A stretch of DNA of 64,000 nucleotides from Chlorokybus atmophyticus. Its lineage: Eukaryota; Plantae; Mesostigma and Chlorokybus algae. The position numbers were made by a program, and so were the translations under genes. The notes under the pieces were generated by a model. The model saw only the letters and a list, made by a program, of their open reading frames with translations. It had not been told where the DNA came from and made no database searches. The stretch is from contig RHPI01003488.1 of assembly GCA_009103225.1 (NCBI GenBank), positions 186,001 through 250,000 on the forward strand, in the 5' to 3' direction. Shown one piece after another: positions 1 to 64,000 of this stretch. The first letter of the stretch is position 1; each line of letters begins with the position of its first letter.

Positions 1-65
1 TTATCGTTGTACGAGCGCCCTGTTTTACTTCACAATTGTTCATGGACGCTGACACACGTGTGCAG

Positions 66-720
66 GTGTTTTTGAATGGTGCAGCTGGGAAGCTTGGGGC
101 AACATTGGTTACTTATCCGTTTCTCCTGCTCAAAGTAAGACTTGAAAATGTGGCAAGTGTGTACAATGCACCATCAGCAAGTCCAGGGCAGCCAGCACTA
201 ACACGAAGTGCATTGCAGAGTCGATTGCAAGCAAAGCAGGATGCAACGCTAGAGCGCCCATACACAGGTGATTATCCGTGCTGGTTGTGTTCAGACAATA
301 GGGATATTCCTTATCCCAGCACTGGCTCAATTGCAACAATGGTGCATTGCAGGAACGCTGGATGCCATTGGCAAGATTGTCCGCAGTGAAGGCGTGCTGG
401 GGTTTTACCATGTGAGTTGTGGTGCATGCAACTGCTTTTAGAAATTCAAAACAGGAAGAAAAACTCCATCGGATAACTCTCAATTGATTCTGTGTCAATC
501 TGCTGCAGGGAATGAGCACAAAGATCGTGCAGAGCGTGCTGGCAGCAGCCATCCTGTTCATGGTTAAGGTAGGCTTACTGCTGAGTTTTTGTGGCTGCTG
601 CGTTGTAGCGTGCTGTGCTGACAGTGGGTGATGCCTTGACAGGATCAATTGGTTAAGGCTGCAAAAGTGTTACTGTCTGCAAGGTCTACAGGGTTGAGGC
701 GCATTGCGACGGCATTGTAG
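66..720 (+). CDS. PXN: 3' exons of a peroxisomal NAD/adenine-nucleotide carrier (mitochondrial carrier family); 5' part lies outside the window
   Basis: Five GT-AG exons splice to VFLNGAAGKLGATLVTYPFLLLK-SRLQAK...-GTLDAIGKIVRSEGVLGFYH-GMSTKIVQSVLAAAILFMVK-DQLVKAAKVLL...TAG (718-720). This is the third carrier repeat, and GMSTKIVQSVLAAA is typical of plant PXN/PMP38. Confidence 0.88.
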
Positions 721-2991
721 CATTGGTTGTGTATGTGCTTGTGTCGGCCACTGTGTATACAGCTCTATGCCACCAAGTAGAGTCATCCAGTGGACAGTGT
801 ATAGTCATTGTTGTGGTTGTTCTTGTTGTCCAGTAGTGCCATTCCGCTTTGTATCTGGAGAGTGTACACAGCCTGGTGGTGGTCTTGCTGTTGCATGCCC
901 ATGTGCTAACTGCTGCATGACATGTTATTGGGCAGACTTACTATGCATGTCTAATAGCACGACTTATACCCTATGCATGTGTAACAGAACTGCGCATATC
1001 TTGCACAGTGGTCCTTGCCTTTCCACAATGCGAGACAAGCCAAGCTCCAGTCAAAAATCAGAAGAGCGTGAATGAGCACATTGGTTATTAATAGGCTGTA
1101 CACCGTACCCAATATCTGCTGGCATGTGTAGATAGCAGGCACAACGTATGATGCGTGCATCACCTTTTGCAATCAGTTCTGCAGAAACAGTACACAAAAT
1201 GCGATGTGGGGTGGCGCATGCATAGTACATCCACATAGTGTCACGCTCACACAACATGCACGCAGCAGGTAGCCACATAGGTATGTTATTCTAACCACCG
1301 GGTTCATCTACTCCTACCAACTTAGCTACTTCCTATACTACCGCTACACCCCATCAGTCATGCAAGCATGCATAGTCATCATAATCACCTGCCACACGGG
1401 CTGCTGTCAGCAGTTGCTGGCTAGCATGGTAACAGCCACAACAGCAGTGACGAGGACTTCCACGCCCTCCTCCCTTCCACCTCCCGCCGCCGCCACACTC
1501 CAACTATCGCCCGGCAGTGGCCGCAGCTGCTGCGACTGCCGTACTGTAGGGCTTCGTCAATTGTACGGCAGCATGCACAGTCATTTATGCATGTGCTGCA
1601 GCACTCCCTTGCTGTCGCTGTGTGAGTGCGACAGTTCATGACGTGTATACTTGTATAATCTTGGGATGCTGCTGCGCGAGCAATACAGGACCATGGGTTG
1701 GGCGCATTAGCACAGAGCTGGAGCCGGCGACGCCGCATGCTGCCCGCACTGTTGTACAAGATCGTGTACTTGACAACGCAGAAGCACCGGCGCACAACAG
1801 CAACCACCACATGCACATCAGCGCACACCACGCCAGCTGGTGCATAGTGTATTGCGCGGGGAGCAAACTGCCTGTGCCGCAGAGTGCCCGTGCGAAGGAC
1901 ATGCCCACTCAACCCCACCACCCAACCCCACCGACCACCTGCCTAACTGCCACGTAGAGGCCCTGCGCGGTGCAGTGCTGACGTTGGCACTGCACTGCGA
2001 GGGTTGGGGTGACAAGAGACGACGCAGCAGCAGCTGCTGCGCAGAGCTGAGCTGGTGGCGGGAAGGGAGAGCAGGCGGGAGGGAGTCGTCATCCTTGCTG
2101 CTGCTGTAGCTGCCGTTGTCAACGCCAACGAACAGAGCCCGTGTGGGCAGGTAGTGCACTACCTGCCGCATGTATGCATGTCTAACGGGGAGGTCTAGAC
2201 TAGTGTAGTGTAGTGAGGTGGGAACAAACAGTGTGTATAGCCCGGTGGTTGTGCTACAATGTGCTTTTTATTAAAACTAACAGCAAAATCGTCACACCAA
2301 GCTATGCACTGTCATCCCTGCCTATCATTGCACAAGCATACTCACACGCATGTCAGCGGCATGCAAGCACGCCTACACAACTACACTGCCGCAGCTGCCA
2401 GCACAGCGTCCGCTTCCGCCGTTGGCGCCGCCGTCTGGACCGGGCCCCAGCCTGGTACTGCCGCAACGACTGCCGCCCCCCGCTCCAGGATGGTGATGCC
2501 CTGGGCGCGCAATGTGCTTGCATGCTGTTTGGCATGCTGTGAGTGATGTCATGCATGTCTACAACTATTGGCAATATATCCTGTACACATGGTGATTGGA
2601 ACCGGAGTGCATGAGCATAACTGGCATGATGCAGACAAACACCCGTATGCAGGTCAAATGCTGCATAGCAAGGAAGACAAGCGAATGGCACCTACATGGG
2701 CTTGACATAGCTGGGTGTTCTTGCTTTGCATGTGCCGTTGCTATTCTGCTCTGTGCGAGTGGTCAGCAAACACAGCGACGGCGAGGCAAACGGCAGGCTC
2801 TCCACATACCGCTATCAGCACTGCCCACGATTGGCAGTTGCTGATGTACATAGCTCCAGAGGGGGATACATGCTACTACCTTATGCTAGAGCACTAGTAT
2901 TATACACTCTATGCTAGCTAGGGCAAGATCACTGAGAAAGCACGTAAAAACCGGTCCAAAGACACGTTTCGATTGACTTGAACCTGTGCAC

Positions 2992-5288
2992 CTACTGTAC
3001 AAGACTTGTCGCTAATGGCAGCACGCAAGAATAAGTGACATACTTGGCGCTCTCCAGAAGCACCACCACCAGAATGCGCGAGAGGCCACTGCCATCTGAG
3101 CCGCTGCCAGGGTTTCCTGCCTTGACAGGACCCTCAGGTGGCACCAGGATGGAGACCAGCATCTCTTTCTGCCCATTATCTGGTCTGAACTTGTTGGAGT
3201 TACTGCTTGATTCTTGTCCTTGTGCTCCCTGTGAAGGTGAGGGGGAGGCCGGGGGCAAAGGCACCGCTCCACGGGAGTTGTACGGGCGCATGCTCCGGTG
3301 CCGAGGGATGTGTTGCGGTTTGTACAACTCAGAACCGGGGGCGTCCAACTCAAAAATCTGTTGACACATAGCCGAAGAGAACATGCCTGCATTTGGGGCG
3401 ATGAAGCCTGGCGACTGAGGTCTGGCCAGTGCCACCAATGCCATCTCCTTTAATTTGCTCAATTCGCTTGGTCCCATGGGTATGGCTTCGGAGAGATGCG
3501 GCTCTGCTCTGTTGCCAACAGAGCCGTTCAGGGCGATAGCAACTGTACTGTTACTGTCAATGTCAGCTGTGGCATTGCCACCAGGTGGTAGAGCTTGGGC
3601 CATTTTCCTTCTATCCAGGTGGTCGGCGGTGACTACACCTTCTGTGTGTGAAGCGGGATGTCGAGCATCCCTGGCGACCACTGAGGAGTTGTCTGCGAGA
3701 GACATCAGTATGCGTCCACCAGCTCGCAAATTTTGCTGTCCACTTGGCCATACGTCAACTGCTGCACTTTGTGACGGAATTGTTGGAGAGTTGCCTGCCC
3801 CGAGCAACAGAAAGACCAGTCCGAACAAACAAAGGACTGCTGCGCCGGCACCAGCAGTGGTCTTCAACCGCTTGCGCTCCCTGTTTTGGGTGCGTTTGGT
3901 TTTCGCCGCTGATACAGTACAAGCAGGCCTGGGAAGTGGCCGCAAGGGCAGACGTGCCGGCATCATTGGCAATCCAGTTCCTGGGGCGTAGTTTGGGTAT
4001 GGAGCTGGCGCATACGGTGATGCCCGTTGCTGGAACAGTGCGAGTTGATGCTGCAAAGCAATCATAATAAGTACCTGGTAGCTGAACACAATGCATGGCC
4101 TAAATACACGCAATGATGGCTGTTACCTGTAGAGCTGCCACTTCTCCCATCAGACGCGCATTAAGGGCATTCAACTTAGCATTGGCCGCAGCTAGGTGCT
4201 GCACCTGATCATGCGCAAAACAAGTAGGGTCACAATAAAAAAGGACAACTCAAATTCACCGAGGCGTCGCGCCGTCAGTATGCACGCGACAACAGCTTGT
4301 GGACATAACGATGCATTCACTGGACATTGTCAATCCCCGCCGTTTAAGAGCAACTTCCCTAGCACTGAGTCGTGTGTGCCCATTGTCCCAAGACTACCTG
4401 CCTGCTATTCTAGAATGACTGCCATGGTAACGTTTAGCTTCCATCTTATATACCAATTGCTCAAATGTAGAGCTATACATACATGTCGCTGCGGTGATGT
4501 GCGTGCAATCAGAAGCGGCATTGGTGACAATGCAGCTGGGGGACGGTGTCATGTCGAGAGTTACAGCAGTACAAATGGCTGAAAGAGTGCACGTCCGCTT
4601 CAACAGTGTATAGCCGCTACATGGCGCAACTTGTATGCTCAAGGCGCTTACGGCTTTGCCATCGGGTGCTAATGAAAAACCGCCGCATACAGACCCCGCA
4701 ATTATTATCGCTGTGTATGTGTAGTACGCAGTGCTTAATCTACAATGGTGGCATGCCAGTTGCAACGTGACGTACCTTGCCCTCTAGCTCCTCAACATAC
4801 ACCTTCTTCCGCTGCCGAGAGAGCTGAGCGCTTTCGCGGTTTTTTAGCAAACGGGCATGCTTGGCGGCTTCGTCCTCCTGCAGAAGAGCAGCAACGGCAG
4901 CAGCAGCAGCTTGCGGAGCCGAAGCTGTCACCACGGGGGAAGAGGTCCCACTTGTTCCAGAGCAATCGCCATGCTTGCGCTTGCCCTGCTCCTCATGCTG
5001 CTGCTGCTCGTCGATATCTATGCTGTGGCTGCTGTTGCTGTAACACTCTGGGCTGCTACTTTCCGACACCAATGACGGCAAGGACAAAGGCGGCGACGAC
5101 GACGACGGCGAGCCATGCCCGCTAATGGAAGGCTTCTCCTCCACTCCGCCCTCGCCCAAAAACTCTGCGGCCCAGTCCACGTCAAGCTGCACGTCCCCAA
5201 CAACATCACCAACGTCTACAAACTCGTCCAGCCATCCCCCCAACTCCTCTTCCAACCCCGCCACTCCCACCGCCGCCGCCGACGCCAT
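2992..5288 (-). CDS. ER membrane-tethered bZIP transcription factor, bZIP17/28/49-like (3 exons)
   Basis: Basic region KHARLLKNRESAQLSRQRKKVYVEELEGK; zipper continues across introns (VQHLAAANAKLNALNARL). It is followed by a TM segment (AAVLCLFGLVFLLLG), a luminal GGRILM motif and the C-terminal SRILVVVLLESAKYVTYSCVLP block characteristic of plant group-B bZIPs. Confidence 0.9.
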
Positions 5289-6474
5289 GGACTCCCACAC
5301 AACTGCCAGCTGGCAGAGCTGGCGCAACCCTAACTCTCGAATCCTAACTCCACAACCACAAATCTCGAACCCGATCATTAACAAATCCAACGATGCTTGG
5401 CAGTGGACGCAAAGCAGCGGTTGGATTAAGCCGCGCTGCCTGATTAGCAAGTGATGACGCATGCCAGTCAGCTTGTCGACCGCCACGTGGCAACCAGTGG
5501 CAGGCCGTACTCTTCTGACGGCTGCCACATCACTAATCGCTTGTTGTTTATAGGCCTGCCACCTCAGACCACCGTACATGAGCCAAGAGCTCATTCGTAC
5601 TATGTAGTACATTGCAACATGAGGCAGTACAGATGCTGTACGCTTTCCATCTGCCTGCGGTACAGCCTCCAACGAACATCTGACCACTTCCGTACGCTTT
5701 ACGCCTGCACAAGCGACGGTTCGGAGCAGCACTCGTACAGACGCGCGGCTATCAGTGGCAATCTGCACTGACACAAAGTACGGTCTTCTGCGTCGAGCGT
5801 ATACTCTTGTACTAGCGTACGGCATGTATTTGTTTGGGGAGCGATGGGCGCTGACGGAGCTGTCTGCCTCTGCGTCGTACTTACACACATACACGCATCA
5901 CGCACAGTCATAAAGTCAGCAAGACAGGTCTTGGGAGTGACAGCTTGCAGACGCACACAGGACTGAGAGGAGAGTGTTTGGAAGAATTTAAAGGAGTTGA
6001 AAGCTGCACGATCAACTTGCCTAGCTTCGTTCCTGAGTTCTTACGCCCGAGTGCAAAGCTTCGAATCTCAGACTCAACCTCCAGCGTCTTTCCCAAGGTG
6101 TGGCGTGGTTGGTGTGTGCAGAAAATTGTTGTAACGGCAGTTTGTGAGGTGCAAACGCTTGAGCTCCGTATGAACTGTATGGTGTTCTGGTCGGGCTGTG
6201 CGTGCATTTTGTTCTGTGTTGTTGTGTTGTCCATGTTGACTTTTGCAAGCTACGCCGGTCACGTCTTGCTGTTCAGGTCGCTTGCTTGGTAAGACTTGTC
6301 CTTGCGGTGTGTTGTCAAGTTGTGCCTGTTACACGAAATTGTTGTGTGCTTGGTACTGAGTATATAGATGGAATATGGTGTCTTCGCTGTGCTGATTTGT
6401 GGCAAGGTTGTTGTGGTTCTTGTGGTTGTTGTTGCTGTTACTCATGTTGTTGTCCTTGGCAGCTAGCAGGAAGG

Positions 6475-6657
6475 ATGGTGTGCCCAGTGTGCGTGGCGAC
6501 AGCCATAGCGCAGGCTGCAAGCGTGATGGCGGCCGCAAGCTCCTCTGCCATGGTGGCCAAGAAGGTGATGGAGCACACCAGCAAAAGCAGCAAAAGTGCT
6601 GATAAAGGAGGGCAGCATCCGCCTCGGGCACAAACGCCTCAACCAGCTGCCAAGTGA
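6475..6657 (+). CDS. Small 60-aa protein starting MVCPVC, unknown function
   Basis: ATG at 6475 gives MVCPVCVATAIAQAASVMAAASSSAMVAKKVMEH...: a CxxC motif, a hydrophobic Ala-rich helix and a basic tail. It resembles small uncharacterised algal proteins as I recall them (not verified). Confidence 0.5.
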   Translation: MVCPVCVATAIAQAASVMAAASSSAMVAKKVMEHTSKSSKSADKGGQHPPRAQTPQPAAK

Positions 6658-7497
6658 CTGGAGAGGAGATGACACACAGCCACGCTTCCCTGCAAGCTTG
6701 GTGTACATTAGCCATGTGGACTTAGTGTACATTAGCACCGTGGCAATTCCGCGACAATGCAACGACAACACACGCATTGGTCTGGGGGAGCGTTGTGGCT
6801 CCTTTAGGCGTATAAGCAGGCATGAACTGTCCCAACCAGCGGGACATGCCATAGATTGCATAAGAATTGTCAAGAACACGTATAACTCTTGACAAAGGTG
6901 TAACATTGGCTAAAGACTTGAAGCCGATCCTGTCGCTGCCATCTTGCAGGCGATGCACTTGATGCATGTTAAACAAACTGCAACGTGCACACTGCAGTAC
7001 TCAGCTTTCGGCACGCTGTTCAACAAGCTTGGTGTGTACCATTCCTTTCGTAGAGTAACACTGCATGCCTCGCAATGTCTCGCGCTACTGTGTGGTGAGG
7101 GTATGCTAGGCCAGTACAGCTTTCAACTACTGCAAGAGTTCATTTGCTTCCCGAACAGCGCCTAGGATCCACACCTCCTGTTCAATACCACTAGTAGCCC
7201 AACGTGGCACAGCGTCAATACAAGCAAATAAATGCATAGCATATTGCTACCATGGCTGCACATTGCAATCTCATCACTCGTGCAAATTGATGACTTCTGT
7301 GCAACTCGCATACAGCAAACACACAAGCAATTTAAAGAACAATTGCTGCAGATGCTAATTGCACAAGGTTGCCATGTCTCAAGCTCTACCTTAGGCTTGA
7401 ACGATGCATTGCAAACATGCCACTGCCACATACAGTTCAAAGACATATTGTCGCCGGAATACGGAATAACACGTGCCAGCAAACACAAGACGTGCCA

Positions 7498-9903
7498 TCA
7501 CTCAGCATCCCGATCCGGTGACCTTGTGCGTCTTCTGCCGTCTGCTTGCCGCCTTCCCGGTTGTGGTCGTGCGCTCCGCCTACCCTCAGAACTGTCATCA
7601 GGGGTAGAAAAGTCCCAAGAGTCCCAAGTTGCCTGTTTTGCTGGTTTGCTGCTGGTTTGGTACTTCCCCTTGACAGAATTAGTCTTGACTTGGCCGTATC
7701 GAGCAGTAGAGCTGGACTCGCGGTCATCCGCATCGACATCACGAGGCAGAGCTTCTGAACTCTCTGTACCACCGCGGCTTGGCTGCAGTGTAAAGCGCTG
7801 ACCACTGCGCGGACTGTTAGCACCAGCATCGGCGCTGCCCTCCCGCACTGTCGAAGAGTTGGCCCTTCGCCTGCTGTATGCTGCGCGGTTGTCGGCCCCC
7901 TTTTCATTAATATTCTTTACCTCACCGTATCGACCAGGACGGCTGGACTCGCGCTTGTGCGCATCAGCATCACGAGGCCGATACTTAGAACTCTCTGATT
8001 GATCACGGTTGGGCTGTACTGTATAGCGCGTAGCACTGCGCGGACTTGCAGCATCGGCATCGGCGCTGCCGTCCCCCACAATTGGAGAGTTGGCCCTTCT
8101 CCTGCTGTATGCTTCTCGGTTGCTGTCGGCCACGCCATTTTGTGCGCCCTCTCTGCGAGGGGGCGGTCCTTGCCTCGACTCTGCACTGGGCTGCCAGCTG
8201 CTGTCACGGCTCCGAGGACCCTCTTCGCGGTCTCCCTCAGGACCCTGGTACCAGCTGTCCGCATCCCAAGAGTTAGAGATGTTGCGAGCTCGTGCACGTT
8301 CTGCATACACGCGCTGCCAGTCTTCTTCCGTCCTGTTTCGCCAGCGATCTTTCACCCTCCTTGGTGCAGGCAGAGCATCGGATTTGGGAGGAGTGGAGTG
8401 ACCTGCTCAAAATAACAACATCATAATTCAATTGTTTAACACTAGCTGCAATGCATGGTTTCGGTGCATGAAGTGGGGCACCAAGGCATGCGCGCTATGT
8501 TAAGCTGTGCGACGCAAGCAACAGCAGGTTGTCTACCTGAGTTGATCAGGCCTTTATCCACACGCCATCCTTGAAAACTGGTAGAGGTGTCTGTTTCATC
8601 ATCACTGCTATCTTCCTCGGAACGTAGCAGATCAGCAGCCTTCACCGCCTCATGTATATTGTCAACTTGTTCATGTGAGACACCGGTATCAGCATTAGGT
8701 GTTGATGGACCTGGAGCCTGTACAACCCACTTTGCAAGGTACTTGACTTTCGCTTCCTCATCAAAAAAGGTCAGGAAGTTGTCAAGGAGGGTGTCCAAAG
8801 CCGCAGCAGTCTCGGTAGAGCGTATGGACATCTTGTACATTATTGGGTCCGTCATCTGCGCCAGTACTACACGTGCAACATCTGCAAAAGCGCCCTCCCC
8901 TTGCGCTATTTGGTACGCTCGTTGGCAATCGATAGCCAGCGGGCACACCTTGCACGTCTGTAGACAAGCAAGCACACTGTAACTGCTACAGCAGTTGCTT
9001 GGTTGAAAGCCATAATAACAGTGATGAACATAGCAATGCTGTCATTGAAAGCAGATGCCACAACACCATGTCTGCAAACAAATGAAGAAGACACGACTGG
9101 CAATTGAAATCTGTGTCACTGCACGCAATGGATGCAAAGTGGAAAGTGCACCTCTACTTCGGAAACCATGAGAAGATCGCGAAGCCTTTTGGCTGCATTC
9201 ACAACTTTACGCTCGCGAGTAGGACAGCTGGCCTCTACCAACGGCCGAACCCATTCAGATTTGATCTGCCTGGCAGCAAAGGTGACCTCAGCAAAAGATG
9301 TGCACATTAAAGTAACCAACCACAATTGAACCAGTCACAATGCAAGCTCTCCATTCAAGGACAGCATCAACTGTTGGCTGCTTACTCAGTCCAGTCACCA
9401 TCATGCCCTTGAGCCCAGAGCAGGACCGCTTTCTTTACGTCGCCATAGTCGCCATACGGCCCAAGATTTACAAGGGCATCACCAGGTGTTGTCCATTTTT
9501 CGGCAGCAGCTACAGCTGCAAAGAAGCCAGCCACGTGCAAGTGGTCAAGAAACTTGCGCCACTTCAGGGCAAGGGCCTTCCTTTGCTGTGCACTGCTTTG
9601 TGCCGGAGCCTCTGACTCTTCAGACCGCTGTTCTCTGTCACTGTCAATGGGTGTCGCAGATTCTTCTGTTGATGCCTTGCTAACACCACTCTCCGAAACA
9701 GCCGCTGCCTGTGCTGATAAGCAGCTCCGCTTTTGTTTTCGACCAGTGACATGCAGAAAGCATGGTGCCAGGTTATGCTGCGACCGGTGAACCAAGTGCC
9801 TGTTCTTTATTCTACACGGAAGTCGCCCTGCTGAAGCAACATACACCAAAGAAGCTGGAATCCCCAGATGCACAGCCGCACTGCGCATCACGCACTGCTG
9901 CAT
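7498..9903 (-). CDS. OZ/VAR3 (Organelle Zinc finger) family-like protein: transit-peptide-like N-terminus, OZ N-terminal domain, Arg/Ser-rich repetitive tail; no RanBP2 fingers (4 exons)
   Basis: Spliced product WRKFLDHLHVAGFF...GDVKKAVLLWAQGHDGDWTE-QIKSEWVRPLVEASCPTRERKVVNAAKRLRDLLMVSEVE-TCKVCPLAIDCQRAY...ADVARVVLAQMTDP. This parallels the plant OZ block (W..F...L...GYF; VK.ACL.FA; GCP...RK.VNSAKRLR; C..C.L..SCDRAY; VD.MR.LL....DP). Confidence 0.78.
7669..8130 (-). repeat. Tandem duplication of 231 bp (77 aa) in the last exon of the OZ-like gene
   Basis: AYSRRRANS...GSADA.A.SPRS...QP.R...ESS...PRD.DA..RESS...RYG.VK occurs twice, 77 aa apart. Confidence 0.9.
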
Positions 9904-9922
9904 GGGGAGGCTGCGGACTATG

Positions 9923-10689
9923 TCAGTCAACGACTGGTCGCATGCTTCCGCCTCTCAAATTCTGTCTGCCAGCGACAATCAGACACATGTCATCGACCTC
10001 AGCTTTGCAGAATGCAGTTAAAGGGTACTGCAGTGAGAACACAGACAACCCACAATGCAATGCCTATGGCTTCAACGAGCACGATAATGACACATACCAG
10101 TGCCTTGGCCAATTGGTCAACATCTGGTTTGTACTCTGCGAGCGCACTGTGCAAATGCCACGTAGTTAGAAAATACTCCCGGGTACTTGTACTTCTTTGT
10201 CAATCGCCCAGCTCCAGCTTTACACAGATCGATAGCGACAGAACAAACAGACATCTACTACTCCAATTGAGAGTTGAGACACTGCACGTCTCATGTTTCA
10301 GGTCAGGGTTGCAACACCTGGTTGTCTCCTTGCAAGCACACAGTGTAGCAAGGCGAATGAACGTTGGGTGAAAATATGGCATTGCTTAACCCGCTGTTGT
10401 CTGTTTTATGCTATGCAAGCATGTCTGTGAGAATGCGCTGCTTGTAACATGACATACAGTAGGCAACACAGTGGTTGTTAACCTCAGCACACAAACAAAC
10501 AACATGGTTGCACACCCAAGTGCGTGCCCTGCAACCCGACCTTTCCAGCTTGCTGTTTGTCGCTGCGAGCGCGGCGGTGAGGTCGGCGACCAGCTGAGCG
10601 AGACTCTTAAGCCCCTGCAGATCAGCGTCCGATAAGACCTCCTCCGCACCTTCAATCCCGCCGACACCGCCGCCAGAGAGCTGCTCCAT
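9923..10689 (-). CDS. Putative 100-aa coiled-coil protein (3 exons: 10689-10541, 10146-10098, 10027-9923)
   Basis: GT-AG sites with compatible phases (2, then 0) give MEQLSGGG...DLQGLKSLAQLVADLTAALAATNSKLESALAEYKPDVDQLAKALYPL...RPVVD*. No family recognised. Confidence 0.45.
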
Positions 10690-11531
10690 ACACTCGAGAG
10701 CAGCGCCGCAGCATTCAGTGTCTTAATGAGGGCGGGTCAGTGCCTTAACACGGCACAAAGGCGTTCAGTTCTCAACCTGGGTTAAGGGCTACCATTGGCA
10801 GGCTGTTGAGCTGCTTGCATGCTTGCGGCGGCAGCGGCGTGCTGTGGCTGGTGGCTGGTGGCTGGCTATTGACTGGGTTGTTGCCCTTTGACAGCATGCT
10901 CATAGGCTAGAAAGTATTTTTGCGGCCATGATGGTCGCTCATGCACACGCGCCTGCACTGCCGTTGCTCTAGGCATTGACATGAGCGGCCTTGCTGCTGG
11001 GTTGACGCATTTTGTAATCTCAAAACTCTAATCTCCGACGATGACGCAGTATGGCTCCCTTCGTGCCTTTCAGCCTACTACTGAAAAGGTGCATTCGGAT
11101 TTTCTTGTGTCCAGGGTCATGTACATACCAGTTGTCTACCTTGACTGCAGGAAGTTTGATCATGAGTTGATGAGTTGATTGTGCGGGTCAGTCATCGACA
11201 GCGTCTGCAAGTTCATGTCATTATTGCATGGATCTATTTTACGTGGTCAATGTGTTGTGTCGACAATGTTTATTGCAATAGACCTACCACACAGTGAGTG
11301 CGCTGTTCTCTTAACGTCTACATACGATGCGTCCAGCACGTGGCACATGCCTCATCCAAGGATTGCTAGTTGTTTCTGGATTGGTAACACGTCACGAAAC
11401 GAATTAGGGGATATACCACGAGTTGATAAGCACGACTGCTGCTAAACGGTTTGTTTCATGCGTGACTATTGTGCAAGCATGGAGTATAAGTCTCTGTCAC
11501 CTACATGACTGTGAAACGAGGCACGACGATC

Positions 11532-14500
11532 ATGCGCGTGCGTAGAGGATTGTCAACATTAATACTGCCAGTCGCTGCGTGTGGTTGTTGCAAGGCGTTG
11601 TTGTCAGTATGTGTGCATTCGCGTTGAAGAGTTTGCGCTGAACTGTGGTTCGTGCGTTCCAGGGTTTTCTTGCCTGCTGTGGTGATCCCTTATACTGTGC
11701 GTCCAACAGGTTTACCATCTTGATGCGCACCCAACGCAACCATGGATTGCTCTTGCGGATGCGCGAGACACTGTTTATGTTTGGGACTGGCAGCATGATG
11801 AGGTGAGTGCAGTATGCAAGCATGCCAGAGTGCACTGCGCTGTGTAGACTGTTGCTTGAGCAGTTGCAGGGATGTTACTTGTCCAATGACAGCGCACGTG
11901 TAGATCTTATATGAAGCCTCCGGAGGCGGAGCAAATGACAGGCGGCTGACAGATGCGATGCTGCAGCGCTCCATAGAAAGAGACCCAAGTAAGTAACTGT
12001 TTTAAATCCTACATCGCTGATTTGCTGCAGGAGGTCTCTGCTCTTTCAAAGGGACTTGTGTATCATGCAGTTGTACTTCCCATGCGCCCTGTGTTCAGCT
12101 AGTGCTATCTGTTCTACTACTGCCTTCCATCCGGAGAGCGGACAATTGCATGGCATAGTTATGTTTAGTAACTCGTTATGTTGTGCAGGTACTCAAGGGC
12201 CCAGGTTGGAATCGGATGCGCCTACCCCTACCCCAAGATCAGAAAAGGTTGGCAGGTACTCTGAGCTGACCCTCAACTGCAGATGAACAACTGTAATTAG
12301 ATCATAATCTGGTGCAAGCAAAACAAAACAAGACAACACAACAGTGTGCTAATGGCTGTTACTGGGAAGCAGTTCCTGCTGGATGACCTTTAGCAACTAG
12401 TTGTACAGTGCGCTGTTGGGAAAGACTGATTCTATGTCTTTTGTGTTGACAGTGTCAGAGGCTTGCGTTTTGTTGATGAAGACGTACAGGCAGCAGAAGT
12501 GCATGCGCACTACGCTTTTGTATGGAAGCCTGTAGCAACGCCTGCAAGGTTCAGACTAGATGCAGATGCCCCGCCATCGGTTTCAGGCTCCCGGTGGCTG
12601 TGCATTTGCTATGAGAACAGAGCAGCATTCGTTGACATGACATCCTTGCGCTCGAGAGACATCAGCAAAGCTTTCTTTGATAACCGCAGCTTGACCAGGT
12701 AAGTTGGATACCGTGCGCGACTCAAACCCACAGCCAAGCAGTCTGTTTCGCTCATACAACATGCCGTTGTTTCTTGAATCACATCCGGACTGCAGGCTTT
12801 CCACCATATGATAGCTGTGCTCACTACTGTTGTCGTTCAGCTTGACAGTGCTGCCTGGGATAGGAGAAACAACAACAGACTTACCAACCCAACACGGCCC
12901 CTGTGTAGCGTTTGGTTGCTCAGATGGCGCCATTCGGATCCTTTCGCTACAGACATTTCAAGTTGTGCGCCGCATTGCCAGTGCATCCAAGGGTGCTGTG
13001 GCCTGCTTGCAAGTAGTCATACGCGAAACGGGAGCTTGGGGCCTGCTGGCGGGCACAAGCGATGGTCTGATCACCATCTCAGAGCCTGGTTCACACGAGG
13101 TAAGTTGCGCCACCCTTGACAAGCTTAGGAGACGGCAGTTTGTGAACAAATGCCGCTCCAAGTGTGATTTATGCACTTCCCTTCCTTGCATGGTCACTGC
13201 AGGGAAGGGAAGTGCCACCTGTCAAGGCGATCAAAGCACACGATGGAGGCGTGGTGTCGGTCACACTCGCGCACAGTGATGGGGGAAAGCCAAGGCTGGC
13301 GTCATCTGGTGCGGATCGCAGCGTGGCCGTATGGGACTTGCAGAAGTTAGAGGCAAGTTTATAAGCTATTATACCTTTCTTGGTAACAGATCGCTTAGGG
13401 TGTGGCCCGACTGCGACTTTGTGCGGATGTGGTAAAATGGCGCACAGCTTTGTGCATTGTTCTCATCATCATGCAGCATCAAGACAGCAAAATTTAGCTA
13501 ACAGTGTGTGCGCTCCACAGGAAGTTGCACGCATGCGACCTTTGAGCAAACTGCCCTGCCACAGCGTTCGGCATTGGGTGTCTCTGGAGGCACCTGATGC
13601 CAACCTGATTGTGGCTGGCAAGGAGTCCAGGATAATTGGCGTGGATCGCACTGTCAAGGGCGGAGATCCAAGAGTCATCTGTGACGTTGCTGCCTTCTTC
13701 CCATCCCTACCCAAAGACAAGAAGCTCAAGTCCTATGCGCTTCTTGCGCACCCCTTGCTCACGCACCTGGTCATCATGGCCACCAATGTTGGTGTTGCAT
13801 TGGTTGAGTTCGAGTTCAGATGGGCTCCCTCACACGCTCTTCTCCCCGCCCATCAGTCCCACACTCAAGCTGGTGCAGTCAGTCGCAACTTGATCATATC
13901 TGTTGCCAGGCGGAAGCTTGTTGGCGTCGCCTTTCACGTGCAGCCCCAGGTAGAGTGTGACGACATGTATCTGTGAACTCCAAGCGGGTGGCGAAGAATA
14001 AACCATGTTTTGCACAGGCTCCTGGCGCGGTTGAAGTCATAGATGGGAGCAAGGCACCCATTGCCATGCAAACAAAGCATGTCTTGGGAGACGCAGCATT
14101 CGGCCAGGGGACACCACTTCTCTATGGCAGTACATCAGGCAGGTGGGTACATTGGCTTAGGAACACTGTTGTGGCCTTGTCTTCATAACTTTGAGTTCTA
14201 TGTAACGTGGATGATGATGTTGTGCATTATTGTTGCCTCAGGTGGCTAGCAGTCCTCTGGCCAGTTAGTGGCGTGTATGCTGTGTTCAGCACTAGCTCGA
14301 GCAATTGGAAGGTTGTCGAGTCCGGAGGGGCCACATCATTGGGCTGGCATACAAACAGCGACACTCTGGCGATTCTGACAGCACCTGTAGCAGTTGCCGC
14401 TCCAAAGTTAGCCAAAAGCAGTAGGTATGCCGTACTACATGGCGTGTGCTTGCACTTAACATCTGGAGCCTTGCCATGGTGCTGATGCGCTTTATGTACA

Positions 14501-16992
14501 GCTCCCGGAAGAAGAAAGAAGCTGCCGCTGCAGCGCAGCAAGCTGCAACAGCGGCAGCAGCAGCAGCGAAGCTGTCTGTGACTGTTGAGGTAGCTCTCAA
14601 TGCTATGCTTGCCGAGAAAGCCACATGCTGCAGCTGTTGGCACAATGTTTGGTTAGTGTTAATCGATCTATGCCTGCCTTTATGGCTGCAAATAGTCTCA
14701 GTGTATATGGTTGCACACACCTGATGTTACAACAGGTGAAACGCTTTCAACCAGATGGCACAGTGAGTACCATCTCAAGTTCTGTGACTACCCCAGTCTC
14801 GCCTGTATCGCACATCACGGGAGGCGTGCTACTGGGGCTCACCTACAACAAAAGTGCACAACCAAATGCGCGCTTCACTTCACTGGACGGCAGACCTGTC
14901 ACCGTAACATCCGTCATGCGGTTTCAACTGTACAGTTGGGACACTCTGGCCCCTGTCAGCAAGCTGTTGCCCGTGCCCAACTGGGTGGAGTGGGATCCCA
15001 GAGCGGAGTTTGTGGCCTTCGCCTACCCCGAGTACATAGCCCTTTTCACAGTTGCTCCCACTTTCAAGTTTCTTAGCCAAATCAATGTGAGCAATGCCAC
15101 CAGCGCTCTATGGCAGAGGCGGCAATTGTTCCTGGTTACGCCGACAGTTATCATGGTGTACTTCATTCACATGGACGCACATAACGCGGATGCCTCCCCG
15201 TTTATTGTACCGATGAGGTTGGCTTCCTTCAGCTCACGGCCTTCGCTGACTGCAGGCCCATCGTTGCAGGTATTTCTCTTTGATACTCCTGCCATGCACA
15301 GTATGCTCATCAACGGGCGATGTCAGTCACAAGATTATACTCTGTTGTCAATTGGGCTCGCGTGCGCTGGTTTATCAGGCTTCACTACCGGAGGCACTGC
15401 AGACTCCTGGCAGCACGCTGATTAATGATAAGGTTGGAAGCGCGATTGTTTCTACCGCCTTACCTTCAGAACAGTTGAGGCCAGCCGGCGCATTGGCTAT
15501 GCTTGGGGTGAGCCGTTCAGTGCTCGAAAATGGTAGCTGTTTTTCCCCAGCATGCGTGGATTGCAACACAGCAACTAGTAGTAGTAGTAATGATGTACAT
15601 CTCACTAACCTGTCTTTCTGGAACCAGGTGCGAGATGGCGCGTTGTGGGTCTTTGACTCATACGCAAGGGTGTTTGCATTGTCTTTGGCACATCCTGGCA
15701 TACGTACACGCTGTCTTACGGCTTATGGAGACGCCAATGGTGCCATCAAGTGGTCAACCAAACTGTCCAAGGCAAGAGACACGAAACTGTCGCATATCTG
15801 TGTGTACTGTGTCATCATTAGCTGATACACAGCTACAGCCATGCACCGTTTGCTTGCACTCTATGTGGACCTGCTTGTTTTTATGCAATTGCAGCTGATG
15901 GTCGAGTGTTCTGTGCAGGTTTTTCATGATGACCTGGCGCAGTTCATGATTGGCATGGGTCATGCGTTGGATGCGCTCCAGCTCTCAGGCTTGAGCAAGC
16001 TGCAGGAGTACAAGGCGGCAGTCAAGGCTGGGCAGTTGGTGCGAGCTCTGGACTGCCTCGACGCACTCGCAGGCGATAAGGATGAAGGCGAAACCAACCA
16101 AAGCTCCGCCAGTCAAGGCGATGCTATCTGGGGGGCCATTGCCACCTCTCAGGCAGGCAACATGCCAAAGGTGAGAGTTGTGTTGTTGAGTGGTACGCTT
16201 GGTGTTTTAAGTGTGACACTGTATCCATGCTAGGTCACTGGTCCCGGGATTGGTGCGTATGCGGACGAGTATTTATCGTTAATAGACAGTGCGGATGCGG
16301 TCGGCCTGCGCGCGGCAGCTAGCTCGGCGCTGCAACGGCTGGCCTCCACGAAACCAACAGCGCTGCCACCTGAAGCGCAGAAGGGCCTGTTGCTGCGGCT
16401 GGCCAAGCACGGGGATGGCAGCCGGGTGCGAAGCCTGGGAGAGGCTTACTTCGCCGCGGGCAGGCATGCGGAAGCCGCCACGGCTGCCGCGCTGTTGAAC
16501 GACCTCGACTGGCTGGAGCGGGTACGCTGATCTCAAACTCACTGTTGTGCATACACTGATGTCAACGACATGAGCCTCTCTGCTTGCACTGCGCGCATTG
16601 CACAATAACGCACACATTGGTATGAGTTGATAACTCTGTCACTATTGCTTGTGTCGCGTCAAGTTGCGGTGCACAACCTGTCCTTGCTCTGTGCTGGCTG
16701 GCAACTAGTTATTGTGCTTAACTTGCACTTCTTGCGATGTGCATTGGTTTCCCCTGCCTGTTGATATCCATTTGGTGTTTGTTAGATCTTCATGAACTCT
16801 GGGCGATCGGCACAAGCGGCGTTGCTGGCGCACAGCCACAGGCGGAACTCTTTCCAGCAGGTTCTTCAGCAGTGGAACCGGTCCATGGCGGGGCCAGTGT
16901 CGATGGATCAAGCCCTCTCTGCACTGGGTGGGGGTGACATCTCCGCGCAAAACGTCAAACCCTCTTTGCAGATCATGCAGCCTGTGTCGTAG
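11532..16992 (+). CDS. TWD40-1: TSET/TPLATE complex subunit TWD40-1 (TTRAY1), multi-exon WD40/alpha-solenoid protein; exact start codon uncertain
   Basis: Collinear motifs: HPTQPWIALADARDTVYVWDWQH, ILYEASGGGANDRRL, RWLCICYENRAAFVD, VAFGCSDGAIRIL, KAHDGGVVSV, SRKKKEAAAAAQQAA, QLYSWDTL..V...LP.P.W..WD, WQRRQLF, GVRDGALW, HPGIRTRCLTAYGD, HDDLAQFMIGMG. These match Arabidopsis TWD40-1 as recalled. Confidence 0.92.
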
Positions 16993-18088
16993 AGGTGATC
17001 GTTGTTGTGGTAGAATGCTCACCTGGCCTATGATTGCGTCTTGTGTGTTCCACTGCACCAATCGCTGGAGTACATGTCTGCATAGATACGATCATTGTGG
17101 AACTGGCATGTCAGCTGGGGTGAGAGTGTGGTTGTGGCCCTGTCACATGTTACCCAACCCCGCATTGTGCATCACATCCCAGTATTAACCAAAAGTACAA
17201 ACGTTTGTCTCTGCGCGTTGAATATGTCAATTTTCATTCACACACGAGTCCCTCCAATTTTGTGAGCTTGACGGCAATGCTCTTTTGTAAAGAATACCAA
17301 CATAAAACGTGAGCAATTTTTTTATTTTTTGAAAGAGATGCCGTAATACTAGAACTCTCAAAAACAGCGTGGTATCTGGATCCATCATCAGCTGCTGCTT
17401 TTTTGCAACGCAGAGCAGCCTTTGATCACTTCAACCGATGTGCCAAACCTTTGGAAATGTAATACACATGATGGACCTTGCGAATCTGCATGCGCATATG
17501 TAATGCGCATGCATGCGAGTACTGTTGAATTGTAACACTACGATACTCAATTGGGTGGGATCACTGGTTGCATCACCACCAAGGCAAAACACCCATTTTC
17601 ATGTGCATGTTCAGGAAAACGTGTCTTGGGTTTGGCATTAATGGCAGCAAAGAGATTGCCAGTTGCTGCTGTTGTCATTTTGGCTTTGCTGGCTGTGGCT
17701 AGCACCACATAGCACTAGTGTATTAATGTTGGGATATGCCGGAAGCCATGACCCGCTCATATGGCCTGCCACAACTGCCCTCATGCTTTGCAAATCTGAA
17801 GGATGCCGGGCATATGCAATAAACCTCGGGCAGGCAACCATTGCACAACTCGAAACAGCTACCTTACGACGCTGTACAACACCAGCTTCCAACCCACACC
17901 GGCACAGCCAGGCAGCCATCAGAAACAAAATGCCTGTGTTTGTACAGTGTTGACCCCGACTGATAGCAACGCGACAAGCTAGTATTATCAATGCAAGTTG
18001 CTCGACCAAACGCACCCCATCCTACAATCGAGCCATGCCTATGAACAAACTACAGGTACTGTCCTCCGGAGAAGCAAGGAACCGCTAT

Positions 18089-20836
18089 TCACTTGCGCCT
18101 ATGCACACGGAGCGGAACTCCATGCTTTGGCTTCAGCACTAGGCTAAGCGCCACGGGAAGCTCATTATGAAGAGTAGAAAACGTGAAGTTCTGCAACAAC
18201 TTCACAAGCGCCAGCTTCGCCTCTTGCTGAGCAAATCTGTGTGATACAGCCACTTGGCATGAGCACCAACAAAGAGATTAAAGATTTCAGTTGCCGACCA
18301 ACAAGTTGGCAATATACACCAACAGCAAGCTGTACAGCATGAAAACCACAATAACACAACATAACCAGCTCGCCGCACCTGTAGCCGATGCACTTGCGCG
18401 CTCCCATCCCAAATGGCACATACGCATCGGGGCTGCGCTTCTTAAACTCCTCGCTTGCAGGATCAAACCGCTCGGGTCTGGACAACAAGTGTGATTTGTG
18501 ACAGTTCATGCCATGATGTTGGTATTATATGAAGATTTTGAGACGTATATACCGCACAGTGATATGCACAACACATACCGCCTGCGGCAGACAATAACAC
18601 AACTTAACAACAGTTTACATCCACTACATTACCTGAACTCGAGGGCATCCTCACCCCACAACTTGGGGTCGCGGAATATTGAGTACAGATTGATCAATAA
18701 GAATTGGGGCTCAGAAATTGTGTACCCGCCTAAGGTAATAGGCTCGCTTGTTGCTTCGCGAAGGAGCGCCGACGCCGTTGGGCTGATTCGCATGGATTCT
18801 TGGACCACCTGGACAAATAGAATGGCATGGAGTCAAGCACATAATCAATTCAAACAAACCAACGTGCAACAGCTGTGAAAGCAAGTGTACTGAACTTTGA
18901 CAAAAGTGCTGAGAGTATCTTACATATGACATATGACACTGTGCTGCATACCCAGTCAAGGTAAGAAAAGCGTTCGTGCAGCTCTTCCAGGGATGGAGTG
19001 CCTGGCCCATACTTGTCAATCTCTTCAATCAGCTTCCCTTGAGCGCTCTGGTTTGCAGCGAGATGAAACAGGGTGAAGGACAGCGTGTTGGCTGTCGTGT
19101 CGCTCCCTGCGAGTACCTACGCAAGAAGGGTATAGACATAAGTTACACCTGCCAGGCATGATGTGCGCTTGTGTGTAAGAGTATGCACTCGGTTGTGCAA
19201 AGAATCTCTTGTTTGTTTGTGGCTGTTTGAGGTGGGCATCACTCACAGCACCAACCGTGTTTCTGACTTACCAACTCGAATGCGGTTCCAAGCACAGTGC
19301 TCAAGGGAAGGGGACTCCCAGATTCTCTGTCTCTGGCATTCAGCATGAGCGTCAAGGCATCAGTCTCAGCATGAGTGGCAAGGTTCTTTTGCCGATCATC
19401 GACAAGAGCCTGTAGCTTCTGGCGCAGCGATATCTTAACCTGCACAGACAGATTGCCGATTGCATCGCAATGGTGAGCCTGCATTACATACGCAATTCAA
19501 GCACAACTCCACTCCATACATTATGAAGTTCGTGGTCGGAGGCCGATGGGAATCGGCGCATTATGTGATGCGCGCACATTGCTAGCCACTTCGGAAAAAG
19601 CAACCCAACGACAGTTGAAACAGGCGCCTGCACAGTTATGTAGAGTCAAATTGTGCCATGCTGTTACCTTCAACTTGCAAGCAAGGGAGTGAACTAAGCT
19701 TACAGTGAACTAAACTTACATCGGGACCTATTGATGTGAGTCGGATAACCCTGTCGCACAATCGCAGCAACTCATCGGTTTCTTTGCTTGCTTTTGAGGC
19801 GTCGAGCAGCCCAAACTCAACACCAAATGCAGATTGACCTGGAAAAGCAATAGACATGAGACACTAGCGCAACCTAGCACGCTCGTCTTCACTCGCATTG
19901 GAGAAAACAATCGGAGTGCCTTCCTGCACTTGCCAATGACTTCAATTGTGAGCTTGGTCATGTACGTGCTGACATCAACCTCTGCGCCATTCGGGATGTC
20001 GGCCTTCATTAACTTGATGAGAGACTCTGGACAGAAACAACACCAGTTAGCAGGTGCAGCAGTTCGGAAGATACATCCTGGCTAGGCACACACCTGCTTC
20101 ATGCGTCATCTTGTCATAGATGGTGGTAAGTGTGCTGGTATGAAACAGCGGCGTGACAGCACCGCGCTTCTGTTGCCAATCCTTGTCTCTGAGGACAAGC
20201 ACACGATGTCAATATCCCAATCCCATCCTCATCAACTCGGACAACTTGGACATTGGTTACCGCATGCTTGATCCCTTTACCAAGTGGTAGCGACAGTGGG
20301 CATGCTTACTTGGCAAAGACCATTCCCTTTTCTGAGGGCCCGAACGCTTGCATGAACGCCTGGTCTGGTCGATTCCTGAGGGCCCGCGCATACTTGGTGT
20401 TGATCAGACGTACCATCTCTGGATCAGTGACAACGACGGCTGGCTTGTTGCCTACTCAGATAGACAAAGAAGTGTTTCCTTACAAGCAAGCTTGAGACCC
20501 TAGTGGCATGGCAAGCATGCAACCGGCACTACAGCGCTTTGCAACACACAAGCAAGCAAACAAGCAAGAAACAAAGCAAAGAAGCTGGCAGGGTTGCGAC
20601 GTGAACCTGACATGCTTACCTTGCATGAAGCAGTAGATGGGTCCATACTGCTTGAACCACCTGTCCCACAGGTTGAGGGCGTTCTCCTCTTTCGCGAGGT
20701 CGAGCGCATTGCCGAGGAGCCACAGGGGCTTCGGTCCGGGCACCCCGCGCGGGCGCCGCCACGCCGGCAGGGAGCCCAACACCCAGACCGTGGCGGCGAA
20801 CAGCAAGAACAACCCCGCCGCTGCCGCCAGCAACAT
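18089..20836 (-). CDS. Cytochrome P450, CYP711 (MAX1)-like clan
   Basis: N-terminal TM and PGPKP hinge; I-helix LAGSDTT; EIDKYGP...[18 protein letters not shown] (ExxR); PERF; heme motif [11 protein letters not shown]; stop TGA at 18089-18091. Confidence 0.92.
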
Positions 20837-22149
20837 GGTGGACACACACTGCGCTGCCACTGGGTGGTGCTTGGACTGGACTGGACTTGTCGTCAGCCTT
20901 GGCCGACGTGGATGACCGCTTGACACTGTCACTTGACAGAGGCAGACAGACTGCCTGACGCAGCCCAGCCTCAGTAACGCTGTGCCGCTGCCTGGGTCTA
21001 GCACAACACCTCTACTCATTGCATACATTCACATGCAAGTCTGGCCAAACACACGGCCAAAGGTGTGAGTTGTAAGATTTGCAAGTGGTTATGAAAGTGG
21101 CAAAGTCTTGTCATAAACATTGATGGCAATCCTCCCCTCCCTCCCTCCCAAATAATGACGACATTCTCAACCTACGAATCCCAAGATGCAATTGAGAGTA
21201 CAATTGCACTTGAACCAATTGCTTCACAAAACTTACAAACAATGACTAATATTTACGCTTTGAAAAGGTACGTTAATTTACACTATATTAAACGTATTGT
21301 TCAATCGAGTGTCTTATTGAAACATGATACCGTATTTACGAGGGACAATTACATGCATGCTTCACACAATTTTGTTGTTGAGTGATACTAGCAAATTTCA
21401 ACGTAATCACATCACATATGTAATGCACGTCTGACAAGAATTATATATGTGATGCATATGTGATAAGAAGTATGTACTGGAAGTTCTAGATTGAAACCAT
21501 CCTTCACACACTACATCACTACATTGATATGTGCACGTAACAGGTGTGTATCGCTTGCTTTAACTTACGTTAAATATATGTCATAATATGTTAATATCAC
21601 CAATGGCCCATTGGCACAATGGGTATACAATCGAATATTGTGCGAGTTGACCATCAAAGAGCTGATTTCACAAATATGTTGGCGCATCATAGTCCAATGT
21701 GAATTGCCAATATTAACATGATCAATGAAGCATCACATCACATTGGCATAAGCGACAAAGACTGCTGCATTGGATTGCAGCACAGTTACCGCTGCCTTTT
21801 ACATTACACCTGCCTGCTGATGGCATTGCACATAGCTTGTCCACCAACACCACCCCTGACCGCCTCCTTCAAACTATTGCTGGTGGTGAGGTTTCACATG
21901 ATTGCGTGTGCTGCATGCCCAGCACTTTCAGCAGGGTGTACCTTGGTGAAGGTTTTGGCATCGATGGCCAGCCTGATTCCAGGCACACCAATGGGACAGT
22001 GCGAGAATAATGCAAACAGCACAGCTAGTAACTCGCGGACTCAGTGTCCAAATTCTGCTAGTTGGGTAATACAAGTGCAAGTAGTATAACCGACTTGTTG
22101 TTAACAACAACTTTGAGCCAGCTGAAAACTAAAGGCATGGCTCCATTAG

Positions 22150-24438
22150 TTACGCTTCCAATACTTGGACATCACCATTCTCTATTGTTGCGTATATGGT
22201 CTTGTCCGCGGCAGCAGCGCCCACAAATAAGCCTGCGCATAGTTATGTGAGTTGCATAACAAAAAACACGCTCTGGTGCGCAGTACCATTTCATTGCAAG
22301 GCCAAACTTTTCATGCCCACAACAACCTGGGTAACATACCGTTTTCAATAACACCGGGAATTGCGTTGATGTCTTTCTCAAGCTGGACAGGGTCTGAGAT
22401 GCCGCCTTCAAACCTGCTCATGCCACATGTACACATGGACAATCATATTTATGCGTCACCTGACAATGGGCCATTCCCAACAGACAAGACAAGTTGGCAG
22501 TGAGTAGGTACCTGACATCGACCACCATGTTGCCAAGATCCGTAATAACAGGCCCGTCCTTCTTAACGGCATTTCGGATGGTTGGCTCTGCAACATCCAG
22601 TTCAGCATACAACTACCGCATACTTGTCACAGCTGTCGCTCCCAAAACAATCCATGATGACTTACCACCGCCCAAAGCAGCAAGCGCACGCAACACTGGT
22701 GTCAAGGCACCCGGCAGAACCTCAACCTGCACAACACAAGAATTGCTGTATGTACACTGTGCAGTAGGAGGCTAAGGTATGGATGGATGGCAGCATGTCA
22801 GCTTACTGGTACGGGAAATGCCAGCCCTAACTTCTTGACTAGTTTGGTGAAATCGGCTATCACATAAAACTGCTTGGCATTCGCGTTGACGACCTGCGCA
22901 TAGACTCAATCAAGGTGAACTCTCACCTCATCATAACAAGATGACACATTTCATCACGACAGCCTGTACCTTCTCCATCGTGTGGGCAGCACCACCACCC
23001 TGCCGTAGGTCAACATTTAGCCATCTTGTTTGGATGAATGCTGGAATGCAAGACTGCAGTCCGCATACACAACATGTGCTACGTACAACTTGCCCTTCAC
23101 ACACGCTGACAACCGTGTCCATTGCGCAGTGCTTCACCTTGATGAGATGCTTGTTTTCATCAATCTCATCCGCTCCATCCACTGCGAGGTCAATGGAGGC
23201 AACATCGTTGAGAGACACCTGCAGCATCAGGTGGCGCAACACAACCTCAACAATGAAATAAGCTTGCCAGATTGTAGCAACAGCAACACACAACAGAGTC
23301 GCACCGTTGGTACGCCATACTGTCTTGCTAGAATATTCGACTGGTAGCTGGTCACCACCACCTTCACGTCTTTTAGCTGCAAAGCAACACAGTCAAACAC
23401 CGCTGGAAGCTGTACAGAAACACTGGCAACCGTCAAGTCTGCGGAATATACTCATATGACTGAAGCCATTCATGCATACACCCTGCGCCTCAAAGGCAGA
23501 TGCATAAGCAACGCAGCCAGCGGGCAATACACACCTTGCCACCCTTCAATTGTTTGCCTATCTCCTCAAGAGCATATGCTGCTGTGCTGCCAGTGCCGAT
23601 GCCCACTACCATACCCGACTTGACATACTTGACAGCAGCCACTGCAGCCTGTAAACGTTCAGCTGTGAGAATGTGTGGCCCATGTAGAAGTCGCAAACGC
23701 CCTATCCCAGGAACTGAGCCACACTCTCTTACCGCTTGCTTCATCTTCTCTCGATCCGCGCTGCTCACTGTTGAACGACATCGCATGAATTAGACAATAT
23801 AACAGAACTTCCACTCTGTAACATTAAGAGCATGCAACGGCGTCGTGTCTACAGCTCCTTTGAAGCACGTATAATTACGCAACTATGGCATATCCGAGTG
23901 AGCCGCATATTGCTGTCTAGAAGTGTGTGCGCACCACTTAAGCGCATGCATTCCCAAGTCCACCAAGAGGTAAACTGCAAGTGCTAGTTTTATGAAGTGT
24001 CAACTTCTCCGCGGAGATTACTGCTGCATGCTGTGCAATATCTTGCAAATCTGACACGGGGCCAGTATCGCCAGATCAAAGTTTGCAAGTGGCGGACTAC
24101 TGCCCAAAACACCTCTTCTAACTGAAATGCACTAATTTATGCGCACTCCTTTCCTGCATTAGCCAAATGCACTGACCGCGTGTAGTTGTGGCGCCCTCAA
24201 TGGCGACAGCCATTGTCACATGCGGTGTCGACCGTCCTGACGCCCTGGCGCCGCCCACCAACGCCACAAGCTCATTCTTTCTCCGGCTGCCATGCAAGCC
24301 GCTAGCCTTCACTGCTGAAAGGCCAGACTGCAGCCTGGCCGCACGCGGCTGTGACGCAGCTTGGGCGCACAGCGTCGCCTCTGCATGCTGCTGCCGAAGC
24401 ACGGCACCCGCAAAGCTCTGCACTGCAGTGCCCACCAT
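22150..24438 (-). CDS. RPI: Ribose-5-phosphate isomerase A, probably plastid-targeted
   Basis: Transit-like first exon; [56 protein letters not shown]; stop TAA. Confidence 0.95.
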
Positions 24439-24778
24439 GGTACAGCACCCTCAACACAATATATCAAACACGCTTCCAACAACCCTGATGACCGCAACCT
24501 CAACGACACGCCCACCACCGCCGCCGCCACCGCCGCCTTCGTCAACACTGTGTAGCTGCCATGCTGTAGGCTCAGCTAACGAATCGGGCGCTGCGCGCTC
24601 AGGACCGATGCCCGAATGCGGGAATCACAGGCCTCTCTTAGCGTGCGCACCCCAGCGGGGCGGCTTGTGATGAGATCCAGAATCGCGGCGCCCTTCAAAA
24701 ATAATGGGTGGGCGTTGGTGCGGCAGATCGCACTGTGATTGTGCGCATGCCGCACTACAAGGCGGGCGGGAGAGCAGG

Positions 24779-24788
24779 TTAGGGTTTT
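24779..24788 (+). promoter_or_regulatory. Telo-box-like motif (TTAGGGTTTT) in the divergent promoter between RPI and the B3-AP2-SET gene
   Basis: Single copy of AAAACCCTAA (reverse strand) in the head-to-head intergenic region. Confidence 0.35.
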
Positions 24789-25376
24789 GACTAAGTGAGG
24801 CATCCGGGGAGGGTGTGTGTTTGGGTGTGGGTGGGTGTATGGGTGTGCCGGACAGCCTCAACATGTTGGGTGTGTGAGGGCAGGCAGTTGAGTATTGTGA
24901 CAATCGCAGAAGCAGCAAAGGTGAGAGTCCCTGCATGCGTCTCGTGTCAGTTCATTGCGAAGCTGCTGTCGCTGCGCTACTGCTGCTGGTGTTGGCGATT
25001 GCTAAGCTGATTCTCAGCGTGTAAGCTCATTGAATTGAAGCCCGCTGTTGGGTCCCCCGTCCTGCTTGCAATGCAAGCAAAGCGCTGTCAGTTTGCAAGT
25101 GCATGCTTTGACCTAATCCACCAATGCAGCATGCATGGCACAGCACCTGCTCGTTTGCAACTCAAGTTTGCATTCCGTCGTACATGAGCTTGTTCTGCTT
25201 GCACAGCAAACATGCCTGTGCGACCTCCCCTACCCTTTGCGTGCTCACACATGCTGGCAGCGGCTTGTTGCTCTTTCAGTGCATGAGAGACTTTACTTGC
25301 ACGCGACAGGTAGCATGCAGTTGACATCGTGCTGACCCAAAACGTGTTTGCAGCGTGGCGGACGCAGCTGCTTGTG

Positions 25377-28300
25377 ATGGAGGCTACGCCTGGCCGGGAC
25401 AATCTGGACATGGACGACCTGCCGGAGTCATCAGACACAAGCTCAGACTCGGCAGCTGCGCAGTTGTCTGGGTACTTGGACACAGAGCCACTATTAGAAG
25501 TTGCTGACAGTCTAGAGGCACAACAGCAGGCTGCTCCATCCATAGCTTCTACTGCGGGATTGCCAGCACCAGTCTCCACAGCGCCACTCATGCCTGGAGG
25601 GACACCTCTGGAAGTACCACTTGTTGGCACAGTTGACCCTGCCACTTCTGCTCAGGTACTGGCAGTAGTCATTGGCTATCCTTGTCAGCTTGCAAAAGCT
25701 AGTTCAGTACTTGAACAACGAAGTGTACGAGTATGCTTGTCTGCTGGTTGCATACTGTTGTCAGGTGCTGGTGTTGGCACAGGGCAAGGGAGTGCAGAAG
25801 GTGTTGTCCGTGAGCGACTGCAAGCAGACACTCTGCGTGCCTTCTGCGTTTGCAAGGAGGTACCTGCCTTCTGTCCCAGTGGACGTGCCTGTGAAGGTGA
25901 CCTTGGTGGACGCTTCTGAAACAGGAGAGGTTTTCACTGTCACATACCTCTACCGCAGTCAAGCCTTTTCGCACATTTTTTCCACCGGCTGGCCACTGAT
26001 CTGTCGCAAGTTCTGCTTACAGCCTGGGGACTTGTTTGAACTGACACCACCGAACAGGTACATTCACTTGTGTGCATGGCTGTTGCACAGCTGGCATCAA
26101 CAGTGCTTATTTCAATATGTGAACTGCAGGGAGGGGCACATACCTATAAGGTTCTCAGCTGGGCCTGTTCGAGAAGTTCTGACTGCTGCTAAGGAAGGGC
26201 GAAGCACTCGTTCCAAGAACACCCCTCACCAGAGGTCCAGCAATATGCTTGGCCATTCACCAATCAGCGCTTCTGAAGCAGAGCCTGCAGCTCCGTTGCA
26301 CAACGGGACGGTGAGCGGCTGCAAGCTGGAGAACAGACACCCTACCACCACTTTGTGTTCACACCTCGTTTCATCACTTCTTTCATGCATGTGCAGGGGC
26401 CTGCTGCCGTAAAGCGCCTGACCCATCAAGACTGTGCGTCATCACTTGTGCTGCCAGTGTCATACGCCCGGTCACAGTTACCAGACGCTGAGGAGGACCA
26501 AGACCTGGTCGTTGCTGATGTTGCAAACAATGACCACCAGTGGACAGTGACATACTCCATGAAAGGGGCTCCAAACTTCTACTTGCTCGTGAGAGGTTGG
26601 CCAGATGTCGTCCAAGACTTGCAGATTCTGGCTGGTGACTTCATTGCGCTCTACCCCCTTGACAGGTGCGTGTTGCTGAGCAGGTTTAAAGAACTGCATG
26701 GCACTGTCACGGTGTATGTGCGCCGTTTCTTTAATGGTCTGCATTGCAGCAATGGACATGTTCCGATGGCGTTCATACGATCAAGTTCGGATGCACCCCG
26801 TGAAGGGGTGGCAGCAAGCAGCAAGTCAGCACAGGCCTCGCACAACACTATCGTGACCAACGGCAATCATGTGGAGGTAATGTAACTGTTGCATATGTTG
26901 TGGTTTGCTTAACGTGTCGCTGTGCAATCTACACACAGCAGCTACACATTGTACTCAATTGCTAGGTCACAGTGACGTTTGTCAATACATGCATCCGGCA
27001 CAAGCGCGTGTCGTCATGGGCGCTGCATGAATCCGCACTAAACAGTTGCGTCGGGTTTTGTCACAAGCACTGGTTCCATGGACGAATGGATTCAGCAAAG
27101 CTAGCAGGTCAAACCTGAGAGTTGCACATATATGTGCTAGTATAGATACCCTGTGCATAGCAGTTTGTTGTGCAACATGCTTTTGTACCACCCTACTAGC
27201 GGGCAGCTATCTGCCTGCTTGCAACAGACCTAGATAGCTGCAAGGGGTGCATGTGTTGGCTGCCCATTGTTGGCATCAATAAGATAAGCTATCAATCTGG
27301 ACTTGCAGGGAGGCGGAGAAGTTGTAAAGCAGCTGACCGCAAGTGACTGTCGAGTGTACCTGATCATGCCATCTGTGTACTCTCGCACATACCTACATCC
27401 ACCCGGCGAACTTGAGGCTCGACTGCTAGAGGTTGTTGACGTGGACAATCCGACTCAAACTTGGACTGTTCGATCTGTGCATAAACGCGTCGCCAACTTC
27501 TACTGTCTAACAAAAGGCTGGTTGAGCCTTGCGCGTGAGCAACGCCTTATCCCAGGCGACTATATCACCATCTTTCCACTCGACAGGTTGGTCAGTATGC
27601 ACTGCCCTTGCCTTGCTTCGCTCACAAACACGGCGCCGTTCTGCGTCATTGAGTCAGCTGTTGGCAGTCATTGCGCTTGCACCAACCATGTGCGGCTGTT
27701 AACTGTACAACCACACTTACCAAGTTGCTCATGCGTTTCCGCCTCCCTTTCCTTCCCACAGTCAGGGTCGCATCCCTATGCGGTTGGCAGGGACTGGCAG
27801 GGAGGACGCCGTAGCTGGAGAGCCCGAGGCTGGTGCTAACAAGTCGAGCGCGGCCGATTCCACTCGCAGGCGATGGGGCTCAGCCTTGCCCAAGCTGCAG
27901 TCTGCAATCTTCGACATCGCAGACAGGTGAAATTGCCCTCATACTCTTCTGCTCTGTTGTACAGCTTGTGGTTGACACGCAAGTCCAACAAGATTTGCCT
28001 TGTGGTGGTGAACAGGCTGCCAGAGTCAGCAGTGCGCAACCCAGCTGCTTCTGTTTGGATTGCCTTTGCCCGGCGGATACGAACAGCAAAAAGACCGAGC
28101 GCAGTTACGCGAGCGGCTGCTTGGCTTCAAAGTCAAATTGTCGATGACGTCTTGAATACTGTGTGGCTGGCAGAGCGGATGGAGTGGTAAGCACAGCTTG
28201 CCAATGTGAAGCATGATAACAGCGCACAAAAGTTAAGCTGTTTTCATGGAGTGGAATCGTGTTTCAACCATGGGACAGGACAGTGCAATGCAGAGCATGC

Positions 28301-31046
28301 AGAACTGTGCGCGACGCCAAAGACCTCGTAGCAAAACTGGAGGACGCCATCAACTGGGAGCTGATCCAGCCAGGTCCGGAGTCAGAAAGTGAACCAAGGA
28401 CAGCACAGGTACACTTTATGCAGAACAAAATATTGTGCAGCATGCGACACGCACGTGGACAGACGTATGCATCCTTGCTCTCACGCACGCACGCACGCAC
28501 GCACGCAATCACAATAGTCAATGAAGCTACTACGGGCAGGCAAACAGCAAGAAGTTGAGCAGGCTGCGGCGATTGGGAATACAGAAGGGCATTGGGCCGT
28601 CAAACAAGCGCGCACATGCTACGCAGCTGCGCAATTTGCCTCCTCTAACAGGCACAAGCGCACTGCCGCCAGATGTCACACTTCTTTTTCAGACCCAGTT
28701 GCTAGCTGCTGACTTAACGCCGGGCTGCACAGCAATTGAGGTATGACTCCGTAGCGTGCGTTGTTGACAGTGCAGGCAATTGACACACCTGTACTGCAGC
28801 TCCCGCGCGAGGACGTGTTGCAACACATCATGCCTGCGCTCACAAACCCCACAACAGATGGCGACCTTGTCTCATACAGCCTCTGCCTTGTGGACAGCGT
28901 CAGCAGTGCGGACATTGAGTTTCAGTTGACAGGCATCGCGGACCTGCACTCAGACATGTAAGTCCCATCGTCACTAAGTGGTGTTCTGGTATTGTACAAA
29001 CATGTCACAATGCATGCAGGCCGTACTCCCTCGGGAAAGGCTGGCAACAGTTCAACGCAACACATGACCTGCAGCCCGGAGACTTTCTTCAGTTCTGTCG
29101 CACACCGGCAGGTCACTTGATGCTCGCAACTCATCGTCAGCCTCAGGAGCAAACAACTACAGCAAGCGCTCCCGCAAGAGCACCGCCGGTAGTGGAGGCT
29201 ACATCCTTGGACGCCAGCAATTACAGAGGCATTGAGAGCAAAGTGGCCGGCAGGTGGCGAGCAGTTATAAGACATCGTGGAGCGTACGTTAAAGTTGGCA
29301 TATTTACCACGGCAGAGGCCGCAGCCCAAGCGTACGACAAACTGGCCATTCACATGTGCGGCGCTGGCGTCCCTTTGAACTTCCCCGCGGCAAACTACGA
29401 AGCTGAGTGGAACAGTTTGCTGTGCATGCCTTTCAATGAGCTGCTGGAAGCATTGCGGCAGGACTCAGTGGCACCATCAATGGCTGGCGTCAAACGGCCA
29501 CCACCAAGCAGCCAACCCGCCGAAGGCACGAAACGTCGCAGGGGCTGTGCTGGCGGCAGTTTAGACACTACCGCTGATGAGCACTACACGGACAAAGAGG
29601 AAAGGTTGAGACCGGTATACGAGGAAGAGTTGGCAAGGCCTTGCCATCATTGCTGGGAAGACAACGTTGAAGCCAGCTGCTCTCCTGAAGATTGCGGTTT
29701 CACGTACATCAAGGACCGGTTTCTCAGTGCTGCTGCACGGAGTGCAGTGGACGGACATAGCACGAATGCACACAGCTTGGATGTGCATGCGTCACCAAAC
29801 GACGATGATGACCTCGGATATCCATCGCACACAGTTATTGCATTTGATCGGCAGTGTGGCTGCAGTCCTGAGATACAGGTACGAGTGCAAAGCAAGTTGT
29901 ATGTCGCATAGGAAACTCACATACAATGTGCATTGCGGGTCCACTATGGTGCGCACAGCGCCTCTTCTGCTTGCTTACTGCTGGACAAACTTGTAGGATT
30001 TGGTACCGGGCGGGTACTCAGATGAGTGCGCTGGTCAGCGATATGCACGCATGTCAAGCATTCCGTTCCCAGTCAGAGTGTTCAGCAGCAGTGACGGTCG
30101 CACGCATGGCGTGCGCGCTATGACACACATACCAAAGGGGTCGATGGTAATGGAGTATGTCGGTGAGGTATGTGTTCAAGAGGTACACTTGCTCTGCAAC
30201 TGCCTTGTGCCACATAGCCGGGTGATTGTCCTGGACAGGGGCACTGCCAGATGCTGACTTGCAAGAGCACTGTAGCGTTGTTGCTTGTGACATGTACATC
30301 ACATGCATCTTATTGGCCTTTCAAGCCGCAGCCAGATTGTGATGCATGCAACACAAGATGAATACCTGATGCCTGCTGTCACATGCAAACGCTTAAACTG
30401 CCTTTGTGCCAGGTAATAATTCAGTCCGAGGCATGCGAGCGTGAGAAGGCCTATCTGGCGGAAGGTAGACAGAATTTTCTCTTGGAACTTTCCGAGTCTC
30501 AAGCTAGTGGCCGCCAATTCACCGTGGATGCGACCCATGTTGGGAACATTGCACGCATAGTGCGATCCTCGAGCGATGGTGGCAACCTCAAGGTAACACT
30601 CTGTTGCTGCACAGCCGGTTTTAAATATTAGGCACTACTGACATACCATGAATTGCGTATCTTGCTTCATTGCATAGGCGTACTATCATGCACTTCAGAC
30701 TTGGCACGTGCGGGGTAAGCAAGGCAAGAGGGCTGCATGTAGTTTGGGTCCATTGCGCAGCTGACTTCATATTGATGCTGTGACAACCGAATTGCTGATG
30801 CAAATCACAGCATCGACTTATGTCTTATTTGTTATCTGATTATGTTTGCAGACATACGAAGTCTGCAGTGCGGGTGGGTTGCCACACCTCATGTCTTTTG
30901 CAAGGGAAGACATCGCCCCGGGAGAGGAACTGATCAGCGACTACCACCTGGTTGGCAGTGAGGGTAGGGGAAGTGACAGGGGAGATGGCAGCGGTAGTCC
31001 TGTGTGCACGAGAACAGCACACAAACATTTGCTAGCACCACTATGA
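25377..31046 (+). CDS. Multidomain chromatin/transcription protein: B3-B3-B3-(WHIM3-like helical region)-B3-AP2-Cys-rich-SET(degenerate), ~1220 aa, 15 exons
   Basis: Exons 25377-25655, 25783-26057, 26130-26310, 26397-26665, 26750-26876, 27309-27586, 27762-27926, 28016-28186, 28279-28408, 28540-28740, 28776-28957, 29020-29878, 29997-30167, 30413-30592, 30852-31046 are all GT-AG and phase-compatible (3663 nt). Four B3 signatures (K.L..SD...L..P..Y....LP; GW......L..GD), AP2 (NYRGI...GRWRAVI...GIFTTAEAAAQAYD...LNFP) and SET (GVRA...IPKGSMVMEYVGE; VDATHVGNIAR; GEELISDY). Confidence 0.85.
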
Positions 31047-31517
31047 AGCGGTAAATGGGTTGAGTGTTCCCTGCGCTTCTGTTCTGTTGCAAGCAAGCCT
31101 ATCAACATAAGTTGGCAGGGAGCAGCATATGCTGATGTTTTAGGCAGCATTCACAGCACTTGCCTTCCTGCCTGTTGTGTGAGTGAGATGATGTACAACT
31201 GAGCGATTATCGCAAGCACTACGCAAAAGCCAGTGATGCGGCTCTTGGAGCCGTGCATCACAAGCCACATGCACAAACCGCACATGCATCAGTCTTGCAT
31301 ATGCATGTGCAACCGATGCACTTTGTGGCACTCACAGCATGTTTCTCGACGTCGCTATCGCCAGCAACACAATTAGCAAAGCACACGATACAGTAGGTTT
31401 GAACGGTGCACTCACAACCTATACAATATGTACCTCATGTTTGTTGCGACAATCTTGTTTTATTCAGGGCACACGAACTACTACTAAGTTTACAGACTGT
31501 GCGAAAGTACACTTCTC

Positions 31518-33711
31518 CTACGACTCCTCCGCCTCATCTGCATCCTTCAGCAGACGTGTTGCTTGCCGCGACACTTGGCCGACCACCACAAATGTCGCGC
31601 CCAAGCCCACCTGCCCAGTATGTCAGCACACGCACATGCACCCGCACCAAGGGCAACAACCTACCACATGACAGGCAGAATTGTAGACTATGAGTGACAG
31701 AGACGTGTTGACTTACCACTGTTAGCACAGTTTGCACTAGCGACTTGTCGCCAATGCCACCTATAGACCTGCGGCGTGCATTCATGTTGAAACTATGTAA
31801 GGGTAAAGGCGATATGTTGTTACCAGTTGTATTGAGTGCGTCGCAAGGTGTACCTTCCGGCGCCTCCAAGATACACATATGCGAATGTGGCAGGCAGCAT
31901 GCCAACCCAAGAAGCAGCAACATACTGGACGAGACCAACCTTTGTTAAACCAAACCTGCACAGGCAAGGTGAAGTGAGACGAGCCCAACGCAGAAAGCAA
32001 GCTGCCACAATGTTTACATGTAATTGGAAAGGCTGAATGGCAAAAGTGGCGATAGCCTTAGCAACAAAACAGCTTTCCACCCTTCATCAGCAATTGCTTT
32101 GTCCACCGCACGAAATCTGCCAGCCGGAAGTGTTATAGCTGCAACCACCGTTGAAACATACTCACATGCATGCTGTCAGCACCGATGGCCATGTTGACTA
32201 ACCTTCTGTTGCCTTCAATAAGTTGTGACAACTGCGGACGAGCAACATAACGCGAGATGATGAACGCCAAGGTTGCTGCATGATACACATGCGCGTGAGC
32301 ATACAAGTGGCCATGCGCATATTCTGCAACTGATCACATTTAGGGGATGTACTCAAGTGAGCTATGACAGTTGTTGGACACCTGTTGACTGTGAAACCAA
32401 ACCTTTTTAATGTATGGCGGACTCACTATGTCATACTCACCTGCAGTTGTTGATGATGCGGACACAACGGCTGTGCCAACAGCCGGTCCAAATATAAAAC
32501 CTGCCCAAATTGGTTAGACCTTTGAAAGCTTCTGTTTGCCTGCAACTCAACCACCAGCTTACCTGCGCCTATAGTCAATGGAGAGGCCGGTAGGAACAGT
32601 AGTGACAGTGCAATGTATGCAGCTGCGAAATACACGTAGCCCAATGGTCCGGCATCATCCACTACATGCTGTATCGACTGTGCATCGCATGCACAACCTC
32701 AGTACTTCAGGACAAAGCCAGTACATATTGCTGAGCACTTCACAAACGGCAACAACTAGAGCAGCGAACGTACCTTCAGCACATCAGAGGGATCTGGCAA
32801 GCCGTTTGTCGAGATGTACACGACTGCAAGTGTTGCCAGGGAGGCAAGAACGACTGCGCAGCACATGATATGATTGTACAAAGTGACACATTGAGGACGC
32901 TGCCAGCATGAAGCTGAATGCGGCACTGGATGCAGCACAACTCGCGCCCATGCAAGGTGTGCACTAAGTTACCAGCAGCAGCTATCAACTTGCTCCTGGG
33001 GCTTTGCACTGCAACGGCCTCCATTGTCGTCTCATCGTCCGAGGTCAATAGCGAACTTGCTGCACAAACGTAATTAGGTACATTGCACATGCGAAGTGGT
33101 TGTGCGGCACGGTCACCCTCAAGTGCATAGGCCAGTTACGCTGCCAAGAGAGAGAACGTGTTTGTACCTTCATCATCCTCAAGCTCCTCTGTAGCCATGC
33201 GATCGTTGCGCTTCCCTGCCCCCGCCAGTATGACACCGTCCAGGCGCTGCAGGTTCACGTTATGTGATGGTGAGAACAAGTGTCCTATCATGGACACAAA
33301 GACAATCAGCCCAAACCCAACGAGACAAACTGCTGCAGCGCAATGCAGTAGGCATTTACCATGTCCTTGGCACAGACTGGACGAACACTGCATGCCGCAG
33401 TGACTACGCTTGCGTGCATGCACCCAGCACAATGAGGCAAGCATGCAGCATGCTACTTCATGGGCGGTGACTGAGGTGTCAGGCACAGTGATGTTACCTG
33501 AGAGGAAGCAGCCGTCAGGGCCAGCAGGTGCAGCAGCAGCACCACCGAGCCGCCCAGAGCTGGAGACCGCAGCAGCTCCTCCTCCGGCTGCTGCGGCTGC
33601 TCCTACCCCTGGCCTGCGCAGGCGAGAGCGGCGACAGGCCGCCGCGGCCGTGCTCGCCGCCACGGGCACCACCATCCTCCCTGCCGCCGCCGGCGCCGCC
33701 AACACCAACAT
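31518..33711 (-). CDS. TVP38/TMEM64 (VTT / SNARE-associated) membrane protein with transit-peptide-like N-terminus
   Basis: LFLPASPLTIGAG-FIFGPAVG...-ATLAFIISRY...-RFRAVDKAIADEGWKAVLLLRLSPLLPFSLSNY-FGLTKV...YVAASWVGMLPATFAYVYLG; stop TAG at 31518. Confidence 0.92.
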
Positions 33712-34121
33712 CCGCGCCACGTCGACACGCGCACAGCGACCACTTCGGCAGGATCAGCTCAGTGGGCACAAGCTTGCTAACTCGACTGGCTTGCAAGTAG
33801 TAGCGTCAAGCTTCTTACGTCTTTGTTGTCAGCATCTGCAAGCTCAGTACGGTAGCGAAGCTGCGCACAACAAGCCTCACGCTTACGTTGAAGGCAAACT
33901 CCACACCTTTTGGTCAAGCTGACAGCAGGCTGAAAGCAGGCTAAACCCTGAGCTTGAGCTCTAGCTCTATTCTGTGCGCAGGGCAAGCTCAAGCCAGAAG
34001 GCCAGGAACCAGTGCAAAGTTTCCAGCATCTATAGCCAGGCTCAAAACTCGAGCTTCAGCCAAGGTCAAGCTCAAAAGTCAGCTTGCGCAGTGGCATAGC
34101 GTTTTTGCTTGGAGCAGCAGG

Positions 34122-35718
34122 ATGGCGGAGCGGCGGCGGGGGAGAGGGAGGCGGAGCCCGAGCCCGTCGCGGAGAAGGCCGGGAAAGGGGAGGAGCAGGA
34201 GCCTGAGCCCCAGCCCGCCCAGGCGAAGGGGCAGGAGCAGCGATAGGAGCAGGAGTCCCCCTGTTGGTCGGCGGCATGGCCGCAGGGACTCCCCATCGCC
34301 TGACAGAGGCGGCCGCAGGGAGGCGGCAAGGCGTGCCTCTCCTGAGCGACTGGTGAATGTCAGCACAGAGGATCTGTATGCCAGGGTCGCTGAGATTGAG
34401 CTGAGACAGAAGGTAAGCATGTGCTTATGTGTCGTTGCACAGTTGATATGCTTGCTTCGTTTGTGCAGCGGGATGCAAGCTGAATGAAAAAATGCATTTT
34501 TGTCTGTACATTTTGCACTCTACTGAAATTCACTCTGGTAAGTAACCTACAGTTGATGCTTATACGCACGCATTCTGTCGTCAATATCCAGTACTGCAAG
34601 AACTTGTAGATGCGTCGTTGCTGGCTGTGTTTGCGTGCTATCCAGCCAATGGTTGATACGGCTGGATAGCAAGGGATGATTTACATTGCAGTGCAGACCG
34701 GCTTAACTGCAACTAACATGATGCTTCTTGGAGTGTCAGCACTAGCCTGGTTGGCGTGTCGTGTACGTTGCAAAGGTCGCATGCTCAGTAGCAAGTGTGC
34801 GTGAATGTTGAATACAGCAGCGATATGCTGCAACGCTTGTTACTATAAGGTGAAAGGTGAAACGGCGTCAGTATTCCGTCATGTTGCAAACGGTTGCAGC
34901 AACCTTAAAGTCAACTGTGGGTATTTGTCGCACCAATGCAGCGAAACTCTGGCAGTGCTCGCATTTCACAGTTTTTGCATGCCGTTGTATAGTGTACTAT
35001 CAAACAGGCGTACCAGCAGCATAGCGAAGCGTCATCCTTGGAGGATAGCTTGCGGGCCGTGAATGCAAGCAACAACGTGTGCGTGCACTACTCCATTGCA
35101 TGCCTCCTTCATATCTCAAACCCACCTGCCTCTGTCGTAGGCACTCAAGAACATGCTGAAGCGATTGGGCGCGCCAGATGATGACGTCGCTCGACCATTG
35201 AGCCCGGTACAGCAGAACGGTGTGCACAGCAACCGAAGCCCCTTGGGTGAGGAGGCGGTAGCACAGGTGGAAGACAGCAACTTGAACAGTCGGGGCAACC
35301 CTGGCTCAGAGGAGGACACGCCGCTCTCATATGGCTTTGATTCCCCTCAACAAGACCCTGCTGAAGCAGCTGCTCTGAGAGGGGAAGATGTTGGTGATGA
35401 AAGGGACCAACCGCATGATGATGAGAGAGACGTGGCTGCTGAAAACCCAGAGGATGCTTCCAAACATGCACGTTCCAACAACATGCACAAGTCAAGTCAG
35501 GATGAGTTTGAACAGCGGACATTCGTTGCCACCAAGAATGGGGAGGAAGTCAAGGTAGGTTGTCGTGCATGAATGTTGACTGCCTTGGGTTGTTCCAATA
35601 CATTGCGCTGCTAGCTCTGGCTGTAAGCACTTACAGGCAACTGTTGCAGGTAAACTACACGGTACACATACCCGAGAGGGCAAGACAACGCGCACTGGCA
35701 CGAAAGCTCAAGAGATAG
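34122..35718 (+). CDS. Arg/Ser-rich (SR-like) protein of unknown function, 3 exons
   Basis: RSPSP/RSRS-rich exon 1 ending EIELRQK|GTAAGC; acidic exon 2 (35141-35554); exon 3 (35650-35718) VNYTVHIPERARQRALARKLKR*; phases all 0. Confidence 0.65.
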
Positions 35719-36575
35719 CTGCAGCAGCGTACAGCCATTTTTGTTTTCACAGATGTGGTTGTTTGCTCAAGTTTTGCCTAGCTGTTAGGCGACTTATAAG
35801 CTGTTGCGCCTCAATCAGCCGCTGTGATCAACATGCTGGCATAGTGTCCTCTCGCCTCTCTCGTGCAGTAGTACAGATGCCTCGCCCCATACCGGTGTGC
35901 GTTGTATGTAGCTATGTTCATCATCGACATTGCAATGCGTCAATGGCAATAACAGTATGCAGCATCTGCAAGTGAAGTGCACACACGCTTGCCACTCCAG
36001 CTCTCAGTACAGCGCGGCTGCACAATCCGGTCTTGCTGCTGCATGTTATCCATACCTAGAAGTCACTGCAATACATACTTATTCTGCACTAACATCGGTG
36101 CGCGCCGAACCAATGCATGAGAAGGTAGGCAGGCTGACTGCATACCATCCGCCATGCGCTTGGCAGTAACAGTGATACAAGACGCAAACGCACTCCTACA
36201 TCGCATTGTTTGTGCACATATGAGGCTTAAAATCTTTTCAACACAGGCAACACGTCCGCTACAGGGACTCGCATGATGTGGGCGTTTCAGTCCGGCGCAA
36301 CAACCACGGTCACACACCGCTACAGCCGGTCCGTGGCGTTGTCCCAGCATTGCCCGATTTTTGGCTCGTTTACCTATCCTACACATTGCACACAGCACGA
36401 CGTCTCACCTCCGTGTGCGCGCTTGCAAGGTGGCGCCCTGTGCATGCGATGGAACGGTCTGAGCCGAATGGCGGCGGTCTGCCGTGCCCAGGGCGAGGCC
36501 GTTTCGTTGCGGCTGCTGTAACTTAGTCGGAGAGTGAGCCAGGTCGGCTTGAGAGAAGGAGGTGCGGTGCCCTGC

Positions 36576-37625
36576 ATGCCGCAGCGCGTGGCGTGCGAGT
36601 ACTGCGGCAAGAGCTACCAGTACAGCTCGTGGGCGCGGAGGAGGCACGAGCGGGGACAACAGCACGCGAGACTCGTAAGAGAACACTACGCGCACTACCG
36701 AGGTATGGACAAGTTACTGTGTCAGTAGTCATTGTGGAACCAGATCTCTCCGTGTCTCCCTGTGCAGCATTCGTCGACTGCATGACTCAATAATAGGCCA
36801 AAGTATTGTGGACTGGCAACTCTAGGACCGGGCTCCGTCTTCCTGCGTGCATGAGATGATTACCTGCTGCTGGACTGAACCATCAGACTATGACTTGGCA
36901 GGCAGCGCTTGTTGCACGTCCGTTTCATCCCCCTCTCACAGTTGCCGTCAGTGTGTTTGCAAGCCAGTGTGATGTGCTATGGCAGTAGTAGGTAGCGGTT
37001 GTAGACCAGCTGAGTCCTTGGTGTATTTTCGCACGCGTACTGATGCGTGCCCAGGCAAGTGTTGTAGCTTGGGTTGGTTCAGTGGCAGACAGAGTCAGAA
37101 GCTTCTTTGTGTCCAGGGTTGGAAAGCTGGATTGGTGAAGTCAAGTCTTGCACCATCAAGGTACCCGCAATGCAACGTTGGCACCCGCAGATTGCCTTGA
37201 ACACCAACACATTACTGCAACACGTGCAGAAGGTAAACCGAAAGCGGCCGGCGGCGCCAAAGCAAGCTGATGCGAACGCTGCCGCAGGTGCGTCCATGGC
37301 ATGCATGTTGCTATTGCTGCTTACCATGCGCATGGATGTGTGCATCTGTCTCGTAATGCATGCTTGTGTGATGCTTGCAGTTTCATATCATCATACGGAT
37401 GTGAGTGGCGTCCGGCATATAGGACTGTCCGCCACGACTGAGTTGTCATCATCACAAAGCGCGCAAGGAGATGCAGCCACGGCAGCGTTGTCCGCGGTGC
37501 CAACTAGTTTCTTTAGTACTGTCACAAGTGCAAGCATAGGCTCCTTGCCGCCATCCCTGCTGCCAACCTCTCCACATACAGAGAATGTTGGGGGACATGG
37601 TGGTGTGGGGCTGGTAGCTCACTAG
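36576..37625 (+). CDS. U1-type (matrin) zinc-finger protein, possibly ZMAT5 / U11-U12 20K-like; middle of gene model unresolved
   Basis: MPQRVACEYCGKSYQYSSWARRRHERGQQH fits the C-x2-C-x12-H-x5-H zf-U1 pattern; the last exon contains GSLPPSLLP. I could not find a clean phase-1 to phase-0 internal exon. Confidence 0.5.
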
Positions 37626-40600
37626 CAGGCATGCAAATACTCAAGGATTAGTAGTAAACGAGTCTGCTTGTGATCACTTCATTCAGCAGATCTGCATGAT
37701 GACCACCCACCAAAATTCTTACCACTCTAGGTAGTTGGTTGTGGTCGTGCTATGGGCGCTGATTGCATAAGGCTACCTACACAGCCGCAACCTGAATTTG
37801 TAAACCGATGTCACTGCCATTCACTATCTACATACATGTATACTCTTATGCTTGCGTGCACACCAACTACAAACCCCTACCTACAAACTCTGCCACGCCA
37901 GCAGTCGGGACATACTCCAACAGAACCAAGCCTACGGCAACATTCATGCCTTTGCTTCAACAAAGCACGGAGTGCCAGTTTCCTTGCCACATATGAGGCT
38001 TGAAATCTTTTATACATTGATACATGAATGGAAGGAAAAAAAAAAAAAAAAAATTGGATGCTGAACGGCATTCATAAGTATTTTTGTTTATTAAACGTTC
38101 ATGCGTGTTAGTGCGCGGCAGTCGTATTTTGGGGTTAAGGACTTCCTGTCGCACTTGCTGTGCGCGTTAGCCCGCGGCAGTTGTGTTCTAGGGTTTGGGT
38201 TTTGTAGGCAATGTTGTCATGTCATTGGGGTTGTGCTCTGTGTCCTGCTTGTGGGTGGCGTTGTGCAGCGGCGTCGACGGCGGCGGTGCATGGGGCGTTG
38301 GTGAAGGTGGATGTTGGATGATGTTTGTTTCAGTGTTGTGCCCTAGGTAGTTGTGCAAGAGCAGCGCAAAGAGCCGGCGGCAGTTGTCACAGCCAAGTGA
38401 GCACTTGTACATGTTGGGTATGCTCGTGGATATGTGTGTGGTGGTTGTGGCTACGCGTGCTATCTTCAAGCATGTGTTGGCAGGTGTAGCGTGGAGTGGA
38501 TGTGCTTGTGGTAGTATGTTTATTTATTTGCATTTTTGCTGTTAGGTTGATTATGTCTCAATGTATATCACATGTACATGTGTAGTGCAGTTTCGAAGCC
38601 CAATATTGGTCCATGCGGTAAACAGGTCAAATCATAGCCAGTGCATGTGAGTAATGGAAAGTTTACATAATCGTTACATTTGTTAGTCTGTGTCCGCACC
38701 TTTATTGGGCGGTACGAGGTTTAAACTTGCCCAATAATGGACAGTTGAACCATGAATGGTGGGTACGATGTCAGCATATCGGACTAACTTAGTGGGGTTT
38801 TATATCGGCTTGTCACCAACTTGTCTAGGAACAAGGACCAGTATCGCCACCAATCTCAGCTCGTCTCAAGACTAGTCCCGGACCAGTCTTGAGCGGGCCG
38901 CGGGTCCCGTAAACCTGTCAAATAACTGTGGCCCGATGCATTGGACCTTATACTGGTCCGCCGGAATTGCCCTGTGATAAATGAATCCCTTGATTCATTG
39001 ATGGATTTACTCACCCTCGAAACCTATAAACACTTAGTACTCTCTTTGTTCACCTATATTAATGCACTTGTGGTTACCACCTTTGGATAATCATTATCCA
39101 ATCCGTAAGCTAGTAGCTTACGCAAATTAGTTCACACGGTAGTTCACTATACAGTTCATTGACTATTTAATTCACTATAGTTTAACTAAGTATGTTGAGA
39201 TAACGGTGAGGCACTTGGTAGTAGAAAATGAGGGATATACCCCTTATTTGGGGTTATAACTATATAGTTGGTTCACAACAATTTGATGATTTCGTAGGTG
39301 TATTAGTAGCTCACACCTAGGTCACAAGTGAGGGGCGGAATGTACTCACTAATAGGGATCAGGGTGAATTTGACTTGATGTGATGGGTCGCGGCGTTGCA
39401 CACACTTGTGCTCGCGGCACGCGCGCCCACTGCCTTATGCGTTTTAAACAACGTACCCAACGAACTTCGCAAATGTTGCGTTGGGTCTAATTCTCCAATT
39501 AGCTCAACTTCACTGTTTCACTTATTCCCTCATAAAGTACATCCTTTCCTCACAAGTGTCTTCTTATCACTTTGATGTATTTTTGCCACCCTAGAATCCT
39601 TTTGCGAAGATGAGAAGCTGTATAGCTCACCCTTAGCGTGCATAGTAAACACCGCTACCAAATGCCTTGGCATTTGGTAGCGGTGTTCAATATGCATTTT
39701 TGCAACAACTAGTTACGATATTTGTACTTAAAACAATTTGCGACTATTTTATGAATGTCTTTAAGTACCTCAATTCACTTAAATCATATTGTCATTCAAG
39801 AAATACAATTTGCTTAGCACTTTAAACAGTTCGCGACAGTTTTGCAAATGTTGCTATGTAATTTAAGTCACTTTATCCATATATTAATTCACACTTTGCG
39901 ATTCATGAATTTCTGAATTCACGGCGGCATACTACCAATTGGGCCTAAGTAGTAATTACCCTATTGTTGCTACTTTTATTAGGTACCTAATTAGCTAAGT
40001 GTAATACTTATACTTTTTGCTAATGCACAACCTAGTATAGCGACTCATTTAAACTACCCGAAAGTCTCATACCAATGCGATAAAGTCAAGCCACTTTTTT
40101 TCAACCATCAATTTACATAAATAAACTAGGCGGTTTGAATTGCGGAGGATTGATCAAGTATATTTTACATATACACCTATACAATTACACAATGTATAGG
40201 TGTTAAATATCCAATTGATGAATGGACTATTACATGAATAAACTTGGCCGTGACAAATGGCTTGTAAAGCTTAAAACCTTGTTGCATATATGCGTTTGTT
40301 AAAGCAACGCCTGCTAGTGAAACTTTTCCGAGACATTACAGGCCGAAGTATTGGTCTTATCATTGAGGTCTCATACTAAGATGATGCTATTAGCGGCTCC
40401 AAACAAGTGTACAATATAACCAGTCGCATATATATGTGCACATGTTGGTGCAATGTGATCTTCTTGTCAAAGTGAGGAGGGACGCGTACGTTGATGTTTT
40501 GAATCAATTTGGAGCACTCATAAAGGCTTTTCTTCCAATAACACATTCAAAACAGCGCCATGCTCAAAGACTCCTTGCCAGGAGCTTATATTCATGAAGT

Positions 40601-41439
40601 CTGCGAGCTGTTTATGTTTCTACCGACCTATATCGTGAGACGGTCAGTTGAATTACATGATTGCACAGAGCTCAATATGAACCATCACATACACTTGCAA
40701 GCTGCTCTTTTGCATGGGTACTTAACTAATGCTTGTTATAAGCAATCATTCTTATCAAAAAGCGTCGGCTCGAGCGGCACATGTATTACAGCAAATCAAC
40801 TTAGACTTTATAGCTTTGCCGTTTGTCACCATTCGCACATATAGCGAGGCATAAGCAGCTATAGGTAAGTTTAACAGCTACATTATAAATGCCAATTATT
40901 CACAAGCATATGCGACTTCGCAAATACATGTGAGGTTACTCTTTAGCTCTGCAATCATCTAATTTTATTTGCAAGTTGCACCTTTAGATTAATTCTTAAC
41001 TGATGCTCATCACTAATCAGATCATACAAGTCGCTATAGCACACTGCTTAATGGCATGCTCTAGCAACTAGCCATTAACAATCTTTGCGGTATGCATGGC
41101 TTCTTGCTCTCCTCATGCCCCTTGTACATGACATCATGGCCCCGAGCGGCGTCTGCCTCAGCCTCACTAAGCTGAGCTTGACGGTTGCGCTTTCAATCTC
41201 CGTGACCGTACCGCACATCACCAGATGCACTAACACGTTTTCCATGACAGACCTGGTCAACTCTCAACAATCATACTGAGCAATGTGGGCCTCGTATTGT
41301 TATTGCAACCCTGTCACTTGCTCACACAATGTGGCAACTAAAGTGGTCAACTGCTGAGTGGTCTTCGCGGCATTATTGTTCTAAAATACCTCCTCACATG
41401 CTGTATACTGTTGCTCAATCATTGTGCAATGGGTGAACG

Positions 41440-42386
41440 AACACCACGCGGTGTGATCACCATTATAAGTGCACACACGCGGGCACGCGCACATGAGCAG
41501 TAATGTACAGATATGTGTGCGATGCTATGCACAAGCAGCGACGGCACACATTTAATGCACCATTAGCGTGCAAAACGGCCCACACATATGTGCGCAGCTG
41601 GGATGACCACCTATGTGCAAAATTAACATAAAAACACTACCAAGCAGCGTAGGTATGCAAAGATTGCAACGCAAGCACCGTCCAGCAAGTGCACAAGCTA
41701 ATGGGTAAGCATGAAAGGCTTAGAATCAAGTTCAATGTAGCGGTATCACTACTTACTTGCTGATTGGGGCTTGGCAAACTTATGCACAAGCACTAGGAAC
41801 TTATAGCGAAAGTCTTACCAGCACCATGGTGCGGAGAAGTCGCAGCAGTACAGGGAGAAGAGGATGACTAACAACCTCTCCACACAGCTCCAGCCCCAAG
41901 CACACCCACGCCTAACACACTCACACTCATATACACCACCCTACACCCCATAACGAATGAGGGGGAGAGCCCCTTCTACAGCTACTAGCTAGGCACCCCA
42001 CAAACAAGTGGCCCTCAAGTACTGAACACACTCTGATCCCTATCAAAGGTGGCTACCGAGCCTTTATACCACTTGCCGCTCTCCCGACACCTAACACAAG
42101 TTGTCCAAAGCCGAAGGCCTTATCACTATGTATGCTGATATATTAGCACAAGCTGACCTTATCCTATAAAAGACATCAACCTCGACAATATTAAGCTCTC
42201 TCGGTGTTGCGAAGGAGTAACAATCCTACCTTGGAGCTACAAACTTGGGCTCTCCTAGTACCGTAGCACTTGCGAATTGTCCGCAGGCATCACTAGCCTT
42301 ACCATTGTCATGTTAGTGGCAGATTAAACGACACCACAGTATGGACCCCGCGGTATACCAATTTGGCTCACTGTCTTGGGACCATC
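41440..42386 (-). mobile_element. Old, diverged remnant (5' leader plus LTR starting at 41736) of a gypsy family related to the adjacent young element
   Basis: 41670-41760 aligns with the young element's leader/LTR junction (gcaccgt..agcaagtg.acaagct.atggg.aagcatg.aaggctt ... aa|tgta). 41955-42010 aligns with its LTR (atgag.gggagagcccctt...ctaggcaccc). Confidence 0.6.
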
Positions 42387-43236
42387 TGTAACGTGAGACA
42401 CACACTTACCTGCTCGTGTATGTCACATACTTGTGCACACGCACAAGAACTTCTTCACAACATACCACGGTGCAGCACCTTGTTGGAGGAATGACCAGCA
42501 CCGCAACGGTATGGAGAGGATGCACAACAAACCCTCCACTCAGCTCACACACACTCAAGCACACCCCACTCACGTGCAAGGCTGCTACGGACACTACAAC
42601 CCTCTTGGGATGAGAGGGAGAGCCCCTTGAACAACTGAACTAGGCACCCCACACACAAGAGTCGAGTATGTACATGCTGAGCTGCCTCAACACTTGTTGA
42701 GGCCGTTTATATACCCCCTCTTTGCTGCTCTCCGACCTAGAACAACCATGCCCAAGGCTACTTGCCTTGTCATGGCTGCGTTGACTTGTACTCATGCCTA
42801 GGAGCTGCCACATCAGCCCTAGGACATCTTGTCAACGCCCAAGACTATCACACATCAGCCTCGGACATTGTGAACGCCCAAGGCTGGTCACATTAGTCTA
42901 GGACCTCATACATATGCATACATATGCGGACATATGCATACACATGCATACATCACTCATATCCGCACATATGAACTCATATGCGGACACATGCATGCAT
43001 ATGCAACCATATGCACATACATTCGAACATACGACAACGACCATCCCTGAGCTTGCTAGTGGACAGTGCCTATGTGTAGCTACAACGCCCTTGCACACTA
43101 TGTGCACAAGAACTGACTTCATGAGCACATATGCCAAGTACTACACAACTTGACTATACGGGATCCTCACTTAGTTCTTCTTACCACATAAGTAAGAAAC
43201 ATGAGAGTGACTTTCGCCAGCCCTTTGGGCGTGACA
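42387..43236 (-). repeat. 3' LTR of the gypsy element (850 bp)
   Basis: About 15 substitutions and one 4-bp indel versus 48832-49685 by manual comparison (~98%); TATATAAA on the minus strand at 42706-42713. Confidence 0.96.
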
Positions 43237-43249
43237 TTCCTCCCCACTT
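43237..43249 (-). promoter_or_regulatory. Polypurine tract AAGTGGGGAGGAA
   Basis: Immediately precedes the TG of the 3' LTR on the element strand. Confidence 0.85.
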
Positions 43250-43489
43250 GCATTGCAACTCCCATGTTGCAAATAATGGAGCTCATTGCCCCGCACGATG
43301 ATTGCCAGCCAGGTTGGCCAAGCCTGCTGAACCACCGCACACTACGCGTAAAACAAAATGCAAGTCGCGGGAGTGACAACCAACTCTGATACTAAGTACC
43401 AGTGCGCGCGTATTGGCATGTCACATAGAAGAGAGAGTTGCACGTGTTTGTACAATACCTATGTTGCAATCCGAGCACATGCTCTCAAG

Positions 43490-46400
43490 TGGCACCTGTC
43501 GATTTAAGTTCACTCTCAAACTCACCGAACTTGTTAGCACAGTTTGTCAAGTTGGAAATAGGCTCCTAGGTGTTATGCTCTCCGCCATAACCAAGCCACT
43601 TGACGAGATATTCAGTGCGGAAGGTCTTCTTGTACTTCCGGGAACCTCTTGCCAACAACTGCCTCAACCTCATACTCGACGTCTCCCTCTACCTCAACTG
43701 GAGGTGGAGGGAGACGAGGAGGCTGCACTGGGCCATCACTTCTATACGGCTTCAATAGTGCCTCATGGAACACACTGTGGATCCGCATGCTCTTTGGCAG
43801 TTCAAGCCTAAAGGCACGGTCACCAACAGCTACTGTAATTGTGAACGGCCCTAGCCACCTGGGTAGAAGCTTGCGCACACCACTTGTCTTGAGTCTAATG
43901 TTCTTGGGACTCAGCAAGACCTTGTCTCCTACTTTACAACCAGCACCAGGCTCGCGCTGCTGATCATCATACATCTTTTGCCGATCTTGGGCTGCTCCCA
44001 AGCAATTCTTGGCGCTTGCCAATGCAGCATGCATCTGCTGTGTAAAGTCTCTAGCCGTTGGCACTTTGCTAAATGGCTGAACTTGCAGAGACATTGGTGT
44101 CAAGGGACGACGACCATAGTTGAGAAAGAACGGAGTGCTGTGCGTTGACTCTTGCCATGCATTGTTCACAGCAAACTCAGCCAATGCAAGGTGCACATCC
44201 CAATCATCAAACCTGGGTGACATGTAGTGGCGCAGCACGTCTTTAAGCACCTGGTTTGCATGCTCCGTCTGTCCATCACTCTGTGGATGGTAAGCAGTGC
44301 TTAAGCTCTACTTAGTTCCTAAGTAGTGGCACACAGCCTGCCAGAACTGACTTAGAACCTGGGATCACGATTTGATACCAACTCTTTGGGTACACCGTGC
44401 AGTTTAAACACCGTGTTTACAAAAGCATACGCAAACTCTTGCGCGCTCACATCTATGCAACATGGCTAAAATCGGACCATCTTGGTCAACCGATCATCAA
44501 AGACAATGATGGCATCATGCCCTTTCTTTGTCCCGGGCAGATCTGTAGTCAAATTCATGCTCACACTTTCCCATTGATAGCTTGGGATAGCCAGCGGCTT
44601 GAGTAGCCCTGGCTTGCGGTGTGAGGCCTTGTCACGTTGACAAGTGTCACAACTTTGCACATACTTGGTTGCATCAGCAACCAAGCTCGACCACCAGTAC
44701 TGTCGCTGCAGTAACTTGATGGTCTTGGTCATGCCCATGTGACCGCTGTATACAGCATTGTGTGCCTCGAACAAGCATTCTTGCCTAAGTCCGAGTGCAT
44801 CTGGCACAATCAACTTGCCCTCGCAGTACCACAACCCTTTGTGACAAGTGATCTTGTAATCTCCTTGCTTAAGCAGCTCGGCAAACCAGTTGTCAAGTGC
44901 ATAAGCCCGTGGTAGACGCGCCACAATGTCTTCAACATGAACAGCCAGTGGGACCTCCCCACTTGCATTGGAAGCTACCATTGGTGCATCATCGCTGGCT
45001 GCCTCACTTGCGACTGGCAACTCACATGTTGCTAGCTGTATTGATGTACTAGCACCTGTGTCATCAGACTGTGCCCACCCTTGACTGCGTGCACGTGCAC
45101 GTGTCGTTGCTGCCAATAACAAAGGTGAGCGACTCAAGGGATCTGCCACATTCACCCTACCTGGACGATACAATCAAGTAAAGACAAAAACTCAGCCCAC
45201 CTTGTTTGTCTTCGGGATAGGGTTGGTTGGGTCTGAAAGAAAACAAGTGGGTTGTGATCAGTAATTACCGTGAACCCACCTTCCACCCCCTCCAGATAGC
45301 AGTGCCACTCCTGTAGCGCATGGACCACTCCCAACAACTCTTGTTCAGTTGTGGTATAGTTTCTCTCAGCAGGAGAGAACTTCTTGCTCAAGTACGCAAG
45401 AGGGTGTCCATTCTGAAGCAACACACCTCCCGTGCCATCTTGAGATGCATCGCTAATCACCTCAAAGGGCCTGGTGAAGTCTAGCAACTATAACACAGGT
45501 GCTGTCATTAGAGCCTCTTTAATAGAGTCAAAGGCAACCTGTTGCCCGTGTCCCCACCTCCACACAACCTTGTCACGTAGCAAGCTTGTGAGAGGAGCAA
45601 CTCGTGATGAGTATCCAAGGATGTACTTCCGGAAATAGTTGCTTAGCCCCAAGAATGCTCGCAGTTCATGCACATTCTTGGGTGCGGGCCATTCTTGAAC
45701 CTTAGCAACCTTCTTGGGGTCAGGGCGCACGCCCTCCTTGCTTACAATGTGCCCCAAGAACTCAAGTTCCGTCTTCCCAAACTCACACTTGGGCATGTAC
45801 GCAAAGAACTTGTTTGCACGCAGCGTTTCACAAACCTCACGCACATGTGCAACATGTGACTCAGGGTCTTTACTGTCGACCATGATGTCATCCGAGTACA
45901 CAAGTACTGTCTTCCCAATTAGCTTGTGAAACACACGGTTCATCATAGCTTGGAAGGTAGTTGGCGCATTTGTCAGCCCAAATGGCAGCACTTTGTATTG
46001 AAAGTGTCCCACAGGCGTTTTAAAAGCTGTCTTGGGCACATCTTTCGGTGTGATCCGGATCTGGTGGTAACCACTGATCAAGTCCAAGGAGCTGAACACT
46101 GAGGCCTCGCTCAGTTTTTCAAGCAAATCATCTATCCTTGGCAACGGATACCTATTCTTAATGGTAAGCTTGTTCAAGGCCCTATAGTCCACGCACATGC
46201 GCCGCCTGTTGTCCTTCTTAGGTACGAACAAAATGGGTGCTCCGAAGGGAGAGCTACTTGGCTCAATTTATCCCTTCGCAAGCAAGGCCTTGATTTGCCT
46301 CTCCATGTCCGCAAACTCAGCTGGACTTAGCCTATACGCAGGCATAAATGGAGGTTGTCCTCCTGATACGACAGGGATAGTGTGCCACACTTCCCACTCA

Positions 46401-47078
46401 GGAGGCAACTCAGGCAACTTAGCTTGAAACACATCAGAATACTCATGCAGCAGAGCGTCAAGTGCATTGTCCTGTGAGCTGCTAACAGTCTGACCGGGTG
46501 GAGTGGTGCCCTCATCGTTGGCAAGTGGCTTGACAAGGACCAAAAGAGGTTCAGCACCTCTCCGCAAAGCTCTTTTCACCTGCATGGCACTTAATAACAG
46601 AGGGAACACAGCACTTGATGTGTCACCGTGGGTAGAGGGCATGACATCACACCCTTCACCTCTCAAGGTCACACGCCCTCGCCTTTTGCGCACGCTGCAA
46701 AGGCCAGTGTCTGCATCGGTGCGCAGGCCGTTACCACGCTCCCAGCGAGCACCAAGAATGACATCAACACCTGGTACTTTAAATGGCATGACCAAGAACC
46801 TAAGTTGAGCGTGATAGCCTTGCACATGCAAAGATAAATGGTACTTTAAATGGCATGACCAAGAACCTAAGTTGAGCGTGATAGCCTTGCACATGCAAAG
46901 ATAAATGCACGGACCCTTTGACTGGGATCTTGTGCTTATCAAGTGAGGTCACTGCCTAACTTGCCTTCTCAACATGAATGCCCAGACGCCGCATTAGAGA
47001 CTCACTGACAAAGTTCTCCGGTGTACCAGTATCTATCATCAGAGTAGCTGGTATGCGTGCAACTGACGCCTTGAACAA
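43490..47078 (-). pseudogene. Gypsy pol (protease, RT, RNase H, integrase, chromodomain), disrupted by stops and frameshifts
   Basis: PR IDTGTPENF; RT YPLPRIDDLL, KTAFKTP.GHF, PFGLTNAP, YSDD; RH DAS..G.GGVLLQ, TDHNPL; IN HNAVYSGH..C..C, GQTE; GPY/F module; chromodomain YEVEAVV...EYLVKWLGYGGEHNT*EP. Confidence 0.93.
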
Positions 47079-47516
47079 CTATGTAAGGTCCAAGTGATTT
47101 CCCCGATGGAGAATAGGCGGGTCATACATGACACGCACAGAGCACCCTATGCCAGTTTGTGACTTGCCAATCACCTGAATGACTTGCATACCCTTTGTAA
47201 AGGACGACCATGGTCCTCTATACGCGGGCACAATGACACATGCACTTGTGTTATGCGGACTCTTGCTCTTGCACTCAACATAGTGCTTGACCACCGTTGA
47301 CAACTTGTCAAAGGGCGCATTGAGCAGCACTTGCTTGCTCAAACAGTCATGCATCAGAAATTTGGAGTCAACATGCACACCCACATCATTTTCCCACACA
47401 GCAACATCGCATGTCAATAGGGAAGCATGTGGATTGCCAATAGTCATCAAGCAACTTTTAGAGTTGGCAACTGGCTGTATTCGGCTACTAGTAGAACAGC
47501 TCTCCACCCCGAGTTC
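47079..47516 (-). CDS. Dam-like N6-adenine methyltransferase-like segment between gag and protease
   Basis: LTCDVAV..EN...SKFLMHDCLSKQVLLNAPF...VVKHYVECK...TSACVIVPAY; NAPF at 47310-47321 sits where phage/DIRS Dam-type enzymes have NPP(Y/F). Confidence 0.6.
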   Translation of the reverse strand, partial: ELGVESCSTSSRIQPVANSKSCLMTIGNPHASLLTCDVAVWENDVGVHVDSKFLMHDCLSKQVLLNAPFDKLSTVVKHYVECKSKSPHNTSACVIVPAYRGPWSSFTKGMQVIQVIGKSQTGIGCSVRVMYDPPILHRGNHLDLT

Positions 47517-48506
47517 CTATGCGACAGGCTTGTCGTTTGAGGGGTTGGGGCAGTTCGCCACGCAGTGGCCTTTCTCCCCGCACTTGAGACACAGTCCGAC
47601 TTTGAAGCGTGCATTTTTCAGCTCCACGCTGACTCCGGGGATGCCGGTAGCGCGCTTCTTGTTGACTGGCTGAAAGGGCTGCTTGCCCTTGCCGTCTGAG
47701 CGGCCGCGCTTGCGGCTGTTGTTGCCACTGCCACTTCCCACAGCTGGAGTGGTCGAGCTCGAGGGCTGGTTGGCAACAATGGCCAACTTCCGTGCCCGGT
47801 TGATCATGCGTTGGCTGTTGTCATATTGCACAGCCGTGCGCTTCATCAAGTCATAGTCAGCATGCGTGAAGGACTCCAGGCCCTCCTTGAAGGTCAATTG
47901 CTTTGCCGTGTCCTCAGGCAAAGCCGCCCAGTACTTGTCCATCTTCTCTGCTTGTGACAAGGGCATGTCCGGGCCAACTTCGGCACACACTGACTCGAAG
48001 TAGACAGTGAAGTCCTCAATGGACTGAGGGGGCTTGACTTTCAAGCGTCTCAACTTGTCACGCGCCTTCTGTGACGGGTTCACACCCCCGTAGGCCTGCA
48101 ACATAGCAGTCTCAAACACGACAAGGCTTCCGACATCCTTGCCAGCAACCTCAAGACGTGGGGAAGCCCCTTCCCACATGCGGGCAGCACTTCCCCGCAA
48201 GTAGCATGCCAAAAGCGACACCGCTTTGGCCTCAAGACCAGGCAATACCTCAACGGCATGCAACACACGCTTACAACCAGAAAGCCAGTCACGCACGGCA
48301 TCACCAAGATCCTTGCCCTTCCCAACATGGGCACCGGAGAAGAACTCCAAGCATGGCATCATCTTGTGGGTGTTTGTGGCTGCCATTTTGGCTAGCTGCT
48401 GCTCGTGTTGCTCCTTCATGGAGGCATTGGCTGTGACCATGGCTTGCACCTGGTTTTGCAGCTCCATACTTTTGCAGCTCCACTTGGGCCGCGAGTGCGT
48501 TGGCAT
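47517..48506 (-). CDS. Gypsy Gag, intact 329-aa ORF
   Basis: Capsid-like region (FSG...VRDWL...YLRGSAARMW) and zinc knuckle CLKCGEKGHCVANC. Confidence 0.9.
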   Translation of the reverse strand: MPTHSRPKWSCKSMELQNQVQAMVTANASMKEQHEQQLAKMAATNTHKMMPCLEFFSGAHVGKGKDLGDAVRDWLSGCKRVLHAVEVLPGLEAKAVSLLACYLRGSAARMWEGASPRLEVAGKDVGSLVVFETAMLQAYGGVNPSQKARDKLRRLKVKPPQSIEDFTVYFESVCAEVGPDMPLSQAEKMDKYWAALPEDTAKQLTFKEGLESFTHADYDLMKRTAVQYDNSQRMINRARKLAIVANQPSSSTTPAVGSGSGNNSRKRGRSDGKGKQPFQPVNKKRATGIPGVSVELKNARFKVGLCLKCGEKGHCVANCPNPSNDKPVA

Positions 48507-48831
48507 TCGGATCAGTCATTGTCGAAGGAAAATCTGCTCGTGCATAAGCACGTAATGAGTATAGTGTTCAACACACACACGCGCGCACAAGTCCAGCTGT
48601 GCACGCAGCAATACGCAGCAAAAATGCACACAACTAGTGCGCAAATCAGCGTGAATACAACCCACATCGTGCATGCAAGTGTGCGTGCAGCTGGTGCAAC
48701 CAACTACATGCACAATCAGCGTGCAAACACTGCCATGTAGCGCGTGCAAGCAATGCAACACACGCACCGTGTAGCAAGTGTACAAGCTGATGGGCAAGCA
48801 TGCAAGGCTTGAAAACAAACTCCGAGTCCAA

Positions 48832-49685
48832 TGTAACGTGACACACACACTTACCTGCTCGTGTATGTCACATACTTGTGCACACGCACAAGAACTTCTT
48901 CACAACATACCACGGTGCAGCACCTTGTTGAAGGAACGACCAGCACCGCAACGGGATGGAGAGGATGCACAACAAACCCTCCACTCAGCTCACACACACT
49001 CAAGCACACCCCACTCACGTGCAAGGCTGCTACGGACACTACAACCCTCTTGGGATGAGAGGGAGAGCCCCTTGAACAACTGAACTAGGCACCCCACACA
49101 CAAGAGTCGAGTATGTACATGCTGAGCTGCCTCAACACTTGTTGAGGCCGTTTATATACCCCCTCTTTGCTGCTCTCCGACCTAGAACAACCATGCCCAA
49201 GGCTACTTGCCTTGTCATGGCTGCGTTGACCTGTACTCATGCCTAGGAGCTGCCACATCAGCCCTAGGACATCTTGTCAACGCCCAAGACTATCACACAT
49301 CAGCCTCGGACATTGTGAACGCCCAAGGCTGGTCACATTAGTCTAGGACCTCATACATATGCATACATATGCGGACATATGCATACACATGCATACATCA
49401 CTCATATCCGCACATATGAACTCATATGCGGACACATGCATGCATATGCAACCATATGCACATACATTCGGACATACGACACCGACCAGCCCTGAGCTTG
49501 CTAGTAGACAGTGCCTATGTGTAGCTACAATGCCCTTGCACACTATGTGCACAAGAACTGACTTCATGAGCACATATACTAAGTATTACACAACTTGACT
49601 ATACGGGATCCTCACTTAGTTCTTCTTACTTACCACATAAGTAAGGAACATGAGAGTGACTTTTGCCAGCCCTTTGGGCGTGACA
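48832..49685 (-). repeat. 5' LTR of the gypsy element (854 bp)
   Basis: Direct repeat of 42387-43236; bounded by TG...CA. Confidence 0.96.
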
Positions 49686-52460
49686 CTATCTCATCATGTA
49701 GCAATCCACATTATTGTGGGCCGCATGGCCTCAGGTATGAACAAGCTGTGTGCCAGTCCTTAATAATGCCTCGTACAGTAATGTCAAAGCTTTCAGACAA
49801 GATAGGAGGAAACTGTGGGGTTCACTCTATTAAGTACCACACAGCTTGAAAGACAATTGGTCCGCATGGAAAATGTCATAGCTACAATCTTACCATTGGA
49901 GTAAGTGACAGACAGTGACTTAAACCAGCTTTAAGTGTGACATATACGCTTTTGTGGATTGGTATCTCGACGCATTTGTTTAATCATGAGGTGAACGGGT
50001 ATATCAAAGATGTGTTACAACAAATTCAGGTTGTCTTGAGTCAAGCGTGTTGAGCTTGTGTATGAGCACTTTGGAAAGTATTATGCTTTTATGGGAAAGT
50101 TTGTGAGACAAATATATGACGTATGATGCATGAAAACAATTAAGAATAGATTACAATAGTTATGTGACATTATGGGTGTCATAGCATAAATGTTGGTTGC
50201 GCATGAGAACGGTGTCATCTCTTGTCATATAGACAGTTACGAGGCTGCTGCCATTATGCCTCCGAGGAGTTTGCATGGTGTGTATGAAAGTTTCATGGAT
50301 GCATCTGCTTCCCCAACTCCATCCGCCTGAAGGGCTCGGCTCATAAGTACAATGCCAACCCCAGGGACCCTGGGGAGAAGGAGCATTGACAAGTGGTTGA
50401 AACTCGCATATGTGAGCAATGGCTCTTGCGCTAAATGCAGGTGGGGGCAACTGAATCTCAATCAAGGTGCAACAACGGTTTATTACTGATGCTGCAAAGC
50501 TCTCAATAAGACAAACATTGGCAAGCAGAATACGCATCACGTTTCATGTATGTGTCTAAGCCCTCACAAAGTCCGTACTTTGTACATTGCAACAATTGCA
50601 GCACTTCAAGTATAATTTGCAACAGAATTTAGTACCCCATGGGGGCGGCAGCACTCATCACGGTATCTAACTATCTAAGATAGTGTGAACGCAACCTTTA
50701 CATCCTTATTATTATTGTTACAGAGCTAATATGAACGAGGGCAAGTTGGAGGACACAAGAGAAATTGCGTGAGAGTACCCCAAAAAGCAACTATTGTGCT
50801 TTATAGGCAAATTTTTGGCGGATTAATAATAATATTTACTTGACGTGTCGGACTATTGAGGCCCCGCGGACCAGTTACAAGACTGGCTCAGATTGGCGAG
50901 GACCGGTATTGCTTCCCGTTCCTATAATTGTCGTGGTGGGCCCCGGCGATGTACGGCCCACATAATGGTTGGCTTTGTATAAAGCATGCAGCTTAATGCT
51001 GGTACCAATGAACATGTACATCATTGGTCCATTTTGAGCAATTCGTACAAGCCAATATTGGTGCAAAAAGCACAGGAATTGTTAATCGTTGTGTTTTGCC
51101 TCAAATATGTCAATTCTGCAACTTGCAGCTAATATGCAATACTGGGACCAATGCATTATCCATTACCAGTCTGCGTGGTTTGTGTGGGTCGATCGCAAGA
51201 TGCCGTACATGGTCCAACAATGGTCTTGCAAGTGCATTTATGTATTTGCTTTGTGGACACCTATGTGCTGAAAAACATCAACAATCAATGGCGAGAAATA
51301 CAGGCATAGCAAATAAGGTTTACAACAAGCTCACAGCAATCCACCTCAGGCTGATCATACAACACCACAAACTGCGCAACTACGTTTTTAAGGGAGCCTC
51401 AGCTCCAGCCAATGCGTACACCTGACGCCCTCCCCGCCTGGAGGGCATGCAGCACAATCAAGCAGCATGCCAAAACACTTGCAGCTGCACAAGGTGCACA
51501 TGGGGAGCATGTGTGCGTGAGCTTCACACGGGGGACATACCTAAACTCCCACACGCCCTGCAAACATGCAGCAGGCCTAAACTCCTACTACAAACAAGTG
51601 CACAATACATGCCACGCGCGTGCATAAGGATATCCATCTCCCACTTGCAAGCCTGTAGGCTAGCAAGTGCATGCAAGAGTGTGCATGCAATTTGACACCT
51701 TTACTTACATGCGTGTGTATGCGCGTGCGCATTCATGCAAACATGCACTTACATATGCATACAGACGCAGGTTTGCACAATTAGCTCAGGAGGGCAGCAT
51801 GTGCATGAGCACTGCACACATGCACAGCCTTCACGCATGGACACCCTGTTCCGCACCTACACGCCGAGACAACCTGCATGTATGCGCGTGCGCACACGTT
51901 ATAACGCCTGAAAGGGCGCTAAGCATACATGCCCGGGCAAGCATACAATATGTGCACAAGCTTGCATGTGCGTGCAAGCTGTGTTAAAGGTTATGGGTTG
52001 TTAAATGTACATGTATAGGCGGCGCATACATGTAGTTGGTACAATCAGCTGAACCATTATAGTTACGAGAGTGATAAGAGTTACAGGAGTTATGGCAGTT
52101 ATGGTCAACCACGGTCAACTTTAACTTTGACCATTGACTAGTGTTGACTAGTTTCGACTTTGACTAGAATTGACTAGTGCTTAATAGCATAATGTATAAG
52201 ACATTGTATACTGCTTAATACAGTGGGTCGCACATTGTCTCTATAGTTGGCGTGCTTACTGCACTTGTCCTTAATGTGTGCACGCTTGTATGTAAGAGGC
52301 AAATACACACACGCTAGGCGCATTACTAGTTATTAACGGGTTATGGGCTCGCACTCGCTTGTGTGATTGCTTGCGCTAGTGAGAGAAAGTGTCGAGCATA
52401 GGCGCCTACCAAGAGAGTGTTCTTGGGGAGAGGGTGAGTTGTACTATTGTGTAGCAAGCA

Positions 52461-53157
52461 ATGGCTGACACAGATTGATGCACATCGAGTCCCTTGATCT
52501 GCACAAGTACACTTCATGGTCTTTGATGATGAAGTTGGTGCTGATCCATAAAAAGCTCTGGAGTTTTATCGACCCCACCTCCTCCACATCATTGCGCCCA
52601 AGAACAAGTGACACTGGTACCTAGACAAAGCACTCACAATCAGCTTTTGTGCTGATAGGCTTGCACATCAAAAACTTCCACATCCTGTTGATTGCGGATT
52701 GCAAGACTGGACGTGAGGCATGGGAGGTCTTCGACACCCTCTTCAAGGCCAACAGCAACTCGCACAAGTTGCAGCTGAACCGCAAGATGACACTTTTATA
52801 TATGGAGTACAAGGAGCCAGTTCCGAGGTACATCTCGCGTGCAAGGGAGCTTTAGCAAGACCTTGCAGCAGTGGGCCACGATGTGAAAGAAGAGGAGGTG
52901 ATGTGCGCAGTCTTAGCTGGCTCAAAAAAGAGCTTTGCTACGCTAGTGACTGTGTTAGAGTCCTCAGATGTGGTTTCGAGGTTTTAATGATGTAGTGCCC
53001 TAGATGTAGAAGGCACGTTGGATGTTCAGGAGATAGTGAATGGTGGAGAACATATTGCACTTGCTGCCTCATCTTCTCAACACACACGAAGCAAGAGCAA
53101 AGCAGGTGGTGGGAAGCCAATATGTGACAAAAAGTGTCACTACTGCAAGATGAAGGG
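52461..53157 (+). pseudogene. Copia gag remnant
   Basis: SWSLMMKLVLIHKKLW, LIGLHIK...CKTGREAWEVF, YISRAREL*QDLAAVG...AVLAG and a truncated knuckle CHYCKMKG; contains stops and frameshifts. Confidence 0.8.
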
Positions 53158-54123
53158 TGTAACAACACCACCGTCGCCGGTGATGCCCCTTCAATCCTCT
53201 ACCCCAACACCCACACCGCCTATGACAAGCCTTTCAACGGCGTGGCCGCCACTGAGCAGAGAACTGAAAAATCCCCACATCAGATTGATGTGACCTTTTA
53301 TATATATATATATCAAGAGTATATCAACTATATAACTCTCGATAATTAACTCACAACCAGACATCGACCCTACAGATAGGGTAGTTAGGAAATCTAGCGT
53401 GAGCCAATCACAGCTCAGATAAGGTACCTATCGGTAAGGTACCTATCCAAAGATACCTATCGTAAGGTACCTAACGAGATAGTAATCACATCATATCAAA
53501 TGTGACACTAAATAGGCTTGAATAAGCGGTTCTACACCCATTGGGACTTATTTAAGCTATGATAAAGCATCATAGCCTTTGATAAGCGAGGAACCGTAGA
53601 AAAGAGGTATAAATAAACATATTTAAATACTTATTCATACAAAATGTGTTATTCAGGTAGCAATAATACCCCTATTATTATTGCTCCCGTTACAAAGGGC
53701 CATTTCATAAGCGAGTGCGATAAGAGTGTCTACGATGATACAATCAAGGAGGAGCACGCCATGATGGCGATTGCTTTCTAGCATTGGTGGGGACCTCAAG
53801 GAGTTGCAGTAGGTGGTGTTCATCTGTCCTCTCCCACAGTAAGGGCGCGTGAAGGACATGCGTAGACGGAGGTCGCAGACACAAAGGTCTATGAGAGTTA
53901 CTGCTAGCCTATGAGTAGTTTCTGATGTTGAGCTGCATATACTAGAGATTGCATTTATGTGAAGTTGCTTTCGATAGCACACAGGTGTGCGGTAGTGGTT
54001 AGAGCACTTTGCGTGATTGGCATGCAAGGACTGAGTTGTATAGCTAGCTAGCAGGAGATGGGAGGGGTGCTTTCTTTGGTAGAAGGGTCTAATCAACCCT
54101 TGCACGGCCTACACTCTGGTACA
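53158..54123. mobile_element. Possible solo-LTR-like insertion interrupting the copia gag zinc knuckle (right boundary uncertain)
   Basis: Starts TGTAAC exactly where CHYCKMKG breaks off; contains a CCAAT box (53403), a TATA-like run and four imperfect TAAGGTACCTATC units (53420-53475). Confidence 0.4.
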
Positions 54124-56904
54124 TCATTGCTAACGTAGATGTAACGCAACATATAGCACAATTTGCCATTGAAAGAGTCTACAAAACCATTGGAGCAAGA
54201 TCAAGCATGGCGTGGTGGAACCTGATGCGCCAACTATGAGGAGGAAACAAGGAGTATTAGAACCTTATCGTCTTGCTGGCAGCACGAGGAGAAGGATGGT
54301 ATCATACTTACAAGCGTCAAGTCCGTGGGAGCAACACATCCGTGGGAGTGTTGATTGGAGTAAGTTATTGTGGGTAAGCTTGCAAGAAGAACTTGGAGTG
54401 AAGGTCAAGCTGCTCGCATGGGATTGTTAAAGGTTGTAGGTTGTTGAATGTACATATATAGGCGGCGCCTATACGTCGTTGGTACCATGAGCTTAACCTT
54501 TATAGTGACTGGAGTACTAAGAGTTACAAGAGTTACGGCGGTCATGATCAACCATGGTCAACTTTTACTTTAACTGTTGACTTTGACCATTGACTACTGT
54601 TGACTTTGACTAGAGTTCACCAAAGTTGATTAGTGCTTGATAACATAAAACATTGTATGCAGCTTAATACAGTAAGTCGCCCATTGTCTCTATAGTTGGC
54701 GTGCTTGCTGCACTTGTCCTTAATATGTCCGCACTTGAATGTGAGAGGCGCATACACACACATTAGGCGCATCACTAGTTTTCGACACATACACACAGCA
54801 AGGTGCTTACCGTCGATAACATGCAACTTGGCAATCCATACCTGCTAGAGTGCGGAGAGCTGGTATATAGCTTTTCAATGCAAGCGTGCAACACATGGAA
54901 GAGCAGGCTTCAAGGTGCAGCAACGGAGGCGAAGCTTCCAGTGGAGTACTAGCTGCAGCAGGAACTTTGTCACGCTGTTGTTCAGCTACGCCCTGATCAC
55001 CTGCCTGCTGCTGCTGGCGGTGCGAGAGGGAGATGGGCGCCAATAAAGCTGGAGCTGCCGTGCTATCAGGCATCCCGTTAGAGCTTCACTCAAGAAGCTT
55101 GCACACGCTCCAAAAAGCTTGCACACCCTCGTGTTGCATGCAACTCGCAACAGTATCAATATTAAATGTACACGACAACAGCAACCCAACACCCCTGCAA
55201 GCAAGCAGGTGGCATGAGAGCCAGCAGTGCAGTTGAACCCACGGTGGTGTCATTGTTCTTGCGCTTAATAGCCTTAACACGATGACTTGACAATAACTTT
55301 GCACATTAACCAGATTCATAACCACCCAAACGGCACTTAAGCATGCAAACATAGAGCATTGCAAACAAAGTGTCATGCGATCATGTTGGATTAACGTGAG
55401 GCATCGATGCTGTAGTTGCGCAGCATACACATGCATGTTGAAGCCAATTTGCACAAGGAATGGGCTGAAAGAGACGGAGGACAAGCGGTTGCATGCGGTT
55501 GCACTTGACTCAATCGTAGGCGCAATTTGCATTTGAAGCTGCGCCTGCTCCCTTTGTGCACACCGCCTGCGCCTTCCCCTGTGCGAAAAGCAAACTCAAA
55601 TTAGGCGGCCGCCTACCCTTAAAGTGCTTACAGCCATGCTTAACGCCGGCGTCCCATCCATTACCACCACCGCCGTCATGTAATTTTGGGAGAAAAGAGC
55701 TGGGCCAGGCGTATGCTACACGAGAATAAGCATGCAACACAAGCGCTGGAAGCTTGCATGGTCGTCACCTAGTGGATGAGCGCCACGGTGGTTGACATAG
55801 CAATACAATCGGTTGTAGAGAGCTTATCCGCTATACATAGCTTGGTTGTCACCAGCTGACCTATGACAGTGCAAGCGTACTATGCAAGATTTCCCATTTA
55901 CGGTTAGTAGCTCACAACAAGTGCATCATTGGCAAACTTGGTACAATTATCTGATGAGGCATCTGGACGATGATGCCATCGATTACATGACCCATAATGA
56001 GTACAATGGTGCCATAATTATTAGCGGTTAACTACTTACCCATCATTAGTCCCAATATCAATGGGACGCGAAATTCGGGCTATCGTACCAATATGGGGCC
56101 GGCACTTCGTGCGCTAATTGTGGTCTCAGGTGTCTGCCCCAATGGTTGTGCCACCAATGTTTGCGCCAATCCCGGACTCGACGTCGATGGGACCCAGGAA
56201 CCCAGGGTTGTTGGACTGTTGTTGGTCCATTATGTCGACGGATCCACCTATATTAGGTCAAACATTACGCACCAGTATTGGACCGGCGTCGTGGAATAGT
56301 GTTCCAAATCCACATGTAAATTGCCCCTTGCTTTGATTGCAGGTCACTATGTTTTACAGGAACTCACACACGAGTTATATGCGACACACAGCTCATATTG
56401 GGGGGTCGCTATGGGTCGATAGCACGGTAGCTACGCCCAGCACCCAAGTGCATTACAACACAAATATACAAGTATAGATATAGGCTGATCTATACACAAG
56501 TCCGCACTAGGGCGCTAGGCTACAACTATGGGAACTACTTATTCGCGTTAGGTGCAAAAGTCACGCTCTTCTTCGGTCTTCGACTTGTCGATGGCGCCAT
56601 GGCTGCTGACGTAGAGGTCGAAGCCTGAGAAGCCTGTACACCTGCAAAGTAAACCACACTCGCCACCCACGCCAAGGATGGCGCCGCCGTGCTAGGGTTT
56701 CAAGCGACTAGATAAGGAGCTTGTGACTCACAACTCATTCTAGTGAGTGCTCGTGACCCCAAGTGCCTAGGGCACTAGGGGCATAAGAGTTTCATAACTC
56801 ATTGATGAGTTCTTCAGTTCATGGGCGCGCATTTCATGCGCATCATGAACTCATACGACTCACGCACGAGTTATATACGACACACAGCTCATGTTGGGGG
56901 GTCG

Positions 56905-57962
56905 CTATGGGTCAATAGATGGATAACAATTGTTTGAGCACATACCACCTAAGCCGAGGCTTCTCGTTAGCGTATGTAACTCAGGCAACGCGGCGCGCAC
57001 ATAGCCCTCAGCTGTAGTGGAAGACTTCCAACGCCCAAACTGCTGCCACAGGTGCTGGGGCACACCAGCTTTCACGGTTTGGGTCGCAGCTCCCGGACGA
57101 GCAGAGTGTGTGCCAAAACGCGTGGGGTCTTCCCCTGCCGCCTTCATAGCTGCCTTCTCCCAACCAAGGATAGTGCCATGTGGTACCACGGTGTTGCGTA
57201 TGACGCACGTTCCCCCCGCTCGTATGATGGAGCGCAGCAATTTGCCTGGTCCCGCGTGTCAATATCCCGAGGCAAATAATAGATTCTCGGTGTGCATCAC
57301 TGGCATAAGTCACCCCTTACAGCAGCTATGTGCACTGTGGCGCCCACACCGTGTTGATCGGTTTTGCTGCGCGGGATGACGAGATCCATACGGCCTGGGC
57401 GAAAAACAATGTCCTGCGCGTTTACCTCCGCTAGGTCAGAATATCGCATCATACCCGCAAATCTCAGCATCACCATCACCGTTTGCAATCTGACCACCAA
57501 GTCCCACCCGTCGCGAGCAAAGTGCGAGACCATGGCCCGCAAGAGCTCAGCTGTGTAGGCGTCCTTCTTCCGTGTGTTCAAGGGCAGCAGCCTGGCAGCG
57601 GCCTCACGAACCACCGCAACGAGTGCATGCGCAGTAGCAGAGGCTTGTCTTGCCATGGCATGCGCAGCATGTATGGCCGAAGAGGCATGTTTCAGGTGCC
57701 GGGGTGGTTGAATCCACCAACATCTTGGTCAAGAACAGGGCCACTGTGCCAGGGTCTGCAGGCAGGGCAGCCCAACCACGAGGCGTGCAGAACTCCACAA
57801 AGTAACGCCAGTATCCGTCATGGCCCCGCAGGCTGTGCTAGTAGCACGTGACGCCGCTGCCACTGCTGGGTATAAGGTGCGCAGGCGCTCAATCTCGTAG
57901 TCTCCGCGGACGTTGGGCATCAGCGACTGTAAGCTTCGCTCAATAGCAGCTGCACACAGCAC
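56905..57962 (-). pseudogene. Tyrosine recombinase of the DIRS/PAT element (frameshifted)
   Basis: AGMMRYSDL (R), IPRSKTDQ (K), FGTHSARPGAAT (HxxR), GRWKS (W), EGYVR (Y). Confidence 0.92.
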
Positions 57963-57984
57963 GTGTTAATGGCTAGGACGCAAG

Positions 57985-60131
57985 TCAATCCGCAATGCCC
58001 ACATACGACTGTTGGGCAAGCCCCCTTAATGTTCCGTGACTTGCGGGCTGGGCCACAAGCAGGCTGGGCCTCCGGGCAGGCTCACAACGTTTGTGACAAA
58101 TGGTGCCCACACGCCGCCAGGGCAGAGCACGGGCCACCAAGTTTGGGTTGTCCATCCAGGTACAACAAGGCACATGCGAGCCTTGCATTCGCGGGCATAA
58201 CGCAGAACAGTGCCAGCTCGGAGTGGTGGGGAATGGCACTAGTTGTTGCAACCACTCCAATTACAGTGAAAGGCATTGCCGGATGAGCCGGGTCATGGTA
58301 ACACCGAGTTGAAGGCCACACACACGGTGTTAGCATCCGTGGCAAAGCGGTCCACATCAAAGGGGCCCCACTTGCGAGCGAGCAAGAGCACCCATGGGGT
58401 TTACAAGGTCCAACCATTCCAATTTGGTGCTTTGGAGAGCGCGTCCGCCTCCTCATTGAGTTCACGTGGTAACCACTCCACATGCAAGCGGATGCAATGC
58501 CGGTGGCAATGTAAGAAAATACGGCATGCCACTTGTTGCAAGTGTCCGGCCGCACTAACCCCTTTACGCATAATGTTGTACACATTGCGGGCAACGCCAT
58601 AGCACAGCACCGTGCGTCCATGTAGCTCCTCCTCGACAGTGAGCAAGGCACGCTCAAGTCCCAATAATTCACGATGTGTTGATGAAGTCAAGCACTCATC
58701 AGGTGTGAATGTGCCCTTCGCCACGGGGGTAGCTGTGCCATGGCGCACTAGTCCCCAACTAGTGCCGCTAGCATTCACAAATTGCACTATGTCCGGTTGC
58801 ACGGTAGGCCAATGGGATGCCATATTCAGCTCCTTAAAGTGGTCTCTCAGCCACGGTAACTTCGTGATCTTAGGTTGGCGTAGCACCATGTGAGAGCTTC
58901 ATGAGCGGCGGGTCTTAATCAAGCGACGTGTACGCCAAGTCATGAGTTTTATCAGCAAGGCCCGACACCATGAACATAGATTGCAGCTTGCCATAGATGC
59001 GGGCCAGCAACTTCGCTGGCACATGGCGCCTGTCGCCAAATGCGCGTTGCAAGTCTCTAAGCAAACCATCGCGCTTCTTGCCGGGGTTACGAAGTGCTAT
59101 TGTGTGTATCCTACACAAAGCCGAAGAAGATGATGACTCTGCTCAGCACGATCTGCACCTTGGCATTGATCACCAAACCACACCATGATGCATCTGCTTT
59201 CACCACGGCCAGGGTGGAGGCATGCGCAGCCTTGGAGCGAGCAGCAAACAGGAAAATTGTCAATGTATGGCAGGACACGGATGCCTTGTACACGCCAACA
59301 GCGCACTAGTTGCTTCATCACCTTGGTGAATACGAAGCAAGCTGTGCTCAACCCTAAAGGCAATGAGCAAAAGTTATACACTTTGCCCGCAAATGAGAAC
59401 CCCAAGTAGCCCCAGAAGGTGGGGTGTATGTCTATGATGGTATCCGAACTTCAAGTCCGTGGAGAACAACCAGTCCTCGGGCTGTAGCAAGTCTGGAATG
59501 CTGCGCACATCTTCATACTTGAACGGCGTGTTCACCAAGTAGGAGTTGACATAGCGCAAGTGCATGATGAGGCACAGCTTGCGGCCATCATTGACCACGT
59601 TGAGTGGGCACCACGAGGGGGGGGGGGGGGGGGGGGGGNNNNNNNNNNNNNNNNNNNNNNNNNNNNNNNNNNNNNNNNNNNNNNNNNNNNNNNNNNNNNN
59701 NNNNNNNNNNNNNNNNNNNNNNNNNNNNNNNNNNNNNNGGGGGGGGGGGGGGGGGGGGGCGGTCACACACTCTTGTGCGGCCCCGCTATGCACTAGGTTG
59801 GTGATGGCAGCCGCAGTGAAGTCCGCAAACTCATGCACACCCTTATGATTAGTAAATGCCCATTCGTGGGGTGGGTCAGCCGCCATAGTAGCTTGTACCC
59901 GTACTCCACCCATGAGAGCACCATAGTAGACTCGCAGAATTCACGCCATGCGGGCAGGGCATCACGCAGTCGATGACGCATGTAAGGCTCTTCAGCGATG
60001 AGGTTGGCAGGGACGCGAGCAAACTCATGGTGCTTCATCCAGTCGTGAACAAGGTCCTCCTCTGAGCTAGTGTAGGCTACTGCACACGACCATGAAGTGT
60101 CCTCAACAACGGAGCTCAGCCAAAGCCTCAA
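57985..60131 (-). pseudogene. DIRS RT - RNase H - methyltransferase-like ORF, with stops and an assembly gap
   Basis: RT: FKYEDV, TDLKFGYHH, LPLGLSTACFVFTKVM, PYIDN. RH: NASGTSWG, SSTHRELLG, WLPRELNEEADALSK. MT: WGPFDVDRFATDAN...FNS...PG...NW.GCNN*..PP...LVVPGW..QTWWP. Confidence 0.92.
59628..59759. other. Assembly gap (100 N) flanked by poly-G
   Basis: N run 59639-59738; the RT sequence is continuous across it (CVTA...SWCPLNVV). Confidence 0.9.
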
Positions 60132-60474
60132 CGGTATGGTGACGGTAAAATGGCCACAAGTTGTGCAAACAGTGTCCGTATTGGGTTTTCTGTTTTGCTA
60201 AGCATGACATTATTGACCTCATTGTAATATTGTCACAACGTGTCGTATTCCATTTAAGGGTGTTCTAAGACCCCCAGCAACAGTTACAAGCAAGATAGCG
60301 ACTGTTTAAGTAGTGGATCACAAATCCAACACTTTCATTCACGCAGCTCGCAATTTGATTTACTAAATCAGCAGTTGCGAATACAGAAAAGTATTCCCCA
60401 CCGGGTTATAGCATCAACAGTGCAAGTGTACAGCTACGAGGCTGTCACAACAGCTACAGAGCTGCGCAACCAAA

Positions 60475-62150
<1,676 letters not shown>

Positions 62151-64000
62151 CGGGCACATTTTGACCGTGTGGTGGTTATGGAGATCGACCGCCTATCCTT
62201 CCTTCAAACCACACTCGCCACCCATGCCAAAAATGGCGCCGTGCTAGGGTTTCAAGCGACTAGATAAGGAGCTTGTGACTCACAACTCACTCTAGTGAGT
62301 GCTTGTGCCCCGAAGTGCCTAGGGCACTAGGGGCACAAACGTCTCATAACTTATTAACAAGTTCTTGAGTTCATGGGCGCGCATTTCATGCGCTTCATGA
62401 ACTCATATCAAAGCGCATCAGTCTAGCAAGTGCGTTTACGCTAAGGCTGTGGTTTAATAGTATAGGGATAAACACGCCTGTAGATGATCCAAGAGCTTCC
62501 ATAATTGAGAGGTTTTCTCCATTATTGTCATCAATGGTGGGGATGACGAAAAATTGCAAGATGATATTCGCTTTTTGTTATTGTATGCACGCGATGCTAC
62601 GAAAACCTTCCATGATGTTACATTACTCAAATGGCATGGACAAGTTTGCGAACGCTCACACACCTATCTTAACAGGTAGCGGCTAAATTGAGATGTCCAG
62701 CAACATCGAGGGGTGGATGAGCAACAACACGATGTGTTCGACATTGATATAGCCATTATGCGCTTGGCTCGTATTGCGCCTAATTTTTAAAACCCGAACA
62801 CCTACTACTTGAATTGGCACATGTGGTTGGAGAACAAGTAGCTGCAAGCATAGTGGCAATAATCGCTTGGACTCTGGTGGTAGCGCCCGTGTTTGCCCCG
62901 CCATTAGACAGTACAATACTCTACATGACTGTTGTCGGCATATACTCACGCGAGTGACATACTCACGCTCGTATGAAGTGGTCACGCGATTATCATGATG
63001 CTTGTGTTGTGCAACCCAAACTTGTGCACCGCGCCACATTGTTGCAATTTATGTGTAAGCCCTTAAATTAATTTCATGTGACGCTAGTGTCATCTAATAA
63101 ACTTGTTGGACTGCAGTGTTTGAAAACTGTTGTTGGCAATCCGCTGCATTCGACATGCATATACACCCTTGTATTAAAGATGTAGATTAATAGGGTCGTT
63201 GTATGCACCGACACAAGGATTATATGGCATGTGCATTTTACTAAAATTTGAAGACTCATAAATCAATGTCAAAAAGTAGCAGCCCTAGGTGGAATACCTA
63301 GATACGCTCTTAGAGGGGCGTATTCACGTGCTCCACACATAGGTACGCTCTGTGTGTGAAGGGCGGGTAAGGCAAAACCCTGTCATAACAAAGCCAAGCA
63401 CCCCATGCACACAGCAACCGAGCATCACATTTCGATCATTAAACTTGAAACACCATACTAATCTACCCTGTTACACTTCTTTGTATTGCCTTTTCACTCG
63501 GCTACAGGTGAGTTAACAAGCTATAAACGCCTTGTCGCCCACACAATGCTCCACACATCAAATTTGTTCGCCAAAAAGAACCCCAAGAGATACTGGCATA
63601 TGCTAGTGGCATATGCTAACATGGTGTAACACATGTCACCTTAGCCCTACATATAACTAGACACTGTATTACATATGATGCACTGGTGTAGTACATGTTT
63701 TCGCGCTCATCATGTGTCACATTTGCAACTTGTTAGTTGATTAAGCCTATCACATAATCATTGATTAGCTTCATGTAAGCTGCCTATCAGTGCCTTGTCC
63801 AATTTATCATGAGCAACGCTGAAGAGATTACGGATAGACTGTACGAGCAAACCACCTACATATCGCACACACCTAAGCAATTGAACTCGCATGTAATCAT
63901 GATGTAAGTATGACCCCATGCTATAGTATTAATTGCTTGAACAATTGAGAGCAATTTGCATGGCTTAGTGAACGTGATATCACACCCCACTTAACCATAA

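Follow-up and report, generated by a model that had tools for sequence, protein, structure and literature searches.

Among DNA-binding domains, B3 and AP2 are the hallmark of plant development and hormone signalling, and land-plant B3 factors silence genes via separate SET-domain complexes that they recruit. Does one gene of the alga Chlorokybus join such domains in a single protein, and what would its SET domain do there? An earlier note on this locus had proposed a fusion of four B3 domains, an AP2 domain and a SET domain, and had suggested a search for its architecture among chlorophytes; the host is in fact a streptophyte alga. The locus was analysed in a window of 64,000 nucleotides, which is the whole stretch of DNA considered here.

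A single spliced mRNA

Joined in frame, the 15 GT-AG exons of the earlier note give 1226 codons with a single terminal stop. One spliced RNA contig of 3815 nt from run X1 spans 25352-31110; the 14 coding introns are absent from it, and its 14 GT..AG joints leave an ORF that is continuous from exon 1 to exon 15. Twelve of the 14 proposed introns are exactly equal to those of the RNA. For the other two the acceptor had been misplaced, in both cases in frame: intron 1 (25656-25782) leads into an exon 2 that starts at 25783 and not at 25765, which shortens the protein by 6 aa, and intron 10 (28741-28799, 59 nt) into an exon 11 that starts at 28800 and not at 28776, which removes another 8 aa. The 35-nt intron 10 proposed before is unused in RNA. 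The RNA-supported protein is 1212 aa long, and a stop codon lies in frame upstream of the ATG at 25377.

Run X2, which comes from another study (2013) and is independent of X1, confirms six joints (26876/27309, 28408/28540, 28957/29020, 29878/29997, 30167/30413 and 30592/30852), among them every junction from the fourth B3 domain (B3-4) to the stop codon. Spliced RNA of the gene is present in both data sets, in each case as assembled contigs rather than single molecules. The depth of X2 rises toward the 3' end and is higher on exons 12-15 than on the B3 block; an extra, shorter AP2-SET transcript may accompany the full-length mRNA. The locus is a single nuclear Chlorokybus gene, transcribed and spliced into one mRNA, as had been claimed. 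The domain order of its product is B3-B3-B3-unassigned region-B3-AP2-Cys-rich-SET, which agrees with the order first read except that the region between B3-3 and B3-4 has no assignable domain. The features are as follows (all on the forward strand, +).

24834..24920, +, 5'UTR exon (85 nt or more seen) that contains a short uORF; followed by intron 24921-25353 with GT/AG borders; based on an 85-letter overhang of the X1 contig ahead of 25352, placed in the window at 24889-24918
25354..25655, +, exon 1; ATG at 25377; N-terminus (aa 1-93) acidic and Ser/Ala-rich, no Pfam match
25783..26057, +, exon 2, B3 domain 1 (aa 94-184); joint 25655/25783 in X1; Pfam B3 33.3 bits
26130..26310, +, exon 3, final strand of B3-1 (EGHIPIRF) and linker; RNA joints and alignment
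26397..26665, +, exon 4, B3 domain 2 (aa 246-334); Pfam B3 39.5 bits; RNA joints
26750..26876, +, exon 5, final strand of B3-2 and linker; RNA joints and alignment
27309..27586, +, exon 6, B3 domain 3 (aa 378-469); Pfam 27.0 bits; joint 26876/27309 in X1 and X2
27762-27926, 28016-28186, 28279-28408 and 28540-28740, +, exons 7-10: final strand of B3-3, a stretch of about 190 aa (aa ~483-668) to which no domain can be assigned, and the start of B3-4; RNA joints, 28408/28540 also in X2
28672..29140, +, divergent B3 domain 4 (aa ~670-785), on the end of exon 10, exon 11 and the start of exon 12
28800-28957, +, exon 11, between intron 10 (28741-28799) and intron 11 (28958-29019)
29020..29878, +, exon 12, which encodes the C-terminal half of B3-4, the AP2 with its linker helix, a basic KRRR stretch and Cys-rich sequence; unbroken in X1 and X2 contigs
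29216..29392, +, AP2 domain (aa 811-869); Pfam 23-27 bits; phmmer matches to WRI1 and AtERF1
29393..29464, +, AP2/ANT-type linker helix NYEAEWNSLLCMPFNELLEALRQD, aligned to the WRI1 repeat-1 linker
29642..30040, +, Cys-rich region, CxxCx8Cx4C ... CxC x15 C, 7 Cys; crosses intron 12 (29879-29996)
29997..30167, +, exon 13, start of SET; GRTHGV for GRGWGV, VMEYVGE kept; donor 30167 in X1 and X2
30413..30592, +, exon 14, central part of SET; joints seen in both X1 and X2; SUV39H2 alignment
30563..30574, +, RSSS at the NHSC position of active SET domains; HMMER alignment to SUV39H2, SUVH6 and SETMAR
30852..31046, +, exon 15, last part of SET; Tyr of EELISDY conserved, followed by a Gly/Ser tail that lacks a CxCx4C post-SET; stop codon 31044-31046
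to at least 31110, +, 3'UTR; X1 contig

The four B3 domains

The protein belongs to the B3 superfamily (PF02362) by profile scores above the Pfam gathering cut-off of 30.1 bits: the whole protein scores 103 bits over three stretches, and B3-1 and B3-2, each taken as a single exon, exceed the cut-off (33.3 and 39.5 bits). B3-3 is slightly under it on the truncated exon alone (27.0 bits). These three domains have an intron in common, at the same position and in the same phase, and their pairwise identity is only 26–38%. Since B3-1 and B3-2 pass the cut-off and B3-3 falls just below it in spite of this low identity, the three domains have probably long been maintained. They would have arisen when a unit of two exons was duplicated in tandem within the gene.

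For B3-4 the Pfam match is weaker (20.5 bits, E 4.8e-4) and is restricted to the C-terminal half, as is its hhalign match to B3-1..3 (E 1e-4, 57%). Its language-model features score 0.93 and 0.91 to B3 and At2g31720-like clusters respectively. The C-terminal half of B3-4 and the AP2 domain are both encoded in exon 12, in line with the single exon first assigned to this pair. The approximately 190 aa that separate B3-3 from B3-4 give no Pfam match and weak scores in the language-model atlas.

The AP2 domain and its linker helix

The AP2 domain scores 23–27 bits in Pfam (PF00847), below the curated cut-off of 33.3, and it is assigned to the AP2/ERF superfamily by its matches to AP2 domains of known structure and not by this score. 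With phmmer these are WRI1 (7.1e-14), AtERF1 (2.9e-7) and the AP2 of TEM1 (5.8e-4); 394 library proteins match at <1e-10. The earlier note had expected PF02362 four times, PF00847 and PF00856: three B3 stretches and the SET were recovered, while B3-4 and AP2 fall short. Its AP2/ANT-type linker helix is confirmed by alignment with the WRI1 repeat-1 linker (phmmer, query 160-230 vs chain 32-102). No second AP2 repeat was found in the protein by Pfam or phmmer. In the phmmer alignment several DNA-contact residues of AtERF1 differ in the Chlorokybus domain; DNA binding by this AP2 is therefore not assured.

The SET domain and its motif losses

The SET domain is well above the Pfam (PF00856) gathering cut-off of 22.4 bits: it reaches 38.5 bits when the whole protein is searched and 41.4 for the C-terminal piece. 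Its nearest matches are SUV39H2 (7.8e-9), SUVH6 (1.1e-6) and SETMAR (5.3e-6), then Clr4 and KMT5A, and it aligns along its full length with SUV39H2. In these SUV39-type alignments (HMMER; SUV39H2, SUVH6 and SETMAR) the AdoMet-binding NHSC is RSSS and the GWG motif is THG. The exon that carries RSSS and both its junctions are supported by RNA, with zero RNA/DNA base differences. The post-SET CxCx4C is absent, a single Cys (aa 1200) being found between EELISDY and the stop, and Pre-SET (PF05033, Zn3Cys9) gives no Pfam match at E up to 10. The Cys-rich region before the SET has only 7 Cys, spaced unlike the Zn3Cys9 of Pre-SET, and aligns partially to SUVH6, SETMAR and Clr4 directly upstream of the SET; it would at best be a pre-SET remnant. 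The catalytic Tyr of ELxxDY and the EYVGE strand are retained.

SUV39-type enzymes depend on NHSC, GWG, pre-SET and post-SET. Rea et al. in 2000 are said to have abolished the activity of SUV39H1 by mutating the NHSC His. Given that NHSC and GWG are lost, that there is no post-SET and that at most a pre-SET remnant is left, the Chlorokybus SET is probably not an active methyltransferase. Inactivity does not follow with certainty from the loss of NHSC, since PR-type SET domains do without the canonical motif and there are active ones among them, e.g. PRDM9.

These losses bear directly on the targeted writer, akin to PRDM9 or SETMAR, that the earlier note had inferred, i.e. an active self-targeting histone lysine methyltransferase whose B3 and AP2 domains choose the sites and whose SET writes the mark, as a plant-lineage counterpart of PRDM9. 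In its favour are the Pfam score and an alignment that is SUV39-like overall, with the EYVGE strand and the Tyr of EELISDY conserved; some SET/PR domains also function without canonical NHSC. But such a writer needs an active SET, and with RSSS for NHSC, THG for GWG, no post-SET and no Pre-SET match, all features on which SUV39-type enzymes depend, we regard it as unlikely; an adaptor role like that of SUVH2/9 fits this pattern better. It is quite improbable that the protein is a self-contained, sequence-directed chromatin modifier whose SET either still methylates through a non-canonical cofactor pocket or binds and holds a histone tail. If it were, the PRDM9 design would have been invented a second time, independently and from plant-lineage DNA-binding domains alone, and the protein would be a cis form of the VAL-PRC2 and VRN1 partnerships between B3 factor and SET enzyme that land plants run in trans.

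The motif losses, and the lack of a relative with the same architecture in the searches made, could also be those of a plain transcription factor in which only the B3/AP2 part works and the SET is a neutrally decaying relic of exon shuffling. We hold this for quite unlikely: a neutral relic should gather stops or be spliced out, whereas the SET frame is open across three correctly spliced exons, scores well over the Pfam cut-off and keeps its full-length alignment to SUV39H2.

A putative DNA-binding adaptor

We thus favour, with moderate confidence and by analogy, a DNA-binding factor with several binding modules whose pseudo-SET serves as an adaptor in the manner of SUVH2/9. The modules would be five: three duplicated B3, the divergent B3-4 and one AP2 with its AP2/ANT-type linker helix. 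This array would bind DNA, probably at composite or repeated motifs, much as RAV and multi-B3 proteins do; the pseudo-SET would offer a docking or histone-tail-binding surface and bring chromatin or transcription machinery to the sites that B3 and AP2 choose. The protein would then be a SUVH2/SUVH9-style adaptor in which sequence-specific B3/AP2 domains replace the methyl-DNA-binding SRA.

SUVH2 and SUVH9 of Arabidopsis likewise combine a DNA-binding module with a SUV39-type SET as non-methylating adaptors, a likeness that is functional only: they have no detectable HMT activity, their catalytic site is dispensable and they recruit Pol V (PMC3898904). The Chlorokybus SET is nearest to SUV39H2 and SUVH6, and the post-SET is missing in both cases. 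SUVH2/9 nevertheless have an SRA for methylated DNA, a pre-SET and the His of NHxC, whereas the Chlorokybus protein has B3 and AP2 in place of SRA (no Pfam match to SRA on the whole protein), has lost NHSC wholly and gives no Pre-SET match. The pre-SET, NHSC and post-SET of H3K9 methyltransferases of the SUV39 type (SUV39H, Clr4, DIM-5, SUVH4-6) are all wanting in it.

Comparison with other B3, AP2 and SET proteins

RAV proteins (RAV1, TEM1 and algal proto-RAV such as KnRAV), which are present in early streptophyte algae (PMC6797205), also carry AP2 and B3 in one chain, and the B3 of RAV1 and TEM1 rank with the best matches that B3-1 and B3-4 find in the PDB. The order is however different, four B3 preceding AP2 in Chlorokybus vs an N-terminal AP2 and a C-terminal B3 in RAV; moreover the Chlorokybus protein lacks PB1, has an AP2 of the AP2/ANT type (repeat plus linker) and carries a SET in addition. 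WNSSQS, the RAV-type B3 signature in the DNA-contact loop (PMC6797205), is absent: in the RAV1 alignment YRSQAFS of B3-1 stands opposite it, and B3-4 has HSDMPYS.

REM/VRN1 proteins share the several tandem B3, and by language-model features B3-4 is nearest to REM-like (At2g31720-like) clusters, but REM proteins contain B3 only, without AP2 and SET. The earlier note had given multi-B3 (REM) proteins as described from land plants; they are no longer held to be confined there, a REM clade tracing back to the Viridiplantae ancestor (PMC11685440). Within the AP2 subfamily (WRI1, ANT, AP2), WRI1 is the best solved match, its alignment extending through the inter-repeat linker helix; the Chlorokybus protein has one repeat instead of two, and a basic low-complexity stretch after the linker.

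The animal proteins PRDM9 and SETMAR resemble it in uniting a SET-type domain with a DNA-binding array within one chain, the SET of SETMAR being also a significant sequence match. Their SETs are active and their DNA binders are zinc fingers or a transposase, whereas the Chlorokybus SET is without cofactor motifs and its binders are the plant-lineage B3 and AP2. In the VAL1/VAL2-PRC2 and VRN1 pathways land-plant B3 factors bring SET enzymes in trans. B3 is here too coupled to SET-domain chromatin machinery (among PDB sequences the B3 of VAL1 matches weakly), but in a single polypeptide instead of separate proteins.

No protein with the B3-AP2-SET architecture was found in searches of libraries of 5.8 billion and 1.8 billion proteins, in metagenome contigs or in the literature searched, in keeping with the earlier statement that none was known to have been described. 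No orthologue was retrieved, and the gene was retrieved from one genus only, Chlorokybus. The combination of four B3, AP2 and SET was found nowhere else in these searches; its component domains are known. The Chlorokybus lineage, which split at the base of the streptophytes, thus has B3/AP2 and SET joined in one expressed protein. This makes it a test case for the shuffling of plant transcription-factor domains with chromatin modules before land plants, for whether the green lineage evolved chromatin marking directed by DNA sequence, as animals did with PRDM9, and for the conversion of SET domains into non-catalytic adaptors.

Gene boundaries and public annotation

Two adjacent genes, one multi-B3 and the other AP2-SET, merged by read-through or contig assembly, would agree with the assembled nature of the RNA evidence and with the higher X2 depth on exons 12-15. 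This is nevertheless highly improbable: one contig holds all the GT..AG junctions of exons 1-15 with a continuous ORF, and neither an in-frame stop nor a start structure lies between the blocks. Nor does any gene boundary fit, because B3-4 is split over exons 10-12, exon 12 also encodes AP2, and the Cys-rich/SET part is split over exons 12-13. An origin in a transposon, carried or domesticated, is hardly credible either, with no terminal inverted or direct repeats flanking the gene within 20000-36000, no second copy within the window, ordinary genes in the flanks (ribose-5-phosphate isomerase and a piece of a P450), and 14 spliceosomal introns besides a normal one in the 5'UTR.

Two structure predictions reached pLDDT 35 and 31 and gave no usable model. 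In the public Chlorokybus annotation the gene is present as one protein of 1211 aa, Chrsp32S04928, already labelled with Pfam B3 and SET; VMEYVGE of exon 13, missing from that model, is present in the RNA.

Gene structure and transcript

The gene under study and its main features are:

25377-31046 (+), gene for B3-1, B3-2, B3-3, an unassigned region, B3-4, AP2, a Cys-rich region and SET
25783-27926 (+), exons 2-7, B3-1 to B3-3
29020-29878 (+), exon 12, with the C-terminal half of B3-4, AP2, its linker helix and the Cys-rich region
30147-30167 (+), conserved SET strand VMEYVGE
30563-30574 (+), RSSS of the SET domain

The window DNA is nuclear and eukaryotic (~52% G+C), and two public RNA sequencing runs, X1 and X2, the second from a different study and year, cover the locus. 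Compared with 25250-31200, X1 yields a single 3815-nt contig that corresponds to 25352-31110; all 14 of its joints are GT..AG, and its bases nowhere differ from the genome. Its first 85 nt form a 5'UTR exon ending at 24920. The main ATG lies at 25377 and is preceded by an in-frame stop. Six joints of the contig recur in X2: 26876/27309, 28408/28540, 28957/29020, 29878/29997, 30167/30413 and 30592/30852.

The 15 exons proposed in the earlier note do join: the reading frame stays open over 1226 codons and all introns are GT..AG. Of the 14 introns, 12 are reproduced exactly in X1. The acceptors of the other two were misplaced, both in frame: intron 1 ends at 25782, so that exon 2 starts at 25783 and not at 25765, and intron 10 is 28741-28799 with exon 11 starting at 28800, the 35-nt intron first proposed being unused. 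The protein supported by RNA thus has 1212 residues.

B3-4 extends across exons 10-12, exon 12 also carries AP2 and the Cys-rich part, and SET is joined to them by three confirmed splices; therefore no internal gene boundary can be placed. The locus is one real, expressed gene. There may nevertheless be a shorter isoform besides the full transcript, because the RNA evidence consists of assembled contigs, not single molecules, and the depth of X2 increases toward the 3' end.

Two further elements of the transcript region are a 13-codon uORF, MGVPDSLNMLGV, in the 5'UTR exon (24834-24920), in the same frame as the main ATG and closed before it, and a 5'UTR intron of 433 nt (24921-25353). Intron 9 contains an (ACGC)n microsatellite (28470-28515).

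Exon 12, used as query in an exhaustive HMMER search, retrieved a 1211-aa protein identical over the whole exon (100%), EukProt EP00898 Chlorokybus atmophyticus P004416, i.e. jgi/Chlat1/4976/Chrsp32S04928. This public model, from the genome of an early-diverging streptophyte alga published in 2019 (PMC7027972), already predicts a single gene, for which B3 and SET labels had been precomputed. It differs from the RNA at two places: its acceptor at 25765 adds six residues (25765-25782) where X1 supports 25783, and its donor at 30146 deletes VMEYVGE, while X1 and X2 both use the donor at 30167. The deleted strand has as its counterpart VMEYVGEVI in SUV39H2. Domain searches were run on single exons and on Chrsp32S04928, which has seven SET residues fewer and six extra after exon 1.

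B3 and AP2 domains

B3-1, B3-2 and B3-3 score 33.3, 39.5 and 27.0 bits against Pfam as single exons, and the whole protein matches Pfam B3 with 103 bits in three stretches. Each of the three occupies the same two-exon unit with identical intron phase, the B3 exon ending in phase 2 and the next one beginning x-G-H/R-I/V-P, which points to an internal tandem duplication. Because the copies share only 26-38% pairwise identity, the sequences point to an old duplication, yet a conserved one.

The evidence for B3-4 is as follows:

C-terminal half only, Pfam: 20.5 bits, E 4.8e-4
C-terminal half only, hhalign against B3-1 to B3-3: E 1e-4 (57%)
residues 668-795, language-model features: 0.93/0.91, B3 / At2g31720-like clusters

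B3-4 is thus a probable, divergent B3 domain. Between B3-3 and B3-4 some 190 residues (aa ~483-668) have no Pfam match and only weak atlas scores (0.67 at most).

AP2 stays under the Pfam cut-off (23-27 bits for 33.3). Against solved proteins it is matched by WRI1 (7.1e-14) and AtERF1 (2.9e-7), and the WRI1 alignment extends through the inter-repeat linker, in agreement with the AP2/ANT-type linker helix recognized by the earlier reader. No second AP2 repeat was found alongside this single one. Apart from the Chlorokybus protein itself, the matches listed for exon 12 (HMMER, 1.84 billion representatives) are all AP2 proteins, mostly with several AP2 matches. The nearest ones checked have multiple AP2 domains and come from algae, from protists and, in some cases, from land plants; they include:

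P0003, from a Picozoa single-cell assembly
P0004, from Cymbomonas
P0015, from Botryococcus

P0003 has a chromo domain in addition to five AP2 domains, so the joining of AP2 to chromatin modules is not confined to the Chlorokybus genome.

SET domain

SET scores 38.5-41.4 bits against a Pfam cut-off of 22.4, and its nearest matches of known structure are SUV39H2 (7.8e-9), SUVH6, SETMAR, Clr4, KMT5A and G9a. In the alignments RSSS stands opposite NHSC and GRTHGV opposite GRGWGV, and the Tyr of ELxxDY is retained. The post-SET CxCx4C is absent, the tail having one Cys; Pre-SET was not detected by Pfam, and the Cys-rich stretch holds seven Cys with a spacing unlike that of Pre-SET. RSSS is not an annotation artefact, because its exon and the junctions of this exon are supported by RNA with no base difference from the genome. 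Since SUV39-type enzymes need the NHSC His and post-SET, the domain is probably inactive as a methyltransferase. AlphaFold2 run without alignment gave meaningless models (pLDDT 34.7 for B3-4 plus AP2, 30.9 for SET).

Occurrence of the architecture

Queries with the whole protein, the SET region and the B3 block in a library of 5.8 billion proteins returned only the Chlorokybus protein itself. This search covered proteins of 0.55-1.75x the query length sharing 5-residue words, so the self-only result is not proof of absence. The B3, middle, Cys-rich and SET parts have no counterpart in any of the 149 other exon-12 matches listed (1.84 billion representatives), and metagenome contigs gave no match to exon 12 or to the B3 alignment. 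The main text of the Chlorokybus genome paper does not mention 'AP2', 'ABI3' or 'SET domain', and full-text literature searches for B3/AP2/SET fusions in algae returned nothing relevant. The claim that a B3-AP2-SET protein was undescribed thus holds for the protein libraries, metagenome contigs and literature searched. The domain architecture is one that we found described nowhere else; its component parts are all known, RAV-type AP2 plus B3 proteins and REM-type B3 domains being on record from algae (PMC6797205, PMC11685440).

Proposed function

The best reading, which we consider fairly probable, is a DNA-binding factor with a pseudo-SET adaptor (a SET domain without key catalytic residues), comparable to SUVH2/9, the inactive Arabidopsis Su(var)3-9 homologues. 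The B3/AP2 array would bind DNA, and the pseudo-SET would offer a docking site for partners in chromatin or transcription, or for a histone tail. SUVH2/9 have undetectable methyltransferase activity and a dispensable catalytic site, and act as adaptors recruiting Pol V (PMC3898904). The Chlorokybus protein would differ in that sequence-specific domains occupy the place held by SRA in SUVH2/9.

An active targeted writer appears unlikely given the replaced NHSC; some PR-type SET domains do function without this motif. Slightly more doubtful is a neutral relic: the motif losses would suit it, but the SET part stays in an open, correctly spliced frame over three exons and scores well over the Pfam cut-off. 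Two genes, or a transposon origin, are each very improbable, the splices running across the domains in the first case and, in the second, no inverted or direct repeats flanking the gene and no extra copies lying within the window.

Surroundings and possible sister-strain copies

No other B3, AP2 or SET copies were found elsewhere in the window. Upstream lie two pieces on the opposite strand:

20480-21025 (-), exon-sized piece matching the cytochrome P450 N-terminus (E 4e-4)
22931-23290 (-), piece matching ribose-5-phosphate isomerase A (E 2e-8)

X3, a public RNA sequencing run with the same organism label from another sample, contains a 231-nt contig (depth 97) that matches 27561-27601 (end of exon 6) and 27738-27787 (start of exon 7) with 95-99% identity, most of intron 6 being replaced by 137 unlike letters. 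This contig may be a diverged sister-strain copy, either unspliced or DNA. Words of exon 12 are present at 7% in X7, a run of the same study as X3, and at 3% in X3, which hints at sister-strain copies of ~90% identity.
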